Below, piece by piece: positions 1 to 64,000 of a DNA stretch of 64,000 bases. The position numbers and the translations under genes are program-made. Each line of letters starts with the position of its first letter. Positions within the stretch are counted from its first letter, which is position 1. Source of the stretch: Acidobacteriota bacterium. GTDB taxonomy: Bacteria; Acidobacteriota; Thermoanaerobaculia; Multivoradales; J023. The notes under the pieces were generated by a model. That model searched no databases, was not told the origin of the DNA, and saw nothing but the letters and a program-made list of their open reading frames with translations. The stretch is taken from positions 124,526 through 188,525 of the forward strand of contig JAJCXR010000024.1 of the NCBI GenBank assembly GCA_029263315.1, given 5' to 3'.

Positions 1-264
1 CCCCCCGAGGTCGACGCCCCGCTCCTCCAGCCATTCCCGGTAAGCACCGAAATCCGAGCCGGCGGCGGCCACCAATCGGGTGTCATGGCCCAACAACGCC
101 AAGGTATAACCGATATTGCCGGCACATCCCCCGCGTTGCTTTCGCATCTCACTGACCAGGAACGAGATGCTGATGACGTGCAGCTTGTCGGGATGGATGT
201 GGTCTTTGAAGCTGCCGGGGAAGACCATGATCTGGTCGAAAGCTAGGGAACCGGCGACGATCAC
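1..264 (-). CDS. pfkB/ribokinase-family carbohydrate kinase, N-terminal part; the gene runs off the window start
   Basis: Manual minus-strand translation gives ...VIVAGSLAFDQIMVFPGSFKDHIHPDKLHVISISFLVSEMRKQRGGCAGNIGYTLALLGHDTRLVAAAGSDFGAYREWLEERGVDLG. The GGxGxN glycine motif is typical of pfkB kinases. The GTG start at 264 is a guess; no ATG is available. Confidence 0.45.
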   Translation of the reverse strand, partial: MIVAGSLAFDQIMVFPGSFKDHIHPDKLHVISISFLVSEMRKQRGGCAGNIGYTLALLGHDTRLVAAAGSDFGAYREWLEERGVDLGG

Positions 265-499
265 TTGGCCGTCCGGACGTAGATTGAGCGGAGAGGTGGG
301 CACGCTGAGGCTCCTATTGCACAAATTGGCACTCGAACAAAGGCCCGCGACGGAGGTGCGCGGGCGGGCTGCCGATCATCTCAAATGCGGTGGCCGATGC
401 AAAGCCCGACGACACATTTTGCCCGTCCCATGGCCTGGACCTGAGTTTTCTTTAGCCCCAGCGAAGAGTTTCTCGCCGGCTGCTGGATGTCGATGCCTG

Positions 500-1792
500 C
501 TAGATGTCTTCGTCTTCGACGCGGCGAGGCGGCATATACAGGGAGGGCTCCTCATGTGATGGGATCGCCGCCACCGCGCGACGTAGCTGCGGCGGAGGCA
601 TGTCGGGACGCAGGGGGGCGCGATCGAGCACCACCAGGGTGAGATCGTCCTGCGGATCGCCGCTGCCCAAATGCGCCTCCACCGCCTGCAGGATGGTATC
701 CAGCACCTCCTGGGCGCTGCGGGGCTGCTCCAATAGGCGGCGCAGGCGGTCGAAACCAAAGCTCTGCTCGCTGTCGCCGCCGATGGCCTCGGGCAGGCCG
801 TCGCTATAGAGCACCAGAAAATCGCCGGCGTGGAGGGTCAACCGCTGGCTGGTGTACTGCATCTCACGGCGCAGCCCCAAGGGGAAAGCACCCTTACCAA
901 GCTCCAGGATGGTGCCGTCGGCACGGCGCAGCAAGGGAAAGGGATGGCCGGCGCTGGCGTACTCCAACTCGCCGCTGCGCAGATCGAGGATGCCGTAGAA
1001 GAGGGTCATGAAAGCCCGACGACCGCCGGTCCGTTCGAGGACTCGATTGAGGGTGCGCAACACGGCCTCGGGGGAAGGATCGAGCTCGATGGCCGTTTTC
1101 AGCGAGGCGTTGGTGATGGCCATCAACAAACCGGCGCTGATGCCGTGGCCGCTGGCGTCGCCCACCGCCACCACCCAACGGCCGTCGGCCAAGGGCAAGA
1201 AATCGTAGTAATCGCCACCGATCTCCAAGGCCGTGCGATAGGAATGGGCGACTCGCCAGCCGGGCCACAGGGGGGTGTCCTGGGGCAACAAATCCCGTTG
1301 CAGCTGCCGCGCCACCTCGAGCTCGTCGCGCACCCGCAGCTGATCCACCAACTCGAGACCCAAAAGCAGGACCAAGGCGGCGATGGAGGTCAGGAACCAA
1401 AAGGGCGACGCATCGATGAAGATGCCGTGGGTGCCAAAATCGAAGTTGATGTCGAAAAAACCCAAGAGCGGGCAGAGCAATGCCACGGTGAAGAGGAGCC
1501 GCCGACCGGGGGACAGCTCCATGGCCATGCCGATGAAAAAATTTCGAATCTGCTCGAGGACCTTGGCCGGGTCCTGCTCCTCGAAGGCATTCTGTGAGCG
1601 GCTACCGGAGGAGAAGACGGAGAGGGCGCGGCTGGCGTCTTCTTCGAACAGCCTTTCCAACTCGCGCCGGTTGATACCGGAGGAGAAATCCCGCAGGAAG
1701 CGGGTCAAGCGATCGACGGTTTGCACACCTACCCTGGGGCTGCCTGGTTTGGGGCTGCCTGCTTTGGGGGCGATGCGTGGTGACTTGGCCAT
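500..1792 (-). CDS. Membrane-anchored PP2C-type serine phosphatase (SpoIIE/RsbU-like)
   Basis: 430-aa ORF. Hydrophobic N-terminal segments are followed by a PP2C/SpoIIE domain with DYYDF and VGDASGHG motifs. Confidence 0.8.
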   Translation of the reverse strand: MAKSPRIAPKAGSPKPGSPRVGVQTVDRLTRFLRDFSSGINRRELERLFEEDASRALSVFSSGSRSQNAFEEQDPAKVLEQIRNFFIGMAMELSPGRRLLFTVALLCPLLGFFDINFDFGTHGIFIDASPFWFLTSIAALVLLLGLELVDQLRVRDELEVARQLQRDLLPQDTPLWPGWRVAHSYRTALEIGGDYYDFLPLADGRWVVAVGDASGHGISAGLLMAITNASLKTAIELDPSPEAVLRTLNRVLERTGGRRAFMTLFYGILDLRSGELEYASAGHPFPLLRRADGTILELGKGAFPLGLRREMQYTSQRLTLHAGDFLVLYSDGLPEAIGGDSEQSFGFDRLRRLLEQPRSAQEVLDTILQAVEAHLGSGDPQDDLTLVVLDRAPLRPDMPPPQLRRAVAAIPSHEEPSLYMPPRRVEDEDI

Positions 1793-1993
1793 GGCAATGG
1801 GGGGGATACGGCAGCGAGGGTCTGATCATTCGCTGTCTCTGATGTGCTCCTGCGCTCCACTGCGTCGCTCTGCTGCGTCGCTCCACTGCAGCGCAACCCG
1901 CCGAGACCCCCAACTCTATCAAGGGAGCCCCTCGAACGTACGTCGAGTCGTCCATGTTGACGACCTCACCGGGGGGCCGATACGCTGCCCTCC

Positions 1994-2812
1994 ATGATGC
2001 ACAGTGACGCAGATCCGCAACCGCACCAGGCGCCCTACGCCGAAGTCCCCCATGGGGATGTCTTCAGCGAGCGCCGAGAGAGAGTTTTTCTCGTCCTCGT
2101 GGGCCTGTTCTTGGGCTCGATGACCATGCTCAATATTCTGGGGGTGACCCGTTTCATCGATCTCTCCTTCAATTTCCTCGGTTTCAAGATCCCCATGGCG
2201 TTGGCGGTGGGGGTTCTACCCTATCCACTGACTTTTCTGTGCACCGATTTCATTTCCGAAATCTACGGCAGACGACGGGCCAATGCAGTTGTCTGGGTGG
2301 GTTTCTTGATCAACATCTGGCTCTTGCTCATCCTTTGGCTGGGGGGCGCCCTACCCGGTTTCGACACCCCTGCCATAGATCCCCAGTCCGGACGACAGAC
2401 TATCTTCTTCGAGCTGCGGGGCATGGCCGGCGGCGCCGCCGTCGCCTCGATGATCGCTTACCTGGCGGCCCAGCTGTGTGACGTGCACGTCTTCCATTTC
2501 TGGAAACGCCTGACCCGAGGTCGGCATCTGTGGCTGCGCAACAACGGCTCCACCCTGGTGAGCCAGTTCGTCGACAGCTTCGCGGTCATCACCATCACCT
2601 ATTTCTTCACCCAAGCGCCGTTGCCAGTCAATGCCTCACAGGCCGTCTGGCCGCAGCTTTGGGTGTTGATCGGCTCCTCCTACACCTTCAAGATGGTGGC
2701 CGCCCTTGTCGACACCGTCCCGTTTTACATCGGCAGCCATTGGATGCGGCGCTACTTGGGTCTCACCCCTCTGGCGACCCTAGCCGTGGTCGACGGGGCG
2801 GAGGCGGCTTGA
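1994..2812 (+). CDS. Queuosine-precursor transporter, YhhQ/VUT (DUF165) family
   Basis: 272-aa polytopic membrane ORF with PYPLTFLCTDFISEIYG and FVDSFAVITITY, characteristic of YhhQ-type transporters. The exact start is uncertain. Confidence 0.7.
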   Translation: MMHSDADPQPHQAPYAEVPHGDVFSERRERVFLVLVGLFLGSMTMLNILGVTRFIDLSFNFLGFKIPMALAVGVLPYPLTFLCTDFISEIYGRRRANAVVWVGFLINIWLLLILWLGGALPGFDTPAIDPQSGRQTIFFELRGMAGGAAVASMIAYLAAQLCDVHVFHFWKRLTRGRHLWLRNNGSTLVSQFVDSFAVITITYFFTQAPLPVNASQAVWPQLWVLIGSSYTFKMVAALVDTVPFYIGSHWMRRYLGLTPLATLAVVDGAEAA

Positions 2813-2854
2813 GCAGCCCGGCGACGCCGCGGTGGAGCGGCCTGGGGATGGGCG

Positions 2855-3367
2855 ATGCAGCGTAAATTCGCCGTCGTCTATGGGCTGCTGGCGGCGGCGA
2901 TCCTGATCTGGCTTTACGGCAAGTGGGACAACGAAGAGCGTCGCTTGCACCAGCGACTCGAGGGTCTGGGGACGCTGGTGGAGAAGGGGGAGGCGGAAGG
3001 TAACCTGGTGGCGGCCAACAAGGGGCGGCAGGTGGCTACCTTCTTTTGTCGGGATTTCAGCATCGAGCTACGGCCCTTCGATCAAAGGGTGCAGGACCGT
3101 GGACGGCTGGCCCAGATCATGCTCGGCTACCGTCAAGGGGCCGAAAGCATCGCCGTCGGCTTCGCCAACACCGACGTCACGGTGCTGCCGGGTCATCCCC
3201 AAAGCGCCGAAATGACCACTGAGGTGACGGTTAGTGGCAGGGTGGACGGAACCTCCCGCCGAGAAGCCTACCGCTTCAGCTTTCGGTGGCTCGAGGAGGA
3301 CGGCCAATGGTGCATCGAGCAGGCGGACCTGGTGGAGATTCTGCAGGGCTGGGAGGGCCTGCTCTGA
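2855..3367 (+). CDS. Hypothetical protein with N-terminal membrane anchor
   Basis: 170-aa ORF in a coding-like frame with an N-terminal hydrophobic helix. No recognisable family. Confidence 0.45.
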   Translation: MQRKFAVVYGLLAAAILIWLYGKWDNEERRLHQRLEGLGTLVEKGEAEGNLVAANKGRQVATFFCRDFSIELRPFDQRVQDRGRLAQIMLGYRQGAESIAVGFANTDVTVLPGHPQSAEMTTEVTVSGRVDGTSRREAYRFSFRWLEEDGQWCIEQADLVEILQGWEGLL

Positions 3368-3459
3368 CGGTGGCCCCTGAGGGCCAGGCCTGTCCAAAGG
3401 CTGCTGTGGGCCGCTGGGACAGACTGAAGGCGGGAAATCGGCAAGCTGAAAATCAGAGG

Positions 3460-3545
3460 TGGTGCCGGAGGAGGGAGTCGAACCCACACGCCCTTTCGGA
3501 CAACGGATTTTGAATCCGTCGCGTCTACCATTCCGCCACTCCGGC
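3460..3545 (-). tRNA. tRNA-Leu(CAA), class II with long variable arm, CCA encoded
   Basis: Reverse complement reads GCCGGAGTGGCGGAATGGTAGACGCGACGGATTCAAAATCCGTTGTCCGAAAGGGCGTGTGGGTTCGACTCCCTCCTCCGGCACCA. It has a 7-bp acceptor stem, the anticodon loop TTCAAAA and a T-loop GGTTCGACTCC. Confidence 0.85.
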
Positions 3546-4013
3546 GTAGCTGAGAGAGCGAATGCTAGGCGTTCCAGCCAGCGGGTGTCAACAGTCAAGA
3601 TGAGGAAATCTGAGAAGAGCGCACGGGGCTGGGCCTCAACTCTTGCCACGGCAGGAAACGCACCTAGGGACCCGGGGTGGAGCGGGGTTGCTTCTAACCC
3701 ATAGATTAGGTTATAGTTCTAGCCTTGAGGGTCTTGTCTAGGCCCAGATTTTGAGATCATAGCACGTGATTTCTACATGCCAGCACCTGCCGACACCGCG
3801 CTTCAACCGGCAACATGAGGTGGCTCCTTCTGCGATGTCTTGTCATCGCAGAGCCGTCCAAATTCTCGATCGCCTTCGGCGAAGACACTCGACCAATGTG
3901 CAGGCCGCGGTACCGTCCGCACTGCGACGATATACGCTAGTTAATTCCACACCTCGGAGGCTCGATCCGCTGATCGCCATCCGCGGTGAAGGAATCTGAA
4001 AGGGGTTCTCATA

Positions 4014-4658
4014 GTGAGCTTTACGGTAGGACAAAAAGTCGTCTATCCCAACCACGGGGTCAGCCGCGTCGAAGAGATCTCAGCCGCCACATTCGACGAT
4101 GTGGAGCAAACGCTCTATCACCTTCGTCTGTTGTCCAACAACTCCAAAGTCATGGTGCCCAAGGAAAACTTGGAGTTGGTGGGTCTGCGGCCCTTGGGGG
4201 ATGAAAACGCCATCAAGGCGCTCATCGGCATCCTCGAGGATGGCAACATCGATACCTACAAGGATTGGAAAGGGCGCTACAAGCAAAACCTCGACAAGAT
4301 GAAGACCGGAGAGCTCTCCGAGGTGGCAGAGGTTCTCAAGAACCTGTGTTTGGTGAGCCAGAAGAAGAGTCTCTCGTTTCGCGAAAAGAAGATGTACGAG
4401 CGGGCCAAGTACTTCATCGTCAGCGAGATTGCACATGTCAAGGAGCTCGAGGAAGAGGATGCCGACGCCTTGGTCGAGAAAGCCCTGGAGGTGAGCCTCA
4501 AGAAGCTGGAGAAGTCTCTCGGCAGAGCCAAGGCCAAAGCGGACGCCGAAGCAGCGGAGGCCGCCGAAGAAGAGGCTCTCAACAGCGACGACGGTGATGA
4601 TGACGAGGACGACGATGATGACGATGACGGCGACGAGGTCACAGCCGCCGCCGAGTGA
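4014..4658 (+). CDS. CarD/CdnL-family RNA-polymerase-binding transcription factor with an acidic C-terminal tail
   Basis: N-terminus FTVGQKVVYPNHGVSRVEEI...KVMVP matches the CarD_CdnL_TRCF domain. GTG start is preceded by AAGGGG. The C-terminus is poly-D/E. Confidence 0.85.
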   Translation: MSFTVGQKVVYPNHGVSRVEEISAATFDDVEQTLYHLRLLSNNSKVMVPKENLELVGLRPLGDENAIKALIGILEDGNIDTYKDWKGRYKQNLDKMKTGELSEVAEVLKNLCLVSQKKSLSFREKKMYERAKYFIVSEIAHVKELEEEDADALVEKALEVSLKKLEKSLGRAKAKADAEAAEAAEEEALNSDDGDDDEDDDDDDDGDEVTAAAE

Positions 4659-4735
4659 TCTGCCTGGCGGAGAATTCGTCATCTTTCGAAGCGCTCCGGG
4701 GCGTTGGCCCCGATGCCGTTGAAAGTTTTCAACCA

Positions 4736-4769
4736 AGCCGCCCCAGGCTATGTCGGGGGCGGCTTTTTT
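4736..4769 (+). terminator. Rho-independent terminator after the carD-like gene
   Basis: GCCGCCCC-aggctatgtc-GGGGGCGGC followed by TTTTTT. Confidence 0.6.
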
Positions 4770-4946
4770 AGTGGCCGGGATCATCATCTCTATCGCCACC
4801 ATGGTAGCCTGAAGGGGAGCCTGCCGATGGCCGGCGGCGGATCTGCGGCGGGCATCTCCTGGACTAAACCTCAGCGTGATCGCCGCCCCACGCACCTCGA
4901 CCTGATATCAATCACCTGACCCGGACCGGGTCGTCGGAGAATCCCT

Positions 4947-5657
4947 GTGAGCCGCGATTCCCTGTTGTATACCTTGATCGGTTTGTTGGTCGGTTTCATC
5001 GCCGGCTTCATGCTCCATGAGTCCATGGCCAGCCGTCAGCCGGCTCCGAGCTTTGTCGGTATGGCAGAGCAGATCGGCGCCGGAGCCGCCCCCCAATCCC
5101 CCGCCCCTCGAGTCGGCGGCGCCAACGGGCCCCAGGACTCGATGCAGCAAGTGCAGCGACTCCGCCAATACGTCGAGGAGAACCCCGGCGATCTGGAGGC
5201 GCTCAAAGTCCTGGCCAATCTCAATCTCAGCATCCGCAACCTATCGCGGGCCTCGGAGCTCTTCGAGCGCTACGTGCAGCAGAAGGGTGATGACCTGGAG
5301 GTTCTCCAGGCCTATGGCAATTTGAGCTACGACCAGCAGGCTTGGCCGAAGGCGGCTGAGCTCTACGAAGCCTTCCTGGAGATCTCACCCAGCGATCATG
5401 GAGTGCGCACCGACCTGGGAGCCGTTTACCGTTACTTGGGCCGTTACGAGGATGCCTTGGCTGAGTTCGAGCGGGTGCTCCAGGCCAGACCGGATCATTG
5501 GGAAGCGCGCTTCAACGAAGTCCTGGTCAAGACCGTCGACCTCAGGGACTATGACGGTGCGGACAGGGCTCTTAAAGAGCTTCGGATCCTGCGTCCGGGG
5601 GACCCGTCCGTCGAGCGATTGGCGGCCGAGCTGGAGCGTCGCCGGCAAGGGGCTTGA
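4947..5657 (+). CDS. TPR-repeat protein with N-terminal transmembrane helix
   Basis: 236 aa. TM helix LLYTLIGLLVGFIAGFML is followed by TPR-like repeats (ALKVLANL, AYGNLSY, LGAVYRYLGRYEDALAEFERVL). Confidence 0.7.
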   Translation: MSRDSLLYTLIGLLVGFIAGFMLHESMASRQPAPSFVGMAEQIGAGAAPQSPAPRVGGANGPQDSMQQVQRLRQYVEENPGDLEALKVLANLNLSIRNLSRASELFERYVQQKGDDLEVLQAYGNLSYDQQAWPKAAELYEAFLEISPSDHGVRTDLGAVYRYLGRYEDALAEFERVLQARPDHWEARFNEVLVKTVDLRDYDGADRALKELRILRPGDPSVERLAAELERRRQGA

Positions 5658-5914
5658 AGTTGCGCTTCATTCTCACCGCCCTGCTCATCATCTGGTTCTT
5701 CTGGCGCCTACAGCGCCTGGTCAGCACCTTGAAGGGGGCCAGCGGCAACACTCCTTCGGAAGTGCACTACGGCCACCGCAAGACGGTGGTGGAAACCTTG
5801 GAGCGCTGTGCCAACTGCGGTGTCCATGTACCGGCTAGCCAGTCGCTCTTGATGGACGACGGTAGCACATACGTTTGCTCAACGGCCTGCTACGAGGTGC
5901 TAGCGGGCTCCTGA
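5654..5914 (+). CDS. Small membrane-anchored Cys-rich (zinc-ribbon-like) protein, PP0621-like
   Basis: 86 aa. N-terminal TM helix and C-terminal CANC...C..C cluster. The TTG start overlaps the TPR gene stop. Confidence 0.55.
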   Translation: MKLRFILTALLIIWFFWRLQRLVSTLKGASGNTPSEVHYGHRKTVVETLERCANCGVHVPASQSLLMDDGSTYVCSTACYEVLAGS

Positions 5915-5934
5915 CATCTGGATCTGTGATCTAC

Positions 5935-8493
5935 ATGGAGCCAAATTCGCCAACTCCTGAAGACTTTGCGGCGCCGCACGGCAAGACGGGTACGCTCGCC
6001 ACCTCCGACGGCCCGGAAGCGTCCACAGACGACGCGACTCCGTCTGTGGGCGGGGCCGATGTCCCGTCCGTGGGCGGGGCTGCTGTCTATTGTCACGTTG
6101 CGGTGCCCATTCCCGTCGAGCAGGCTTTGACCTACGGGTTGCCGTCGGCCCTCCAGGACGTGCGCCCCGGCTGTCGGGTCAAGGTACCCGTCGGCCGTCG
6201 CAAGCTCACCGGCATGGTGCTGCGCACCGATGTCGAGGCGCCGACGGATTTTGCCGCCAAGGACATCTTGGAAGTGCTCGATGTCGAGCCGGTGGCGCCG
6301 ACGGACCTCCTGCTGCTGGCACAATTTGTCGCCGACTACTATCTTGCCCCCATCGGCGAGGCGGCCCGCGCCCTGGTGCCGGCGGACTTGCCACCCTGGG
6401 GCCACCGGCGCATCGCTCTCACCGACGGCGGAGCGCTGGCGGTGGTCAAAGATGCCGACGAAGGCGCCATCCTCGGTGTCCTGATGCAACAGCGTCGCCT
6501 CCGACTGGCGGATTTGAAACGCCAGTTGCCGTCGATGCCGCAACTGGCCCAAGTGCTGCGGCGGCTGCAGGAGCAGGGCCGGGTGACGGTGGAGGAGCCC
6601 GGGCGTCGGGGCAGGCGTTTTGTCAAAGCTTTGGAGCTGCGTCCCGGCGATCGCGAAGAGCAGCTTCAGCGCTGCGGACGCAGTGTCAAGGGACGGGCGG
6701 TGGTGGACTTCCTGGCGTCCTTGGGCCGCCCCGCCACCTTGAGGGAGATTCGCCAAGCGATCGATTGCGGCGATGGTGTGGTACGCCGTTTGACCTCGTT
6801 GCAGCTCTTGCGGGAGTTCACTCAACCGGAGAATCGCTCCCTGGCCCGCCATCGGTTGCAGGCTGAGGGGGCCTCGACGCTGACCTTGCGTGGCGATCAG
6901 TCGGTGGCCGTCGATGCCTTGTTGGGGGCCCTCGACGCCGGCAGCTATGCGCCGTTTCTGCTGGCCGGAATGACCGGCTCCGGCAAGACCGAAGTCTATT
7001 TGCAGGCCGTCGCCCGCTGCTTGGCCAGCGACCGTTCCGCCATTCTCATGGTGCCGGAGATCGCTCTGGTTCCCGCCCTGGCCTCCGCCGTGCGCCAGCG
7101 CTTCGGCCAAGAGCTGGCCATCCTGCACTCCAATCTCTCGCCGTCGGAGCGTTTGCAGGAGTGGGAGCGGGTGCGACGGGGCGAGGCCCGGGTCGTCCTC
7201 GGACCCCGTTCCGCCCTGCTGGCACCGGTGTCGAGGCTGGGCCTCATCGTGGTCGACGAGGAGCACGATACGTCCTACAAGCAGGACGTCACGCCGCGCT
7301 ACAACGGGCGAGACTTGGCCTTGCTGCGGGCCCGGGACCACAGAGCCGTGGCGGTGCTGGTATCCGCCACCCCGAGCCTGGAGAGTCGCCACAATGTGGC
7401 CTCGGGCAAATTACAGCGCCTAGAGCTCTTGCGGCGGGCCGGCCATGGCCAGCTGCCGGAGGGAATCCTGGTGGATTTGCGGCGCGAGCCGGGGCCCAAG
7501 CGACCGGGGGAGATCTCCTTCTCGCAGGCACTGCGGGGGGAGATCGAGGCGGCGGTCGAGGCGGGGGACCAGATCATCTTGCTGCGCAATCGGCGAGGCT
7601 ACTCGCCGCTGCTGCTGTGCCGTGCCTGCGGCGAAAACTTCCTGTGCGAAGATTGTGGCCTATCGATGACTTTCCACAAGCGACAGCATCGTTTGGTATG
7701 CCACTACTGCGCCCATGAGGTGCAAGCGCCGATGATCTGTCCGCAATGCGATGAAGCGGCCCTCGAAGCGGTGGGTGCCGGGACCGAGAGGGTCGAAGAG
7801 CAATTCCGAGATCTCTACCCTGGGGTCGCGGTCGATGTGCTGGACGCCGATGCCGGGCGCCGGGCCGGAGGAGCGGCGGCGGTGCTGGAACGATTCCGCA
7901 GCGGCCAGACACAGGTGTTGATCGGCACCCAGATGGTGGCCAAGGGGCATCATTTCCCCCGCGTTTCGCTGGCCGCCGTGTTGCACGCCGACAGCTACCT
8001 CGGATTCCCCGATTTTCGAGCCGTCGAGCGCACCTACGCTCTGCTGACCCAGTTGGCCGGTCGGGCCGGTCGCGGTGAGCAGCCGGGCAAGGTGGTGATC
8101 CAGACGTTTCACCCCGACCACTACGCCATACAGGCCGCCCTGACCGGTGATGACCGGGCCTTTATCGAAGAAGAAATGAAGTTTCGGCAGAGTTTCTTCT
8201 ATCCGCCCTTCAGTCGCATGGTGAGCTTCTTGGGACGTCACAAGGAACCGCAGAAGGTGCATCAGGCGATGCAAGAGCTGGCGCGGCGCGTCCGGCGACA
8301 CCCCCTGGCCGCCAAGGCTCGCATCACCGGTCCCGCCGCGGCGCCCTTGGAGCGCCTGCGCGGTAAGTGGCGTTTCCAGCTTCTGGTGCGCAGCGCCGCC
8401 GGCTCCCAGCTACGGCAGATGGCCCGTCAGGTGCAAGAACCCAACCTCGGTATCGAGCTGACGGTCGATGTCGATCCCTATGACTTGATGTGA
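5935..8493 (+). CDS. priA: Primosomal protein N' (replication-restart helicase PriA)
   Basis: N-terminal VAVPIPV..YGLP..G.RV.VP.GRR motif, Walker A GMTGSGKT, DEEH box, and a Cys4+Cys4 zinc-binding region (CRACG...CEDCG...CHYC...CPQC). The start could be anywhere between 5875 and 6070. Confidence 0.9.
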   Translation: MEPNSPTPEDFAAPHGKTGTLATSDGPEASTDDATPSVGGADVPSVGGAAVYCHVAVPIPVEQALTYGLPSALQDVRPGCRVKVPVGRRKLTGMVLRTDVEAPTDFAAKDILEVLDVEPVAPTDLLLLAQFVADYYLAPIGEAARALVPADLPPWGHRRIALTDGGALAVVKDADEGAILGVLMQQRRLRLADLKRQLPSMPQLAQVLRRLQEQGRVTVEEPGRRGRRFVKALELRPGDREEQLQRCGRSVKGRAVVDFLASLGRPATLREIRQAIDCGDGVVRRLTSLQLLREFTQPENRSLARHRLQAEGASTLTLRGDQSVAVDALLGALDAGSYAPFLLAGMTGSGKTEVYLQAVARCLASDRSAILMVPEIALVPALASAVRQRFGQELAILHSNLSPSERLQEWERVRRGEARVVLGPRSALLAPVSRLGLIVVDEEHDTSYKQDVTPRYNGRDLALLRARDHRAVAVLVSATPSLESRHNVASGKLQRLELLRRAGHGQLPEGILVDLRREPGPKRPGEISFSQALRGEIEAAVEAGDQIILLRNRRGYSPLLLCRACGENFLCEDCGLSMTFHKRQHRLVCHYCAHEVQAPMICPQCDEAALEAVGAGTERVEEQFRDLYPGVAVDVLDADAGRRAGGAAAVLERFRSGQTQVLIGTQMVAKGHHFPRVSLAAVLHADSYLGFPDFRAVERTYALLTQLAGRAGRGEQPGKVVIQTFHPDHYAIQAALTGDDRAFIEEEMKFRQSFFYPPFSRMVSFLGRHKEPQKVHQAMQELARRVRRHPLAAKARITGPAAAPLERLRGKWRFQLLVRSAAGSQLRQMARQVQEPNLGIELTVDVDPYDLM

Positions 8494-8540
8494 GGCATTC
8501 ATGGCACTTGGCTTCTTTCGATTGACCTCCTCTCCGCCCT

Positions 8541-9509
8541 TTGCTAGCTTCCTCGCCGATGAGTACTGAAGAAAACAGCTTTGAAGCGCCGTTGGTCGAG
8601 TTGCGTCGGCGCATCGAAGAGCTCGAAGGATATCCCGAGGGGAGTGGCCACCGGCAGGAGCTGGAACAGCTGCACCATTCCCTGAAGAAAACCACCAAAG
8701 AGATTTTCGGCCGCTTGACACCGTGGCAGAAGACGTTGGTGGCGCGCCATTTCGACCGTCCCTATACCCTGGACTACGTCCAACACCTGACCACCGATTG
8801 GCAGGAGATCCACGGCGATCGTGCCTTCGGCGAAGATCCCTCCGTGGTGGCCGGTCTCGCCACCTTCAGGGGAAAATCCGTCGCCATCATCGGCCATCAG
8901 AAGGGCCGTGGGACCAAGGAACGGATTCACCGCAATTTTGGCCAGCCCCGCCCGGAGGGCTACCGCAAGGCTCTGCGGGTGATGCGCTTGGCGGAGCGCT
9001 TTCGGCTGCCGGTGATCACCTTGATCGATACCCCCGGGGCCTACCCGGGCATCGGGGCCGAAGAGCGTGGACAGGCGGAGGCCATCGCCCGCAATCTCAT
9101 CGAGATGGCGGATCTGGAAGTGCCCATCGTCGCCGTCATCACCGGCGAGGGGGGCAGTGGCGGTGCCTTGGCCTTGGGGGTCGGCAATCGCGTCTACATG
9201 CTGGAGTACTCCATTTACTCGGTGATCTCACCGGAAGGTTGCGCGGCGATTCTGTGGAAGGATCAAACCAAGAAATCGGAAGCTGCGCGGGCCCTCAAGC
9301 TGACCGCCCCCGACCTACGCCAGTTGGGAGTGGTCGACGGGGTCATCGCCGAGCCCCCGGGGGGAGCCCACACCGATATCGAAACGGTGTGCCGAGATGT
9401 CGGCGAGACCATCGCCAAGGCGCTGCAGGAGCTCGAGGGCATGTCCGCCGAAGAGCTGATCGCCGATCGCTATAGGAAATTCCGTGCCCTCGGGGCCTTT
9501 GCCGGCTGA
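8541..9509 (+). CDS. accA: Acetyl-CoA carboxylase carboxyltransferase subunit alpha
   Basis: 322 aa with AccA hallmark motifs PVITLIDTPGAYPG and ITGEGGSGGALA. Confidence 0.9.
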   Translation: MLASSPMSTEENSFEAPLVELRRRIEELEGYPEGSGHRQELEQLHHSLKKTTKEIFGRLTPWQKTLVARHFDRPYTLDYVQHLTTDWQEIHGDRAFGEDPSVVAGLATFRGKSVAIIGHQKGRGTKERIHRNFGQPRPEGYRKALRVMRLAERFRLPVITLIDTPGAYPGIGAEERGQAEAIARNLIEMADLEVPIVAVITGEGGSGGALALGVGNRVYMLEYSIYSVISPEGCAAILWKDQTKKSEAARALKLTAPDLRQLGVVDGVIAEPPGGAHTDIETVCRDVGETIAKALQELEGMSAEELIADRYRKFRALGAFAG

Positions 9510-9539
9510 GGCCGGTGCGCCTCCAGCCATCTCTCCACC

Positions 9540-11249
9540 TTGACCGCGACGGTCACATGGCTTGCAGCTCCGCTTCCGGAGGGCGTCGAGGCGTTGTGTC
9601 GCCTCGGCTGCTCGACGCATCAAGCGGCCTTGCTGGCCCGGCGGGGCGTTGATCGGGCCGAAGCGCTGCGGGCCTTCCTGGAACCCAGCGTCGAGGACCT
9701 GCACTCTCCTGCCCTGTTGCACGGCATGAAGGAGGCGGTGGATCGCTTGCTGTTGGCCCGCGACGCTGCCCAACGGGTGGCTTTGGTCGGCGACTACGAT
9801 GTCGACGGAGTCAGCGGCACGGCCCTGCTGAGCGCTGTCCTGAAAGCCTGTGGTTTCGAGGTGCGCATGATCTTGCCCCATCGCATGCGCGACGGTTATG
9901 GCTTTCAGCCGGTCCACGTCGAGCGGGCGCAGCAAGAGGGTTGTGCCCTGGTCATCACCATCGACTGTGGCACCACCTCCCATGCCGCCATCGCCGCCGC
10001 CCGGGACGCCGGGCTCGATGTGGTGATCACCGATCATCATCTGCCGGACGGAGAGATGGCCGGCGACATCATCCAGATCAATCCCCAGCAGGACGCCTGT
10101 AGCTATCCCTTCGCCCACCTGTCCGGTGCTGGCTTGGCCTTCAAGCTGGCCCTGGCGGTGGCTGAAGTGTGCGACAAGGAGATCGATGTCCATGCCCTGC
10201 TGCGCATCGCTTGCCTGGGCACCATCGCCGATATGGTGCCGCTGCAGGGGGAGAATCGGGTCATCGCCAAGCTCGGTCTCGAAGCCCTGGCGACGACCCG
10301 CTCGCCGGGTCTCAAAGCCCTGATGCAAGTGGCCCGGGTCCGTCCACCCTTGGCGGCTGACGATATCGGCTTCCGTCTCGGGCCGCGGCTCAATGCCCCC
10401 GGGCGCCTGGCTTCGGCTGAGAAGTCCCTCGAGCTCTTGCTCTGCCGCCATCCCGGACGGGCCCTGCGCCTGGCCACCGACCTCGACCAAACCAATCGCC
10501 AACGGCAAGAAGAGGAGCGGCGGGTGGCTAAGGAGGCGGAAGCCCTGTTTGTCGATCGCCAACCGATGCCGGCCATCCTCGTGGGCTGGAGCCATACTTG
10601 GCATCGCGGGGTGGTGGGCATCGCCGCCGGGCGCTTGGCCCGACGCTTCAACCGCCCCACCGTGCTCTTGGCCGTCGACGGCGAAGCGGCCACCGGCTCG
10701 GGGCGTTCCATCTCCGCCATCCACTTGCATCGGTTCTTGCAGGATTTTGGGTCCCGCTTCGAGCGTTTTGGCGGTCATGCCCAGGCCATCGGCCTGACCG
10801 TGCCCAGCGACGCCTTGGAAGAGCTGCGGCAGGAGTTGGAGCAAGCCGCCGAGCCGTGGCGACCCATGGTTGAAGCTCGGAGCTACAAATATGAAATCGA
10901 ATTGGCGCCCGAGGAGCTGGACGAATCGTTGATCTCACAGCTCTGGTGCCTGGCACCCCATGGCCAGGGCAATGCCCAACCCTTGCTGAAAATCCGCGGT
11001 CCACTGCGACTTGCAGCGCCAGCCCGGCGGTTCGGCAACGATCACCTTTCAGGCCAAGCGGTCGGTCCCGATGGCGGTAAGATACGTTTCGTAGCTTGGG
11101 GATTCGCCCCTCGCTCGACGGAATTCGATGGGGAGTTCGAATTGCTGGGATTTATCGAACGGGATCGCTATCTCGGGGGCAGCGTGCTGCGCCTCCTGGA
11201 TTGCCGCGCCTATGAGAGCTCCCGTGGTTCGACGGCGGGGGAGGCCTGA
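9540..11249 (+). CDS. recJ: Single-stranded-DNA-specific exonuclease RecJ
   Basis: DHH motifs (VALVGDYDVDGVSG, ITDHH) and a DHHA1 domain. TTG start. Confidence 0.9.
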   Translation: MTATVTWLAAPLPEGVEALCRLGCSTHQAALLARRGVDRAEALRAFLEPSVEDLHSPALLHGMKEAVDRLLLARDAAQRVALVGDYDVDGVSGTALLSAVLKACGFEVRMILPHRMRDGYGFQPVHVERAQQEGCALVITIDCGTTSHAAIAAARDAGLDVVITDHHLPDGEMAGDIIQINPQQDACSYPFAHLSGAGLAFKLALAVAEVCDKEIDVHALLRIACLGTIADMVPLQGENRVIAKLGLEALATTRSPGLKALMQVARVRPPLAADDIGFRLGPRLNAPGRLASAEKSLELLLCRHPGRALRLATDLDQTNRQRQEEERRVAKEAEALFVDRQPMPAILVGWSHTWHRGVVGIAAGRLARRFNRPTVLLAVDGEAATGSGRSISAIHLHRFLQDFGSRFERFGGHAQAIGLTVPSDALEELRQELEQAAEPWRPMVEARSYKYEIELAPEELDESLISQLWCLAPHGQGNAQPLLKIRGPLRLAAPARRFGNDHLSGQAVGPDGGKIRFVAWGFAPRSTEFDGEFELLGFIERDRYLGGSVLRLLDCRAYESSRGSTAGEA

Positions 11250-11250
11250 G

Positions 11251-13260
11251 ATGGCCCAACTCGTGCGGGCCAAGAGCCCGGTGCGTTGGTTGCGCCGCAT
11301 CCTGTTGCTGGTTGGATTTGTCTCCCTGGCGGCGCTGGTGGTCATGTTGGCGGCCTATCAATTCGGCCGCATGGATCTTCCGGAGGCCCTCGACAGCGAA
11401 CGCCAACGTCCCGAGCTGGCCAGCGATCAGCGCACCTTGACCTCCGGCCAGGGCTTTGATTATGTGCAGTGGAGCCAAGGGCGCAAAGTGTTCAGGATTC
11501 GTGCCGAGCGCAGTCAGCAGGACCGCGACGAGACGGCCCGTCTGGAGAGCGTGACACTGGATATTTTCCGCAGCGCCGAGGGCGAGGTTTACACCATCAC
11601 CAGTCGCCAAGCGCGGGTCAACCAGAGCACTTGGGCCGCCGAGCTGGAGGGCGACGTGGTGATCCGTGGCTGGGACAATCTGGTGCTCGAGGCACGGGCC
11701 ATCGAGTTGCTGGAGGGAGGGCAGCTGTTACAGAGCCGTGGCGCGGTGGAGTTTCGCTACCCACCGGAGATCGTCGGTCGGGCTTCCCAACTGCGTCTCG
11801 ATCGCAAGGAAGATTTGATCACCCTGAGCGGTGGTGTCCATGTCAAGACGGTGCCGGAGGCAGCGGTAGCCATGCGCCTGGACTGCGAGCGCTTGGTCTA
11901 TCGACAGGAAGAGGGCTTGGTGCGGGCCATGGACGATGTCCTGCTGCGACGGGGCCAGCAGGAAATCCGCGGCCGCGTGTTGACCATGTTCATGACTCCG
12001 GAAAAGGAGCTACAGAGTTTGCGGGCCCGTTTCGATGTCAAGGGCTTGATGCATACCCTGAGCGATCTCGGCCTGCCCGGGGAAGTGGGCTTCAGCGGCC
12101 AGTTGCTCGACATCACACCCCAGGAAGGGCACCGGGATGCGTACACCATTCGCCTCGAAGGGGGGCCGGAAGGCGGGCCTTCGATCATCCGCATGGTGGA
12201 CGCCAGCGGCCTCGCACGCCGGATGACCGGACGGGTGTTGGAGAGCCAAACGTCACCGTCTGGCCTCGACTTGGTGGAGGGCACCGGCGACCCGCTGGTG
12301 ATCGACGAATACCTAGACTTTCCGCAGCCCTTCCAGCTGCGCCAGGCCTGTGCCCGCAAGGTGACGGCCCGCTTTCTCGACAACGGCGATCTCGGTTACA
12401 TGGAGCTCGAGCAATCCGTCGAGTTGCGGGATCAGCGGGTGCATCTGAGCGGTGGTGAGCGGGCGTCCCTCGATCTGGTCCAAGGCCAAGTGGAGATCGA
12501 GGGGCGAGGGGTCGAGCTCTACAATGACCGCGGTGACGTGGCGGCGCCCCATATTTCGTATTCCCAAGACAACGGCTACATCCATGCCAAGGGTGGCGTA
12601 CGGGCTCGCCTGGTTCCCGGCACGGCCTTGCGCGACACGCCGTTCTCCAACGGTGAAGGCCCCTTGCACGTCGAGTCCGCCGAGGCGTTCTGGGCCGGAG
12701 AGCCGCCGGCCTTTGCTTTCCGTGGCGCCGTGCGGGCCTGGCGGGAGCAGAACCTGTTGCTCACCGAACAGTTGCGCGGTGACCAGGAGGGACGGCAGAT
12801 GTCGGCCGCCGGGGGGGTCAAAACAAAGTGGATTCCGACTTCGCGCTCCGCCTTCGAGGGGGCCGGCCAACCGGTGGAGGTGGACGCCCAGCAGCTGAGC
12901 TACCGTCAGGACGAGCGCCAGCTTCTCTACAGTGGTGAGGTGACGGTGCACCAGGAGGAGCGCACCATCCGTTGCGACGAGCTGTCGGTCGATCTCAGTG
13001 CCGACGGCAGCGACGCCGAACGCATGACCTGTGAAGGCAATGTAGTTCTCGTCGATCCACCGGCGAATCGTCGGGTGCTCGGCGACCGGGCGGTCTATAC
13101 TGTACAGAAGCAGCAGGTGGAGATCTTCGGCAACAACGTGCGCCTCATCGATGCCGACAACAACAACCTCGAAGGTCGCTACCTGAGCTATGACCTGAAC
13201 GCCGGGACCGTCCACCTGCAGAGTCGGGTCCCCATGACCACTGCCTCTGAGGTACCATGA
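11251..13260 (+). CDS. LptC-like membrane anchor fused to LptA/OstA-like periplasmic repeats
   Basis: 670 aa. It has an N-terminal TM helix and OstA-type beta-jellyroll sequence motifs across the protein, e.g. [20 protein letters not shown] and [37 protein letters not shown]. It sits directly upstream of lptB-rpoN, where lptC-lptA lie in the E. coli gene order. Confidence 0.7.
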
Positions 13261-13985
13261 GCATCAAGAGTCTGTCGACCCAAAATCTGCGCAAGGTGTA
13301 TCGTGGCCGAGCCGTCGTCAACGATGTCTCGATCTCGGTGCAGCAAGGCGAGGTGGTGGGTTTGCTCGGTCCCAACGGGGCCGGCAAGACCACGACCTTC
13401 TACATGGTGGTCGGGCTGACGGCGCCGGACCGCGGGCAGGTGGTGTTCGGAGAGACCGACATCACAGACCTGCCCATGTACTTGCGGGCCAAACGGGGCA
13501 TCAGCTATTTGCCGCAGGAGGCTTCCATCTTTCGTAAGATGACGGTGGAAGGCAACTTGAGGGCTATTTTCGAAACCTTGGATCTGCCCCGTGCCGAGCA
13601 AGCACGGCGTACGGAGCTGCTGCTGCGGGAGTTTGGATTGGTAGCCATTCGCAAGAGCCCAGGGTACGCTCTGTCCGGCGGTGAGAGACGCCGTGTAGAG
13701 ATTGCCCGTGCCTTGGCCATCGACCCTTCCTTTATTCTCCTCGACGAGCCCTTCGCCGGCATTGATCCCATTGCGGTGCTCGATATTCAGTCGATCATCC
13801 GCCATCTGAAGGAAATGGGAATCGGCGTCTTGATCACCGACCACAATGTGCGGGAGACTTTGAAGATCACCGACCGCGCCTATATCATCAACAACGGCGA
13901 GATCTTACGTGCGGGTTCACCGCAAGAGCTCTCTGCCGACGCCCAAGTGCGCAAGATTTACTTGGGTGAAGAGTTCAGTCTTTGA
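13257..13985 (+). CDS. lptB: LPS export ABC transporter ATP-binding protein LptB
   Basis: Walker [10 protein letters not shown], signature LSGGERRR, Walker B ILLDEP. The C-terminus is LptB-like. Confidence 0.9.
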
Positions 13986-13999
13986 TCGAGCCCTAAACG

Positions 14000-15637
14000 A
14001 TGGCCCTGGAGCAGAAACTCAGTCTAAAGCTTGCCCAAAAGCTCGTCATGACGCCCTCTTTGCAGCAGGCGATCAAGCTGCTGCAAATGACCCGCATGGA
14101 GCTCGAAGGTGTCCTCAACCAAGAGATGGTGGAGAATCCACTTCTCGAGGAGAACCTCGAGTCGACCGAAGAGGAGGCTCCGGCGGCGGACGAAGAAACG
14201 CCGGAGACGGACACCCTCTCCGACATCGATCTCGATGCCTATTTCGGCGACTACGCCGAGAGCTGGGAGGGTCAATCCCAAGGCTCCGTCTATGAGGAGC
14301 GGCAGGGTCCACCCCTGGAGAATACTCTCACCCGGTCCGACGATCTCTACGATCATCTGCTCTTCCAACTCCACATGCTCGATCTCGATGCGCGGCAGAA
14401 AGAGCTGACGGAGTTCATCGTCGGCAACCTGGACGCCGACGGCTTCCTGGTCGCCTCCTTCGAGGAGCTCCAACGGGCCGCGGCGTTGAGCAAGCCGTCC
14501 GAGGGCACGGCGATGGATTCGGACAATGGCGCAGAGGCCCCCGACGCAGCATCGGAACCGCTATTCGATGCCGCAGAGATCGACGCCGAAGCTGACCGGG
14601 CCGAAGATTCGGACGCCGGGTCCGAGGATCGGGCCCTCGACGTCGAGGCGAGCCAAGATTTGGCAGAGAGCGAAGCGTCGAGCATGGCGGCGGGCGATGA
14701 AAGATTCAGTCGCCAAGAAGTCGAGGAGGCCTTGAGTCTGGTGCGGGGTCTCGATCCCCCGGGAATCGCCTGTTGGACTCTTCAAGAGAGCCTGCTGCAG
14801 CAGCTGATCGCCAGGGGAGACGACGAAAGCTCGAGGGCCTATCTGCTGGTGCGCGACCGTTGGGACGCCTTCACCCACCGCAAGTTCGAGGCCATCGCCA
14901 AGAGTTTGGGCATCCCCCTACAAGAGTTGCGGCCGGTGGTGGAGGACATCGCCGGTCTCGAGACCCGCCCGGGACGCCCTTTCAACAATGAGCGCACCCA
15001 CTATGTGGAACCCGATGTGCATGTCGTCAAGGTGGGGGGCGAGTACGTCATCCAACTGAACGACAATGGGCTGCCTCGCCTGCGCATTAGCCGGGCCTAC
15101 CGCAAGATGCTGCGGACCATGCGCAGCCAGGGCTCCGAGGCGGAGGCCCAGGCCTATATCAAGGACAAGATGCGCTCCGCCCTGTGGTTGATCAAGAGCC
15201 TCGATCAAAGGCAGCGGACCATTTATAAGGTCGCCGCTTCCATCGTGCAGCAGCAAAAGGATTTCCTAGAACATGGGGTCGACCACCTAAGACCCATGGT
15301 GCTACGGGACGTGGCCGAGGATATCGAGATGCACGAGTCGACGGTCAGCCGGGTAGTATCGAACAAATACATCCACACCCCACGCGGTTTGCTGCCGATG
15401 AAGTTCTTTTTCCACAGCGGTATCGATCGGGAATATGGCGGTGATATCTCTTCCTTGACCGTCAAGGGCAAGATCAAGCAGCTCATCCAGGACGAAGAAC
15501 CGAAAAAGCCCCTATCCGATAGCGAATTGATGCGAATTCTCAACCGTGAGGGTATTCATATCGCCCGGCGAACCGTCGCCAAGTATCGCGACGAGCTGTC
15601 GATTCCATCTTCCACCGACCGCAAACGAATCTTCTGA
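14000..15637 (+). CDS. rpoN: RNA polymerase sigma-54 factor
   Basis: N-terminal region I LSLKLAQKLVMTPSLQQAIKLLQM, an acidic region II, and the C-terminal RpoN box ARRTVAKYR. Confidence 0.95.
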   Translation: MALEQKLSLKLAQKLVMTPSLQQAIKLLQMTRMELEGVLNQEMVENPLLEENLESTEEEAPAADEETPETDTLSDIDLDAYFGDYAESWEGQSQGSVYEERQGPPLENTLTRSDDLYDHLLFQLHMLDLDARQKELTEFIVGNLDADGFLVASFEELQRAAALSKPSEGTAMDSDNGAEAPDAASEPLFDAAEIDAEADRAEDSDAGSEDRALDVEASQDLAESEASSMAAGDERFSRQEVEEALSLVRGLDPPGIACWTLQESLLQQLIARGDDESSRAYLLVRDRWDAFTHRKFEAIAKSLGIPLQELRPVVEDIAGLETRPGRPFNNERTHYVEPDVHVVKVGGEYVIQLNDNGLPRLRISRAYRKMLRTMRSQGSEAEAQAYIKDKMRSALWLIKSLDQRQRTIYKVAASIVQQQKDFLEHGVDHLRPMVLRDVAEDIEMHESTVSRVVSNKYIHTPRGLLPMKFFFHSGIDREYGGDISSLTVKGKIKQLIQDEEPKKPLSDSELMRILNREGIHIARRTVAKYRDELSIPSSTDRKRIF

Positions 15638-15706
15638 TCGGCGATCTTCTGACCTCCGACCCATCGACAGCGACCTTCCGACCACGAACCTAGAGGAGGA
15701 ACGGCA

Positions 15707-16255
15707 ATGCAGATCGATTTCACCGGCAGACACTTCGAGCTCGACGATGACATCAAAGAGCTGGCCGCCAAGCGATTGCACAAACTGGATAAGTTCGTCG
15801 AAGATCCGGTAGGGGTACAATTAGTATTGGTGGCAGAGAAAAATCGCCAGACCGCGGAGCTCCATGTGAGCCACCGTTTCGGTAGCCTCAAGGCGACGGA
15901 GAGCGCCGACGACATGCGCGATGCGATCTATGCCGCCGCCGACAAGGCGGAGAAGCAGGCCCGGCGTTCGCGCAAGAAGTTCATCGATCAGCGACGGCGT
16001 GGCCAGCGCGGCAGTGGTCCTCACAATTGGCCGCTGGACATCCTCGAAGCGCAGAGTATGAGCTCTGAGGAGGGGCCGAAGGTGGTCAAAACCACCTCGT
16101 TGCCGATCAAACCCATGAGCATCGAGACCGCAGCCTCAGAGCTCGGGAGGTCGAAGAACGATTTTTTCGTATTTCGGGATTCCGACACGGACAAAGTCAG
16201 CGTCATCTACCGCCGCAAGGACGACAACTTCGGCTTGATCGCCCCCGACTTCTAG
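15707..16255 (+). CDS. hpf: Ribosome hibernation promoting factor (long HPF)
   Basis: MQIDFTGRHFELDDDIKE... S30AE domain plus a C-terminal extension. Confidence 0.9.
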   Translation: MQIDFTGRHFELDDDIKELAAKRLHKLDKFVEDPVGVQLVLVAEKNRQTAELHVSHRFGSLKATESADDMRDAIYAAADKAEKQARRSRKKFIDQRRRGQRGSGPHNWPLDILEAQSMSSEEGPKVVKTTSLPIKPMSIETAASELGRSKNDFFVFRDSDTDKVSVIYRRKDDNFGLIAPDF

Positions 16256-16279
16256 GTGGCCTAGGCTTTAAGGAATCTG

Positions 16280-16735
16280 ATGGAGCTCGGTAGCCACATT
16301 CGTCCAGAGCTGATCTTCCCAGCTCTGGACGTCAACAGCCAAAAATCGTTGTTACGTGCCGTCGCCAAACGCATGGCGGCGAGTCACCCTGACCTCTCGG
16401 AGGATGAGCTCTATGCCAAGCTCTTGGAGAGGGAAGAGCTGGAATCGACGGCTTTTGGCGAGGGTGTGGCGATTCCCCATTGCAAGGTCGACGGCCTGGA
16501 GGACATCTTGGTGGCGGTTGCGGTGGTCGAGGATGGCATCGACTTCGGCGCCGTCGATGGTGAGCCGGTTCGAGTTTTCTTCTGCATCGTCTCGTCAGCG
16601 CACTCGCCGGTCGCCCACCTCCAATGCCTGGCGACGATTTCTCGCTGGGTCAAGTCACGGTCCCGTGTGCAAGGGCTGCTCGAGCTCGAGACCGCCGATG
16701 AGATCTACGCCTACTTGAACGAGACCGGTGGCTGA
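16280..16735 (+). CDS. ptsN: PTS IIA-like nitrogen regulatory protein (EIIA-Ntr)
   Basis: PTS EIIA type-2 fold with the active-site His in GVAIPHC. Confidence 0.85.
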   Translation: MELGSHIRPELIFPALDVNSQKSLLRAVAKRMAASHPDLSEDELYAKLLEREELESTAFGEGVAIPHCKVDGLEDILVAVAVVEDGIDFGAVDGEPVRVFFCIVSSAHSPVAHLQCLATISRWVKSRSRVQGLLELETADEIYAYLNETGG

Positions 16736-17706
16736 TGCCGGGTTCCACCAAGGAGCCGGTCAGTGTCGAGGTTACCGAGCTCCTCGGTCCCGAGCTTTCG
16801 GACCTTCGGCTCAAGGTGCTGTGCGCCGAGGATCACCTCGACCGCAGCATTTCCCATCCGCGGGTCCAGAAGCCGGGCCTCGCCTTTGCCGGCTATTACG
16901 CCTACATCAAACCCGGGCGGGTGCAGATCATCGGCGAGAGCGAAACCGCGTACCTCAATACGGTGCCGCAGAAGGAGCGCCGCGTCCGCTTTGAGAAGAT
17001 GGCAGAGATGCCGATCCCGGTCTTTGTGATCACCAAGGGTATCGAGCCGTTTCCCACCTTTCTCCAGCTTTGCCGAGATAACCGCCTGCCGATTCTCAGC
17101 TCGCCGGTGCTGTCGTCAACGGTGATCAAACGCCTCAGCTTCTTCCTCGAAGATCACTTGGTGCCGGTCACCCGGCTGCATGGGGTGCTGATGGAGGTTT
17201 ATGGTTTGGGGGTCCTGTTGATCGGGAAGAGCGGCATGGGAAAGAGTGAGGCGGCCCTCGACTTGATCACCCGAGGGCATAGCCTGGTGGCCGACGACCG
17301 GGTGACCATCCGCCGCTATCCGAGCGGCGATCTCATCGGTTATGGTGAGGAGCCGATCAAACATCACATGGAGCTCCGCGGCCTCGGCATCATCAACGTC
17401 AAAGACCTGTTTGGGCTCGCCGCGGTGCGTCATCGCAAGACGATCGATCTAGTGGTGGAGCTCGAGCCCTGGACGCAGGGCAAAGTCTATGATCGACTTG
17501 GGCTCGACGAGAGTGTATTCAACATCCTCGACAGCCCAGTACCGTACATCCGCATGCCCATCGCCACCGGTCGCAATGTCGCCAGTCTGGTGGAGATCGC
17601 CGCTCGGAACCACTTTCTCAAGCTCCAAGGGCACGATTCAGCCCGTGAGCTGGCACTCAAGCTCGAGGCAGAAATTGAACGCAAACGACGACGCAGCCAA
17701 CACTGA
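16735..17706 (+). CDS. hprK: HPr kinase/phosphorylase
   Basis: P-loop GKSGMGKSE and HprK C-terminal domain motifs (LVADD, ELRGLGI). Confidence 0.9.
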   Translation: MPGSTKEPVSVEVTELLGPELSDLRLKVLCAEDHLDRSISHPRVQKPGLAFAGYYAYIKPGRVQIIGESETAYLNTVPQKERRVRFEKMAEMPIPVFVITKGIEPFPTFLQLCRDNRLPILSSPVLSSTVIKRLSFFLEDHLVPVTRLHGVLMEVYGLGVLLIGKSGMGKSEAALDLITRGHSLVADDRVTIRRYPSGDLIGYGEEPIKHHMELRGLGIINVKDLFGLAAVRHRKTIDLVVELEPWTQGKVYDRLGLDESVFNILDSPVPYIRMPIATGRNVASLVEIAARNHFLKLQGHDSARELALKLEAEIERKRRRSQH

Positions 17707-18604
17707 TCCGGACCTGCCGGCGGAGCCCGCTGAGGATGATCTTCGGGTCGTTCTGGTCACCGGTCTTTCGGGCTCCGGCAAGAGCACCGCCGCCAACGCC
17801 CTCGAAGATCTGGGTTTCTACTGCGTCGACAATCTGCCGTTGCCCCTGTTGCTCACCCTGCTGGAAGATCCGGCGGGGCAGGTGGGGCCGGAGCACCGTC
17901 GGCTGGCGGTGGTCACCGATGTGCGGGCCGCCCGCTTCGCCGAGCTGGCCCCCCGGCTGTTGGCCGGTCTCGATCGTCAGCGCATGGCCTTGACCATCTT
18001 CTTCCTCGAAGCTTCTGAAGAATGCTTGCAGCGCCGGTTTTCGGCCACCCGGCGCGTCCATCCCCTCGGCCAAGGACAACGTCCGGTGATCGACGGCATT
18101 CGTCGCGAGATCGAGTTGTTGGCCGACCTCCGGGGCATGGCGGATCGCATCTTGGACACTACCGATTGGACGGTGCACGATGTGCGGGGCGAAATCTACC
18201 GTGAGTTTGCCGGCGACGTGGAGACCAAGGCGCAGTTGGTGGTCTCTTTGTCGAGCTTTGGTTTCAAATATGGCGTGCCGGCGGGGAGCGACCTGCTGTT
18301 CGATGTGCGCTTCTTGCCCAATCCCTACTTTGTCCCGCAGTTGCGCGAGCTCAGCGGTCGAGACACCGCCATCCAAGAATACCTGGACGCCGAGCCCGAC
18401 TTCGCCGAGCTCTTGCAACGCCTCGAGGACCTCCTGCTCTACTTGCTGCCCAAGTACCGCGATGAGTATCGTCGCTATGTCACCGTTTCCGTCGGTTGCA
18501 CCGGAGGCCGTCATCGCTCTGTCGCCATTTGCGAGCGCCTCAATGCGTCGCTGCGGCAAAAGGGCTGGACGATTCGCCTAAACCACCGCGATATCGACCG
18601 TTGA
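17675..18604 (+). CDS. rapZ: RNase adapter protein RapZ (YhbJ-family P-loop NTPase)
   Basis: LVTGLSGSGKSTAANALEDLGFYCVDNLP. The ORF-track start at 17489 overlaps hprK in another frame, so it was trimmed to an in-frame TTG. Confidence 0.8.
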   Translation: MNANDDAANTDPDLPAEPAEDDLRVVLVTGLSGSGKSTAANALEDLGFYCVDNLPLPLLLTLLEDPAGQVGPEHRRLAVVTDVRAARFAELAPRLLAGLDRQRMALTIFFLEASEECLQRRFSATRRVHPLGQGQRPVIDGIRREIELLADLRGMADRILDTTDWTVHDVRGEIYREFAGDVETKAQLVVSLSSFGFKYGVPAGSDLLFDVRFLPNPYFVPQLRELSGRDTAIQEYLDAEPDFAELLQRLEDLLLYLLPKYRDEYRRYVTVSVGCTGGRHRSVAICERLNASLRQKGWTIRLNHRDIDR

Positions 18605-18727
18605 GCCGGGCGCATTGTTTGCCTTGTCTCGGTGCCGGAGATACTATGGCCCAGGTCGCTAGCGCTGTCGTGAGCAAGGTACCCGCACTCTGCACCGTCA
18701 GTAGATCTCTTGCGAGGACATCCCCCG

Positions 18728-19168
18728 ATGGTCGGTGTTTTGATTGTCACCCATGGCGGTACGGCCACTGAGCTTTTGCTCGCTGCCCGCACCATCATCA
18801 AACGTCAGCTTGAGAATTTCGCAGCCCTATCCTTACCGTGGGACGCCGACCGCTCGACAGCCCGAGACGAGATCGATCAACAGATCGTTCGCTTGGACCA
18901 GGGCGCGGGTGTGCTGGTCTTGACCGATTTGTTGGGCGGTACGCCCACCAACCTGGCGATGGATCTTCGCCAGACGGGCCGAGTCGAGATCGTCTCCGGC
19001 GTCAATCTGCCGATGGTAGTGCGTTTGGGTTGTATCGGACGGCCCGATTCAGATCTCGATGCCTTGGCATCCTGGATCCAGGACAAGGCCCGCCAGGGTA
19101 TCCGCTGCGGATCCGAAATTCCTGGGAGCGCCCGCGCTCCCAATATTTGTGAGGACCCAGATGGTTGA
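18728..19168 (+). CDS. PTS mannose/fructose-family EIIA component
   Basis: MVGVLIVTHGG...VLTDLLGGTP matches the EIIA-Man fold. Conserved position between rapZ and ptsH. Confidence 0.75.
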   Translation: MVGVLIVTHGGTATELLLAARTIIKRQLENFAALSLPWDADRSTARDEIDQQIVRLDQGAGVLVLTDLLGGTPTNLAMDLRQTGRVEIVSGVNLPMVVRLGCIGRPDSDLDALASWIQDKARQGIRCGSEIPGSARAPNICEDPDG

Positions 19169-19430
19169 GCGTCACGTGACCATCCCCAACCGATACGGGC
19201 TGCATGCCCGACCCGCGGCCCAGCTCGTTCACCTGGCCAGCAGCTTCGATTGCGATGTCCGGCTGCGGGTGAGCGACGACGTGGTCGACGGCAAAAGTAT
19301 CCTCGGTATCCTCCAACTGGGGGCAGCCCAGGGCACGGATCTCGACGTGGTCTGCGAGGGCACCGACGAAGTGCCGGCGGCTGAGGCTATCAGTGAGCTG
19401 ATCAATAACGGCTTCGGTGAGGATACCTGA
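19161..19430 (+). CDS. ptsH: Phosphocarrier protein HPr/NPr
   Basis: 89 aa with active-site His in NRYGLHARPAA and Ser region GKSILGIL. Internal ATG start at 19161. Confidence 0.85.
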   Translation: MVERHVTIPNRYGLHARPAAQLVHLASSFDCDVRLRVSDDVVDGKSILGILQLGAAQGTDLDVVCEGTDEVPAAEAISELINNGFGEDT

Positions 19431-19433
19431 GCG

Positions 19434-21212
19434 GTGAAACAGCACCTGCTCCACGGCATCGGAGTCACCGAAGGCGTCGCCATCGGTACGGCGGTTTGCG
19501 TCAGCAATCACATCGGCGACATCCTGCAGATTCCCCTGGCCGAAGACGAGGTGGAGAAGGAAATCCGTCGTTTTGGACAGGCGGTGGAGCAGACCCGATC
19601 CGACATTCAGGGCCTGCGCAACCGGGTCGAGACGGAGATCAGCGAAGAGATCGCCAGAATTTTTGATGCCCAATGCCTCTTTCTCAACGATCCTTCCTTC
19701 TTGAGCTCGGTGGAGGATCACATCCGCGACGAGCGGGTGAATGCCGAGTGGGCCCTCAAAGAGACCATGACCGAGATCCAGCAGCGCTTCGACCTGATCG
19801 ACTCGCAGCATTTGCGGGAACGATCCGAAGACCTGCGCTATGCCTGCCGCTATGTCGTGCGGCATTTGCGCGGTCTCGATCTGCACCATCTCTCGGAGGT
19901 GGCCAACGACGTTGTGATCGTCGCCGACGACCTGTCTCCCTCCGACGCCGTGCGCCTCGGGCGGGAGAACGCCGCAGGTTTTGTCATCGAGCACGGCAGC
20001 CGCACCTCACACACCACCATCATTGCCCGTTCATTGAACATCCCGGCGGTGCTCGGCGTACACGGTGCCCAGGCACTGCTGACGGACCAATCCGAGATCC
20101 GGGTGGTGGTGGACGGCAGCCGTGGAGTGGTCGTGGTCGCACCTTCTGAGGAAACCCTGGACGGCTACCGGGAACAGAAGGTGGCCTTGCGTCAGCGGGA
20201 GAAGGAGCTCCAGGTGGAGAGCCAACTGCCGGTCTTGAGCCGCGATGGCGTCGCCGTACAGGTGATGGCCAACATCGATCTGCCGGAGGAAATCGAAGAG
20301 GCGCAGCGCTTCGACGCCGCCGGCATCGGTCTCTACCGCAGCGAGTTCCTCTATATCGAGAAGAGCCCCGAATTGCCCAGCGAAGAAGAGCATTTGGCGC
20401 TCTATCGTCAGATCGTTGAACGCATGGCGCCCAATCCGGCCATCATCCGAACCTACGATCTGGGCGGCCGCAAGATTGCCCGCGAAGTCATGGAAACCCA
20501 AGGTGAAAATCCGGCGCTGGGTTTGCGCGGCATTCGTCTCACCATGGCGCGACAAAACATCTTCAAATCTCAGGTGCGCGCCCTGTTGCGGGCCACCGTC
20601 TTCGGTGACCTCTGGATCATGCTGCCGCTGGTGACCATCCTCGAAGAGGTGCACGCCTTCCGAGCCTTCGCCGAAGAGATGATGGCGGAGCTGGAGGCCG
20701 AAGGGCACGCCTTTCGCCGCGACTTTCGACTCGGCATCATGATCGAGGTGCCCGCCGCCGCGATGATCAGCGACTTGCTGGCCAAGGAAGTGGACTTTTT
20801 TTCCATCGGCACCAACGACTTGATCCAATATGCTCTGGCGGTGGACCGCAACAACGAGCATGTGGCGAATCTCTACCGTCCGCTGCATCCCGGCCTGTTG
20901 CGCCTACTGCGTCAGGTGGTGGCCAGCGCTCGGGCCGAAGGCATCGAGGTCAGCCTTTGCGGTGAGATGGCCGCCGATCCTGCGCTGACCCCAATCCTCC
21001 TCGGCTGCGGCCTAAGGCGTCTGTCGGTGAATCCACGCCAAGTGCCGGTGATCAAGCACCGCATCCGTAGTCTCACCGTGGGTCGTCTGGCCGAGGTGGT
21101 GGACGTCTGCTGCCAGCTGGGCACCCAAGCCGAGATCGATGCCTACTTGCGTCAAGCTCTCGAAGAAGAGCAGGAAACTGCCGTTGGACCCGAGGGTCCC
21201 TCACCGGGATGA
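19434..21212 (+). CDS. ptsI: Phosphoenolpyruvate-protein phosphotransferase (Enzyme I)
   Basis: 592 aa with PEP-utilising enzyme domains (GSRTSHTTIIARSL, IGTNDLIQY). GTG start. Confidence 0.9.
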   Translation: MKQHLLHGIGVTEGVAIGTAVCVSNHIGDILQIPLAEDEVEKEIRRFGQAVEQTRSDIQGLRNRVETEISEEIARIFDAQCLFLNDPSFLSSVEDHIRDERVNAEWALKETMTEIQQRFDLIDSQHLRERSEDLRYACRYVVRHLRGLDLHHLSEVANDVVIVADDLSPSDAVRLGRENAAGFVIEHGSRTSHTTIIARSLNIPAVLGVHGAQALLTDQSEIRVVVDGSRGVVVVAPSEETLDGYREQKVALRQREKELQVESQLPVLSRDGVAVQVMANIDLPEEIEEAQRFDAAGIGLYRSEFLYIEKSPELPSEEEHLALYRQIVERMAPNPAIIRTYDLGGRKIAREVMETQGENPALGLRGIRLTMARQNIFKSQVRALLRATVFGDLWIMLPLVTILEEVHAFRAFAEEMMAELEAEGHAFRRDFRLGIMIEVPAAAMISDLLAKEVDFFSIGTNDLIQYALAVDRNNEHVANLYRPLHPGLLRLLRQVVASARAEGIEVSLCGEMAADPALTPILLGCGLRRLSVNPRQVPVIKHRIRSLTVGRLAEVVDVCCQLGTQAEIDAYLRQALEEEQETAVGPEGPSPG

Positions 21213-21244
21213 GCTCCGGCCCGGCACCCAGAAGGAGACGAGCC

Positions 21245-22192
21245 ATGCGTTCACCCAACAAGATCACCGATTCCATCGGTCTCTCCAGCAAATCCAACAT
21301 CGGCCGGCCGCCGCGCCGGATCTCGGTTTTCGCCGCGCCTTCGAGCCAAGGCTTGCTGCTGGCCGTTTGCTGCGCCGCCGCTTTGGCCTGCGCCGGCGGT
21401 GGCCAGCAAAGCCAAACATTGCCCTCGCAGTCGGTGAGCCAAGTGACACCCCAGCTGGAGCCGCCGCCGCCCCTGCCGCCGCCGGCGCCGGCGATCCGTG
21501 AAGTCACTTCGCAGACGGATCGGTCCACGGTCAAAGTGATCGAGGAGGGGGGCTCCGAATCGCAGCCCAAATCACTGGCCGAGGCCTCCCGTCTGGCCAA
21601 GGCCCGCAAGGGGCAACATGGCCCCTCGGTGGTCAGCATCAACGACGAAAACCTGCACGAGTTCTCTGAGCAAGGTGACATCATCGTCCTCGAATCGGCC
21701 CCGGCGGCACCCAACCCCGTCGACGATGCCGACGCTTTGGTGAATCCGACCTCCAATCGCCCCGACGACTCGGTGCGGGATGAGCAGTACTGGCGCAATC
21801 GGGCCCTCGAGCTGCGCATGGGTTGGCGACGAACGGTGGACCGTATCAAGGAGCTGACGCTAGAATCCGCTTCCCTGCGGCAACGCTTCTATGCCGAAGA
21901 CGATCCCTACGTCAGGGATAGCCAGCTCAAGCCGACTTGGGACCGAGTGCTCGACCGCATCGAGCAGCTCAAGCTTCGCTCCGAGCAATACGAGCGGGAG
22001 CTCGATACCTTCAGCACCGAAGGGAGACAATCCCAGGCCCACCAAGGCTGGCTGAATCAGGGTTGGGAGCTTGAGCCCTCCGCCGACGAAATGCCATGGA
22101 AAGCCGAGCGTGCCAACGCCGCCGGCGACAACCGCCTCCAGACCCTCGAAGCGGGGGAGGCAGAGATCAGTGAAGAGGTTTACGACCCATGA
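21245..22192 (+). CDS. Hypothetical lipoprotein, Pro-rich with C-terminal coiled coil
   Basis: Lipobox LLAVCCAAALACAGG, a PPPLPPPAPA stretch, and a coiled-coil C-terminus. No family assigned. Confidence 0.5.
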   Translation: MRSPNKITDSIGLSSKSNIGRPPRRISVFAAPSSQGLLLAVCCAAALACAGGGQQSQTLPSQSVSQVTPQLEPPPPLPPPAPAIREVTSQTDRSTVKVIEEGGSESQPKSLAEASRLAKARKGQHGPSVVSINDENLHEFSEQGDIIVLESAPAAPNPVDDADALVNPTSNRPDDSVRDEQYWRNRALELRMGWRRTVDRIKELTLESASLRQRFYAEDDPYVRDSQLKPTWDRVLDRIEQLKLRSEQYERELDTFSTEGRQSQAHQGWLNQGWELEPSADEMPWKAERANAAGDNRLQTLEAGEAEISEEVYDP

Positions 22193-23514
22193 AAAAATTC
22201 TACGTCGAGACGTGGGGTTGTCAGATGAACGAGCTCGACAGCCAGCGCATGACGGGCCTGATGATGGAGCAGGGTATCCTGCCCACCCGCGAGGTCAAGG
22301 AGGCCGATCTCATCCTCCTCAACTCCTGCAGCATCCGCGAGAAGGCGGCCCAGAAGGCCTACTCCCGCTTGGGTGAGTATCGACTGCTGAAGAAAGACAA
22401 CCCGGAGTTGTTGATCGGCTTCTGCGGTTGCGTCGCCCAGCAGGAGGGGGAGAAGGCCTTAAAGCGAGTGCCGGATTTGGATTTTGTGATGGGGCCGGCG
22501 CGGGTCGGCGAGCTGCCGACCATCGTCGAGCAGCGCCGACGCTTCGGCAAACGGGTCGTCGCGACCGGTTTTCCGGAGGCCAGCCAACGCCAGTACGACT
22601 TCGACGCCCTGGCCCGCGAAGGTACCTTCAAGGGCATGGTCACCATCATCGAAGGGTGCAACAAGAAGTGCACCTTCTGCATTGTGCCGCAAACCCGCGG
22701 CCCGGAGCAGAGCCGTCCCATGGACGACATCCTAGCCGAGGTGCAGCATCTGGTGAGCTATGGCTTCCGCGAGATCGAGCTGCTCGGACAAACCGTCAAC
22801 CACTGGCGGGATCCACAAACCGATGTCGACTTCGCCGTCCTCCTCGATCGAGTCGCTACCATGCCGGGGGTCGAGCGCTTGCGTTTCGTCACCTCCTATC
22901 CCCGGGATTTCACCCAGGACATGGTGGATCAATTCGGGCGCCACGCCAACATATGCCCGTATCTCCATTTGCCCGTTCAGTCGGGTTCCAACCGCATCCT
23001 CAAGCTGATGGGGCGGGGCTACGACGTCGAGCTGTACTACGATCTGGTCGAGCGGATTCGCCGGGTACGTCCGGGCATCGCCCTGTCGACGGACCTGATC
23101 GTCGGTTTCCCGGGGGAAACGGACGAAGATTTTCAAGCCACCCTGAAGCTGGTGGAAGACATTCGCTACGGCTCCTTCTACGCCTTCAAGTATTCTCCCC
23201 GTCCCGGCACCGCGGCGCCCCGCTTGAAAGTCGACGCGGTGGCCCCCGAGGTCGCCGACCGTCGTCTACAAGAGCTCTTTGCCTTGCAACAGAGCATCCA
23301 AAGTGAGATCAATCGCGGGCTGGTGGGGGAGACCTTCGACACCCTGGTGACCAACTGGGGCAAACGACCGGGTACCCAAACCGGCCGCACCCCCTGCCAT
23401 CGCCTGATCCACTTCCCCTACGGCGACGCCCCCTTCGAGCTCGGCAGCACAACCCAGGTGACGGTGGAGGAGGGGTTGCCCCATTCCCTCGTCGGGCGCC
23501 CGGTCGCTGCCTAG
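22189..23514 (+). CDS. miaB: tRNA-2-methylthio-N6-dimethylallyladenosine synthase
   Basis: UPF0004 N-terminus ETWGCQMN, radical-SAM CxxxCxxC (CNKKCTFC), and a TRAM domain. Confidence 0.9.
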   Translation: MKKFYVETWGCQMNELDSQRMTGLMMEQGILPTREVKEADLILLNSCSIREKAAQKAYSRLGEYRLLKKDNPELLIGFCGCVAQQEGEKALKRVPDLDFVMGPARVGELPTIVEQRRRFGKRVVATGFPEASQRQYDFDALAREGTFKGMVTIIEGCNKKCTFCIVPQTRGPEQSRPMDDILAEVQHLVSYGFREIELLGQTVNHWRDPQTDVDFAVLLDRVATMPGVERLRFVTSYPRDFTQDMVDQFGRHANICPYLHLPVQSGSNRILKLMGRGYDVELYYDLVERIRRVRPGIALSTDLIVGFPGETDEDFQATLKLVEDIRYGSFYAFKYSPRPGTAAPRLKVDAVAPEVADRRLQELFALQQSIQSEINRGLVGETFDTLVTNWGKRPGTQTGRTPCHRLIHFPYGDAPFELGSTTQVTVEEGLPHSLVGRPVAA

Positions 23515-23572
23515 CGAGCTCTCGCAGGCTGCGCCCAGCCCGAAGGGCTCCCCGCCCCGCATTCTTTTCTCG

Positions 23573-23598
23573 GATGGACACTCGCAGGTGTCCATCCC
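23573..23598 (+). terminator. Perfect 10-bp stem hairpin 3' of miaB, no U-tract
   Basis: GGATGGACAC-tcgcag-GTGTCCATCC. Confidence 0.35.
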
Positions 23599-23890
23599 GC
23601 TTCTACGCCCCCTGGCGCTCCTTCGCGCCAAGAATCCAATGCGAGATCTGGCACTCAGAAATTGGATTGTGGCCCTGAGGGGCCGGTGCGGGGGTGTGCG
23701 CTTCTGGCTGGGGCTAGGCGACGGCGAGGTCGATCGATACGACACAGTCCAGGGTCAAGCCCATTTAACCCAGGGTGGCGTTGCTGCGCTCCTGACCCTG
23801 GGCTTTGATGGAGTACCCTGGGGTCGAAAGCCAGGGGACAAAACTCTGAATGGCGTTGCTTCTTGGAAGACAACGCCGATTGCAGGTTGA

Positions 23891-25222
23891 ATGTCTATGA
23901 CAGAAAAGAGCTCAAATGCATTGCGCCCCCTCGGGGCGCATCGACTCGTCACTCGATTGGACTACTTGGTTCGCACCAAGCTATGGGCACAGATCCTGAT
24001 AGCGATGGTGTTGGGCATCGGGGTGGGGCTCGCCCTGTCACCCACAGGTGGCGCGCTCGTCGAAGCGACGACCGCCACCATGATCGCGTCGTGGCTGGCG
24101 CTTCCGGGCCGATTGTTCCTGGCGCTGATACAGATGGTGGTCGTACCCTTGGTTCTGACCTCGATCATTCTAGGTATCGCCTCAGGCGGGGATCCCCAGT
24201 TTCTTCGCCAAATCGGTACGCGCATCGCACCCTACTTCCTGAGCACCACCCTCGTCGCCGTCGTCATTGGTGCCTCGCTTGCCCTATGGATTCGACCGGG
24301 TCAGTACGTAGATCAAGCGATGTCTATGACCTCGCCGTCTTCACAAAACCTGCCGGTGATCGAAGCACAGGAACAGATCCCGTTTCCCGATCGCATCGTA
24401 GAGGTGATCCCCGAAAACCCGTCCAACGCGATCCTCCAACGCTCGATGTTCCAGATCGTCGTCTTCGCGGTCCTCATGGCAGTCGCACTGCTTTCCATTT
24501 CCGCCGAGCGGGCCAAACCGTTGCTCGATCTCTGCGTGTCGTTGCAAGACGTGTCGATGAAGGTGGTGGGTTGGGCGATGGCTTTGGCACCAGCTGCTGT
24601 CTTCGGACTGCTGGCGCAGATCAGTGTTGAAGCAGGGCTCGACGCACTCTTGGGGATGTCCGCCTACGTCGGTACGGTGCTGCTCGGGCTGTTGCTGTTG
24701 CTGTTCTTCTACCTCTTAATTGTCGCTGTACTGGCGAGACGAAATCCCCTGACCTTCCTGGGCAATATCCGGGAAGCTCAGCTCCTCGCCTTTTCGACCT
24801 CCAGCTCGGCTGCCGTGATGCCGCTGTCCATGGAGATTGCGCAGGACAAGCTCGGCGTACCCAGACCCGTCTCACAATTTGTCATACCGTTGGGTGCCAC
24901 CGTGAACATGGACGGCACGGCACTGTATCAAGTGATTGCTGCGGTATTTCTGACGCAGGTCTACGGGATTGAGCTGACCCTCGCCCAACTCGCTCTGCTC
25001 TCCGCCACCACCGTAGGCGCGTCTATCGGCGCACCGAGCACACCCGGTGTCGGTATCGTGATCCTCGCCACGATCGTCCAGGGTCTGGGTGTGCCACCCG
25101 AAGGTGTTGCCCTCATCCTGGGAGTCGATCGCATTCTTGATATGACGCGCACCAGTGTGAATGTGTCAGGGGACCTCACCGCCTGCGTCGTGATGTCGCG
25201 CTGGCTGGATAAGCCAAAGTAG
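23891..25222 (+). CDS. Dicarboxylate/amino-acid:cation symporter (DAACS/GltP family)
   Basis: 443-aa polytopic ORF with the sodium:dicarboxylate symporter architecture (NMDGTALY). Confidence 0.85.
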   Translation: MSMTEKSSNALRPLGAHRLVTRLDYLVRTKLWAQILIAMVLGIGVGLALSPTGGALVEATTATMIASWLALPGRLFLALIQMVVVPLVLTSIILGIASGGDPQFLRQIGTRIAPYFLSTTLVAVVIGASLALWIRPGQYVDQAMSMTSPSSQNLPVIEAQEQIPFPDRIVEVIPENPSNAILQRSMFQIVVFAVLMAVALLSISAERAKPLLDLCVSLQDVSMKVVGWAMALAPAAVFGLLAQISVEAGLDALLGMSAYVGTVLLGLLLLLFFYLLIVAVLARRNPLTFLGNIREAQLLAFSTSSSAAVMPLSMEIAQDKLGVPRPVSQFVIPLGATVNMDGTALYQVIAAVFLTQVYGIELTLAQLALLSATTVGASIGAPSTPGVGIVILATIVQGLGVPPEGVALILGVDRILDMTRTSVNVSGDLTACVVMSRWLDKPK

Positions 25223-25255
25223 GCATCCTGACGCTCTCAGGGTCGTGCGTCTGGC

Positions 25256-26215
25256 TCAGTGGTCTGAGGCGGAACCTCGTTCGCCTTGGATCGGGCTGAC
25301 AAAACCATCCGGTTTGATGGCAAGGATCGCGCACCCCACCTGCGGGAGAATTTCCTCAGCCGTGCTGCCGATGAAGAAGCCGGCGATGCCCGTGCGTGCG
25401 ACCGTTCCCATGACAAGCAAGTCAGCTCTTCCGCGATCGACCTCCTTGGATACCGTGTCCGAGGGTCGTCCCTTGACGACTTGCAGGGTGTGATCGACTC
25501 CTGCGAGATCCTGGCCTTGCACGAGCTCTTCAACCCGTACCTTGTGGGCATCTCTGGTTTCTTGCAAGAGTTGTTGGACTTCGTCGGCTGGAATCCGTCC
25601 ACGTCCGTGAAGCAGTAGACTCTCTCCAACCATCTCCCAAGCATGCAGGATCGTCAGCTTGGCGTTGTCTGCCCGTGCGATCCGGGCTGCCCATTCCAGG
25701 ATCCGCGCATCGAGACCGGGGTCTCGCCCAGGTCGTTGCTTCTCTGGATCCACCGCCGCGTAGACCCGCTGATAGGGCACTCGGTCTCGGGGCCTCGCAA
25801 TCCAAACTGGGCACGGACAGCTGCGAAGCAGGCGGAGGTCCGTGCTGCCGACAAACGAGCGTCGTGAGGGGGCCCCCCCGGACACCTTGATGATGTAGTC
25901 GGCTCCTGTTTCCAGCACCTCACGGATTACCTCGCTCGACCGAGAACCCACCCGTACCTTGGCAGCCGCATCGATACCGTGCGATTTGAGCTCTTCGGCG
26001 ATCTTCTCGGCCCGTCGCCGTTCCGACTCCACAAAGATTTCCCCGAGGTCACCGCCGCCGTGTCGAACACTCGGCACGTCGCCCGGTGTCACCAGCACTG
26101 TGACGCTCACGCCAGCGGGGGCAAATGCCCTGAGCCGCTCAATAGCTTCCTGATTGCCGAAATCAGGCTCATCGACCAGGATCGCTCTTCGATTATCCAC
26201 ATTGCCTCCTAGCAC
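25256..26215 (-). CDS. Tandem universal stress protein (two UspA domains)
   Basis: Two USP-like halves, each with G-x2-G-x9-G(S/T)-type ATP motifs (VMGTVARTGIAGFFIGSTAEEI). Confidence 0.75.
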   Translation of the reverse strand: MLGGNVDNRRAILVDEPDFGNQEAIERLRAFAPAGVSVTVLVTPGDVPSVRHGGGDLGEIFVESERRRAEKIAEELKSHGIDAAAKVRVGSRSSEVIREVLETGADYIIKVSGGAPSRRSFVGSTDLRLLRSCPCPVWIARPRDRVPYQRVYAAVDPEKQRPGRDPGLDARILEWAARIARADNAKLTILHAWEMVGESLLLHGRGRIPADEVQQLLQETRDAHKVRVEELVQGQDLAGVDHTLQVVKGRPSDTVSKEVDRGRADLLVMGTVARTGIAGFFIGSTAEEILPQVGCAILAIKPDGFVSPIQGERGSASDH

Positions 26216-26716
26216 CGAAATGCATCGTGTCCATCTTTGCCGCCTCCCTTTGCCGCCTCCATCGCACGGACAGATTTCTCAATCAAGGCGGTCCCCTGAG
26301 AAACTGACCCGACGAGTCTATCGTCATGAGTGTAGCGTCTATCCGTGGATCGAGAAAGTCCGCGCCCCTAACAGTCTGTGGTGAGTGAGTGAACGGTGTA
26401 ACCTACTATGCCGAGCCCGTTACCGGGCGCCCTCTCCGACAAACCCTCGAGTCTGCGATCATCGAGTTGGCGACAGGGAAGGCAGCGTCCGATGCAGGGG
26501 AGGCGAGCCCTTTATGCTCGAGACCAATGGCCGTTGTATCGATCGGCGTATCGATCGGCAAAAGCACTGCCCATAAACCTCAAGTGTTTTCTAGGAAAAT
26601 AGTTAAAGTGAAACTAGAGGTTTAAGGTCGGTGATCGGTCTCCTGACAAGGTCCGATCTCCTTTCTCAGGACCACCATCCTTGACCCAAACTCAACCGCG
26701 TCGGAGAATAAGGATC

Positions 26717-27220
26717 ATGAAAGACCCCAAGGACACACTCATCGAAATGAAGGTACGGAAGCTGATGGTCGACACAACGACCCATGTGCCGATCCTTATT
26801 CTCGCCAATGACGACGGCTCGAAGTTCTTGCCCATCTGGATCGGTCTCTTCGAAGCCAATGCCATCGCAACTTCCTTGGAGGGTAAAGGCAGCGCTCGTC
26901 CCATGACCCATGACTTGGCCGTCCATCTCATGGAGTCCTTAGATGGCTATCTACAACGAATCGTGATCAACGACCTCGAGGAGAGCACCTTTTACGCGCA
27001 GCTGATTATCGAGCAGGGTGGGGTAGAGGTCAGCCTCGACTCGCGACCCAGTGACGCCATTGCGATCGCCTTGCGAGCCAGTGTCCCGATTTTGGTCGCA
27101 GAAAAAGTGTTAGAACAAGCTACGAAGGAAGATCTCTCCAAACAGCTCAATGATGATGAAGAGCTCAAAAAGTGGTTGGAAGATGTGGATCCGGAGGATC
27201 TGGGCAAATATACGATGTAG
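26717..27220 (+). CDS. Bifunctional nuclease (BFN/DUF151) family protein
   Basis: PILILANDDGSKFLPIWIGLFEANAIA...PMTHDL. The start was chosen at MKDPKD. Confidence 0.7.
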   Translation: MKDPKDTLIEMKVRKLMVDTTTHVPILILANDDGSKFLPIWIGLFEANAIATSLEGKGSARPMTHDLAVHLMESLDGYLQRIVINDLEESTFYAQLIIEQGGVEVSLDSRPSDAIAIALRASVPILVAEKVLEQATKEDLSKQLNDDEELKKWLEDVDPEDLGKYTM

Positions 27221-27222
27221 AT

Positions 27223-27271
27223 TTCCGAAGGTAGGTTTCCGGATGTAAGCTTCCGGATGTAGGGTTCCGGC
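27223..27271. repeat. Tandem 14-bp repeat (TTCCGGATGTARG-like, about 3.3 copies) just after the BFN stop
   Basis: tttccgaaggtagg / tttccggatgtaag / cttccggatgtagg / gttccgg. Confidence 0.7.
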
Positions 27272-27439
27272 GGCTTAATTGGCTGTCTGGCCGCTGCGCT
27301 TCATATTGGGAGAGTCACCACATAATATCTTCGCGCCCATCGAACAGCGCAAGGGCTAACCACCTTCGTAACGCCTTGGCCCACTCTGAACGGCAAACAA
27401 CAAACCACTCAGAGGTCTCTCTTCAGGGCCGCATCTAAT

Positions 27440-28345
27440 TCCTTCTCTCCCGATCTCCCTTTGGTTCCTTGGCGCGAAGGAGCGCCGGTTCCTATGGCCC
27501 CGCGGCCAGGATTGAAACCCATCGATAGCGATCTGCAACTTGATAGCCCCGCACTGGCCGGAAGGTGGGCTAGTTCAAGAATGTCGGCGCGCCGACATGC
27601 ACTACCATCCCAGCTAGAGAAAATGCGGAGTGTGACCCCGGAGGGTAGGGTCCCAACGCCCGCGCAACGTCGGCGCAGTACCGCCCGATGTCGGCGCGCC
27701 GACATCGACCTTCTTGGCAGGTTTCCACAACATTCCAGTTCGACAGATAGTCAGCTAGCGTCCACCCATTGTGTCGAAATCGGTCCTAGCGGTAGGCCCC
27801 AGCTGTCTGAGTCGCAGGGCCAGGGGGACGGTATGAACCCCGAATATCAATGGGTCTAGAGCGAAACGTCAGCTTGGGGCGATTTTCCGGAAGCCCCGCA
27901 CAGCCGAAAGGCCCCCGCCCCGCATCGCCCCTCGGATGGGATCCAGCTATCGTCCGATGTCGGCGCGCCGACATAGATCCGTCCGTTCTTCCGAAATCGG
28001 TAACGGGAGGTCCTTCGATCGAGCACGGAAGGAGCGCTATCTGAGAGCTCTCTGAGCGCTGTCTGAGCCCCAAGGCCAGTCTGCTGGCGCCCAATGTCGG
28101 CGCGCCGACATCGATCCGTTCCTCCGAAATCGGTGCCAACGAGAGGCCCTTGGCGGGTCCCCCTTCGAGCGAGCTCGGACGGAGCGCTGTCTGAGCCCCC
28201 AGGGCCATGGGACCAGATGGAACTATGAATTGGTTTAGATGGACACGTCAGCTTTGAGGCGAGTTTGTGGAATCCGCACGCGAACGAAGGGCTCCGGCCC
28301 CGCATCGTTGTCTCGCACGGGAACCAGCTCGGATAGGCCATGACC
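27440..28345. repeat. Non-coding block of nested degenerate repeats carrying four copies of a perfect 18-bp palindrome
   Basis: ATGTCGGCGCGCCGACAT at 27581-27598, 27688-27705, 27957-27974 and 28094-28111. Flanking modules recur (ATCCGTYCYTCCGAAATCGGT, GAGCGCTGTCTGAGCCCC, GGCYCCSGCCCCGCATCG). Spacing is irregular at 107, 269 and 137 bp. Confidence 0.8.
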
Positions 28346-28468
28346 GCCATATCTTGGGTGTAGGAAGATGCAAACAACGCCATATGGCGTCTGAATGCAG
28401 ATTTCTCGATAAGAAACGCGCTCTAGTATTGACCCCGTCAATGGCATGTAAGTAGACTTCACCTGCCC

Positions 28469-29227
28469 ATGATCATCGCAATCACCAATCAAAAAGGTGG
28501 GGTCGGTAAGACCACCACGGCCATCAACTTGTCGGCGGCTATGGCATCGAAGGGTTCTCGGACTCTATTGATCGATGTTGATCCGCAAGGCAATAGCTCC
28601 ATGTCGTACGTCGACCCCCATGCAGTCAAGCAGTCCATGTACGATGCCTTGACCGAGGACTCAGTTCATCTCTCCGACATCATTCAAGAGTCGGAGAAGG
28701 TGCCGAACCTCTCGGTTGCCCCAGCAACCATTTCGTTGGCTAAGCTGGAATCGGCCCTGTTGGGCGAGTTGGATAGCCATTTCCGCCTCAAGGACGAGCT
28801 CGACAAGATCGCGGACGACTTCGACTACATCATCATCGATACACCTCCAACGCTGGGCATCATCACCGTCAATGCGTTGGTGGCGGCCACACATGTATTG
28901 ATCCCGATCCAGTCCAGTTATTTTGCCCTTGAAGGGACGGATGATCTCCTGGAGACCATCGACAAAATCAAGGTTCGGGCCAATCCAAACTTGCAGATCC
29001 TCGGTGCCGTCATCACGCTGTACGACAAGAGGACGATTCTGGCTCGAGATATTCGGGAACAGATCGACCAAGTATTTGGCGACAAGCTCTTCGAGACCAC
29101 CATCAGCAAGAGCGTGCGGCTAGAAGAAAGTCCGGCCTACAAGGAATCGATCTTTTCGTTTGCCCCTCAATCCAGCGGTGCGTACGAGTACTACAAGTTG
29201 TCGGAGGAGGTTCTGAGTCGTGTCTAG
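28469..29227 (+). CDS. parA: ParA/Soj-family partition ATPase
   Basis: Deviant Walker A KGGVGKTTTAINL. Lower GC than surroundings. Confidence 0.9.
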   Translation: MIIAITNQKGGVGKTTTAINLSAAMASKGSRTLLIDVDPQGNSSMSYVDPHAVKQSMYDALTEDSVHLSDIIQESEKVPNLSVAPATISLAKLESALLGELDSHFRLKDELDKIADDFDYIIIDTPPTLGIITVNALVAATHVLIPIQSSYFALEGTDDLLETIDKIKVRANPNLQILGAVITLYDKRTILARDIREQIDQVFGDKLFETTISKSVRLEESPAYKESIFSFAPQSSGAYEYYKLSEEVLSRV

Positions 29228-30125
29228 AAGCGCCACTGCCAGCAAGAAACGCGGCTTGCCCGAAAGGGTCCGCATGCGTGCGACGAGCCATTTTGTCGAT
29301 GAGCTCACGAGCCGCAACGAAGAAGAAGCCATTGGGCGAATGATTCCTATTTCTTCTATTGAGCCGGATCCTTCCCAGCCCAGAACATCGATGGGTGACC
29401 TGTCCGAGCTCGCCAAGTCCATCCGCGACAAGGGGGTCCTGGAGCCCATTCTGGTGCGTCCCTTGGAGAGGGCGCTGCCGTCGGGGGCCCAATTTCTCAT
29501 CATCAGCGGTGAGCGGCGTTACCGGGCTTCCATGGAAGCCGGCCTATCGGAAGTGCCCGCCATCGAGATGCCGGTCTCCGTCGAAGAAGCCCTCGAGATT
29601 GCTCTCATCGAGAATCTCCAACGCAAGGACCTGACGCCCTTCGAAGAGGCGGAAGGTTATAAGGCGCTGGCGGAGCGCTTTGACTACACCCATGAGCAGA
29701 TTTCTGAGGCGGTGGGGAAGTCCCGTACCGTCGTTACGGAGAGCTTTGCCCTCCTGCAGATGTCACGCCGGGTACGTGAGGCGGCGGACGCCTTGGGCAT
29801 TCATACCAAGTCCTTGCTGCTGGAAGTGCTGAAGTGCGATACCGAGGATGAGATGATTTCATTGCTCGAGGAAGTCAACCTACATGGGTTGAGCCGTGAC
29901 GATCTACGTCGCCAGAAACGCGGCGCTAAGACGTCGGGCGGTGCCACCAAGAGACGTCCCTTTGTTTTCAATTTCAAGGCCCCCGACAAGAGCTACAGCC
30001 TGGCGTTGAAGTTTCGGCAGACGGATGTCAGCAAAGGCGAGTTGATCACGGCATTGGAGCGGATTCTCTTGGATCTCAAGGCCGAGAATCTAGACGCAGC
30101 CGCGGCCGAGAAGCCGACCCACTAG
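29220..30125 (+). CDS. parB: ParB/Spo0J-family partition protein
   Basis: ParB N-terminal domain (ILVRPL, GERRYRA), HTH and C-terminal dimerisation region. The GTG start overlaps the parA stop. Confidence 0.85.
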   Translation: MSRSATASKKRGLPERVRMRATSHFVDELTSRNEEEAIGRMIPISSIEPDPSQPRTSMGDLSELAKSIRDKGVLEPILVRPLERALPSGAQFLIISGERRYRASMEAGLSEVPAIEMPVSVEEALEIALIENLQRKDLTPFEEAEGYKALAERFDYTHEQISEAVGKSRTVVTESFALLQMSRRVREAADALGIHTKSLLLEVLKCDTEDEMISLLEEVNLHGLSRDDLRRQKRGAKTSGGATKRRPFVFNFKAPDKSYSLALKFRQTDVSKGELITALERILLDLKAENLDAAAAEKPTH

Positions 30126-30173
30126 CAGCCTGAGCAACGCTCCACGGGGCATCCATGAGCCGCCAGCCTGAGA

Positions 30174-30223
30174 GGGTTTGGCGGCTTTGTTGTTTCTAGG
30201 GTTTGGCGGCTTTGTTGTTTCTA
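30174..30223. repeat. Perfect tandem duplication, 2 x 25 bp (GGGTTTGGCGGCTTTGTTGTTTCTA)
   Basis: Direct reading of the sequence in the parB-methyltransferase intergenic region. Confidence 0.9.
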
Positions 30224-30449
30224 GGATGGGGATAACCCGTTCAAGGGTGTTGCTCTTCATGGTCTGAGGTTAACATAATGTATCTTATCGGACCTTGGAT
30301 ATGGCGTGAATATACGCCGTGAAGTGGCCCCGTGGAACCCGCCATCGAGGCTCAATCCTCCGTGCTAGCATCTCCCTTCGCAGCTTGCTGCCACTCTCGA
30401 GCTCCCACCGGTAGCCGAATCAAGACGGCGGCAACCACTTGCCAAGACG

Positions 30450-31547
30450 ATGTCAACCAAGACGTCAACTAAGACGATGTCAACCACGATGTCTGCTCAG
30501 CCATCTGCCCAAGACCGCCGCATCCTGGCGCTGTTGCTACATCTGCAGCGCTGGCCCTTCGACGCCATCACCGGCGACGACTTACGGCTCGACCACCGAA
30601 CCCTCGAGTCTCAGGCGCGGCAGGTCTTTCCCGAGTTGCCGCAGGATGCGTGGCCCTCCGACTGGCAAGGAGCTCTGCTGACGCTCTGCGAGCAAAACTG
30701 GTTGCACGGCCTGCCCGGTGACCCCGCGGCGACCTTTGGGCTGACTCCCGCCGGACGTGAGCTGGCACGGGGGTTCCACCGTGAGCTCATGGCAAAGGGC
30801 TTCGATGAGTTGCTGGTGGATGCCCTCGACAGCCCCGCCTACGCCTCCTTTTGTCGGCGATCCATGGGACTCGACATCGGGCATTTCAGCCCGGTGGACG
30901 CCATCCAGGTATCTTTGCTGGCCTCCATGCTGAAGGGCCTGGACCGATCGAAGCCGCCGGGCCGGCCGTTCCGTTGGCTGGACTTGGGCTGTGGCGCCGG
31001 AAACATGACGGCCTGGCTGGCCCGCCAACTCGGCACGGCGGTGGCCTATGGCGTCGACCTCGCGTCCGAGGCCATCGCCGTGGGACGTCGTCGGCACGCC
31101 GACCTCGGGCAACGGCTGCATCTTCATGTGGCCGATGTGCACGATCTGCGTGTTTTGCCCGCCGCCTCCTTCGACGCCTTGGTGGCGGTTGACGTGCTGG
31201 CGTTTGTCGATGAACCTGAAATCGCCTTGCGGCGTTGGCTCCGCCTGCTGGCCCCTGGGGGACGAGCCCTGGTCCTGGGTTCGTCGAGGGGCGGCACGCA
31301 GAAAGCGCGATTCGAGGTTGGGTTGCTCGGAAGATACACCCCTCCCCCACTGGTGGTCGATTTGACCTCCCTCGATCGACATCTGTGGCGCTCACAGCGG
31401 CGGATTCTGGCGGTCATGGGCAAGGACTTCGAGGGCGAAGGTCGGCTTCCCCTCTACCGCCTGCTGTGCCAAGAGGCCCGGCGGTGTGGCCGATGGGCCG
31501 AAGCCGGGTCCACTCGGCGCACCTTGACGGTACTGCGGACTGTATAA
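30450..31547 (+). CDS. Class I SAM-dependent methyltransferase with an N-terminal helical domain
   Basis: Motif I LDLGCGAGNMT. The N-terminus MSTKTSTKTMSTTMS is encoded by a short tandem repeat, so the true start may be a downstream ATG. Confidence 0.7.
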   Translation: MSTKTSTKTMSTTMSAQPSAQDRRILALLLHLQRWPFDAITGDDLRLDHRTLESQARQVFPELPQDAWPSDWQGALLTLCEQNWLHGLPGDPAATFGLTPAGRELARGFHRELMAKGFDELLVDALDSPAYASFCRRSMGLDIGHFSPVDAIQVSLLASMLKGLDRSKPPGRPFRWLDLGCGAGNMTAWLARQLGTAVAYGVDLASEAIAVGRRRHADLGQRLHLHVADVHDLRVLPAASFDALVAVDVLAFVDEPEIALRRWLRLLAPGGRALVLGSSRGGTQKARFEVGLLGRYTPPPLVVDLTSLDRHLWRSQRRILAVMGKDFEGEGRLPLYRLLCQEARRCGRWAEAGSTRRTLTVLRTV

Positions 31548-31558
31548 TCCACCACCTT

Positions 31559-33958
31559 ATGTTTCGACTCGATCGCTACATCTTTGCCGAGATCCTCGGC
31601 CCTCTCACCCTCGGATTCTTCGTCTACACCTCGATCCTGCTGATGCAGGCCCTCTTCAAAGCTGCGGAGCTGATTATCCGCAGCGGCGTCGATGTGGCGA
31701 CGGTGGGACGCTTGCTCCTGCTTTCCCTGCCTTGGATCGTCGTCATGACGATCCCCATGTCGTTCCTCTTTGGCATTCTCATCGCCGTCGGTCGATTGTC
31801 TTCGGACAGTGAGCTCATCGCTTTGCGCTCGAGCGGCGTCAGCCTGTTCTCCCTCTACCGTCCCATCTTGGTGCTGTCCTTGCTCCTGACAGGCCTCAAC
31901 ACCTACTTGATGGTCAAGGTGCTGCCGGAGGGAAACCATGCGCTGCAACAATTGCGCATCGACATCCTCACCCAGAGCATCACCGAAGAAGTGACGCCAC
32001 GTATTCCCCACACCAGTTGGCAGGACAAGATGCTCTACGTCTTCGAGACGCCCCCCGGCGAGCAACGTTGGCGGGGGTTGTTCCTGTCGGACGCGGTGCC
32101 GACGCGGGAGACGGAAGTCACCATCGCCGAATGGGGCCGCGCCGAACCGGACGGCGATCAGGTGGTGCTGTCCTTGGAGGGGGCCTACAGCCACGTCGTC
32201 GATCTGTATCGACCGGAGCAGTATCGGCTGGCTTACCATCGAGATCTGCTGGTGCGTCTGGCGAGCTTTTCGCGGCAGCGGGCCGGTGCCTCGGTCAAGC
32301 GAAGCTTGCGGGAGCTGTCGCTGGATCAGCTCTTCGAAAGGGCCGCCGACACCAACTATCCAGACTCGGTGCGCAACTTGGCCAAGGTGGAGATCCAGAA
32401 GAAGTTCAGCATTCCGGCGGCCTGCCTGGTGTTCGGCCTGCTCGGTCTGCCCTTGGGTTTCAGCAATTCCAGGGGCGGCCGCTCTTCCGGTTTTGCCATC
32501 TCCATCGGCGTCATCCTGGTCTACTACATCTTGCTCAATTCCGGCGAGGATATCGCCCGCGAAGGGACGGTGCCCGCCTGGCTCGCCGTTTGGTTTCCCA
32601 ACGTTCTCCTGCTGATGATCGGTCTTTTCCTCTTGGCGCGGCGCAATCGTGACAAGAGCCTGCTGCTGACCAATTTGGACCGTTGGATTCAAGATCGCCT
32701 CTGGGGGCGCATCCTGACCTTTCAGGCCCGCCGTGAGGAGAACCGCGCCAAACACAAGGCGCAGGCCCAGGCGGCACGGGCAGAGCGGCGGCGGCGGAAA
32801 CGACGCGAGGAGGATGGCTCCTCCACCGAAGGCCGGGTCCTCTTCAAGCTGCCGGATTTGCGTCTGCGTTTTCCCAACTCGATGGACCGCTACATCCTGC
32901 GGACTTTCCTTCGGGTCCTCCTGCTGGCGGTGCTCTCCGGCACCATGGTTTACTTGGTGGCGGACTTGACGGACAACTTCGACAAGATCCTGGAGAACGA
33001 AATCCCGCGGCATGTGATCTTCGACTATTACAAGTTCAAGTCATTGGCCATCGTCTACGAGATTTCGCCGATCATCGTCCTGGTGTCGACGTTGATCACC
33101 TTCGGCCTGCTGTCGCGGACCAATGAGATCATCGCCTGCAAGGCTCTCGGTATGAGCCTTTACCGCCTCTCCGTGCCGGTGATTCTGGCCGCCACCTTGA
33201 TCTCCGCAGTGGGCGGCCTATTGGAATCGGAGGTCTTGGCGGCGTCCAATGAGCGGGTGACGGAGCTCAAGGCGATCATCAAGGGGCAAGCCGTGCCGCG
33301 GGGTGGCGGCAGCGGGCACCGATGGCTTTACGGCAAGGACAATCGTCTCTACAACTTCGCCTTCTTCGATACCACGGAGCAAGAGCTGCACCGGCTGCAG
33401 ATCTTTCAGTTCGACAAAGACGTCAAATCCATCACCGGTCGCCTGATGGCGGATCGGGCGAAATATATGGAAGACGGCTGGTGGATGCTCTCCTCCGGCT
33501 GGACACGCTCCTTCGAGGGGACCGAGTCGACGGATTTCAGCAGCTTCACCGAGCCGAGAAAATATCGTTTGGAAGAAACCCCCGACTACTTCGGGGGCGC
33601 CCTGAGCCTGCCGGAGGAAATGAGCTACAACCAACTCCGCAGCTACATCGACGAGCTCCGGCAAAGTGGACAATCGGTGCCGGATCTCGAAGTCGCCCTG
33701 CACAACAAGATCGCTTATCCCGTGATCTCGTTGGTCATGGCTTTGGTGGCCCTGCCCTTTGCCTTCCGGCTGGGACGCCAGGGGGCCCTCTATGGCATTG
33801 GGCTGTCGCTGGTTCTCGGAGTGATTCTGCTGGTGGTCCTCGGGGTGTTCCGGGCCCTGGGTGAGAATGGGGTCTTGCCGCCGCTGATAGCGGTTTGGAG
33901 CCCCAGTTTGATTTTCACCGTCTTTTCGATGTATCTGTTTCTCGGGGTCCGGACCTAG
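31559..33958 (+). CDS. Fused LptF-LptG LPS-export permease (two YjgP/YjgQ domains in one 800-aa ORF)
   Basis: First half MFRLDRYIFAEILGPL... is the LptF/LptG permease family. A basic linker (RAERRRRKRREED) follows. The second half restarts with MDRYILRTFLRVLLLAV..., again YjgP/YjgQ. No stop codon lies between the halves. Confidence 0.75.
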   Translation: MFRLDRYIFAEILGPLTLGFFVYTSILLMQALFKAAELIIRSGVDVATVGRLLLLSLPWIVVMTIPMSFLFGILIAVGRLSSDSELIALRSSGVSLFSLYRPILVLSLLLTGLNTYLMVKVLPEGNHALQQLRIDILTQSITEEVTPRIPHTSWQDKMLYVFETPPGEQRWRGLFLSDAVPTRETEVTIAEWGRAEPDGDQVVLSLEGAYSHVVDLYRPEQYRLAYHRDLLVRLASFSRQRAGASVKRSLRELSLDQLFERAADTNYPDSVRNLAKVEIQKKFSIPAACLVFGLLGLPLGFSNSRGGRSSGFAISIGVILVYYILLNSGEDIAREGTVPAWLAVWFPNVLLLMIGLFLLARRNRDKSLLLTNLDRWIQDRLWGRILTFQARREENRAKHKAQAQAARAERRRRKRREEDGSSTEGRVLFKLPDLRLRFPNSMDRYILRTFLRVLLLAVLSGTMVYLVADLTDNFDKILENEIPRHVIFDYYKFKSLAIVYEISPIIVLVSTLITFGLLSRTNEIIACKALGMSLYRLSVPVILAATLISAVGGLLESEVLAASNERVTELKAIIKGQAVPRGGGSGHRWLYGKDNRLYNFAFFDTTEQELHRLQIFQFDKDVKSITGRLMADRAKYMEDGWWMLSSGWTRSFEGTESTDFSSFTEPRKYRLEETPDYFGGALSLPEEMSYNQLRSYIDELRQSGQSVPDLEVALHNKIAYPVISLVMALVALPFAFRLGRQGALYGIGLSLVLGVILLVVLGVFRALGENGVLPPLIAVWSPSLIFTVFSMYLFLGVRT

Positions 33959-33990
33959 CAGCCTGAGCCCCCGAATGCGAGATGGGATGA

Positions 33991-34485
33991 TTATTGTCTT
34001 CCGTGGTCCTTGGCAATCGCTCCGCCGAGTCTGCGGTAAGACGCCTCCATACCGTCTTCCATTCCCGAAGCCAGCATGGCTTCACGGGTCTTCTCGTCGG
34101 GGAGTGTCATCCGCATGGTCATCAAGGTGCCGCCGTTTTTGGCCTCGAAGCGGGTTTCGATGTGGTTTTCCGGCGTCGGCCCTGGGAGATGCATGCGCTC
34201 AATATGAACGATCCGCGAGAACGGCTCGAGCTCGATGAATTCACCGGTTATATAGAACCCGCCACCCTTTCCATCCGACCATTCGTAACGAAATTTTCCG
34301 CCGGGAACAGCGTCATTGATGCACACCGGCATGGTCCATTTTTCCGGCCCAAGCATCCACTGCTGAATGAGATCCGGGTCCGTATGTGCACGGAAGACGG
34401 CCTCGGGTGAGGCGGCAAACTGACGGGTGATGACGATGTGCCGGTCACCCTCGATGGTCAGTTTGAGCTGCGTAGAGATGGTCAT
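33991..34485 (-). CDS. SRPBCC-superfamily protein (AHSA1/Aha1-like)
   Basis: 164-aa protein with an Aha1-like signature. Confidence 0.7.
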   Translation of the reverse strand: MTISTQLKLTIEGDRHIVITRQFAASPEAVFRAHTDPDLIQQWMLGPEKWTMPVCINDAVPGGKFRYEWSDGKGGGFYITGEFIELEPFSRIVHIERMHLPGPTPENHIETRFEAKNGGTLMTMRMTLPDEKTREAMLASGMEDGMEASYRRLGGAIAKDHGRQ

Positions 34486-34832
34486 GGTGGTGGTTCCTTA
34501 TGTGGTTCGCTTGGACCGACAGCCAAGAGCTCATCGAGCCGGTCATAGTTGGAAGACATGGCGTTCCGCAGCTCATTCAGCCATTGATCGATCGGAGCGA
34601 GCCCGTCCGCAGCAAGGGCACAGGGGCGGCGCGACCCGTCGACGCGGCGGTGGATCAACCCGGCATTTTCGAGCACCTTGAGATGCTTGGAAATAGCTGG
34701 CTGGCTCATTTCGAACGGTTCTGCGAGCTCCATCACTCCGAGCTCACCCGAGGCCAAGCGCGCTAGAAGGGCGCGTCGTGTCGGATCAGCGAGAGCAGTG
34801 AGAACAACGGTGAGCTGTTCTGCGGTTTTCAT
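34482..34832 (-). CDS. ArsR/SmtB-family metalloregulatory repressor
   Basis: LADPTRRALLARL...MSQPAISKHLKVLENAGLI winged HTH, with Cys in the C-terminal region. Confidence 0.85.
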   Translation of the reverse strand: MKTAEQLTVVLTALADPTRRALLARLASGELGVMELAEPFEMSQPAISKHLKVLENAGLIHRRVDGSRRPCALAADGLAPIDQWLNELRNAMSSNYDRLDELLAVGPSEPHKEPPP

Positions 34833-34840
34833 GCTCTCAA

Positions 34841-34860
34841 TATAACCGAGAGGTTATATT
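34841..34860. promoter_or_regulatory. Candidate ArsR operator: 8-bp inverted repeat with 4-bp spacer (ATATAACC-GAGA-GGTTATAT)
   Basis: Perfect dyad 9 bp upstream of the arsR-like start in an AT-rich spacer. Confidence 0.5.
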
Positions 34861-35140
34861 CTGTCAAAGTTATACATTAGGGCGACAAGACTCCCCTCCC
34901 CCAACCGTTTGGGAAGCGGACTGTGGATCGGTACTCAGCGAGGGCCGCCTTCCCCTCAAGATCGATTCGGCTTGAATTTGAGGAGCTCAAGTGTTCGTAC
35001 TTAGTTTCTTCTACGGCAAGCTCGGCCGAGCCGACTGGCGAGATGTTGATTGACTAGGGAAGACGGCAGGCTGCTTGATTCTGATCCTGGCCTCGATCAT
35101 TCACGCTTCCTCCCTTTCTGCACAAATCTGCTGAGTATGC

Positions 35141-35563
35141 TCAGAGGGCACCTCTTTCCGCAACCCTGAGCGCGTCGAGGATAGGGCACTCGCTGGTCGG
35201 TCCGGCGCCCCCCTGACACGTCTCTGTCAGACGGCCCAAAGCGTCTTCGATGCGGCGTAGCGACGCGATCTTTTCCCTTACGTCGCGGAGCCTATCTTCC
35301 GCTCGTTCCTTGACCTCGCTACAGGTCGCTGCCGGATCGACGCGCAGCGACAGCAGCTCACCGATCTCGTCAAGGGAGAAGCCAAGCTGCTGGGCCCTAT
35401 GGATGAATCGGATCCGTGGGATCGTGCTCGCCGGAAAAGCGCGATAGCCAGAAGCGCGACGTGGCGCCTGCGGGATCAAACCACGGCGCTCGTAGTAGCG
35501 GATGGCCTCCACCCGCATCTCGGTAGCCGCGGCTACCTCGCCTATCGACAAAGCCGTAGTCAT
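35141..35563 (-). CDS. merR: MerR-family Hg(II)-type metalloregulator
   Basis: MerR HTH (IGEVAAATEMRVEAIRYYERRGL). Three Cys at about positions 80, 118 and 127 (ATCSE...ETCQGG...SECP) match the MerR Hg-binding Cys spacing. Confidence 0.75.
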   Translation of the reverse strand: MTTALSIGEVAAATEMRVEAIRYYERRGLIPQAPRRASGYRAFPASTIPRIRFIHRAQQLGFSLDEIGELLSLRVDPAATCSEVKERAEDRLRDVREKIASLRRIEDALGRLTETCQGGAGPTSECPILDALRVAERGAL

Positions 35564-36576
35564 TCATTGCTCCCTTGAGTGTTCGCCCGATGGCCTTGGC
35601 CAGGCGCGAACTTCTGAATGCGATGGTTTCCGAAGTCCACCACGTAGACGTTACCATCGTTATCCACCGCGACATCGGTCGGCCGGTCAAGCTTGCCAAG
35701 TGCCGAACCCTCGGCGCCGATGATCGCCAGGTGCTCGCCCTCGGTCGTCAGTTTCCGGACTTGGTGGCTGTAGAAGTCAGCGACGAAGATGGCGCCGTCT
35801 GGACCTACGGCGACCGCCGTCGCGGTGCGGAACTTGCCTCGATCGCCATCGGTACCTGAGGAGGTCGAGCCATTCCACAAGCGTAGGAAGCTCCCCCCCT
35901 TGTGGAAAATCTGGACGCGATCATTGTAGGCGTCGGCAACAACCAAGCTCCCATCGCTGAGCAGGGCCACATCGGTGGGGTACTGAAACCGTCCCGGCTC
36001 GGATCCCGTTCGGCCGGTTTCTCCCAGCTGGCGGATCAACTCTCCTGCCGAGGTCATGACCTGGATCCGCTGGTTGTAGAAGTCCGCCACGTAGAGCTTC
36101 CCTTCGGCGTCGACATCGACCCCTGCCGGCGCGTCGAACTGGCCGGGTCCGGATCCAGGCATGCCCAGGATCTCTTGAGAGATCCCCGCCGGCGAGAAGA
36201 CCTGGATGCGGTCGTTTAGGTATTCCGCGACGTACAACCTGCCATCGCGGAATGCGAGATGCATCGGCCGCGCAAGTTCCCCTGCTGCGCTTCCTTCTTT
36301 GCCGAAGGCACGAACGAATCGGCCTGCGAGGTCGAATACCTGAATGCGGTGATTGCCCGCGTCGCTGACGTAGACCTCACCCTGCGCCACGGCGATCCCG
36401 ATCGGTTGGCGCAGGTCTCCAGGTCGAAACCCCTCCTGGCCCCAGGTCGAGACAAATCGGTAGCCGCCGTTCGGCAGCGGCAGCTCCCCCGCTCCTACCT
36501 CGCTGACGCCGGTGCTCGACACGCTAGCTGCGAGGCTGAGAGCGAACAGGTAGGTGGTACAGCGGCGCCACATCAC
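35560..36576 (-). CDS. Secreted NHL-repeat beta-propeller protein
   Basis: Signal peptide followed by six NHL-like repeats (YV.D..N.RIQVF). Confidence 0.8.
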   Translation of the reverse strand: MMWRRCTTYLFALSLAASVSSTGVSEVGAGELPLPNGGYRFVSTWGQEGFRPGDLRQPIGIAVAQGEVYVSDAGNHRIQVFDLAGRFVRAFGKEGSAAGELARPMHLAFRDGRLYVAEYLNDRIQVFSPAGISQEILGMPGSGPGQFDAPAGVDVDAEGKLYVADFYNQRIQVMTSAGELIRQLGETGRTGSEPGRFQYPTDVALLSDGSLVVADAYNDRVQIFHKGGSFLRLWNGSTSSGTDGDRGKFRTATAVAVGPDGAIFVADFYSHQVRKLTTEGEHLAIIGAEGSALGKLDRPTDVAVDNDGNVYVVDFGNHRIQKFAPGQGHRANTQGSNE

Positions 36577-37502
36577 CAGTTCACCCGCATGCTCAAGATG
36601 GCGGTGCCATCGGGTTCTAGGGCAGCGCCATGGAGCGCTCTTACAATTGGAATCTGCACTCCGGCTTCGACGATCAACCTCTTGCTGACGAGCTGAATGC
36701 CCGGTGCCAAGTAGGCGATGAAGCCGCCCGAGTCTGGATCAGCCAGGCCGCCGGCACGATTTCGGCCGGCCCACACCAGATTGCTCTCCAGGACGCCGTA
36801 GAGGAACCGGGGCAGCCCGGCCTTCAGGCGACGCGGCAGGAGCCGGTGTTGGTACGAGATGTCGAGCCGCGCCTCGTCGCCAAGCTCGAAAGCGTTGGCT
36901 TGGTCGTTGACTCGGTAGGCAATGGAGGTATCGAGCTGCCAGCCCAGAGTTTGCCAGGTGGCGACCGAACCGAAGGCGAGATCCCAGGAACCCGAGCCGA
37001 GCTGAAGCGGCGGTGGAAGCCCGCCCAGGCCATCGCGCCGGTCGTCCTCGCCGGTGGGCGCCTCGACGCCGAGGAACGGTGCCAGGCGAAAGGTTCGTCC
37101 CGGCCGGTCGCGACGAAACAGCGTATAGCGGCCCAACAAGGTGACGTCGCCCAGGCCAGAGACCTGTCGTCGCTTGCGACCGTTCGACGTCGTGAGAGCA
37201 AGCTGCTTGTCGAGGATCGGAAGAATGGCAAAGAGGGCCAGCTTGTCGGTGACACCGTAGACCCCAACCAGGGACAGAGCTTCGACCTCCAACTTTCGCT
37301 GCGCTGAAGTCGGGTCACCGGTCGACCGGAGGTACCTCGTCTGGATACGAACGATCCCTTCTCCTTCGGCGACCGGCAGGGCCGTGTTGAAGGTAATCGG
37401 TGCAGCAGCAACGTGCACGACCGCAAGACTTACACCGAAGCCCCAGACAGCGAAGACCGCCATTGGCAGAATTGCATTTCTCTGGCCAATTCGTTGCCTC
37501 AC
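36573..37502 (-). CDS. Outer-membrane beta-barrel of the 'transporter'/MetA-like family
   Basis: 309 aa with a signal peptide, alternating beta-strand pattern and a C-terminal aromatic residue (…RVNW). Confidence 0.55.
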   Translation of the reverse strand: MRQRIGQRNAILPMAVFAVWGFGVSLAVVHVAAAPITFNTALPVAEGEGIVRIQTRYLRSTGDPTSAQRKLEVEALSLVGVYGVTDKLALFAILPILDKQLALTTSNGRKRRQVSGLGDVTLLGRYTLFRRDRPGRTFRLAPFLGVEAPTGEDDRRDGLGGLPPPLQLGSGSWDLAFGSVATWQTLGWQLDTSIAYRVNDQANAFELGDEARLDISYQHRLLPRRLKAGLPRFLYGVLESNLVWAGRNRAGGLADPDSGGFIAYLAPGIQLVSKRLIVEAGVQIPIVRALHGAALEPDGTAILSMRVNW

Positions 37503-38053
37503 CTTCGCACCTCTTCAATGTGCTCGGGAGACAGCGCCGGACCAGCGTCTGACCATCGAATCTCTCCACGCAGGGTCACCGGTATGTCGCCTCGAAGAAA
37601 CTCGAGCAGACGCAGGGCGATCTCATCAGCAACATCGACCAACAACAGGCTTCCTTCGTCGTTCTCGAAGCGTAGCTGAAGGTCGCCTTCCTTTGGCCCG
37701 GCAACGACTCGGCCAGTGACCTCGATGTCCAAACTACCGGGGGTGAAGCCGGCCTTCTCGACAGCTCGTCGGACCTCTTGGACATCGATGGACTGGCCCT
37801 GTTCAGCGATGACTCGCGCTTGACCTGCCACGAGGTCGATTGTCACCTTCTCGACCGCGTCTACCTTCAAGAGGCGCTTTTCGATACCGTATCCGCAGAA
37901 CGGGCAGGCCATGCCGTCGACTGCAACCGTGGCCTTGATGACCTGGGCAGGGAGCGGACTGGCGAGCAACAGAATTAGTAGCAACGGTTTCCAAACAAGC
38001 CGCATGGCATCGCTCTCCTTCTGCGATTGGGAGCTTGGGCCCTTCAGCTTCAC
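37499..38053 (-). CDS. Secreted heavy-metal-associated (HMA) domain protein with C-terminal extension
   Basis: Signal peptide, then GMACPFCGYGIEKRL (MxCxxC metal-binding motif). 4-bp ATGA overlaps with both neighbours. Confidence 0.75.
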   Translation of the reverse strand: MKLKGPSSQSQKESDAMRLVWKPLLLILLLASPLPAQVIKATVAVDGMACPFCGYGIEKRLLKVDAVEKVTIDLVAGQARVIAEQGQSIDVQEVRRAVEKAGFTPGSLDIEVTGRVVAGPKEGDLQLRFENDEGSLLLVDVADEIALRLLEFLRGDIPVTLRGEIRWSDAGPALSPEHIEEVRR

Positions 38054-38322
38054 GCCTCCCCCTCCACGGATTGGCCGAGACCGACCTCGCGCAGCCGAGC
38101 GAGGTCCACACCGCCGCGGCAGCAGTCGGCGAGAACGCCGTCTATAACTACCGAGGGGGCTCTCGCTACGCCCTGAGCTCGAGCACGTTCCGCTACAGAG
38201 GCATCCCGAAGATCGGACACACTCACGTCACAGGAGGTGCACGCTAATTCACCTACCGCAGTGACGACCTCGTCGCACAATGGGCAACCTGCGCTGAAAA
38301 TCTCTATCGTTAGCTGACTCAT
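38050..38322 (-). CDS. Small thioredoxin-fold redox-active disulfide protein (CPxC), ars-operon type
   Basis: MSQLTIEIFSAGCPLCDEVV, about 90 aa, with AAAGGAG 8 nt upstream of the ATG. Confidence 0.65.
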   Translation of the reverse strand: MSQLTIEIFSAGCPLCDEVVTAVGELACTSCDVSVSDLRDASVAERARAQGVARAPSVVIDGVLADCCRGGVDLARLREVGLGQSVEGEA

Positions 38323-38411
38323 GGGTCGACTCCTTTCTTCCAAGTTGCAACAGAGGCACATCTTGGCATTCTTGTCGGAGAAGAAATGTGTACTGAGGCG
38401 GAACACGATCG

Positions 38412-38872
38412 TTACGCCAGCCAGGAGAGCCGCGGCGCGATGCCTCTCCCGGCATGCAGGAAGAACTTACAGCCTGAAGTCAACTTCAGAGTCAAGGGGT
38501 CCCCCAGAGAATGTTGTGTAGAGGGTCGCAAGCAGATTTGTATTGATTTGGGAGTACCAGGCTCAACCTCCCGATCAAGCCATAGCTGCGCCCGATCGAG
38601 CCTTAGTTGGCCTCCGACAGTCCTCCGACTCGTATCCGCAAAACAGCGGCGCAATGCTCGGCTCACGTAGACTAGGCTGATCAACACCGGTACATCGACC
38701 AGGGGTCCGACCGCTTTCGCAAAGGCGATCGGCGAGGCGATTCCAAAGATGCCGATGGCTATAGCGATCGCCAGCTTGAAGTTATTGCCAGAAGCGGCTC
38801 AACCCGCCGCTCAGCCCAAGGCGATGCCGGTCAGACTCCAAATCAGGAGCTTGCTGCGCAGCGACCCCGCGA
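38412..38872 (-). pseudogene. Remnant of an ACR3-family arsenite efflux pump; only the C-terminal 50-60 codons survive, interrupted by two in-frame TGA codons
   Basis: Minus-strand frame reads ...[55 protein letters not shown]..., matching the conserved ACR3 C-terminus (NF.LAIAVAI..FG..S..A.A.V.GPL.EVPV.L.LV). No upstream ACR3 body exists. Confidence 0.4.
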
Positions 38873-38995
38873 GATCTGACATGGGGTTTTCACAAGTCTT
38901 AGACCTCGATCTCATGACTCCAACAGAGAATCCTCACCGCTCCTATGGACCAGGAAGGGCCAGAATTCACGGTATTCGGAGCCTCGCACGACGAG

Positions 38996-40375
38996 TCACC
39001 GGGCTGCACGAGCTGCGCCCTTCACCATTTCGCTCAGCGTCGGATGGGCGTGAATCGACTTGCTGATTCGGTCGATTCTGCCGTTTCCGTGCATCGCAGC
39101 AACAGCCTCGTGCAGGAGATCATCACCGTGAGGTGCGAGAATGTGGAAGCCGAGGATTTGCCGGGATTCTCGATCTACAACCGCTTTGAGCAGTCCGCGT
39201 GGATCACCGATCGTTTTGGCTCGCGCGCCGTCCGCACGGACCGTGCCAACCGCCACGTCATGACCGCTCTCTCGAGCCTCGGCCTCGGTGAGACCGACTG
39301 CCGCCAGCGTCGGGTCGCTAAAGATCGCCCTCGGCACGACCCGGTAGTCGACTTCTTTCCCCAGGCCTTTGACGGCGTTCAAGGCAGCGAGGGGTCCGTC
39401 ATAGGTCGCCACGTGGGTGAACATCCAACCGCCCTTGACATCGCCGATGGCCCAGACATGCGGCTGGCTCGTCCGAAGCTGGCCGTCGACCGGAATAAAG
39501 CCCCTCGCGTCTATGTCGATACCGGCGGACCGTAGGTGGAGGCCGCCGGTGTTCCCGACCCGCCCGGCCGCAACCAGGACTTCTGCGGCACGGTACTCCT
39601 TCTCTGAGCCGTCAGTGCTACAGACGGCTATCTTCTGTCCGTTCTCGTCGCGTATCGACTGCACGGCGGCCCCGGTTCTGACGTTGATGCCCTCCTCTCG
39701 GAGGTAGTCCGCAAGGAGCTCGGAGAGCTGAGGATCCTCTCCGGGCGCCAAGCGGTCATTGCGGCCGAGGAGAGTGACCCTCGAGCCGAAGCGGGAATAC
39801 ATCTGAGCAAACTCGATTCCAACGTAGCCGCCTCCGATCACCAGGAGGCTCGACGGCACACGCCCTAAATGCAGAGCTGTATCGTTGTTCAAAGAGTCAA
39901 TAGCTTCCAGGCCCGAGATCGGAGGCACGACCCGGCGTGCCCCTGTGGCGATGATCGCCTTGGTGAAGCTGATTCGGCGATCGCCAGTGTCGATTTCGTG
40001 GGGACTGACGAATCTGGCCTCTCCTCGGACGAAATCGATCGCATCCCGTCGTTTGCTCAACGCGCCATGGATCGTCTTATGAATGCCGCTAACAATGGCG
40101 TCCTTGCGCGCCACGGCCTGATCCAGCCGAAAGCGCACGGCGCCATCGATCTCAACTCCGAGGTCGGTCGCCCGCCGGGCAACCAGGTGCATCACTTCGG
40201 CCGAGCGCAGCAAGGCCTTGGTAGGGACGCACCCCTCGTTGACTCAGGTGCCGCCGACCTCCGCGCGCTCGACGAGCGCAACCCGGGCTCCGAGGTTGGC
40301 CGCCATATGGGCGGCCGGCAGACCTCCCTGTCCAGCTCCGATCACCGCCAAGTCATAGTCATGTGATGGCATCAT
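38996..40375 (-). CDS. LpdA/GR/MerA-like flavoprotein disulfide reductase with an in-frame TGA replacing the first redox-active Cys
   Basis: From ATG 40375, preceded by GAGGGAG: MMPSHDYDLAVIGAGQGGLPAAHMAANLGARVALVERAEVGGT-TGA-VNEGCVPTKALLRSAEVMHL..., then about 415 aa of intact frame through the NAD(P) GxGxxG and the C-terminal HAHPTLSE dimerisation motif. The TGA is codon 44 at 40244-40246, where the canonical [13 protein letters not shown] has Cys. This is either a selenocysteine codon or a nonsense mutation. Confidence 0.6.
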
Positions 40376-40397
40376 GGTTCTCCCTCTACTTTGGTTT

Positions 40398-40427
40398 GTG
40401 TCAAGTTGTGTCAAGTTGTGTCAAGTC
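40398..40427. repeat. Three tandem copies of GTGTCAAGTY in the 5' region of the TGA-containing reductase gene
   Basis: gtgtcaagtt gtgtcaagtt gtgtcaagtc, 20-50 bp upstream of the ATG at 40375. Confidence 0.8.
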
Positions 40428-40461
40428 TCGCTCGAGAGCCGAGGTCCTGGGTGACGCCCGG

Positions 40462-40563
40462 CTATTCTTTCGAATCGCCGTGACGGTCACCTTCCAGCAC
40501 AGTGCCGGCCGAAAGGGCAGCAACAACCAGCAGGATCGAAGCATGAGTGAGCTTGGGATTCAT
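40462..40563 (-). CDS. Possible 33-aa secreted peptide between merA and the TGA-reductase gene
   Basis: MNPKLTHASILLVVAALSAGTVLEGDRHGDSKE, with a strong SD (AAGGAGAAGGGTCC-ATG). It is below the ORF-track length cut-off. Confidence 0.35.
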   Translation of the reverse strand: MNPKLTHASILLVVAALSAGTVLEGDRHGDSKE

Positions 40564-40617
40564 GGACCCTTCTCCTTCGGAGTGATGAGCGTGCCGACGA
40601 CGCTTCGTCGGCTAGGG

Positions 40618-42380
<1,763 letters not shown>

Positions 42381-42409
42381 CATCTCGTGTTCTCCTTGTC
42401 TCAGGTGGC

Positions 42410-42751
42410 CTACAACAGCCACGATGCGTAGTACGGAAACGCCATCAAGGCGACCGCGACGGTCGCTACGATCCACAGCACAATGCGGTGCCGCCGCCGG
42501 CTCTTGGGGACCGCGCAGGCTTCCCCCGGCTCGCACTCCACCGGCCTGTAGGCCTGATAGAAGGCGAAGCCTAGGAAGATGAGGGTCAGCCCTGCGAACC
42601 AGGGGCGAAGGGGCTCGAGCTTCGCTCCCAGGGCCGCCGACCCGACCCCGAGGACCGCCACAGCGACTGGCAGGATGCAGCACAGCGAAGCACCAAAAGC
42701 AGCGATCACGGCTCCGGCGTTGACAAACACGTTCTTCTTGGTTTCTTCCAT
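42410..42751 (-). CDS. merT: Mercuric ion transport protein MerT
   Basis: Three TM helices. TM1 has the Cys-Cys pair (GASLCCILPV). The cytoplasmic loop has the second Cys pair ECEPGEACAVP. The C-terminus VLWIVATVAVALMAFPYY is MerT-like. Confidence 0.75.
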   Translation of the reverse strand: MEETKKNVFVNAGAVIAAFGASLCCILPVAVAVLGVGSAALGAKLEPLRPWFAGLTLIFLGFAFYQAYRPVECEPGEACAVPKSRRRHRIVLWIVATVAVALMAFPYYASWLL

Positions 42752-42769
42752 CGGGTGCTCCCGTTCAAT

Positions 42770-43090
42770 TCAGCTCTGCTTGAGCAAGGTAGCGAGGACT
42801 TTGGTGACCTTCTTGAGCCGCTCGTCCGGGTCGCCTTCCATGCAGGTATTCATGCAGGAGTGCAGCTCGTGCTCCAGCAGCACAGCGGAGAAGCGATTGA
42901 GTGCCGCCTTGACCGCGGATACCTGCAGCAGGATTTCGTCGGCGCACCGCTCCTCCTCGAGCATCTGGCCGACGCTCCGAAGGTGCCCTTCGAGCCGTGC
43001 AAGCCTGTTGCGCAAAGCGCGTTTCGCAGCCTCGTCTAGGTATCCGAGACCGGCTGGATGGGAGGTCGAAAGATCGTTCTTCGAAATCAT
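42770..43090 (-). CDS. CsoR/RcnR/FrmR-family (DUF156) metal-sensing transcriptional repressor
   Basis: 106 aa with ARLEGHLRSVGQMLEEERCADEILLQVSAVKAALN and the C-H-C ligand pattern (C..H..C). AAGGAGAA SD. Sits 18 bp upstream of merT. Confidence 0.8.
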   Translation of the reverse strand: MISKNDLSTSHPAGLGYLDEAAKRALRNRLARLEGHLRSVGQMLEEERCADEILLQVSAVKAALNRFSAVLLEHELHSCMNTCMEGDPDERLKKVTKVLATLLKQS

Positions 43091-43118
43091 GAAAAGGTTC
43101 TCCTTCTTTGGACTGGTT

Positions 43119-43137
43119 TATCCCCCCCGGGGGGATA
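43119..43137. promoter_or_regulatory. Candidate CsoR-type operator: G/C-tract palindrome TATCCCCCCC-GGGGGGATA
   Basis: Near-perfect dyad 29 bp upstream of the csoR-like start codon. CsoR-family operators are typically C-tract/G-tract inverted repeats. Confidence 0.45.
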
Positions 43138-43379
43138 CCTCAATCTAACACTACGCAGCAGCCTCGAGCTCGGTTCATTCCTACTTGCCGAGTGGGGAAA
43201 ACTGCGTCTTGGTGCTGATCGATCGATCGAGCTTGGAGGGAACCGACTGAGGGGGGGCCAGGGCAACCGGTGTCACCTCGTCTACCTGAGTCAGGGATCT
43301 TGACGAGACCGGAGTTTCCGGGTTGCTGTTCTTCTCAATCTCGAGACGGGGAATCGCCCACGAGCCGTCCGGGCGCCGA

Positions 43380-44774
43380 CTAGCGCTCCGCCGTCAACAG
43401 CAACGGCGCCAGCTCCGCCAAGTCCTCAACGACGACGGTGGCCAACCCCTCGGGAACGACCCGCAGGTCCCCGGGTGGTAGGAAGACCTGGCGGAACCCC
43501 AAGGCGGCGATTTCCCGCAGCCGGGCCTCGGTCTGCGACACCGGTCGGACCTCCCCCAGCAGGCCGACTTCGCCGAAGAAGACGGCCTCGTGGGGCAGGG
43601 GTCGCTCCCGCTCGGCGCTGAGCATGGCGGCGGCGATGGCCAGATCGGCGGCGGGTTCTTTGAGCTGGAGGCCACCGACCACGTTGAGGAAAAGGTCCCG
43701 GTCGCCGAGTCCCAGACCGCCGAAACGCTCGAGCACGGCGGCCAGCAGGATGCTGCGATGGCGGTCGACGCCGACGCTCATGCGGCGGGGGGATGGGAAG
43801 CTGGTGGGATGAATGAGCGCTTGCACTTCCACCAGCAGGGGGCGGGTGCCGTGCAGGCTGGCACACACCGCCGAGCCGGGACGATGTCCGCGGCGCCGGG
43901 CCAGCAGCACCCGGGACGGATCTTTGACCGCCACCAGGCCGTTGTCATGCATCTCGAACATGGCCACCTCGCCGGTGGGCCCGAAGCGGTTCTTCTGGGC
44001 CCGCAGAACCCGGTACTCGGAATGGCTCTCACCCTCGAAGGTGAGGACCGTATCGACCAGATGCTCCAAAGATTTTGGCCCGGCGATGGCGCCGTCTTTG
44101 GTCACGTGGCCGACCAGGAAGAGAGCCATGTCATAGCCCTTGGCCAGCTCGACCAGGCGATCGGCACAGGCCCGCACTTGACCGATCGAACCAGGCGGGC
44201 CACTGAGCTCTTGGCTGCGCAGGGCTTGCACCGAGTCGACCAGCACCATGTGGGGACGACGTTCGCTGATCACCTGTAGCAGCGGTTCGAGTCGGGTTTC
44301 TCCAGCAACGTGCAGCGTCTCGGCTTCACACCCCAGGCGGCTGGCCCGCAGGTGCAGCTGCCTGGGGCTCTCCTCGGCGCTGAGATAGAGCACTGAGGCG
44401 CCGCTGCTGGCCAGGTCGTTGCCCATTTGCAGCAGTAGGGTGGACTTGCCGATGCCCGGCTCGCCGGACAGCAAGACGGCACCGCCGGGCACGATGCCGC
44501 CACCCAGAACGCGGTCGATCCATGGTGAGCCGGTCGACAGTCGGCTCCCTTCGTCGGCCACGATGTCCCGTAAGGGCTGGACGATGGTGGCCGGGCCTTG
44601 GCCCTTGAGGCGGGAGGAGGAGGCCGTAGGCGCCAAACCGCCGCCGCGGCTACCCCGCTCCTCCACTTCCTCGCTGAACGAGTCCCAGGCGCCGCAGTCC
44701 GGGCAGCGACCCAGCCACTTTGGGCTGCGGTAGCTACAGCTCTGGCAGATGTGGATCGATCGCGGTGCGGCCAT
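43380..44774 (-). CDS. radA: DNA repair protein RadA/Sms
   Basis: N-terminal zinc finger CQSCSYRSPKWLGRCPDCGAW, RecA-like Walker A GEPGIGKST, and a Lon-like C-terminal domain. Confidence 0.9.
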   Translation of the reverse strand: MAAPRSIHICQSCSYRSPKWLGRCPDCGAWDSFSEEVEERGSRGGGLAPTASSSRLKGQGPATIVQPLRDIVADEGSRLSTGSPWIDRVLGGGIVPGGAVLLSGEPGIGKSTLLLQMGNDLASSGASVLYLSAEESPRQLHLRASRLGCEAETLHVAGETRLEPLLQVISERRPHMVLVDSVQALRSQELSGPPGSIGQVRACADRLVELAKGYDMALFLVGHVTKDGAIAGPKSLEHLVDTVLTFEGESHSEYRVLRAQKNRFGPTGEVAMFEMHDNGLVAVKDPSRVLLARRRGHRPGSAVCASLHGTRPLLVEVQALIHPTSFPSPRRMSVGVDRHRSILLAAVLERFGGLGLGDRDLFLNVVGGLQLKEPAADLAIAAAMLSAERERPLPHEAVFFGEVGLLGEVRPVSQTEARLREIAALGFRQVFLPPGDLRVVPEGLATVVVEDLAELAPLLLTAER

Positions 44775-44798
44775 GGACGGGTTCTCAGGTCTCGAAGG

Positions 44799-46205
44799 TT
44801 AGAAGCCGGCTTGCTCGGTGTGCACTTTTTCCATATTGCGGAAGGTCGTATTCTCGCCCATGAAGACCAGATCGACGGTGCCGGTTTCGCCGTTACGATG
44901 CTTGGAAATGATGAGCTCCGCCAATCCTTTGTTGTCGGGGTCATCCTTGTTGTAGAGCTCGTCGCGGTAGATGAAGCACACCATATCGGCGTCCTGCTCG
45001 ATGGAGCCACTCTCACGCAGATCCGCCAGTTGGGGACGATGGTCGTTGGCCCGACGCTCGGTTTGGCGCGACAGCTGCGACAGGGCGACCACCGGAATCA
45101 TCAGCTCCTTGGCCAGCTGTTTGAGACCACGGCTGATGGCGGCGATTTCCAGTTGCCGGTTTTCGTAGCGCCCCCCCGCCTGCATGAGCTGGAGGTAATC
45201 CACCAACAAGAGGTCGAGACCCTTTTCGGCCTTCAGACGCCGCGACTTGGAGGCGATCTCCAAAAGCGACGGATTGGGTGAGTCATCGATGAAGATCTGC
45301 GCCTCGTTGGTGCGCCGGGTGGTTTCGTAGATGCGCCCCCACTGCCCTTCGGACATCTTGCCGGAGCGCAGGTTGCCGAAGGGAATGTCGGCCTCCGAGG
45401 CGAGAATACGTTGCACCAGCTCCTGCTCGCCCATTTCGAGGGAGAACAGGGCCACCGACTTCTCTTCCCGGATGGCGACGTTCTGGGCGACATTGAGGGC
45501 AAAACTGGTTTTACCCATGCCCGGACGACCGGCGATGATGATCAAGGCCCCGGCGCCCAGGCCTTGGGTCATGCGGTCCCAATCATAGAAACCGGTGGGG
45601 ATGCCCACCAAGCCGCCGCCGGCCCGTTGCTCGAGGCTGGCGATGGTGGCTTCGTAGACCTCCGCCAGGGCAGAAAATCCCTTCTGCACCGCCTCTTCCG
45701 ACAGGCCGAAGATGCTCTTCTCCGCTTCCGCCAGGGCCTCCGTGGCATCGAGGCCCCCCTCGAGGCAGCCGAAGACCAGCTCTTGGCATTTCTGCACCAG
45801 ACGGCGACGGACGGAACGTTCCTTGACGATCTCGACATAGGTATCGACCCGCCCGATGTCCGGCAAGTCGAGATCCAGGCCGGCCAGGAAAGCCATGCCA
45901 CCGATGAGCTCGAAGGAACCCTTGAGCTGCATGTGCGCCTGCAGGGTCCGCAGGTCGATCTCCGATTCCCGTTCCTGAAGCTCGAGCATCGCCCGGAAGA
46001 TCAGCTGATGCTTTTCGAGAAAGAAGTCCTCGTCCGTCATCCGCCCGGTGATGGTTGGCAGAATCCGTGGCGACAAGAGAATCGACGCCAAGACGGCGCG
46101 CTCCGCCTCCTCGCTATTGGGCAAGGTCTTGCCGGCGGCCGACTCGAAAGTGGGTGTCGGCGCCTTGCGGCGGGAGCGTTCGAAATTCATCGTCTTAGGA
46201 GGCAT
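44799..46205 (-). CDS. dnaB: Replicative DNA helicase DnaB
   Basis: DnaB N-terminal domain, Walker A GRPGMGKTSF and the RecA-like fold. The start is ambiguous (46205 or 46190) because it lies inside a tandem repeat. Confidence 0.9.
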   Translation of the reverse strand: MPPKTMNFERSRRKAPTPTFESAAGKTLPNSEEAERAVLASILLSPRILPTITGRMTDEDFFLEKHQLIFRAMLELQERESEIDLRTLQAHMQLKGSFELIGGMAFLAGLDLDLPDIGRVDTYVEIVKERSVRRRLVQKCQELVFGCLEGGLDATEALAEAEKSIFGLSEEAVQKGFSALAEVYEATIASLEQRAGGGLVGIPTGFYDWDRMTQGLGAGALIIIAGRPGMGKTSFALNVAQNVAIREEKSVALFSLEMGEQELVQRILASEADIPFGNLRSGKMSEGQWGRIYETTRRTNEAQIFIDDSPNPSLLEIASKSRRLKAEKGLDLLLVDYLQLMQAGGRYENRQLEIAAISRGLKQLAKELMIPVVALSQLSRQTERRANDHRPQLADLRESGSIEQDADMVCFIYRDELYNKDDPDNKGLAELIISKHRNGETGTVDLVFMGENTTFRNMEKVHTEQAGF

Positions 46206-46250
46206 TCATCCGTCTTGGGAGGCATTCATCCGTCTTGGGAGGCATTCAGA
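46188..46250. repeat. Three tandem copies of a 20-bp unit (CCGTCTTRGGAGGCATTCAT) spanning the lipoprotein stop and the dnaB start
   Basis: On the coding (minus) sense each unit reads TGAATGCCTCC(C/T)AAGACGGA. Each copy carries a TGA and an ATG. Confidence 0.85.
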
Positions 46251-47007
46251 CATCATCGGCGGTACAGAAACTCTCGCTGAAACGGCGTGGGATTTCCAGG
46301 GGCTCCAAAGGCGCCGTCAGGGTTTCGCGAACCACTTCCTTCCACCGCAGTTGTTGCTGCGAGCTGCGGTGGGCGTAGGTGCCGCCTTGGTCGTCCTCAC
46401 GGCGCCACCAGGCAATGGATTCGTCCCCTTCCAATTGGCTCCACCACTGTAGCTCGTCGGACCGAAAACTGCCATTCCAACGTTGGCCCTCGGCGTCGAG
46501 GAACGTCAGATGCGTGTCGAATATTTCTAGATTCGCCTTCGGCTCGGTGGGCATACGACCCAATAACAATCGCGGCAAGGCCACCAAGGGGAGCCGGGCG
46601 ATGGGCAGAAATCCCAGCCGGTCGGCGGGCCCGAGATGGCAGAACTCCCGGTTGCGGTGATCGAGCCAGGTGGCGTTGCCGGTGGCGTCGAGGTCGAGGG
46701 ACCACAGCTTGCGGCCGAGGCCGTCGGCGGCGAGCATGCGGTATTGGCGCTCCCCCACCAAGTACAGGGTGAGCTTGAAGCCGGCCCGTTCGTCGTCGGG
46801 ACCTTGGTAGCGAATTCGATAGAGGCGCTGGGTGGGATACGCCTCGGGGGGAATTTGCCACATCTCCGCCGACCCTGGGCTGCTCGGCGGGTTGCCGAGA
46901 AGCTCGCCCAGGGAGCCTGAGGCACAACCGAGACTGAGGGTGCACAGGATCACCAGACCGAGCAACTCGCAAGCGCAACGCCCCTTGGGTCTGACGCCTG
47001 GCGTCAC
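46246..47007 (-). CDS. Hypothetical lipoprotein
   Basis: Lipobox LSLGCASG. No assignable family. Confidence 0.5.
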   Translation of the reverse strand: MTPGVRPKGRCACELLGLVILCTLSLGCASGSLGELLGNPPSSPGSAEMWQIPPEAYPTQRLYRIRYQGPDDERAGFKLTLYLVGERQYRMLAADGLGRKLWSLDLDATGNATWLDHRNREFCHLGPADRLGFLPIARLPLVALPRLLLGRMPTEPKANLEIFDTHLTFLDAEGQRWNGSFRSDELQWWSQLEGDESIAWWRREDDQGGTYAHRSSQQQLRWKEVVRETLTAPLEPLEIPRRFSESFCTADDV

Positions 47008-49469
47008 GAATTTTCCTCCGTCAAGGCGTTGAGCTTCGAGCGTACGGTCTCGACATCGTCCCCTTCCAGGGAGAGGGCCCGGCGATAGGCGTTCTTGGCG
47101 AGCTCGAGGGCATTCAAGGCCACGTAAACATCTCCTAGATGCTCATGGATGGTCGGATCTCGAGGCACCAAACGGGCCGCCCACTCCAAGTGAATCCGAG
47201 CATCCTCATAGCGCCCCATCTTGTAGAAGGCCCACCCCAGGGAATCGACGTAGGCACCGTTGTCGGGGGTCAAGGCGACGGCCCGCTGAATGAGCCGGAG
47301 GGCCTGTTCCAGCAGTCGGCCTTCTTCGACCCACATATAGCCCAGGTAGTTGAGAGTGGGTGCGTGGTCTGGATCCAAGGCCAGCAACCGCTCGAAGGTT
47401 TCGGCGGCCTTCTCGCGCTGCTCCAGACGTTCTTGGGCGGCTCCCAATAGAAAAAGGGCCTGGATCGAATCGGAGCGCTGCGCCAAGACTCTTTCCAACA
47501 GGGGCAGAGCTTCGCTGTAACGCCCTTGCCCTTGCCACACCTGAGCGGCGAAATACAGGTTCTCCAGAGAGTCATCCGCCGTCAGAGTCTGGAGCACGGC
47601 GGCGGCGTCGACCTCGTCACCATGCTCGAACATCAGATCGAGGCGATCGGCCAAAAGGCGGCGCTGGACGGCGGCGTCATCCTCCGCCTTGGGCTGCAAT
47701 AGCTCGAGCGCTTCCGGCAAGCGATCGAGGTTGGCCAGGGCCTGGGCCCGCAGGATCCGGGCAGCGAAGCGGATGTCATCGTCGGCACTGCCCATGAGCC
47801 GGCCGGCCGCAGCTTCGGCTTGTTGCCATTGCTCCGCCGCCAGGAGGGCTGGCAAAGCGTGCAAGGCGAGGGTTTCTCGGGCCGACTGTTGCTCGTCCCC
47901 AAAACCCTCGGCGGCTTGCGCCAGGACTTCTTGGGCCGCCACCGGATCCTCCATGCTGCGATAGAGATCGCTCAGCAGCCGGGCGAAGATGACTTTCTCG
48001 TCGGCATCCGTGGCCTGCTGCATGCGACGTTGCAGGAGATCGATGGATTTGTCCGCCATGTCGTGGCGTTCCCACAGGGCGACCAGAGCCATCTCATTGC
48101 GCAGTTCTTCCCGTTGATCCAGGGAGCCGTCGGCCAACAGCTCTTGCAATGCATCGGCGGCTTCCAGGGGCCGCCCAACGCGCTCCAGGAGGCGAGATAG
48201 TAAACGAAGATCCTGCACCCGTCGCGCTCCGTCGCCGCCGACGGGCTCGATCAGAGGTCGCAGGGTATCGACGGCATCGTTGTAACGACCGAGGGAAGAC
48301 AAGATGGCTACCCGTAAGCGATGCAGGCCGGACTCCCCCGGCATCTCGGTGAGCAGGGAATCCGCCAGGGCCAGGGCGCGGTCGTTGTCGCCGCTCAAGT
48401 GCAGCTCGCGGGCCAAGACCTGGCGTAGCCGCGGATTGTCCTCGAGGTCGACGTCCGGTTGCAGCAGGGCCTCGGCAGCGGCCCGGTGATCGCCCCGCTC
48501 GCTGCGCAACTCGGCCAGACGCAAGCGATGCTCGGCTGCTTGGGGTGTTAAAACCAGGAGGCGCTCGAGCACCTTTTCGGCTTCCAGCTTCTGCTCACTA
48601 CCCAACAGGGCCTCCACCAACATGAGCTGTACCGTCGGCACGCTAGGGCGCAAGTCGGCGGCTAGGCGCAGCACATCCGCCGCCTCGACTCCCCGTCGCT
48701 GCCACAGGTAGAGTTGGCCGAGGGAGGTGAGGACTTGCATGTCCTCCTCCTCCGCTACCAGTCGATAGGCCTCCAGGGCCTCGGTGGCCAAAGGCACCGA
48801 GTCGAGGCGGTTCTGCTCCACCAGACGCAAATGCAGTTGCCCGTATTGCAAGAGGACGTCGGGGTTCTCCGGCGCCAGCTCACGGGCCCTCAAACCATGC
48901 TCGGTAGCCAGCAAGACGAGCTCGCCCCGTCTTCGCTCGGCCCGCGACATCTGCGCCATGCCGACCAGGAACTGGGCCATTTCGAGATGGGCATAGGGGT
49001 CACGGCCGTCCAGTGCCAGGGCCTTTTCGTAGGCGGTGAGGGCTTTGGAGAAAAGACCTTCTTCGGACAAAATCTTGGCTTGGGCAAAGGAGCGGGCAGC
49101 GGCCAGGGCCTGCTGGGGGGTGACCTCGGGCGGTGGAGGGATCTCTGGCTGTGGAGAAATTTCGGGGGCCGGGACGACGGATAACGTTTCGCCGAGGTCG
49201 GATGCCGTGGGCTCCGGGGCCGGCGTCGCCCCGTTCTCGGGAATGGCCTGGTCCTCGGATTGCGGCTCGACGGTAGCACCGGTGGGGGACGGTTCCGAGC
49301 TCTGTGGGCTAGGGTCTTGGGCCGCCAGGGGCGGAGCGACGACAAGCACTAGGAGCAGAGCCATGCCGATTTGGCGCCCCCTCCGATCGTCGCGGCAGGT
49401 GTGTTCAGCAGATTTCATCGCGGGTTGCAACCTTCCATGTCTTACGGTCCGCACAATAACAGTCTCCAC
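47004..49469 (-). CDS. Large secreted TPR-repeat protein with Pro-rich N-terminal region
   Basis: 821 aa with a signal peptide, a PEP-rich low-complexity region, then more than 15 TPR-like repeats. Confidence 0.7.
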   Translation of the reverse strand: METVIVRTVRHGRLQPAMKSAEHTCRDDRRGRQIGMALLLVLVVAPPLAAQDPSPQSSEPSPTGATVEPQSEDQAIPENGATPAPEPTASDLGETLSVVPAPEISPQPEIPPPPEVTPQQALAAARSFAQAKILSEEGLFSKALTAYEKALALDGRDPYAHLEMAQFLVGMAQMSRAERRRGELVLLATEHGLRARELAPENPDVLLQYGQLHLRLVEQNRLDSVPLATEALEAYRLVAEEEDMQVLTSLGQLYLWQRRGVEAADVLRLAADLRPSVPTVQLMLVEALLGSEQKLEAEKVLERLLVLTPQAAEHRLRLAELRSERGDHRAAAEALLQPDVDLEDNPRLRQVLARELHLSGDNDRALALADSLLTEMPGESGLHRLRVAILSSLGRYNDAVDTLRPLIEPVGGDGARRVQDLRLLSRLLERVGRPLEAADALQELLADGSLDQREELRNEMALVALWERHDMADKSIDLLQRRMQQATDADEKVIFARLLSDLYRSMEDPVAAQEVLAQAAEGFGDEQQSARETLALHALPALLAAEQWQQAEAAAGRLMGSADDDIRFAARILRAQALANLDRLPEALELLQPKAEDDAAVQRRLLADRLDLMFEHGDEVDAAAVLQTLTADDSLENLYFAAQVWQGQGRYSEALPLLERVLAQRSDSIQALFLLGAAQERLEQREKAAETFERLLALDPDHAPTLNYLGYMWVEEGRLLEQALRLIQRAVALTPDNGAYVDSLGWAFYKMGRYEDARIHLEWAARLVPRDPTIHEHLGDVYVALNALELAKNAYRRALSLEGDDVETVRSKLNALTEENS

Positions 49470-49618
49470 AAGCTTCTTACAACTCGTTCATTCCAGTACC
49501 TTTACACCATTCCCACTGAACGCTAAGATGGGTCCAGAATCGACGGCTGGGGATGCAGGGTCGAAGCGGAAGTCGACGGATTCAATAGTCTCCGTCGGCC
49601 CTCTGGCCTGCACATCTC

Positions 49619-51238
49619 TTGCCAGTGAGCTTGCGGATTTCGGGAGCCTGTGACGGTCTCCGCAAGATCACACCGTCGGCACGACCCGATCAGCATCTCA
49701 CAGCTGACGATGTTCGACGGATAACTAACGAAGCCCTGAGACGGTTGAAATCTTCGATGTTGGAATCTTCAAAGTCCTCTCCAAAGCCGACGCCCAGCAA
49801 GAAACTGGGACAGATGCTCATCGAGCGCGGTGCCATCACCGGTGAGCAACTGCTGCGTGCCATCGACAGCCAACGGTCGGTCGGCGGACGTATCGGCACT
49901 TGCCTCCTGGAAATGGAAGTGCTCAGCGAGGATATCTTGCTGGAGACCCTGGCGGAGCAGCTCTCGGTGCCGGCGTTGCCCGCCGTCTATCTGGTGAGCA
50001 TCGACGACGAGACACTTCAACTGGTGCCCTCACAAGTGGCTAAGCGTTGCCAGGCGATCCCCTTTGCCGCCGAAGAGGGGGAGGTCCAGGTGGCCATCCT
50101 CGATGTGCGCGACCTCGGCTGCCTCGACGAGCTTGCTTTTTGCACCAGCCGACGGGTGCACCCCCACATCGCCAACGAGGCACGTATTTTTCAGGCCCTC
50201 GAGAGGCACTACGGGCATGCCTGCCCATCGCGTTACGTGCATTTGGTGGATCGTTTGGAGGGCCAGAGCTATCAATGGCAGGAAGGCGCTCTGGTGGCGG
50301 AGGGCCCCAAGGCCTTGAGCACCTCGTGGCAGGCCAACGGCGGCTCGACACGGCCAGCAGCGCAGCCGTCGTCGGCAACGCAGCCGTCCATGCCGAGGGC
50401 TGCGCTGTCGCCTCCACCCGCAGCCGATCTGACACCGAAGGTCCAAGGTCCGACCTTCGCTACGCCAAGCTTCGACGATCAGCCGGAAGCCGTGGTGCCG
50501 GCGGAGGGCAAGGCCCCCCCCAAGACGACCTACGAGCCCTTGATCGCCCGACAACCGGAGGCCCCTTCGGAAATCCCCACTTCGCCGTTGCAGGCTATCC
50601 TCGGTGAGGCGACTGGGCCCCCGCCAGCGGAGCAGGATACGGCCTCGGCAGAGGGCAGCCCATGGTCAGCGGCGGTACCGGCTGCGGACGGTATTGCAAT
50701 GGCAGACAGAATGGTCTCGGCGCCTCGGCCGCCCTCCCCTTTCGACGACATCGAGCGTCTGCTCAGCCGACAGAGCGACCGTGACGTCATCGGACAAATC
50801 CTCTTGCGTACCCTGTCCGTCGCCTTCCGTCGCTGCGCCCTGTTCAAGGTGCACCGCCGGGTGCTGCGGGGTTGGTTGTCCCGCGGGCAGGGTTTCGATC
50901 ACCAGCTTTTCTTGGATCTCGAGTTGTCGTTGGAGGACTCCTCCATTTTTCGGCACCTGCAGCAGGGTAGCGAGATCTATATCGGTCCCCTTCCCCACTC
51001 ACCGGCCCATCGTCGGATGGCCTGTACGTGGGGGGGCGATTTGCCCAAGGACTGTCTCATGATGCCGATCCGGGTTCGCGATCACATGGTTTGTGTGGTT
51101 TACGTCGATAACGGAACCGCGGGTCTCCACCAACCGGACGTCGATGGGCTCCGGAATCTGGTGCACCGCGCTTCCCTGGCTTTCGAGTGGTGCATAATGC
51201 GCAAGAAAAGCCTACAGCAGGACGAGAGAGGAAGATGA
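49619..51238 (+). CDS. GspE/MshE N-terminal (T2SSE_N) domain protein with Pro/Ala-rich linker and C-terminal GAF-like domain
   Basis: LIERGAITGEQLLRAIDSQRSVGGRIGTCLLEMEVLSEDILLETLAEQLSVP matches the T2SSE_N domain. The start codon is uncertain. Confidence 0.6.
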   Translation: MPVSLRISGACDGLRKITPSARPDQHLTADDVRRITNEALRRLKSSMLESSKSSPKPTPSKKLGQMLIERGAITGEQLLRAIDSQRSVGGRIGTCLLEMEVLSEDILLETLAEQLSVPALPAVYLVSIDDETLQLVPSQVAKRCQAIPFAAEEGEVQVAILDVRDLGCLDELAFCTSRRVHPHIANEARIFQALERHYGHACPSRYVHLVDRLEGQSYQWQEGALVAEGPKALSTSWQANGGSTRPAAQPSSATQPSMPRAALSPPPAADLTPKVQGPTFATPSFDDQPEAVVPAEGKAPPKTTYEPLIARQPEAPSEIPTSPLQAILGEATGPPPAEQDTASAEGSPWSAAVPAADGIAMADRMVSAPRPPSPFDDIERLLSRQSDRDVIGQILLRTLSVAFRRCALFKVHRRVLRGWLSRGQGFDHQLFLDLELSLEDSSIFRHLQQGSEIYIGPLPHSPAHRRMACTWGGDLPKDCLMMPIRVRDHMVCVVYVDNGTAGLHQPDVDGLRNLVHRASLAFEWCIMRKKSLQQDERGR

Positions 51239-51501
51239 TCAAGGCCGATATTGTCAATCGTGTTGCGGAGGCGGCCGAAGTGCCGCGAACCAAGGCTGCC
51301 CTGGCGGTCGATACCATCTTCGACGCCATGCGGGAGGCGCTGCGCAATGGTAAGCGCATCGAGTTACGCGGTTTTGGAGTCTTCCAAGTGCGGGATCGCA
51401 AGCGTGGTGTGGGACGCAATCCCAAGACCGGGGTGGAGGTCGCCATCACCCCAGGAAAGACGGTGCGCTTCAAACCGGGGAAAGAGCTCAAGAACCTGTG
51501 A
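51235..51501 (+). CDS. HU/IHF-family DNA-binding protein (IHF-like)
   Basis: MIKADIVNRVAEAAEVPRTKAALAVDTIFDAMREALRNGKRIELRGFGVFQVRDRKRGVGRNPKTGVEV. Confidence 0.85.
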   Translation: MIKADIVNRVAEAAEVPRTKAALAVDTIFDAMREALRNGKRIELRGFGVFQVRDRKRGVGRNPKTGVEVAITPGKTVRFKPGKELKNL

Positions 51502-51582
51502 ATGGGCCGGGCGCTGGAAGAAGAGCTGGGTGACGAGACGGGTGAAGCTCGGCAGCTTCCCAGAGTGTTCAGGTGAGGCTGC

Positions 51583-52038
51583 TCAGAGAACCTTGCCCTG
51601 CCTCACGTCGAGTACGAAGGTTACCGGACCGTCGTTGACCAACTGCACCTTCATGTCTGCCCCGAAGCGCCCTCCGGCGACGCCGAAACCAAGGTCGGTG
51701 AGGCGTGCCATCAAGGCTTCCACCAACGGCCGCGCCTTGTCGGGGGCGGCCGAATGGTTGAAGGACGGGCGCCGTCCCTTGGCCAGGCTGGCCCCCAAGG
51801 TGAACTGCGATACAACTAGAAACCGGCCCTGGACGGCACCGATGTCGAGGTTCATCTTGCCGGCGTCGTCCTCGAAGATGCGCAATCCGGCGAGTTTGTC
51901 GGCCGCCACCTCGACCTCCTTCGGCGTGTCCTGGCGCTCGATACCCACCAGTAGGAGGATTCCACGGTCGATGGCGCCGACGACCTCCCCGGCCACCCGC
52001 ACCGATGCATTCTCAACCCGTTGCAGAATAAGGCGCAC
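51583..52038 (-). CDS. dtd: D-aminoacyl-tRNA deacylase
   Basis: MRLILQRV...SQFTL and the NDGPVT motif. Confidence 0.9.
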   Translation of the reverse strand: MRLILQRVENASVRVAGEVVGAIDRGILLLVGIERQDTPKEVEVAADKLAGLRIFEDDAGKMNLDIGAVQGRFLVVSQFTLGASLAKGRRPSFNHSAAPDKARPLVEALMARLTDLGFGVAGGRFGADMKVQLVNDGPVTFVLDVRQGKVL

Positions 52039-52164
52039 GTTTTACGTCCTAGTAAGTAGTTGAAGCCCTTGGGCCCGCGGGCGCCCCGTCGACCACCCGG
52101 TGCGGTAGTGTGGGAGCCTCGGCCCAGATATGATAGCGATAGATCGTTAGTTGAGGAGATCAAG

Positions 52165-52662
52165 ATGGTCAACAAAGTGATTCTGATCGGCAACTTGGGG
52201 CGTGATCCGGAGATCCGATCGACGACCTCGGGCATGGCGGTGGCCAATTTCAGTATGGCCACCAGCCGCAAATGGAACGATCGGGACGGAAATCGTCAAG
52301 AGCAGACGGAGTGGCACAACATCGTCTGCTTCGGTCGTCAAGCGGAGATCGCCGGGCAGTATCTGACCCGGGGCAAAAAGATCTATGTTGAAGGGCGCCT
52401 GCAGACCCGTTCGTGGGACGATCGCAACACCGGCGAGAAGAAGTATCGCACCGAGATCGTATGCGACAACTTCCAGATGCTCGGCAGCCGCCAAGATGGC
52501 GGTGGGGGCGGCGGTTACCAAGGCGGTGGCGGTGGCTACCAGGGCGGTGGCGGCCAAGCCAGTGGTGGCGGTGGCCAAGACGACGGCCCGCAAGGGGCCC
52601 CATCGCAGGGCCCCGATGGCGGTGGCTTCGGCCCGGAAGACGACGACGACATTCCGTTCTGA
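52165..52662 (+). CDS. ssb: Single-stranded DNA-binding protein
   Basis: OB-fold N-terminus, a Gly/Gln-rich linker, and the acidic tail DDDIPF. Confidence 0.9.
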
Positions 52663-52679
52663 GCCGCCGCCCCGCCCAT

Positions 52680-55307
52680 TCAGCTGAGGCGTTTCTTGAG
52701 GCTGTGCAGGAGGTTCAGCGCCGCCAAGGGGGTGAGTTGGTCGAGGTCGCTGTCGCGTAAGACCTGGGCCACCATCTCCTCCGGCGGGGTGAAGAGGCTC
52801 AGCTGCTCTTTGTCCTGGGGAGCGGGCCGTAACTCCCCCTGCGCCCTCCGGGGCTCGCCGCTCGGGTCGTATTCCTGCGCCTCCAGATTGGCCAATACTT
52901 CGGCGGCCCGCTCGACCACCGACGCCGGTATCCCGGCCAAACGGGCCACGTGCAGGCCGTAAGATTTGTCGGCGCTGCCGGCGATCACGCGGCGTAGAAA
53001 AACGATTTGATCCTGCCACTCGCGTACCGCCAGGGTGCGGTTGACCACCCGGGGTAACAGTTGGGCTAGCTCGGTGAGCTCATGGTAATGGGTGGCGAAC
53101 AGGGTCTTCGGCCGCCGCTCCTGGTGTAGGTACTCGACGATCGCCCAGGCCAGGGAGAGACCATCGAAGGTGGCGGTACCCCGCCCCACCTCGTCGAGAA
53201 TGACCAGGCTGTGGTCGCTGGCGTAATTCAGAATATTGGCGGTCTCGATCATCTCCACCATGAATGTGGATTCACCGCGGGCCAAGTCGTCGCTGGCACC
53301 GACCCGGGTGAAGATTCGGTCGACCGCCCCCATCTCCGCCGCCTCCGCCGGCACAAAGCTGCCGCTGTGGGCCATCAGGACGATGAGGGCCACTTGCCGT
53401 AGATAGGTCGACTTACCACCCATGTTAGGACCGGTCAGGATGACGATTTGCGACTCCTCGGCGTCGAGCTCGGTGTCGTTGGGCACGAAGGGATCGCGGC
53501 TCGTCGCCTCCACCACCGGATGACGTCCCTCCCGTAATACCAGAGGTTGCCCGGCGGCATGCACCTTGGGACGGCAATAGCCCCGTTTCGAGGCTTGCTC
53601 GGCAAACGACAGCAGGACATCGAGCTTGCCGAAGGCCGCCGCCAGGCGGTGCAGGCCCTCGCTATACCCCGCCACCAGCTGCCGCAGCTCTTCGAAGTAA
53701 CGTTCCTCCAAGGCCAGCTGCTTCTCCTCGGCCCCTAGAACCTCTTCCTCGAGCTCTTTGATCTCCGGCGTGACGTAACGCTCAGCGTTGACCAACGTCT
53801 GTTTGCGGATGTAGTGCTCGGGGACCAGATGCTGGTTGGCCTTGGTGACTTCGAGGTAATAACCGAAGACCTTGTTGTAGCGAATCTTCAACGAGCTGAT
53901 GCCCGTCTTTTGGCGTTCGGAGGTTTCCAACTGCAACATCAGCTGTTTGCTGTCGCGGGCCAGGGTTCGGCTGCGATCGAGGTCGGGGTCCACCCCATCG
54001 TTGATGACGCCACCGTTTTTCAGCACCGAGGCCGGTTCCTCCAGCAACAGGCGGTGCAGCTCCGAGGCCAGCTGCGGCAGCGGATCGCTGGACGCCACCT
54101 CCACCAACAATGGGCTCTTGCAGTCCCCCAGGCGCTGCAGAATGTCGGGGGCGACGCTCAAGGTGTGACGTAAAACCACCGCCTCCCTCGGTGTCAAGGT
54201 GCCGAGCACGGCTCGACTGAGCAGACGCTCAGGATCGCCCACCGCGGCTAGCTGCTGCATCAGATCCTGGCGTAGATCGATGTCCTGGAGCAGCTCGGCA
54301 ACGGCGTCATGCCGCAGGTCGATCGCTTCCGGGTCATTCAACGGACGGCGCAACCAGTCGCGCAATAGACGCCCCCCGGGCGGTGTCGAGGTGCGGTCGA
54401 GGACCTGCAACAGGCTCCCCTTGCGGGTGCCTTCCCGCTGATTGCGGAAGACCTCTAGATTGGCCAGGGTGGTGGCGTCCAACAGCAGGTATTCGGAGCT
54501 GTCGCGCAGTTGCAAGCTGCGCACATGGGATAAATCGTTGCGTTGTGTTTCCCGGGCATAGGCCAGGGCCGACGCCGCCGCCAGCACCGCCGGCTCATCG
54601 TGCTCGAGGCCGAAACCGCGCAGGGTTTGGGCGTTGAAGTGGTCCAAGAGAAGCTGCGCTGCCTTGCGGGGATCGAGCCAGCGGTCATCGGCCAGCGGCG
54701 TGCGGCAAACCACCTCCCGCTCGACGAAGGTTATGATTTCTGGCGGTAAGCTGGGCTCCTCGGCCAGCACCTCCCGCGGCCGCAGGACTCCGAGATCCTC
54801 CAGGGCGGCCACGGCGTTGGACCAACGGCGGACGAAGAAGTCGCCGGTGCTGATATCGAGAAAGGCGCCGGCCCCGGAGTCGTCGACCCACACCAAACAG
54901 GCCAGAAGATTCTCTTCCTTGCCTTGCAGCAGATTGGGTTGCGAAATCGTGCCGGGGGTCACCACGCGGGTCACCTCCCGACGCACCAGCCCCTTGGCCT
55001 GAGACGGGTCCTCCACCTGATCGCAGATGGCCACCTTCAAACCCGCCGACACCGCCTTTGCCAGGTAGGTGTCGAGGGCATGGTGCGGCACGCCACACAT
55101 GGGCACCGGATTGGTGTCCTTATGGCGCGCCGTCAGGGTGACTTCGAGCACCTCCGCCGCCTTTTTGGCGTCTTCGAAAAAGAGCTCGTAGAAGTCACCC
55201 ATGCGGTAGAAGACCAATGCGTCTTCGTGCTCTGCCTTCACTTCCAGGTAGTGAAGCAGCATCGGCGTCAACTTGGGCTTGCCTGTAACCTTCTTGGAAC
55301 GTGCCAT
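52680..55307 (-). CDS. mutS: DNA mismatch repair protein MutS
   Basis: TPMLLHYLEVKAEHEDALVFYRMGDFYELFFEDA mismatch-binding domain and the ABC ATPase GPNMGGKST. Confidence 0.95.
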   Translation of the reverse strand: MARSKKVTGKPKLTPMLLHYLEVKAEHEDALVFYRMGDFYELFFEDAKKAAEVLEVTLTARHKDTNPVPMCGVPHHALDTYLAKAVSAGLKVAICDQVEDPSQAKGLVRREVTRVVTPGTISQPNLLQGKEENLLACLVWVDDSGAGAFLDISTGDFFVRRWSNAVAALEDLGVLRPREVLAEEPSLPPEIITFVEREVVCRTPLADDRWLDPRKAAQLLLDHFNAQTLRGFGLEHDEPAVLAAASALAYARETQRNDLSHVRSLQLRDSSEYLLLDATTLANLEVFRNQREGTRKGSLLQVLDRTSTPPGGRLLRDWLRRPLNDPEAIDLRHDAVAELLQDIDLRQDLMQQLAAVGDPERLLSRAVLGTLTPREAVVLRHTLSVAPDILQRLGDCKSPLLVEVASSDPLPQLASELHRLLLEEPASVLKNGGVINDGVDPDLDRSRTLARDSKQLMLQLETSERQKTGISSLKIRYNKVFGYYLEVTKANQHLVPEHYIRKQTLVNAERYVTPEIKELEEEVLGAEEKQLALEERYFEELRQLVAGYSEGLHRLAAAFGKLDVLLSFAEQASKRGYCRPKVHAAGQPLVLREGRHPVVEATSRDPFVPNDTELDAEESQIVILTGPNMGGKSTYLRQVALIVLMAHSGSFVPAEAAEMGAVDRIFTRVGASDDLARGESTFMVEMIETANILNYASDHSLVILDEVGRGTATFDGLSLAWAIVEYLHQERRPKTLFATHYHELTELAQLLPRVVNRTLAVREWQDQIVFLRRVIAGSADKSYGLHVARLAGIPASVVERAAEVLANLEAQEYDPSGEPRRAQGELRPAPQDKEQLSLFTPPEEMVAQVLRDSDLDQLTPLAALNLLHSLKKRLS

Positions 55308-55368
55308 GGGCGAAAGATTACAGAGAATTCACTGAAACGCAACGCCGCCGCGAACCTCTCCGAGACCG

Positions 55369-57057
55369 TCACGGCTTTCGACGGTTGTCCTGGCTCGGAT
55401 CGAAGTGCACTTTGCTCGACAGAATCTTGCCCGACAGCTTGTCGTAGAGCGACACCACCATGTCGTGGGGACGCTTGCGGACCTTCATCGTCGTGTCATA
55501 GACGGTGAAGTCGTCGTCTGTGGGTTCTTCTGAGACCCGGATGCCCAGGGGAATGACCGGAATATCCGAGGTATTGCCACCGTCGTCGAGCACCGCGACG
55601 CGCAGCTCCGTATCGGCAATCCACTTTCCCTCCTGTTGCAGGAAGGTCAGGGCCCCCACCGGGATGGCGATGCGCAGGGGCACGATCACCTTGCCGAAGC
55701 CGGACTTCTTACCCTCTCCCACCTCGACCCGCAGGGGCGCCGCGCTGGGGGGATCGCCGAAAAGCAGAGAGCTCTCCACCATCATGGTGACCTCGGTCTG
55801 CCGGGAGAGATCCGAAAAACCTTCGCGGGCCCGTACCTTGAGTCCTTTACGGCGCATTTTCACCTCCACCCGGTGGGCGCTGTCGTCCCCCTGCCAGGTG
55901 GGCGTGAAACCAAGCCAGTAATACGACCGAGTATCTTCGACGGCACTGGCAAAGGCATTGAGGCTACCGGCATCGAGGGCGGCGCGACCGCCGGTATCAC
56001 GGGCCAAAGAGCTGAGGGCCAGCTCCTCCTCTTGCTCCCGGTTGAAGAGCTGGTTGCGCCGCAGACCGGCCTGCTCGACGGTGAAGTCCTCGGTGTCGAG
56101 AACGGAGCCGCCAAGCCCCGGTACGTCCACCGGATACAGCGTGTAGCTGAGGCGATTGGCCGTCTCGGTGAGGGGTGCGTAGAGACGGTCGTAATTCTCC
56201 GCCCCACCCACATAGACGGTGCGCTGCGGATCGTTGATCACCCATTCGGTGGGATTGTGGGGCCAACCGCCCGAAAGCAGCAACATGGCCTTGCGTCCCG
56301 GCGGGTTGGCGAAGCTGCGCAGGGCGGAGCTGGCCGCCAGGACCACGCGCTTCACTTGATTGGCGATCAGATCTGCCTGCTGCTGCTCCTCCAGGGAGAT
56401 GGTGGATTCCACGACGGTGGACAGCTCGCTGGTGGACTGCGCCAGGTTGAGGCCCGTACGATCGTCGTCCGTGAGCTCGAAGATACGACGCTCGGCCCGC
56501 CGTTGTAGGCCGAACGCTGGGCGTCCCTGGGCTTTGCGGAAGACGTCCTCGAGCTCCTCCGTCGACTGGCTCCACGAGGTCAGCATCTCGACCTGATTGC
56601 CGTTGTAGGCCACCACGGCCATGCGATCCTCCGGGTTGAGCAAGGGCAATTGCTCCATCATGGCCTGCAGGACCCGGTTGCGGTCCACCTGGATGCTGAA
56701 GAATTCATCGATGAATACCAGATAGCTGGTGCCCACCCTTTCGCCGGGGGCCAGGGCCGGTAGGGTGCCGGCGGCGTCTTTCTTTTCCATGTTCGCCACC
56801 CCGCCGGTGACTTCGGTGAAGTACTCGATGGGCACTTCCGTGCCATCGACTCGCAACAGGAAATCGTCGGGCTGCAAGCCGCGCACCCGCTCCCCCTTCT
56901 CCGTCACCACCACTTCCAGGTTGACCACCCGCACATCGATGACCTCACCGAAAGTATTCGCCTGGGCCGACAGGGGCTGCGCCAACAGACCCGCCAACAA
57001 TAGGGTGAGCAGGGCGATCAGCGGAACGACGGCCAGCCCGAGAAAGGACAGCTCCAT
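55369..57057 (-). CDS. Secreted VWA-domain protein of the VWFA-related 'acidobacterial' type
   Basis: Signal peptide MELSFLGLAVVPLIALLTLLLAGLLAQPLSAQA followed by a VWA fold. The ORF-track start at 57201 adds 48 aa encoded by tandem repeats. Confidence 0.7.
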   Translation of the reverse strand: MELSFLGLAVVPLIALLTLLLAGLLAQPLSAQANTFGEVIDVRVVNLEVVVTEKGERVRGLQPDDFLLRVDGTEVPIEYFTEVTGGVANMEKKDAAGTLPALAPGERVGTSYLVFIDEFFSIQVDRNRVLQAMMEQLPLLNPEDRMAVVAYNGNQVEMLTSWSQSTEELEDVFRKAQGRPAFGLQRRAERRIFELTDDDRTGLNLAQSTSELSTVVESTISLEEQQQADLIANQVKRVVLAASSALRSFANPPGRKAMLLLSGGWPHNPTEWVINDPQRTVYVGGAENYDRLYAPLTETANRLSYTLYPVDVPGLGGSVLDTEDFTVEQAGLRRNQLFNREQEEELALSSLARDTGGRAALDAGSLNAFASAVEDTRSYYWLGFTPTWQGDDSAHRVEVKMRRKGLKVRAREGFSDLSRQTEVTMMVESSLLFGDPPSAAPLRVEVGEGKKSGFGKVIVPLRIAIPVGALTFLQQEGKWIADTELRVAVLDDGGNTSDIPVIPLGIRVSEEPTDDDFTVYDTTMKVRKRPHDMVVSLYDKLSGKILSSKVHFDPSQDNRRKP

Positions 57058-57123
57058 CGACTGCGGATTCAAGCTTTGGGCCTTGCCGAAGGATCTCGCC
57101 CGGTGGCCCGAGGGCAAACGTTG

Positions 57124-57178
57124 AAAAGCACCCGTTGTACTCAAAGCACCCTTTGTATCTAAAGCACCCTCTGTATCT
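57124..57178. repeat. Three tandem 18-19-bp repeats (AAAGCACCCNTYGTAYYT) upstream of, or in an N-terminal extension of, the VWA gene
   Basis: aaaagcacccgttgtactc / aaagcaccctttgtatct / aaagcaccctctgtatct. In the minus frame they would encode [18 protein letters not shown]. Confidence 0.8.
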
Positions 57179-57537
57179 TGTGTCATGATCGATTGCCTCA
57201 TGATGATGTCTCCTTGACGGGCCTACCCATGCCGACATGGCATGCTCGAACCCTTAGGGCATTAACGAATAGCAAAAACGGTACCACATTACCCGGTGCT
57301 TTGGATTGTTTCACCGTGCCTCGCCGGGTCGCCTCCGTCGAGGCTGGCGAGAGCTTGCCGAGGTCTGAATCGAGACCGGTGAGCCGCCCCGGTGTCCTCC
57401 AGGGGGGACATCACCCCGTCCCTCCCCGGCAGCGCTTGATGCCCGGCCTTGTCTCACCCCAGCGCCCTTGCTATTCTGCCGCACCTTCTCAGGACACTGC
57501 CCGCAGGCACGTCAACCACATATTTCGAGGCTTTGAG

Positions 57538-60075
57538 ATGCGCTACAACCCAGCTGAAATCGAACCCAAATGGCAACAAATCTGGCAGGAGCAGGAGGCT
57601 TTTCGCACCCCTTCTGATCTCAAAGAGCTAAGTCGGCGCCCCAAATTCTACGTCCTCGACATGTTCCCCTACCCTTCGGGTGCCGGTTTGCATGTGGGCC
57701 ACGCCGAGGGCTACACGGCCACCGATGTGGTGGCCCGCTTCAAGCGCATGACCGGACACAACGTCTTGCACCCCATGGGCTGGGACGCCTTCGGCTTGCC
57801 CGCTGAGCGTTCGGCGGTGCGCGAAGGCATCCACCCGGCGAAGATCACCAAACGCAACGTCGACAACTTCACCAGGCAGATCAAGCGCCTCGGCTTCAGC
57901 TATGACTGGCGGCGTGAGGTCAATACCTCGCAGGCCGACTACTACCGCTGGACCCAGTGGATCTTTCTGCGCCTCTTCGAGAAGGATCTGGCCTACCTCA
58001 AAGAGGTGCCGGTGAATTGGTGTCCCGCCTTGGGCACCGTGTTGGCCAATGAAGAGGTCAAAGACGGCAAATACATCGAGACCGGCGACCCGGTGGAACG
58101 CCGCAACATGCGGCAATGGATGCTCAAAATCACCGCCTATTCGGAGCGTCTGCTGGAAGATCTCGACTTGGTGGATTGGCCGGAAAGCGTCAAGGAAATG
58201 CAGCGCAACTGGATCGGTAGATCGACGGGTTGCGATGTCACCTTCCGGATCAGCGACAGTGACCAGGCCTTCGAGGTGTTCACCACCCGCCCGGACACCC
58301 TCTTCGGTGCCACCTACTGCGTCTTGGCACCGGAGCATCCCCTGGTCGAGGTGATTACCACCGAGGAGCGACGACCGGCGGTGCAAGACTACGTCCGCGT
58401 CGCCACCCAGAAGACCGATCTGCTGCGTACCGACCTGGCCAAGGAGAAGAGTGGGGTCTTCTCCGGCGCCTACGCCATCAATCCGGTGAATGGCGAGAAG
58501 CTACCCGTCTGGATCGCCGACTATGTGCTGATGAGCTACGGCACCGGAGCCATCATGGCGGTTCCCGGCCAGGACCAACGGGACTGGGATTTCGCCAAGG
58601 TCTACGATCTGCCGATTCTGCGGACCGTCCAGCCGCCGCCGGGCTTCGACGGCGAGGCCTACACCGGTGACGGGGCGGCCATCAATTCCGCTTTCCTCGA
58701 TGGCCTGGAGGTGGACGAAGCCAAGGCCAAGATCACCGACTGGCTCGAGGACAAGGGTTTGGGCACCGCCAAGGTGCAATACAAGCTGCGTGATTGGCTA
58801 TTCTCGCGCCAGCGCTATTGGGGCGAGCCCTTCCCCATCGTCCACCTGGAAGATGGCACGGTGGTGGCACTGCCGGAGGATCAATTGCCCGTCACCCTGC
58901 CGCAGATCGACGAATATCGCCCCACCGACGACGGTCGGCCGCCTTTGGCTCGGGCCGGCGACGAGTGGTTGATGGTGGAGCTTCCCGATGGTCGCAAGGG
59001 AGTGCGCGAAACCAACACCATGCCGCAGTGGGCGGGATCTTGCTGGTATTACCTGCGTTACATCGATCCGCAGAACACCGAGCAACCGTGGGACCCGGCG
59101 CTGGAAGAGTATTGGTTGCCCGTCGACCTCTACATCGGTGGCGTCGAGCACGCCGTCCTGCATTTGCTCTATGCCCGTTTCTGGCACAAGGTGCTCTACG
59201 ATTGCGGTCTGGTGGCCTCCAAGGAGCCCTTCCAGAAGCTCTTCAACCAGGGCATGATCTTGGCCACCAGCTACCGCGATGAAGCCGGTAAGTACTGGTC
59301 GCGGGAGGATGTCGAAGAGTGCGACGGGCAGTTCTTTGCCCCCGGCCAGGAAACTGCCCTGTCGGTACAAGTGGAGAAGATGGCCAAGTCGAAGCTCAAC
59401 GGCGTCGATCCGATGCAAGTCATCGCCCAATACGGCGCCGACTCGGTGCGTTTGTACGAGCTGTTCATGGGCCCGCTGGAGCAAACCAAACCCTGGCAGA
59501 TGGAAAGCGTCGAAGGCATCTATCGTTTCCTCGGCAGGGTGTGGCGGCTGGTGATGGATCCCCTCAGCGGCGAGCTCAATGGCCGCCTCACCGACGCCGA
59601 GCCGAGCAGCGAAGCGGAGCTCGAGAAGACCCTGCACAAGACCCTCAAGAAAGTCCAGGAGGACACCGAGGCTTTGCGCTTCAACACCGCCATCGCCCAG
59701 ATGATGATCTTTGTCAACGAGGCCACCTCGAGCGCCACCTTGCCGAAGAGCATTCTCTCTGCCTTCTTGCACGCCCTGGCTCCCTACGCACCCCATCTGG
59801 CGGAGGAGGCCTGGCAGCGTCTCGGCGGTGACGGCCTGTTGGCCAAAGCGGCCTGGCCCGACCACGACGAAGCCCTGTGCGTCGAAGACACGATCACCGT
59901 CGTGGTCCAGGTGCAAGGCAAGTTGAGGGATCGCTTGCAAGTGGCCCGCGGCACCGCCAAGGCAACCCTCGAAGAGATGGCCTTGGCGTCGGAAGTGGTG
60001 CAACGTTTCTGCGACGGCAAGGCGCCGCGCAAGGTCATCGTGGTGCCCGACCGTCTGGTCAATATCGTTCTCTGA
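57538..60075 (+). CDS. leuS: Leucine--tRNA ligase
   Basis: HVGHAEGY (HIGH) and KMAKS (KMSKS) motifs and the CP1 editing domain. 846 aa from [13 protein letters not shown]. Confidence 0.95.
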
Positions 60076-60094
60076 GCAACGGACGGTTATCTTC

Positions 60095-60919
60095 ATGTCG
60101 CAAGCCGTCGATGCCGGCCAAGTCGGTCATTTAGTCAAGGCCCTGCGTCAGGTCGGCGAAGGGCATTTGGTGGTGATCACCGGCGCCGGGATCAGCTTGG
60201 CCAGCGGCATCGCCACCTTCCGCGGCACCGACCCGGACGCCATCTGGCAAAAGGACGTCACGGAGCTCGGCACCTTCCGCTATTTCCAGCACGATCCGGT
60301 GGGCAGCTGGAGATGGTATTTGTCCCGCTTTTCCCAAGTGCTGGGGGCGCAGCCCAATGCCGCCCATCGAGCCTTGGTGGACCTGGAGCGCTGGCAGCTG
60401 CAGCGCGGCCGCTTCACCCTGATCACCCAGAACGTCGACACCCTGCACGAGGACGCGGGCCAGCAAGAGTTGGTCAAAGTTCACGGCTCGGCGAATCGTA
60501 TCCGCTGTCCACGGGAGGGGTGTGCCAACGGTGCGCCGGAGGGCTCCTTGCCACGCAGCGATTTCGATGTCGAGGCTTTCCTCGCCCGCCCCGAGACAGA
60601 GCGCCTTCCCCACTGCCCCCTGTGTGGCGATATCCTGCGCCAGCACGTGCTGTGGTTCGACGAGTACTACGGCGAGCATCGGGACTACCAGTGGCCGCGA
60701 GTCCAGGAGGCGGCCTGGAGCGCCGATCTGATGCTCTTTGTGGGCACCTCGTTTTCGGTCGGTGTGACGGATCTCTTCCTGCGTCAGGGGCTCGGCAGAG
60801 GCATTGCCCTGCTGTCGATCGACCCTTCCGACGCCGCCGCGCCGATGGCCGGCCTCGAGGTCTTGAACGCCAAGGCCGAGGTCTTGCTACCGGCCGTCGG
60901 ACGCCATTTGCAGGGTTGA
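60095..60919 (+). CDS. NAD-dependent protein deacylase (Sir2/CobB family)
   Basis: GAGIS..SGI.TFRG, TQNVD.LHE, and the Zn-ribbon cysteines (CPREGC...CPLCG). Confidence 0.85.
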   Translation: MSQAVDAGQVGHLVKALRQVGEGHLVVITGAGISLASGIATFRGTDPDAIWQKDVTELGTFRYFQHDPVGSWRWYLSRFSQVLGAQPNAAHRALVDLERWQLQRGRFTLITQNVDTLHEDAGQQELVKVHGSANRIRCPREGCANGAPEGSLPRSDFDVEAFLARPETERLPHCPLCGDILRQHVLWFDEYYGEHRDYQWPRVQEAAWSADLMLFVGTSFSVGVTDLFLRQGLGRGIALLSIDPSDAAAPMAGLEVLNAKAEVLLPAVGRHLQG

Positions 60920-61133
60920 CTCACCTCCGCCGCCGGATTGACTTTTTCCCATTCTGCGGGTATTTTCGTTACCTCAATCCACAGACGGATTTGCATGCTT
61001 GCATCCATGCCTCGGGGCAGCTCCGCAGCTCACCGAGGCGAGGATTTCCGCCGACGGCTGGAGAAGATCGCTCCCTCACCATGGGCAGATCAGCGGATCA
61101 GCTAGTTATCAACTCAACCAGTAAGGACAATCC

Positions 61134-64000
61134 ATGTTTGAGCACATCAGCACCTCTCAGAAATTTCTGCTCATCTCGTTGCTCGCCGCGCTGCTGACCG
61201 TACAGGTGGCCGGCGCCGTCGCTCCACCGACCGAAAACGGCCATAATCAACGGAATTTCGATGCCAGAGTCAGCCACAATGCCTCCTTCACCACCCATCC
61301 CGGTATCGCCCAACGGCAGGGTTTCCAGGGATTCAGCCAACAGTTGCCCAGCGCCGCGGTGGACTACGACCGCCTCACCGGCGCCACCCGCAGCCTCTAC
61401 AATCGACTCGGCTACTTGACACCTCCGGTCACCGGCGAAGCCGATGCCATGACCCTAGCCCTCGACTTCGTGGCTCAGAATCTGCCGCTCTTGGGCCTCG
61501 AGGCGGCGGACTTCGCCTCCTATGAGGTGACCGATCATGTCTTTACCCGTGCCACCGGTACCAGCCGCATCTACTTGCGTCAGACGTTCCAAGGCTTGCC
61601 GGTCTACAACGGCCAGCTGCAGGTGACGGTCAACCGTGAAGGCCGCATCCTGGGTGTCAACAATCTGTTCATGCCCAACCTGAGCCGGGCCGCTGCCAGC
61701 CCCGAGCCCGCCTTCGGCGCTGCCCATGCGGTGGCCCAGGCAGCGCAGCATCTGTCGATGGAGGCGGCCGGCATCAGCCTCCTCGAAGGGCCTCAGGGAA
61801 CTGCCCAGCGCACCTCCCTCGAAGCGGCACAGCTGTCCCTCGATGCCATTGAGGCAGAGCTCATGTGGTTGCCCATACGTCGCGGCGATGCCCGTTTGGT
61901 GTGGCGCTTCCAGCTCCGCACCCCCGACAACCAGCACTGGTACGACATGACCGTCGACGCCCACAGCGGCCAGGTTTGGACCCGCTTCGATTGGGTGGCC
62001 AACGGCACCTCCCACCGCGTCGCCGCCTACCCCGCCGAGAGCCTCAACCACCTCGCCGTGCCGCCGCCGGCCGATGGTCGACCGGTGGAAGCCACGCCGG
62101 CGGATGGCACCGCCTCCCCCAATGGTTGGCACAATGATGGCACTACCGACTTCACCATCACCCGCGGCAACAACGTCAACGCCTATGAGGACTCGAACGG
62201 CAGCAACTCGCCGTCGACGCCGCAGCCGGACTGCGGTGCGGGCCTCGACTGCGACTTCGATTTCCCGATCGATTTTGCCGTCCAGGAGCCTGCCTCGTAC
62301 CAAGACGCTGCGGTGTCGAACCTCTTCTACTGGAACAACATCATTCACGATGTGCAATACCACTACGGCTTCGACGAAGCCGGTGGCAACTTTCAGGTCG
62401 ACAACTTCGGCAACGGTGGCCTCGGTACCGACGATGTGCAAGCCGAAGCCCAGGACGTCGGTAACTGCAACGCCAATTTCGGTACCCCCCCGGATGGCAA
62501 CCGCCCCCGCATGCAGATGTTCATCTGCAACAACGCCTCGCCGGCCCACGATGGCGACTTCGACAACGGCGTCATCATCCACGAATTCGGCCACGGCATC
62601 TCCAACCGCTTGGTGGGTGGACCTGCCAATACCGGCTGTCTCAACAATACGCAGCAGGGCGGCGAGGGCTACAGCGATTGGTGGTCCTTGGCTTACACCG
62701 CGGAGGTTGGTGACATGGGCACCGACAAGCGGGGTATCGGCACCTATCTGCTCGGGCAACCGACCACCGGCGACGGTATCCGTCCGCAGCCCTACAGCAC
62801 CGATCCCGCCATCAACAACTACACCTATGAGTCGATGAACGGTCTGTCGGTGCCCCACGGCGTCGGTTCCGTCTGGGCGCAAGCCGCCTGGGAGGTCTAC
62901 TGGGCCTTGGTGGATACCCACGGTTTCGATATCGACCTCCACAACGCCATGGGCGGCGCCGGCAACCAGCGGGCCATGCTCTATGTCAATGCTGGTCTGC
63001 AGAATTCCATCTGTGGCCCCGCCTTCACCGACGTGCGAGACGGCATGATCCAAGCGGCGGTCGACAACTTCGGCGGCGAGGACGTCTGCCTGCTATGGGA
63101 GACCTTCGGGGCCTACGGTTTGGGCGTCGATGCGGTCAGCGGTGGTCCTAACAGCACCTCCCCCACCAACGGTTTCGAGATCCCTGTCGAGTGTCAGTGT
63201 GAGGATGGACAGACCGTGCCCATCGCCGATGCCGGGCCCGATCAGGTGGCCTGCGCCGGGGATCCCGTGACCTTGGGAACACCGGCCGAGCCGGGGCATA
63301 CCTACCTCTGGTCGCCGGGTGGTCAGACGACGGCGCAAATCACCGTGTCGCCCGCCGACACGACGGTTTACACCCTGACCGCGACGACGGATTGCGGACC
63401 CAAGGAAGACAGCGCCACCGTCTTCATCGATAATGGCGAAGGTGGTTTGAGCGATGATTTCGAAGGCGGCACCGCCAATTGGACGGCTTCTGGTCTGTGG
63501 CACTTGGTGGCCAACTCCACCTGTGCGTTGCCGGAAGATGGGTTCTCGTCCCCGGTGAGCTCCTTCTACTATGGGCAAGACGGTAGCTGCACCTACGACA
63601 CCGGTGCCACCACCACCGGTGACCTGACCTCCCGCACCATCTTTGGTATCGACGGCAGCTCGACGCTGACCTTCGACTACTTCCGCGAGGTCGAGTCCTT
63701 CAGCGGCAGCTTCGACGTCACGCAGGTGGACGTCATCGCTGGCGGTGCGACGACGACGGTGTTCTCCCTCGATTCCAGCACCCCCTCCACCCTGGCGTGG
63801 TCCACTGAGGGGCCCATCGACTTGAGCGCCTTCGACGGCCAGGCCATCAGCTTGCGATTCCGCTTCAACAGCGCCGACAGTGTCGGAAACGACTTCATCG
63901 GCTGGTTTGTCGATGACGTGGTGGTCACCGGAACCTCCTCCTGCAAGCTTGGCGGCGGAGCGATCTTCAGCGGTGGCTTCGAGGAGGGTAATACCTCGGC
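61134..64000 (+). CDS. Secreted M36 (fungalysin-type) zinc metalloprotease with FTP propeptide and C-terminal beta-sandwich domains; 3' end beyond window
   Basis: Manual translation from ATG 61134 shows a signal peptide, a propeptide, and HEFGHGISNRL (HExxH) plus a downstream E in a Gly-rich context. After the catalytic domain come repeats of the ADAGPDQ...YLWSPGG type. The frame is open to the window end. Confidence 0.75.
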   Translation, partial: MFEHISTSQKFLLISLLAALLTVQVAGAVAPPTENGHNQRNFDARVSHNASFTTHPGIAQRQGFQGFSQQLPSAAVDYDRLTGATRSLYNRLGYLTPPVTGEADAMTLALDFVAQNLPLLGLEAADFASYEVTDHVFTRATGTSRIYLRQTFQGLPVYNGQLQVTVNREGRILGVNNLFMPNLSRAAASPEPAFGAAHAVAQAAQHLSMEAAGISLLEGPQGTAQRTSLEAAQLSLDAIEAELMWLPIRRGDARLVWRFQLRTPDNQHWYDMTVDAHSGQVWTRFDWVANGTSHRVAAYPAESLNHLAVPPPADGRPVEATPADGTASPNGWHNDGTTDFTITRGNNVNAYEDSNGSNSPSTPQPDCGAGLDCDFDFPIDFAVQEPASYQDAAVSNLFYWNNIIHDVQYHYGFDEAGGNFQVDNFGNGGLGTDDVQAEAQDVGNCNANFGTPPDGNRPRMQMFICNNASPAHDGDFDNGVIIHEFGHGISNRLVGGPANTGCLNNTQQGGEGYSDWWSLAYTAEVGDMGTDKRGIGTYLLGQPTTGDGIRPQPYSTDPAINNYTYESMNGLSVPHGVGSVWAQAAWEVYWALVDTHGFDIDLHNAMGGAGNQRAMLYVNAGLQNSICGPAFTDVRDGMIQAAVDNFGGEDVCLLWETFGAYGLGVDAVSGGPNSTSPTNGFEIPVECQCEDGQTVPIADAGPDQVACAGDPVTLGTPAEPGHTYLWSPGGQTTAQITVSPADTTVYTLTATTDCGPKEDSATVFIDNGEGGLSDDFEGGTANWTASGLWHLVANSTCALPEDGFSSPVSSFYYGQDGSCTYDTGATTTGDLTSRTIFGIDGSSTLTFDYFREVESFSGSFDVTQVDVIAGGATTTVFSLDSSTPSTLAWSTEGPIDLSAFDGQAISLRFRFNSADSVGNDFIGWFVDDVVVTGTSSCKLGGGAIFSGGFEEGNTS

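Follow-up and report, generated by a model that had tools for sequence, protein, structure and literature searches.

Gene content and organization of the island

Positions 35141–43137 of the window (the whole 64,000-nucleotide stretch of DNA that was analysed) carry a run of genes, all on the minus strand, flanked by radA/dnaB on one side and an arsR-SRPBCC pair on the other. All genes listed there by a first-pass annotation, made from the sequence alone, were confirmed on that strand; its reading of the locus as a mercury-resistance island also held, as the encoded MerA fits 4/4 published MerA signatures. The host, which is uncultured, belongs to the Thermoanaerobaculia (Acidobacteriota) and is represented by a metagenome assembly from biofilm. 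The biofilm study behind this assembly also yielded, from two other samples, contigs with the same sequence, one of which covers 38764–40570, including the TGA codon discussed below, with zero differences. Judged from sequence, from which we also infer the functions of the individual genes, the stretch is a genuine chromosomal mercury-resistance island.

The island is predicted to comprise three units governed by separate control regions. Unit 1 contains, in order, a csoR-like gene, merT, merP, and merA; unit 2 is the selenoprotein reductase gene; and unit 3 contains genes for a thioredoxin-like protein, a secreted heavy-metal-associated (HMA) protein, an outer-membrane barrel, and an NHL propeller, followed by merR. 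The genes had been proposed to form a single transcription unit, which is unlikely because the row is broken by two long gaps (242 nt from merA to the reductase gene, and about 670 nt from the latter to the trx-like gene), a dead ACR3 stub, and an internal MerR-type promoter. The stub, the C-terminus of an arsenite transporter (38664–38795; TIGR00832, 50.6 bits), matches only model positions 283–326 of 327 and has in-frame stops upstream; it reads as a dead remnant. The 4-bp ATGA overlaps cited for a joint transcript are present at two junctions only, merP/merA and NHL/merR. Two further junctions overlap as GTGA or TGATG, and the trx and HMA genes are probably 44 nt apart, based on a check of start codon and ribosome-binding site. 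A putative 33-aa hydrophobic ORF (40462–40563), with a Shine-Dalgarno-like GAAGGAG, returned no match in a family search.

A CsoR-family repressor at the head of merTPA

Unit 1 begins with a predicted CsoR-type operator, TATCCCCCCGGGGGGGATA; the C/G-tract palindrome reported earlier lies exactly at 43119–43137 on the minus strand, between TTGAGG −35-like and TAAACC −10-like hexamers and about 25 nt upstream of the csoR-like ATG. Alignment of the CsoR-family repressor (42770–43090; PF02583, 71 bits) to the CsoR and InrS structures identifies Cys49, Glu75, Cys79, and an extra Cys83, with Glu75 replacing the Cu-ligand His. Ten relatives at 48–70% identity, all in other Acidobacteriota genomes, conserve the C...C-x3-C motif. 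Nine of the ten adjoin merT, merP, merA, or related genes, and the tenth (L095) is a short locus with no neighbour visible; the arrangement first noted here, a CsoR-family regulator with a C/G-tract palindrome heading merTPA, is thus a recurrent one. Upstream of two orthologous csoR-mer operons (L090 and L091), the same ATCCCCCC-N-GGGGGGAT operator occupies the TTGACA/−10 spacer, whereas a canonical CsoR locus (L104) carries ATACCC-N4-GGGTAT instead.

The island repressor has in common with CsoR (Cu(I)), CstR, RcnR, InrS, and FrmR the PF02583 fold and the first and last ligand Cys, and its operator is likewise a GC-tract palindrome with AT ends that overlaps the promoter. It departs from CsoR in the Glu at the ligand His position, in a third Cys four residues after the second, in its distinct operator sequence, and in its genomic partner, which is mer rather than copZA. 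Among the papers searched, none described an Hg-sensing CsoR.

The remainder of the unit encodes the inner-membrane Hg(II) importer MerT (42410–42751; PF02411, 94 bits; NF010314, 79 bits), with a CC pair in TM1; a MerP-like periplasmic HMA protein (42027–42383; PF00403, 66 bits), with a signal peptide and a GMTCGGC motif, which scores below the TIGR02052 cut-off; and a canonical MerA core without the N-terminal HMA domain (40618–42030; NF010311, 755 bits against a cut-off of 600; TIGR02053, 554 bits against 454). MerA shares about 70% identity with the Tn501 core (1zk7; 596 bits), and equivalents of C136/C141, Y194, Y535, and C558/C559 are all there. Compared with mer operons of the Tn21/Tn501 type (merR, merT, merP, merA, and sometimes merB), the island's merT, merP, and merA are orthodox, and a three-Cys MerR sensor and a TTGACT-dyad-TAAGTT promoter with a long spacer are also present. 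However, the divergent merR of those operons is replaced at the head of merTPA by the CsoR-family repressor, merR is instead the last gene of a separate accessory operon, and the island adds both a second, selenocysteine (Sec)-containing reductase and outer-membrane and periplasmic accessory genes. In the proposed scheme, a CsoR-family tetramer would bind the operator in the promoter spacer, and Hg(II) on the thiolates of Cys49, Cys79, and Cys83 would release it; MerP and MerT would then import Hg(II), and MerA would reduce it to Hg(0).

A probable MerR-controlled outer-membrane and periplasmic unit

A predicted MerR-type promoter/operator of textbook form (38464–38495), comprising TTGACT, the dyad CTGAAGT-TG-ACTTCAG, a 20-nt spacer, and TAAGTT, precedes the trx-HMA-barrel-NHL-merR block. 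The same architecture is found upstream of merR and barrel modules at L035, L041, L045, L051, L130, L131, L135, L136, and L137. The MerR-family metal sensor (35141–35563; PF09278, PF13411) had been described as a MerR with three-Cys spacing at the tail of the merTPA operon. Cys81, Cys116, and Cys126 and the terminal gene position are confirmed, but the promoter ahead of the block makes merR the last gene of its own unit and not the merTPA tail. Unit 3 would run from this promoter and would therefore be autoregulated by its last gene; read-through from the upstream units is possible.

The first gene of the unit encodes a cytoplasmic Thioredoxin_3-like CPLC protein (38050–38322; PF13192, 25.4 bits), with orthologues in G038, L045, L130, and L137. 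It is followed by the secreted HMA protein (37499–38005, or to 38053 from a GTG start; PF00403, 43 bits), in which a GMACPFCG motif is accompanied by a C-terminal domain, uncharacterised, of about 80 aa; a Phenol_MetA_deg outer-membrane beta-barrel with a signal peptide (36573–37502; PF13557, 47 bits); and a secreted six-bladed NHL beta-propeller (35560–36576; PF01436, 166 bits, 5 repeats) containing no Cys beyond its signal peptide. Among 18 related loci, the barrel gene adjoins the HMA gene in 14 and the NHL gene in 10. In a wider census of barrel carriers, divided into bands of 40–59%, 20–39%, and under 20% likeness, 66/75, 51/75, and 45/147 carriers, respectively, have an HMA gene no more than 3 kb from the barrel gene; the count near random places was under 3. 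In six relatives, from acidobacterial modules, the HMA protein is a UxxU selenoprotein with two in-frame TGA codons at CxxC. The HMA fold is common to the UxxU metal-binding (seleno)protein NF041115 (NCBIfam), listed in reviews as a "putative mercuric reductase"; the window's copy differs in being the Cys form, in being secreted, in its extra C-terminal domain, and in its pairing with an outer-membrane barrel.

A structural model of the barrel-HMA complex, built on our own small alignments, reached an ipSAE of 0.80, compared with 0.00 for the best control; the ipSAE mark is reached by 58/80 solved complexes and 2/110 mismatched pairs. At least 97% of contacts agree among runs, partner pLDDT is at least 85, and the modelled interface joins the HMA metal loop to the barrel end carrying both termini. 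The model supports binding of the HMA protein to the barrel and, together with the related loci and the census, lends weight to the earlier guess that barrel and propeller handle metal in the envelope. The barrel and HMA protein would form an outer-membrane/periplasm relay, in which the CxxC loop, seated at the barrel's periplasmic opening, would hand soft metal on towards MerP/MerT.

A selenocysteine-containing relative of mercuric reductase

Unit 2 (38996–40375) encodes a 459-aa flavoprotein disulfide reductase of the MerA/lipoamide-dehydrogenase type, with an in-frame TGA (40244–40246) read as Sec44. In the context GGT-U-VNEGC, Sec stands in for the outer (interchange) Cys, the first of the two in the CxxxxC redox site and equivalent to the leading Cys of GGTCVNxGC. 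The TGA is kept at all 33 related loci with 49–73% identity, drawn from five or more phyla, none having TAA, TAG, or a Cys codon at this position, and the 43 codons upstream are conserved in frame; relatives at 40% identity or less all have Cys. Phylogenetic analysis recovers the Sec clade as monophyletic (SH-aLRT 95) and apart from MerA. The window's genome encodes selA, selB, tRNA-Sec, and a Sec-type selD, and selA was found above cut-off in 10/10 other carriers tested. The first-pass annotation had correctly placed a "TGA reductase" in the gene row and had missed its nature: these comparisons indicate that it is a conserved selenoprotein, not a pseudogene. No other part of the island is as unusual as this putative, hitherto uncatalogued selenium-containing relative of mercuric reductase.

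The nearest Cys-containing relatives, PRK06370-type "FAD-containing oxidoreductases" and RclA-like MerA homologues, form the sister clade (SH-aLRT 96). These match the island protein in length, in the His-Glu dyad, and in lacking a C-terminal Cys pair, but are all-Cys, only 35–40% identical, and outside mer operons in the fetched loci. Mammalian thioredoxin reductase, a high-affinity target of Hg, belongs to the same superfamily and also employs Sec for thiol, disulfide, or soft-metal chemistry. Its Sec lies in a C-terminal GCUG tail, and its N-terminal CVNVGC site is all-Cys, whereas the island reductase has Sec in place of the first Cys of the N-terminal redox site and has no C-terminal redox tail.

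Function of the reductase

On most longer contigs, the reductase gene lies after merR-merT-merP and/or beside merB, and MerA above the TIGR02053 cut-off is absent from 9/10 carriers, one of those 99% complete. Locus comparison shows that, in at least five phyla, the predicted Sec reductase stands where merR-merT-merP(-merB) operons would otherwise have merA. The protein would act as an NAD(P)H-dependent Hg(II) reductase, in which the selenolate would accept Hg(II) directly from thiol ligands or MerB and so do the job of MerA's C-terminal cysteines; the very strong Hg–Se bond could slow its turnover.

A serious, if unlikely, alternative is that the protein, though a true selenoprotein, reduces disulfides or selenenylsulfides and is not a mercuric reductase. 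It fails 4/4 MerA signatures and falls below the MerA cut-off, scoring as high on TIGR01350 (414 bits) as on TIGR02053 (413 bits). His residues stand where MerA has Tyr194 and Tyr535, and the C-terminus lacks a Cys pair and instead carries HAHPTLSE, a His-Glu dyad as in lipoamide dehydrogenase and glutathione reductase that points towards disulfide and not Hg(II) chemistry. The sister clade is the uncharacterised Cys-type PRK06370.1–4, not MerA; the gene often follows one for a Cys-rich CopZ_Nterm_CC protein; and a second Hg(II) reductase would be redundant in this window, which already holds a canonical MerA. Such an enzyme could serve, under mercury stress, to maintain the reduced state of a thiol or selenol partner—candidates being the thioredoxin-like protein, the CopZ-N-terminal-like Cys-rich protein, MerB, or a low-molecular-weight thiol—or could reduce a selenium compound whose product traps Hg. 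However, in most carriers merR, merT, merP, and often merB surround the gene while no MerA scores above the family cut-off, so that Hg(II) would be brought in with no enzyme to reduce it, and the presence of Sec without exception in the clade suggests a demanding soft-metal or ligand-exchange step. Reduction of Hg(II) remains the preferred function, and for the locus overall—three separately controlled units, with a Sec reductase and a barrel-HMA relay, in a mercury island—we estimate a probability of roughly 0.68.

Metal specificity

The CsoR family is known chiefly for its Cu(I) sensors. This role, the HMA proteins, and a CopB-like outer-membrane route are the basis for an alternative, which we consider improbable, in which copper, silver, or some other soft metal takes the place of mercury for the whole island or at least for units 1 and 3. 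The HMA proteins score about equally as CopZ-like and MerP-like, and the MerR protein is near-equal on the CueR, ZntR, and MerR models (TIGR02051, 129 bits, below the cut-off of 151). Most barrel-HMA pairs in other phyla do not adjoin merT, and one plasmid example lies beside a P-type ATPase; the pair recurs across many phyla and may, from this distribution, serve soft metals generally. Unit 1, however, contains bona fide merT and merA, and in its mer-adjacent CsoR clade the Cu-ligand His has been lost and a third Cys acquired. The three Cys are mostly retained in MerR homologues of at least 45% identity at the head of merTP operons, some of which have operators nearly identical to that of Tn21. 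For unit 3, the barrel modules of L131, L135, L137, and G038 adjoin merA, merB, merC, or merT, and MerT lies within 10 kb of the barrel in 24/75, 9/75, and 9/147 carriers across the same likeness bands, as against under 3 at random places. These data favour mercury as the metal served by the island.

Candidate signals for selenocysteine insertion

Synonymous codon entropy in the reductase gene reaches its gene-wide minimum at codons 41–55 (0.53, compared with a mean of 0.74). A candidate SECIS region (40166–40234) combines this minimum with covarying pairs. Helix 1 (40185–40234) starts 9 nt after the UGA and is kept, with 98.8% paired; helix 3 (40166–40184; GGUUGCCC-GGC-GGGCGACC) is kept with covariation at synonymous sites; and 0/500 shuffles reach the observed pairing values for the two. 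The apex of helix 3, GCCC-GGC-GGGC, resembles the SECIS hairpins of selD and fdhA in the same genome. At about 60 nt after the UGA, this most SECIS-like element is more distant than is usual, and it fits as a SECIS only if helix 1 stays folded; a subgroup at 50% identity lacks helix 3 and has a different hairpin in its place.

The reading of TGA as a true stop, leaving a pseudogene or a truncated 405-aa enzyme opened by a downstream TTG start, as gene callers annotate, draws on public protein records (in each of the best 120 of 245 database clusters, the N-terminal part is cut off at the TGA), on a single-sequence fold after the TGA no better than shuffles, and on an Rfam search without a match, but is highly improbable and already close to refuted, as the truncated product would lack the FAD-binding GxGxxG fold and the entire redox motif, the codon is always TGA, aligned with the catalytic Cys behind a conserved frame, selA occurs in 11/11 carriers including the fully Sec-equipped genome of the window, and synonymous constraint and covarying helices directly follow the TGA.

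Upstream of the reductase gene, three tandem copies of CTTGACACAA (40396–40425), each containing a TTGACA hexamer, end 20 nt before the ATG; the array is unique in the 8-Mb genome and is possibly a promoter or regulator site.

Gene content and transcriptional organization

ORF and family searches recovered every gene that the first-pass annotation had placed at 35141–43137, all on the minus strand. In the direction of transcription these encode a CsoR family regulator (42770–43090), MerT (42410–42751), a MerP-like protein (42027–42383), and MerA (40618–42030); a 33-aa ORF (40462–40563); a pyridine-nucleotide disulfide reductase carrying a single in-frame TGA (38996–40375), hereafter the TGA reductase; a 44-residue ACR3 C-terminal stub (38664–38795); and a thioredoxin_3-like CPLC protein (38050–38322), a secreted HMA protein (37499–38005), a Phenol_MetA_deg outer-membrane barrel (36573–37502), a secreted NHL propeller (35560–36576), and a MerR-family protein (35141–35563). 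The ACR3 match covers only model positions 283–326 of 327, has stops upstream, and falls short of a full-length 10-TM protein; it is evidently a dead remnant of an arsenite efflux transporter.

These genes had been read as a single transcription unit with ATGA overlaps at several junctions. Such overlaps do occur at merP/merA and NHL/merR but at no other junctions; the HMA/barrel and barrel/NHL pairs share GTGA or TGATG instead. The sequence speaks against a single unit, given two long gaps, the dead ACR3 stub, and an internal MerR-type promoter. The 242-nt gap between merA and the TGA reductase includes the small ORF as well as CTTGACACAA in three tandem copies, an array that occurs once in the whole genome; a search 5′ of the reductase for an inverted repeat that might serve as an operator found none. 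The gap between the reductase and the thioredoxin-like gene is ~670 nt and holds, in addition to the ACR3 stub, a putative MerR-type promoter (38464–38495, minus strand) with TTGACT, the dyad CTGAAGT-TG-ACTTCAG, a 20-nt spacer, and TAAGTT; as read from the sequence, the dyad lies within a spacer of the 19–20 nt typical of MerR operators. Because this promoter falls inside the second gap, the thioredoxin-HMA-barrel-NHL-merR block would be under its own MerR-controlled promoter, with merR as its last gene. The same architecture recurs 5′ of merR in related mer loci, including the dyad TCCGTAC-CATG-GTACGGA in L045, which is almost the Tn21 operator, and 5′ of related barrel modules, where L136 and L137 have CTGTAC-N4-GTACAG and the dyads of L130, L131, and L135 are variants. 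Both the MerR- and CsoR-type promoters were located by a custom dyad search; a sigma-70/terminator consensus scan of the island returned only an arsR promoter at 34839–34867, with nothing above shuffles.

A conserved, predicted selenoprotein reductase

The in-frame TGA of the reductase had been flagged in the first-pass annotation and left uninterpreted. It is codon 44 (40244–40246), the codon of the first Cys in a GGTCVNxGC redox site whose second position is Cys49. When a single genome of each species was scanned, 33 loci in 31 assemblies were identified, at 49–73% identity to the TGA reductase, distributed among Gemmatimonadota, Chloroflexota, Acidobacteriota, Myxococcota, and Neomarinimicrobiota. 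The redox codon is TGA in 33 of 33 loci with at least 49% identity and encodes Cys in all relatives at or below 40%, so that an in-frame UGA stands where homologs have Cys, as in selenoproteins. The window's genome also encodes the selenocysteine machinery (selA, selB, selC, and selD): selA (502 bits) lies beside a tRNA-Sec (70.5 bits), selB scores 347 bits, and selD carries its own in-frame TGA. A selA above cut-off was recovered from all 10 of the other reductase carriers tested and, among 14 control genomes, from E. coli only. An alternative genetic code was rejected, as several genes here, merP and the barrel gene among them, end in TGA, and selA is present in all carriers examined. These comparisons identify the TGA reductase as a conserved, predicted selenoprotein.

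In a maximum-likelihood gene tree, the Sec forms make up one clade (SH-aLRT 95), sister to the Cys-type PRK06370.1-4 family (96), with canonical MerA in a separate clade (98). The copy in the window nests among those of Gemmatimonadota, a placement that suggests its acquisition by horizontal transfer.

We could not find the full-length selenoprotein form in the literature, NCBIfam, or the protein databases searched. The best 120 of 245 public protein clusters are all N-terminally shortened (396–415 aa), and the clade is present in the collection searched only in this form; names, where given, are "NAD(P)/FAD-dependent oxidoreductase" or "dihydrolipoamide dehydrogenase." The best 25 NCBIfam matches include no selenoprotein-specific model. 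A review of May 2026 tabulates the selenoprotein families of prokaryotes with no MerA- or lipoamide-dehydrogenase-class enzyme among them (PMC13188914), and none is listed in the other papers searched. A literature search for a MerA with Sec, for Hg sensing by a CsoR-type protein, or for a mer-linked Phenol_MetA_deg barrel returned nothing relevant, which is no proof of novelty. As far as we could find, selenium in the N-terminal redox site would be a first among flavoprotein disulfide reductases.

Further selenoproteins in the same genome are SelD (TCG-U-AAK; G000:C21:7123–8046) and a formate dehydrogenase alpha subunit (CAAT-U-HAPT; G000:C45:97623–98363). A tRNA-Sec model match within the window at 3464–3545 (G000:C24:127989–128070, minus strand; 38 bits, below the gathering score) probably represents a tRNA with a long arm, for instance Ser or Leu; the genuine tRNA-Sec lies on contig C53, adjoining selA. 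Two Chloroflexota loci carry a second, Cys-type homolog near the Sec reductase (L044:3746–5056 and L043:18328–19635; 40% and 32% identity, respectively), which in L044 is directly 3′ of it.

A candidate SECIS element

Across 30 orthologs, synonymous codon entropy reaches its minimum for the gene at codons 41–55 (0.53, vs. a mean of 0.74) and stays low up to codon 70. Two conserved pairings were identified 3′ of the UGA. Helix 1 (40185–40234), 98.8% paired, begins 9 nt beyond the UGA; helix 3 (40166–40184), with the structure GGUUGCCC-GGC-GGGCGACC, covaries at synonymous third positions, and one of its pairs occurs as CG 8, UA 7, UG 6, GC 3, AU 2, and GU 1 times. Neither any of 500 shuffles nor any slid control came near the observed pairing of these helices. 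The SECIS hairpins of selD (UGA, 11 nt, GAGCCC-GGUC-GGGCUC) and fdhA (UGA, 12 nt, GGUCGCC-GGUCU-GGUGACC) in this genome have GGUC loops 11–12 nt after the UGA. The apex of helix 3 resembles them, but lies ~60 nt 3′ of the UGA, behind a 50-nt hairpin; were helix 1 to stay folded, helix 3 would be brought to a SECIS-like effective distance (9 + 8 nt).

A single-sequence fold of the 81 nt that follow the TGA had a z of −0.12, a statistic that is uninformative in DNA of 62% GC, and an Rfam E-value scan of 34000–44000 returned chance-level matches only. A genome-wide scan for in-frame TGA codons followed by a CCCGG..GGG hairpin was dropped, its 1189 matches being mostly out-of-frame noise in a GC-rich genome.

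Comparison of the two reductases with mercuric reductase

MerA is recognized by a redox Cys pair, two active-site Tyr, and a C-terminal vicinal Cys pair (PMC8261052), along with a score above a curated HMM cut-off. In the numbering used here, C207/C212 of RC607 correspond to C136/C141 of Tn501, and Y264 and Y605 of RC607 to Y194 and Y535 of Tn501. The predicted product of merA carries all four published signatures: its redox pair, Cys46/Cys51, matches positions 42 and 47 of the 1zk7 chain (Tn501) in alignment, the Tyr residues of RTKYESIL and FPYLTM match positions 100 and 441, and the protein ends in SCCAG. Its scores also exceed both curated cut-offs (TIGR02053, 554 vs. 454; NF010311, 755 vs. 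600). Together with merT, this gene upholds the mercury theme proposed in the first-pass annotation.

By these accepted signatures, the TGA reductase is not a MerA. The first position of its redox pair is TGA (predicted Sec); His occupies the positions of both Y194 (KTIHGAL) and Y535 (HAHPTLSE); 30 of 30 full-length members of the clade end in …AARAA(K/R), with no Cys; and its TIGR02053 score of 413 is below the cut-off of 454. It does contain the His-Glu dyad (HxxxxE) of the lipoamide dehydrogenase/glutathione reductase class, as H(A/V/I)HPTLSE in 28 of 30 members (the others having PPTLSE and HPTLNE), and scores just above the TIGR01350 cut-off (414 vs. 409, a borderline match). The main rival to a role in mercury reduction is that the enzyme is a disulfide or selenenylsulfide reductase supporting the mer system.

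The genomic place of the reductase is that of merA. Gene orders in relatives include merR-merT-merP-reductase-merB (L035), merR-T-P-merB-reductase (L056), merR-T-P-reductase (L045), and, in a Thermoanaerobaculia relative, merR-T-P-CopZNterm-arsR-merC-merB-reductase-merB2. A MerA above cut-off was detected in one of 10 reductase carrier genomes, and none was detected in a 99%-complete relative. We consider a Sec-dependent Hg(II) reductase the most likely identity of the TGA reductase; the selenolate would replace the C-terminal cysteines of MerA in ligand exchange.

If the enzyme is a mercuric reductase, it will have been overlooked in MerA censuses because gene callers truncate the gene. Mercury-detoxification surveys rely on Cys and Tyr signatures when counting merA, and, if the Sec enzyme reduces Hg(II), they miss a clade widespread in phyla of soil, sediment, and marine settings. 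The enzyme would also offer a natural test of the selenolate's role in Hg ligand exchange and would tie selenium biology directly to that of mercury in bacteria, at the molecular level.

A Cys-rich CopZ_Nterm_CC protein (NF047645, "putative iron-sulfur cluster-binding metallochaperone," 106 bits; L034:12594–13055) is often encoded just 5′ of the Sec reductase. The gene is present at many such loci (L034, L038, L039, L043, L047, L049, L055, L062, and L070), sometimes with an ArsR-family gene in between, and is absent from the window.

A mer-linked clade of CsoR-family regulators

The regulator heading merTPA had been assigned to the CsoR family, an assignment that holds: it matches PF02583 (71 bits vs. 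a cut-off of 22.8), and the GC-tract palindrome TATCCCCCCGGGGGGGATA lies at its promoter (43119–43137) as a putative CsoR-type operator. In alignment with CsoR and InrS structures, the protein retains Cys49 and Cys79, replaces the ligand His with Glu75, and has an extra Cys83; it therefore lacks the Cys-His-Cys ligand set of Cu(I)-sensing CsoR, a pattern that is the same across the mer-linked clade. Among 400 other Acidobacteriota genomes, we identified ten relatives at 48–70% identity, nine of which adjoin merT, merP, merA, or a CopZ-N-terminal-like gene; the tenth (L095) is a short locus without a visible neighbor. The mer-linked relatives share the pattern RCADEIL…C-x3-C-M; canonical CsoRs, which are more distant, show H-x3-C and lack a second Cys. 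The operators also differ: the loci of two relatives (L090 and L091) conserve the element of the island as ATCCCCCC-N-GGGGGGAT within the TTGACA/−10 spacer, as compared with ATACCC-N4-GGGTAT at a canonical CsoR locus. From these residues and neighborhoods, we infer a thiolate-based Hg(II) sensor that would derepress merTPA. If so, the clade adds a new metal to a well-studied family, by a ligand switch from His to Glu and an extra Cys.

In the L095 ortholog (1498–1767; genome G049), an in-frame TGA precedes the Cys79 position by two residues (…SEI*SCVNTCM…); the gene either encodes a regulator with Sec or is broken.

MerR and the envelope module

The MerR-family protein at the end of the island has the three Cys of Tn501 MerR (C82, C117, and C126) as Cys81, Cys116, and Cys126, with the last spacing one residue longer than in Tn501. 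It scores 129 against TIGR02051, below the cut-off of 151, and 125 and 123 against ZntR and CueR, respectively; with scores so nearly equal, the sequence does not settle its metal specificity.

Homologs of the barrel were identified in 19 of the 400 Acidobacteriota genomes besides the window's own, and in 945 of 36145 genera across 54 phyla when one genome per genus was searched. In 18 fetched loci, its neighbors include a secreted HMA protein (14), an NHL propeller (10), a MerR-family gene (9), and a thioredoxin-like gene (2). Classical mer genes lie near the barrel in L131 (merB-merA-merP-merP-merT), and mer genes also in L135, L132, L137, and G038. By likeness band, an HMA gene is found within 3 kb of the barrel in 66/75, 51/75, and 45/147 carriers, and merT within 10 kb in 24/75, 9/75, and 9/147; for each, random places gave fewer than 3. 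Three weak barrel matches were recovered from a plasmid collection, annotated "transporter" or "hypothetical protein"; both of the two examined adjoin genes for "heavy-metal-associated domain-containing protein," and RefSeq labels such pairs only with that name and "transporter."

A complex model of the mature barrel and mature HMA protein reached an ipSAE of 0.80 (best control, 0.00); among 80 solved complexes, 58 attained this mark, as did 2 among 110 mismatched pairs. At least 97% of contacts are shared between runs, and partner pLDDT is at least 85. The modeled interface joins HMA residues 46–60, including the GMACPFCG metal loop, to turns at the barrel end that bears both termini, which by the usual topology of outer-membrane barrels is the periplasmic end. 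The model supports binding between the two proteins and, with the comparative gene neighborhoods, favors the envelope-handling role that the first-pass annotation had suggested for the barrel. The pair may constitute a soft-metal relay from outer membrane to periplasm, which in this island would serve Hg(II) and feed MerP and MerT. Apart from its signal peptide, the NHL propeller is free of Cys.

In six related acidobacterial barrel modules, the HMA partner is of a UxxU selenoprotein type, with in-frame TGA at both CxxC Cys positions (G-M/I/L-T-U-x-L-U-A; for example, GMT-U-GL-U-AYG): L133:6259–6504, L134:7669–7983, L138:8743–9054, L142:7583–7954, L143:9667–9999, and L147:6686–6982. These look like secreted UxxU diselenol metal-binding proteins paired with an outer-membrane barrel. 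The barrel homolog in L138 (8009–8683; genome G108) itself contains one in-frame TGA, which may encode Sec or mark a defect.

Beyond family membership, every function proposed for the island is inferred. The boldest reading is of a Sec-dependent mercuric reductase (a U-x4-C site and His-Glu dyad, without the C-terminal Cys and Tyr of MerA) that would alone reduce mercury for the mer operons of Gemmatimonadota, Chloroflexota, Acidobacteriota, Myxococcota, and Neomarinimicrobiota, combined with a CsoR-family Hg(II) sensor and a relay of barrel and periplasmic HMA (or UxxU) protein feeding MerP and MerT; as a whole it is tentative, with a probability of roughly 0.4. The barrel-HMA pair, annotated merely as "transporter" and "HMA domain protein" in hundreds of genera, would be the first dedicated outer-membrane component of mer systems, making an outer-membrane route for Hg(II) testable.

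Genomic setting

The island is flanked by housekeeping genes, with radA and dnaB on one side and an arsR-SRPBCC pair, lptFG, and parAB on the other; a search around it for flanking repeats of mobile elements found none. The assembly (8.0 Mb, 67 contigs) is 92% complete, and the closest relative with the reductase is a Thermoanaerobaculia MAG. A search of sequencing runs located the island only in DNA contigs of one biofilm metagenome study, in three of its samples, and in no RNA data set; a contig from another sample matches 38764–40570 with zero differences.

The arsR-family and SRPBCC genes 3′ of the island (34482–34832) have a near-consensus sigma-70 promoter (TTGACA, 17 nt, TATATT; 34839–34867) that overlaps the palindrome TATAACC-TCTC-GGTTATA. 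This promoter and arsR, with the ACR3 stub at 38664–38795, hint at an older ars locus that either received the mer units as an insertion or was rearranged by them. Elsewhere in the window, three tandem 20-nt units (CGTCTTRGGAGGCATTCATC) at 46191–46262 lie just 5′ of the dnaB start at 46205, and tandem duplications of 25 nt and 27 nt are present at 30173–30222 and 30444–30497, respectively.

Follow-up and report, generated by a model that had tools for sequence, protein, structure and literature searches.

A candidate selenocysteine-containing class I flavoprotein disulfide reductase in bacterial mercury resistance loci

A gene lying in the mercury gene neighbourhood of the window, i.e. the whole 64-kb stretch of DNA analysed, is interrupted by an in-frame UGA at a redox-active cysteine position. 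Its best explanation, to which a probability of roughly 0.6 is given, is a selenocysteine (Sec)-containing class I flavoprotein disulfide reductase, called Sec-FDR here, working in mercury detoxification. The gene is very probably a genuine selenoprotein gene and the role of its product is probably linked to mercury, Hg(II) itself being a plausible but somewhat doubtful substrate. If this reading is true, a Sec placed in the redox centre beside the flavin would be a first among class I flavoprotein disulfide reductases.

Neither NCBIfam nor the catalogue of 119 prokaryotic selenoprotein families dated May 2026 (PMC13188914) includes the family. Every copy encountered in public data either goes under the name of a truncated "NAD(P)/FAD-dependent oxidoreductase" accompanied by an orphan ORF of 42-43 aa, or is left unnamed. 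Because annotation is truncated after the UGA, at least 120 sequence clusters are mis-called.

Reading frame, conservation and downstream hairpin

The Sec-FDR frame (Table 1) contains a single internal stop, the TGA of codon 44, read as GGT-*-VNEGCVPTK in translation. The preliminary description had located this sole stop (GGT-TGA-VNEGCVPTK) at the first redox Cys of the enzyme, and it is indeed found there, at 40246..40244 within one frame of 459 codons. It had also announced a good ribosome-binding site, recognized as the Shine-Dalgarno sequence GAGGGAG 6-12 nt before the ATG. The terminator of the frame is also a TGA (38998..38996), and TGA ends 40 of the 65 long ORFs of the window, which makes it the commonest stop there. 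A reassignment of UGA in the genetic code is thus ruled out, as UGA is both the commonest true stop in the window and the stop that ends Sec-FDR itself. Run SRR15505518, assembled independently in Logan (L001, a 1.8-kb contig), shows an identical TGA at codon 44; the codon is therefore not an assembly artefact, nor a misread TGC or TGT, an error that had initially been envisaged. Gene callers list the N-terminal part apart, as an ORF of 42-43 aa with FAD-binding Pfam matches. These 43 codons can be useful only if translation runs through the UGA.

Table 1. Position of the features of the Sec-FDR locus in the window.
Feature	Position	Strand	Basis or remark
CsoR/RcnR-type metal-sensing repressor, head of cluster	42770..43090	(-)	PF02583
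merT-like Hg(II) transporter	42410..42751	(-)	
merP-like periplasmic HMA protein (signal peptide, GMTCGGC)	42027..42383	(-)	
Canonical merA, no NmerA domain, C-terminal ...QLSCCAG	40618..42030	(-)	NF010311 755 bits, TIGR02053 554 bits, both above cutoff
Sec-FDR coding sequence	38996..40375	(-)	459 codons including Sec44; single frame; Pfam/NCBIfam class I flavoprotein disulfide reductase matches
Codons 1-43, first beta-alpha-beta of FAD-binding Rossmann fold (VIGAGQGG)	40247..40375	(-)	Translation, selection
In-frame UGA, codon 44, proposed selenocysteine	40244..40246	(-)	First (interchange) Cys position of CxxxxC redox centre
SECIS-like hairpin, +13..+62 from U of UGA	40185..40234	(-)	RNAalifold consensus, covariation, synonymous minimum, MFE
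Hairpin outer helix	GGGUGCGU 40234..40227 pairs with AUGCACCU 40192..40185	(-)	
Cys49 codon TGC, flavin-proximal charge-transfer Cys of U-x4-C	40229..40231	(-)	Aligned with CxxxxC of MerA 5x1y and 1ebd
Hairpin apical helix	GGCC 40217..40214 pairs with GGCC 40202..40199	(-)	
Hairpin apex, 2-bp ministem closing UGC loop	40209..40207 (loop)	(-)	34 nt after UGA
GGGYVG, residues 181-186, second dinucleotide-binding motif (NAD(P)H)	39818..39835	(-)	G181, G182, G183, Y184 and G186 invariant
His444-Pro-Thr-Leu-Ser-Glu449, His-Glu acid-base dyad	39029..39046	(-)	Family-invariant; aligned with 5x1y (apyltmae) and 1ebd (ahptlge)
MTH895/ArsE-type thioredoxin-like protein (CPLC; Thioredoxin_3), directly downstream of Sec-FDR	38406..38050	(-)	
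184-aa HMA-domain protein, second gene downstream of Sec-FDR	38053..37499	(-)	

The column of codon 44 holds a stop in 19 out of 19 distinct orthologous DNA loci, and in these 19 loci it is always TGA, never TAA or TAG. Such a recurrence at one column is far beyond chance, which upholds the early view that a random nonsense mutation was improbable. The TGA orthologues, of 51-78% protein identity, come from at least four bacterial phyla. The named sources (51-73% identity) are Gemmatimonadota, Myxococcales, Anaerolineales and Neomarinimicrobiota, and only metagenome-assembled genomes (MAGs) were found to carry the gene. As the sequences were drawn from NCBI, ENA, JGI and Logan assemblies, an artefact of a shared pipeline is unlikely. 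The best 120 database homologues (66-78% identity, 396-415 aa) are all N-truncated just after codon 44, with a called start corresponding to the first usable start after that codon, in some cases codon 45 itself. These internal starts vary among orthologues (codons 45, 50, 55 and 62) and none is conserved as a start.

Close orthologues thus never encode Cys at this column, whereas TGC or TGT is found there in about 150 paralogue loci sharing 36-44% identity. The Cys forms are therefore more distant relatives, at about 36-45% identity to Sec-FDR, and no full-length Cys-type representative with at least 50% identity was found among sequences clustered at 50%. Across 18 orthologues, non-synonymous differences in codons ~1-45 amount to 0.08-0.26, vs ~0.6 for synonymous ones; both sides of the TGA are under purifying selection, and the window copy carries no other lesion. 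The orthologue L084 displays a second, clearly damaging stop at the invariant Gln304. A more distant second clade, P0142-like, also seems to have a stop at the same column and may have undergone the same Cys-to-Sec substitution.

A hairpin of ~50 nt lies within the coding sequence, beginning 9 nt after the UGA, and the Cys49 codon falls within its 5' arm. In its outer 8-bp helix (+13..+20 with +55..+62), 97% of the alignment cells are paired vs 27-42% in slid controls, and compensatory changes affect four pairs, with GC-to-AU compensation. Strong conservation of the protein at that stretch keeps the covariation modest. Synonymous diversity in the 18 orthologues reaches its gene-wide minimum at codons 41-65 (0.34-0.42 vs ~0.6). 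The minimum free energy (MFE) of the hairpin block is below that of synonymous-resampled controls in 18/18 orthologues (mean z -1.2), whereas the 12 other blocks of the gene give z values from -0.54 to +0.52 in the same test; the excess of stability is thus limited to the hairpin block. The stem-loop that the preliminary description expected after the UGA is not significant in the window sequence by itself, where 81 nt folded alone reach -31.1 kcal/mol (z = -0.12 vs dinucleotide shuffles), but the comparative analysis reveals it as conserved at the synonymous minimum. Single-sequence folding being uninformative in DNA of 62% GC, comparative tests were used instead, and it is on these data that the SECIS argument rests.

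The bacterial SECIS (bSECIS) model includes an apical loop of 3-9 nt with a G among its first two nucleotides, an upper stem of at least 4 bp, a spacing of 16-37 nt and an MFE of -7.5 kcal/mol or lower (PMC13188914 Fig. 2). The subclade of L005, L006, L086 and L087 fully agrees with this strict model, with a stem of 6-7 bp, a GUU loop and a spacing of 32 nt to the UGA. The window hairpin agrees with it only if its apex is allowed an interruption (UGC loop at 34 nt, -24 kcal/mol), the apex of its subclade being non-canonical with a 4-bp GGCC/GGCC helix and an interrupted top. The strict filter is passed by only about 10 of the 18 orthologues. A search of Rfam found no SECIS family match around the UGA at E<=10, and over the whole window only a tRNA-Leu at the gathering threshold. 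The initial Cys-to-Sec reading nevertheless gains support from the TGA of the orthologues, the Cys of distant relatives, the selection on both sides and the conserved hairpin.

Motifs and homologies place the encoded protein among the class I flavoprotein disulfide reductases, its interchange position being the one proposed to hold Sec. The class I features are the GAGQGG (residues 13-18) and GGGYVG (181-186) motifs, and the Pfam domains Pyr_redox_2, Pyr_redox and Pyr_redox_dim (PF07992/PF00070/PF02852), the latter three read on Sec-FDR homologues. On NCBIfam class I models the protein scores 400-414 bits (lipoamide_DH 414, MerA 412.6, PRK06370 403), with E-values of 1e-120 or better for the three best. 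The U44-VNEG-C49 segment aligns with the CxxxxC of 5x1y and 1ebd, while H444 and E449 (HxHPTLSE) do not vary in any of 23 family members or of the 18 orthologues aligned. Homology to solved MerA and dihydrolipoyl dehydrogenase (E3) structures is enough to fix the fold and where the active-site residues lie. The LLGRNDR segment following GGGYVG, devoid of an acidic residue, reads as NADPH-type.

Mercury gene neighbourhood and possible role

The gene order in the window is csoR-merT-merP-merA, a gap, then Sec-FDR. The preliminary description had placed the gene inside a mer operon directly downstream of merA; merA does lie upstream, with merP, merT and a CsoR-type regulator before it, but it is not immediately adjacent. 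The gap covers 242 nt and contains an inverted repeat, an ORF of 33 codons and a ACTTGACACA repeat in three copies, so that co-transcription with merA cannot be taken as given here. Of 17 further orthologues examined upstream of the gene, none has this triple repeat, and a scan for sigma-70 promoters and terminators over positions 38800-43400 yielded nothing above shuffles. In the related locus L170, merA and Sec-FDR are separated by only ~30 nt.

Beyond the window, mer genes stand beside Sec-FDR in 14/19 loci, no mer gene being found nearby in 5/19. For 10 of these 14, Sec-FDR occupies the place of merA and no canonical merA is present on the contig, many orthologue contigs being short enough for a merA to lie past their ends. 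The gene orders include merR-merT-merP(U)-SecFDR (L002), merT-merP-zfCopZ-arsR-SecFDR (L165) and merR-zfCopZ-SecFDR (L167). A canonical merA accompanies Sec-FDR in the window, L170 and L086. In the window and in the eight orthologue places with Pfam calls, the neighbours are mer or metal genes or mobile elements; the remaining orthologue loci were screened for mer-type genes only.

In the mechanism proposed, UGA44 would be decoded as Sec by SelB and Sec-tRNA(Sec), both recruited by the coding-region hairpin of ~50 nt. Sec44 would stand in place of the N-terminal interchange Cys, with Cys49 kept as the flavin-proximal residue and His444'/Glu449' serving as acid-base pair. Electrons would then pass from NAD(P)H to FAD, to the Cys49-S-Se-Sec44 selenenylsulfide and finally to the substrate. 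We infer Sec insertion itself, NADPH use and the substrate. Hg(II) is the most likely substrate given that Sec-FDR is found at the place of merA and that Hg(II) import without a reductase is harmful. The selenolate, which binds mercury strongly, could capture the Hg(II) directly in a Se-Hg-S chelate, and the C-terminal Cys shuttle of MerA would then be unnecessary. Where merA is also present (window, L170), Sec-FDR might act as an auxiliary or alternative reductase. More tentatively, and with rather more doubt than confidence, Sec-FDR could be a shuttle-free, Sec-dependent Hg(II) reductase that takes the place of MerA in mer operons, both of Gemmatimonadota and of other uncultured lineages. 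Its partners would then be selenoproteins of the mer cluster, namely MerP/CopZ-like GMT-U-xxC proteins and an unannotated SPT-U-PVC thioredoxin-like family.

The affinity of mercury for selenium is mostly treated as a matter of toxicity, Hg poisoning selenoenzymes. If the preferred reading is true, Sec would contact Hg(II) in an enzyme that is encoded within mer operons and frequently stands in for merA. This would turn the picture round, and merA-based surveys of environmental mercury-reduction potential would miss a whole guild.

A genuine selenoprotein could also be a selenenylsulfide or disulfide reductase rather than an Hg(II) reductase, keeping a thiol or selenol carrier reduced under mercury stress; this is rather unlikely, though by no means negligible. 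It would resemble thioredoxin reductase with thioredoxin, the candidate partners being the SPT-U-PVC protein, the MTH895/ArsE-type protein, HMA/CopZ-type (seleno)proteins, a low-molecular-weight thiol or a Se compound. The His444/Glu449 dyad is invariant where MerA has a Tyr for the His, the C-terminal Cys pair of MerA is absent and the protein clusters outside the MerA clade in a neighbour-joining (NJ) tree, all of which speak against Hg(II) as substrate and in favour of disulfide reduction. The canonical merA also present in the window, L170 and L086 argues for another job, and a Thioredoxin_3 protein directly follows Sec-FDR in the window. Moreover, a U/CxxC thioredoxin-fold-like protein is adjacent in L162 and L164 or belongs to the same mer cluster in L170; in L088, the Cys-type relative of Sec-FDR has the Cys form of this protein near it. 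However, such partner candidates exist in a minority of loci only, and the 10 loci with Sec-FDR at the place of merA would import Hg(II) with no means of reduction.

Sec machinery and remaining alternatives

No tRNA-Sec was found by ARAGORN in the 64-kb window or the 19 orthologue loci, and tblastn with E. coli queries detected no SelA, SelB or SelD in the window or the orthologue flanks. In the same search over all fetched loci, the SelD matches were confined to L057, L069 and L132, where they lie next to Cys-type paralogues. A scan of the window for UGA codons with flanking coding signal or a nearby Cys gave no convincing second selenoprotein gene; a candidate at +19428 was rejected, being the stop of ptsH with ptsI following in frame. 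Orthologue contigs carry other genes with an in-frame TGA at the first Cys of a CxxC motif, an HMA protein with GMT-U-xxC in L002 and L170, and the SPT-U-PVC protein in L162, L164 and L170. The thioredoxin-like gene for the latter adjoins Sec-FDR in L162 and L164 and lies within the same mer cluster in L170. Clear hairpins with a GGU/GGUG loop follow the UGA in three of these five genes (HMA in L170, SPT-U-PVC in L162 and L164).

These data bear on the alternative that no selenocysteine is made, the UGA being read through as Cys or Trp, or terminating translation to give a 43-aa peptide and a separate protein of ~400 aa. The Sec machinery missing from the 64-kb window, the non-canonical apex of the window-type SECIS and the start codons called soon after the UGA in every orthologue are in line with it. 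However, a product started downstream would be devoid of the FAD-binding GxGxxG and of the first redox residue, and the internal starts differ among orthologues. A stop that is always TGA and always at the Cys column, the structured and synonymously constrained segment after it, and the other UGA-at-Cys genes on the same contigs, three of them with canonical hairpins, make this alternative very improbable.

An ordinary E3 serving a 2-oxoacid dehydrogenase or glycine-cleavage complex, and using Sec by coincidence, would fit the HAHPTLSE motif and the TIGR01350 score, which at 414.1 bits (with U replaced by C) is just over the 408.8 cutoff. MerA models score equally well (412.6 bits) and the best PDB match is a MerA. 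This highly improbable identity was rejected on gene context, since neither the window nor any of the eight distinct orthologue places with Pfam calls has an E1, E2 or glycine-cleavage gene as neighbour. Lastly, a pseudogene, nonsense mutation or sequencing error in a Cys-type reductase gene would explain a lone stop in an otherwise ordinary enzyme gene, as well as the second stop of L084 at Gln304, but is effectively refuted by the same TGA in an independent assembly and in 19/19 orthologues from at least four phyla, by purifying selection on both sides and by the lack of any Cys-type member inside the clade.

Comparison with known flavoproteins

MerA (TIGR02053/NF010311; 5x1y, 1zk7) provides the best-scoring solved relative of Sec-FDR, PDB 5x1y (295 bits, residues 5-455). 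Both proteins have in common the fold, the redox motif GGTxVNxGCVP(S/T)K, a second Rossmann motif that is probably of NADPH type and the genomic niche after merR/merT/merP. MerA carries Cys at the first redox position, whereas Sec-FDR would carry Sec, and on the TIGR02053 model Sec-FDR reaches 412.6 bits, under the 454.45 cutoff, while the true MerA of the window scores 554. The C-terminal vicinal Cys pair of MerA hands Hg(II) to the active site. This end reads ...LSCCA(G/A) in the four MerA sequences aligned but ...VKGAARAAR in Sec-FDR, no orthologue of which has a C-terminal CC. A Tyr of MerA (FPYLTMVE) is replaced by His444 in Sec-FDR (HAHPTLSE), and the position of the second MerA Tyr ("KY") is occupied by Tyr in 10 and by His in 7 of the 18 aligned orthologues, His being found in the window. 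In the NJ tree, Sec-FDR falls outside the MerA clade and groups with non-MerA relatives. The identity as MerA proper was rejected, as the C-terminal Cys pair and the Tyr are absent; the enzyme is not a second MerA.

Sec-FDR resembles the dihydrolipoyl dehydrogenase/glutathione reductase type in the order of its domains, in where the CxxxxC lies and in the HxHPTLSE dyad. It passes TIGR01350 lipoamide_DH marginally, and the solved 1ebd gives 266 bits. Sec-FDR differs from dihydrolipoyl dehydrogenase by the proposed Sec at the interchange position and by a metal-resistance context without E1/E2 partners. The end of beta2 is NADH-like in dihydrolipoyl dehydrogenase, whereas that of Sec-FDR appears NADPH-like.

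The closest full-length Cys relatives (P0141, P0145 and the L088 gene), at ~45% identity, display GGTCLNRGCIPTK...HIHPTLAEG. They share the His-Glu dyad with Sec-FDR and, like it, have no C-terminal CC, but use TGC or TGT where the Sec-FDR clade has UGA. The L088 relative is located downstream of merR-merT-merP-merA, a position like that of Sec-FDR, and a Cys-type SPT-C-PxC-like protein is encoded near it. These relatives are uncharacterised and thus give no clue to function.

High-Mr thioredoxin reductase of the mammalian type sets the precedent of Sec among class I flavoprotein disulfide reductases, a Cys-Sec selenenylsulfide serving it as a redox centre. To our knowledge, the animal enzyme is the only known Sec-containing member of the class, and its Sec is borne by a flexible tail. 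Indeed, Sec belongs there to a C-terminal GCUG extension and the flavin-adjacent CVNVGC is all-Cys, whereas in Sec-FDR the proposed Sec is flavin-adjacent, the Gly-Cys-Sec-Gly tail is absent and there is no second UGA. The SECIS element is located in the 3'-UTR for thioredoxin reductase but would be a bacterial coding-region hairpin for Sec-FDR. A Sec directly beside the flavin would be a new arrangement, and Sec-FDR would offer a natural experiment on the effect of selenium on flavin-to-chalcogen electron transfer.

Among bacteria, the catalogued FAD-enzyme selenoproteins are a CoA-disulfide reductase-like family (TIGR03385, UGxP) and a type III sulfide:quinone reductase (NF049943, HxxU) (PMC13188914 Table 1). 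They belong, as does Sec-FDR, to the wider two-dinucleotide-binding-domain flavoprotein superfamily, and their Sec is at a redox Cys position, as proposed for Sec-FDR. They represent, however, the single-Cys Nox/CoADR and SQR subfamilies, with Sec motifs other than that of Sec-FDR, which reaches only 86 bits on TIGR03385 vs a cutoff of 579.

The in-frame UGA codon and its conservation

The candidate selenoprotein gene (Sec-FDR) consists of a single 459-codon frame with one internal interruption, a TGA at codon 44 standing between AEVGGT and VNEGCVPTK. The FAD-binding motif VIGAGQGG lies within codons 1-43, and the ATG is preceded by GAGGGAG. Translation of the frame confirmed the preliminary description, which had reported an in-frame TGA at the first redox-active Cys, and the identical TGA is found in the independent Logan assembly of SRR15505518. 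Reassignment of UGA in the window is rejected because this codon terminates Sec-FDR itself and 40 of the 65 long ORFs.

The conceptual full-length protein (U, the proposed selenocysteine, replaced by C) was searched against 5.8 billion proteins. The best 120 matches share 66-78% identity with it, are all 396-415 aa long and cover just 85-90% of the query, each aligned match starting at the first usable start codon past codon 44, in some cases at codon 45 (MNEGC.../VNEGC...). Gene callers meet a stop at the codon-44 column in all these homologues. In DNA retrieved from species-representative genomes, metagenomes and by exact look-up, TGA occupies this exact column in 19 of 19 distinct orthologous loci (51-78% identity), five of them in named genomes (two Gemmatimonadota MAGs and one each of Myxococcales, Anaerolineales and Neomarinimicrobiota) and the others on metagenome contigs; the codon there is TGC or TGT in some 150 paralogue loci at greater distance (36-44% identity). 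The closest Cys forms are about 45% identical to Sec-FDR, a library clustered at 50% identity holds no full-length Cys-type representative at least 50% identical to it, and the TGA-bearing genes form one clade in a neighbour-joining tree.

Across 18 orthologues aligned by codon, amino-acid differences over the 43 codons 5' of the TGA concern 0.08-0.26 of pairs versus about 0.6 for synonymous differences; codons 1-43 are therefore translated in frame and under purifying selection. This selection, together with the invariant TGA and the truncation of the best 120 homologues at that point, leads to rejection of a nonsense lesion.

In one orthologue (L084), the frame is broken again, in addition to the conserved TGA, by a stop at invariant Gln304 (between LQSS and PHIWAIGD); this copy is either damaged or misassembled. 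A clade of database proteins 40-44% identical to Sec-FDR (P0142, P0163, P0155, P0159) is N-truncated at the same point as the Sec-FDR homologues. On the 9.2-kb contig of P0142 (ENA ERZ27301951), where the neighbour is a multicopper oxidase and not mer genes, a 43-aa FAD-binding ORF ends precisely at the start of a 422-aa ORF (MNTGCIPTK...). This clade, known from its gene calls, may represent an independent or older Sec substitution.

The hairpin and further UGA-containing genes

Synonymous-site diversity, about 0.55-0.70 along the gene, reaches its global minimum (0.34-0.42) at codons 41-65, right after the UGA. An RNAalifold consensus computed from 19 sequences over the 75 nt starting at the UGA contains an 8-bp helix pairing +13..+20 with +55..+62 (counted from the U of UGA), in which 97% of cells are paired and, in three sequences, one pair changes from GC to AU. 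Taken as a whole, the three-tier hairpin is 88% paired, versus 27-42% with the partners slid, and four of its pairs are changed on both sides, as matched by 12 of 500 shuffles. Its apex adopts two registers, which follow the choice of amino acids and codons: in K-A...R(CGC)-S-A sequences, the window among them, it is GGCC/GGCC (+30..33 with +45..48), with compensatory changes in L004 and L083, and in K-T...R(AGG/CGG) sequences it is GACC(UU)/(AA)GGUC. Four orthologues (L005, L006, L086, L087) display a stem of 6-7 bp capped by a GUU loop that lies 32 nt from the UGA, an exact fit to the bacterial SECIS (bSECIS) model of PMC13188914. In the window itself the apical stem is discontinuous, with a 2-bp ministem and a UGC loop placed 34 nt after the UGA, a strict bSECIS pattern filter is passed by only about 10 of 18 orthologues, and no Rfam family matches the hairpin.

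The stem-loop anticipated 3' of the UGA is not significant when folded from a single sequence. When the 66 nt of each orthologue were compared with same-peptide sequences whose codons were redrawn from its own gene, all 18 orthologues had an MFE below that of the controls (mean z about -1.2); for 12 control blocks from other parts of the gene, mean z ranged from -0.54 to +0.52. As a conserved structure the SECIS-like hairpin is well supported; its SECIS form is only partly canonical. The conserved hairpin, the TGA present in every locus and the purifying selection 5' of it support the selenoprotein reading put forward earlier, and Sec-FDR would belong to the usual Cys-to-Sec type of bacterial selenoproteins.

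No tRNA-Sec, SelA, SelB or SelD was found in the 64-kb window or in any orthologue flank. On orthologue contigs, an in-frame TGA also replaces the first Cys codon of a CxxC motif in further genes, which would indirectly support Sec use there. MerP/CopZ-like HMA proteins with GMT-U-xxC, versus GMTCxxC, are encoded in two loci (L002, directly between merT and Sec-FDR, and L170, with a GGU-loop hairpin 3' of the TGA); among NCBIfam models they match NF041115 'metal-binding (seleno)protein' best, with scores under its cutoff. Another protein, SPT-U-PVC (about 180-211 aa), has no Pfam or NCBIfam match, and its genes adjoin Sec-FDR or sit within mer clusters. A GGACAA-GGUG-UUGUCC hairpin follows the TGA in L162 and L164; in L170, no clear hairpin lies 3' of it. 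Altogether, clear bSECIS hairpins follow the TGA in three of five such genes, another example being GCCGCUGG-GGU-CCAGCGGC. Cys-form homologues of SPT-U-PVC exist (protein P0302 with SPTCPVC and one in L088), and its database relatives number 89, most of them truncated immediately after U. This protein may represent a selenoprotein family not yet catalogued and could be a redox partner of Sec-FDR.

Homologues of selD lie 0.4-1.5 kb upstream of Cys-type paralogues in two Blastocatellia MAGs (L057, L069), and a third is carried by metagenome contig L132. The proximity of selD to these paralogues hints at a wider link of this flavoenzyme subfamily to selenium metabolism.

Among the 119 prokaryotic selenoprotein families or subfamilies of a recent review (Zhang et al., May 2026, PMC13188914, Table 1), no DLD/GR/MerA-type reductase appears; the only FAD enzymes listed are CoA-disulfide-reductase-like (UGxP) and type III sulfide:quinone reductase (HxxU), and the 'putative mercuric reductase' entry is a UxxU metal-binding HMA protein. 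A Sec-FDR-like family is mentioned neither in the 2022 review nor in the deep-Sep and BSepDB papers, no selenoprotein model covers it in NCBIfam release 20, and one truncated member is named 'NAD(P)/FAD-dependent oxidoreductase' by NCBI. Full-text searches of open-access papers gave nothing relevant tying merA or mercuric reductase to selenocysteine; a prior report in a subscription journal is possible. What would be new is Sec in a previously uncatalogued enzyme class and position, the flavin-adjacent redox centre, and its mercury context.

Mercury-resistance surroundings

Downstream of Sec-FDR in the window are encoded a Thioredoxin_3 protein (MTH895/ArsE-like, CPLC) and an HMA-domain protein, and beyond them one MerR-family and one ArsR-family regulator. 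The gene had been placed inside a mer operon, directly downstream of merA. Its mer neighbours and the upstream merA are indeed present, and the 242-nt gap to merA contains, besides a 33-codon ORF, an inverted repeat and three perfect tandem copies of ACTTGACACA, so that a shared operon is no more than plausible for the window copy. Ending 21 nt 5' of the Sec-FDR start codon, the triple repeat has TTGACA in every copy and occurs nowhere else in the window (6 near-matches versus 1.5 expected, the three exact ones being the tandem copies); it was not found upstream of 17 other orthologues inspected, and could be a promoter, an operator or slippage. Elsewhere in the window, a recoding candidate with a TGA flanked by strong coding signal was rejected, since the TGA simply terminates ptsH (HPr) and ptsI (enzyme I) then starts with GTG in the same frame.

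Coordinates of features in the window and in related loci
Feature	Locus	Position	Strand	Details
Sec-FDR	window	40375..38996	(-)	
Codon-44 TGA	window	40246..40244	(-)	
Terminal stop	window	38998..38996	(-)	also TGA
8-bp helix	window	40234..40227 with 40192..40185	(-)	
Triple repeat	window	40397-40426	(-)	ACTTGACACA x3
33-codon ORF	window	40461-40562	(-)	MNPKLTHASILLVVAALSAGTVLEGDRHGDSKE; Shine-Dalgarno, hydrophobic core, no Cys
Inverted repeat	window	~40588-40607	(-)	GCCGACGA-AGCG-TCGTCGGC; just past merA stop, no T-run
merA	window	42030..40618	(-)	NF010311 755 bits, TIGR02053 554 bits; C-terminus ...QLSCCAG
merP	window	42383..42027	(-)	5' of merA
merT	window	42751..42410	(-)	5' of merA
CsoR-type repressor	window	43090..42770	(-)	5' of merA
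Rejected recoding site	window	19020-19430 / 19431 onward	(+)	ptsH stop
ptsI start	window	19431	(+)	GTG
HMA gene TGA	L002	1849	(+)	GMT-U-xxC
HMA gene TGA	L170	5141	(-)	GMT-U-xxC
SPT-U-PVC	L162	11289-11924		TGA at first motif Cys
SPT-U-PVC	L164	9030-9662		TGA at first motif Cys
SPT-U-PVC	L170	3710-4258		TGA at first motif Cys
Cys-form homologue	L088	1620-2039		DPTCPGC
selD homologue	L057	7498-8523		
selD homologue	L069	8631-9647		
selD homologue	L132	6901-7653		
MerA C-terminal fragment	L086	7472-7708		other frame
Second in-frame stop	L084	~4089-4091		
P0142 genes	ERZ27301951	2681-2812 and 2813-4081		

Mer-type genes adjoin Sec-FDR in 14 of the 19 loci. The arrangements include merR-merT-merP-SecFDR (L002, L003, L006; in the last two, Sec-FDR is preceded by an unannotated gap of 0.8-1.7 kb), merT-merP-SecFDR (L082), merP-SecFDR (L004), merR-SecFDR (L084, L087), merT-merP-zfCopZ-arsR-SecFDR (L165), merR-zfCopZ-SecFDR-DsbD-like (L167) and merR-...-merE-SecFDR (L171); canonical merA is absent from all ten of these contigs, some of which reach 21 kb. 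In L005, the contig begins at Sec-FDR and a merP-like gene follows, and in three loci (window, L170, L086) Sec-FDR stands after or near canonical merA. No mer genes are found in the five others (L083, L085, L162/L163, L164, L168/L169). The L170 element is close to that of the window (MerA 79% and CsoR 69% identical, same merA-SecFDR order). Transposase genes often lie nearby, in keeping with the scatter of Sec-FDR across phyla. In L086, Sec-FDR has an altered C-terminus and a complete merA 4.4 kb upstream; a MerA fragment directly 3' of the gene looks like the remnant of a merA/Sec-FDR rearrangement.

Enzyme class and proposed function

With U read as C, Sec-FDR matches models of class I flavoprotein disulfide reductases, scoring 414.1 bits against lipoamide_DH (cutoff 408.8), 412.6 against MerA (cutoff 454.45) and 403 against the PRK06370-type 'FAD-containing oxidoreductase' (cutoff 629). 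Its best solved relative is MerA 5x1y (295 bits), lipoamide dehydrogenases coming next (1ebd, 266 bits), and U-x4-C aligns with their redox-active CxxxxC. In glutathione reductase, lipoamide dehydrogenase and Tn501 MerA, the N-terminal Cys of this pair is the interchange, substrate-facing residue and the C-terminal one is the flavin charge-transfer thiol, so by analogy Sec44 would face the substrate.

Hg(II) is imported by MerT and MerP, and such import is deleterious to a cell with no reductase; most simply, then, Sec-FDR would supply the reductive step. A mercury-linked role of some kind is probable, and Hg(II) as the substrate reduced is a tentative assignment (probability about 0.4). Retention of a His-Glu dyad and co-occurrence with merA in three loci favour the main alternative, somewhat less likely than Hg(II) reduction, in which Sec-FDR would be a selenenylsulfide/disulfide reductase acting on a partner disulfide and regenerating a mer-associated thiol or selenol carrier (SPT-U-PVC, Thioredoxin_3 or HMA proteins).

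A mammalian-type thioredoxin reductase is rejected because Sec-FDR lacks the GCUG tail. The second MerA implied by the preliminary description is likewise set aside, as the defining residues are missing: the Sec-FDR family invariantly keeps HxHPTLSE, the acid-base dyad motif, where MerA has FPYLTMVE, and is devoid of the C-terminal Cys pair of MerA, so that the gene encodes a disulfide-reductase-type relative residing in mer clusters. Were Sec-FDR to reduce Hg(II), the selenolate at the substrate-facing position might strip the metal directly from thiol ligands, thereby replacing the C-terminal Cys shuttle of MerA.
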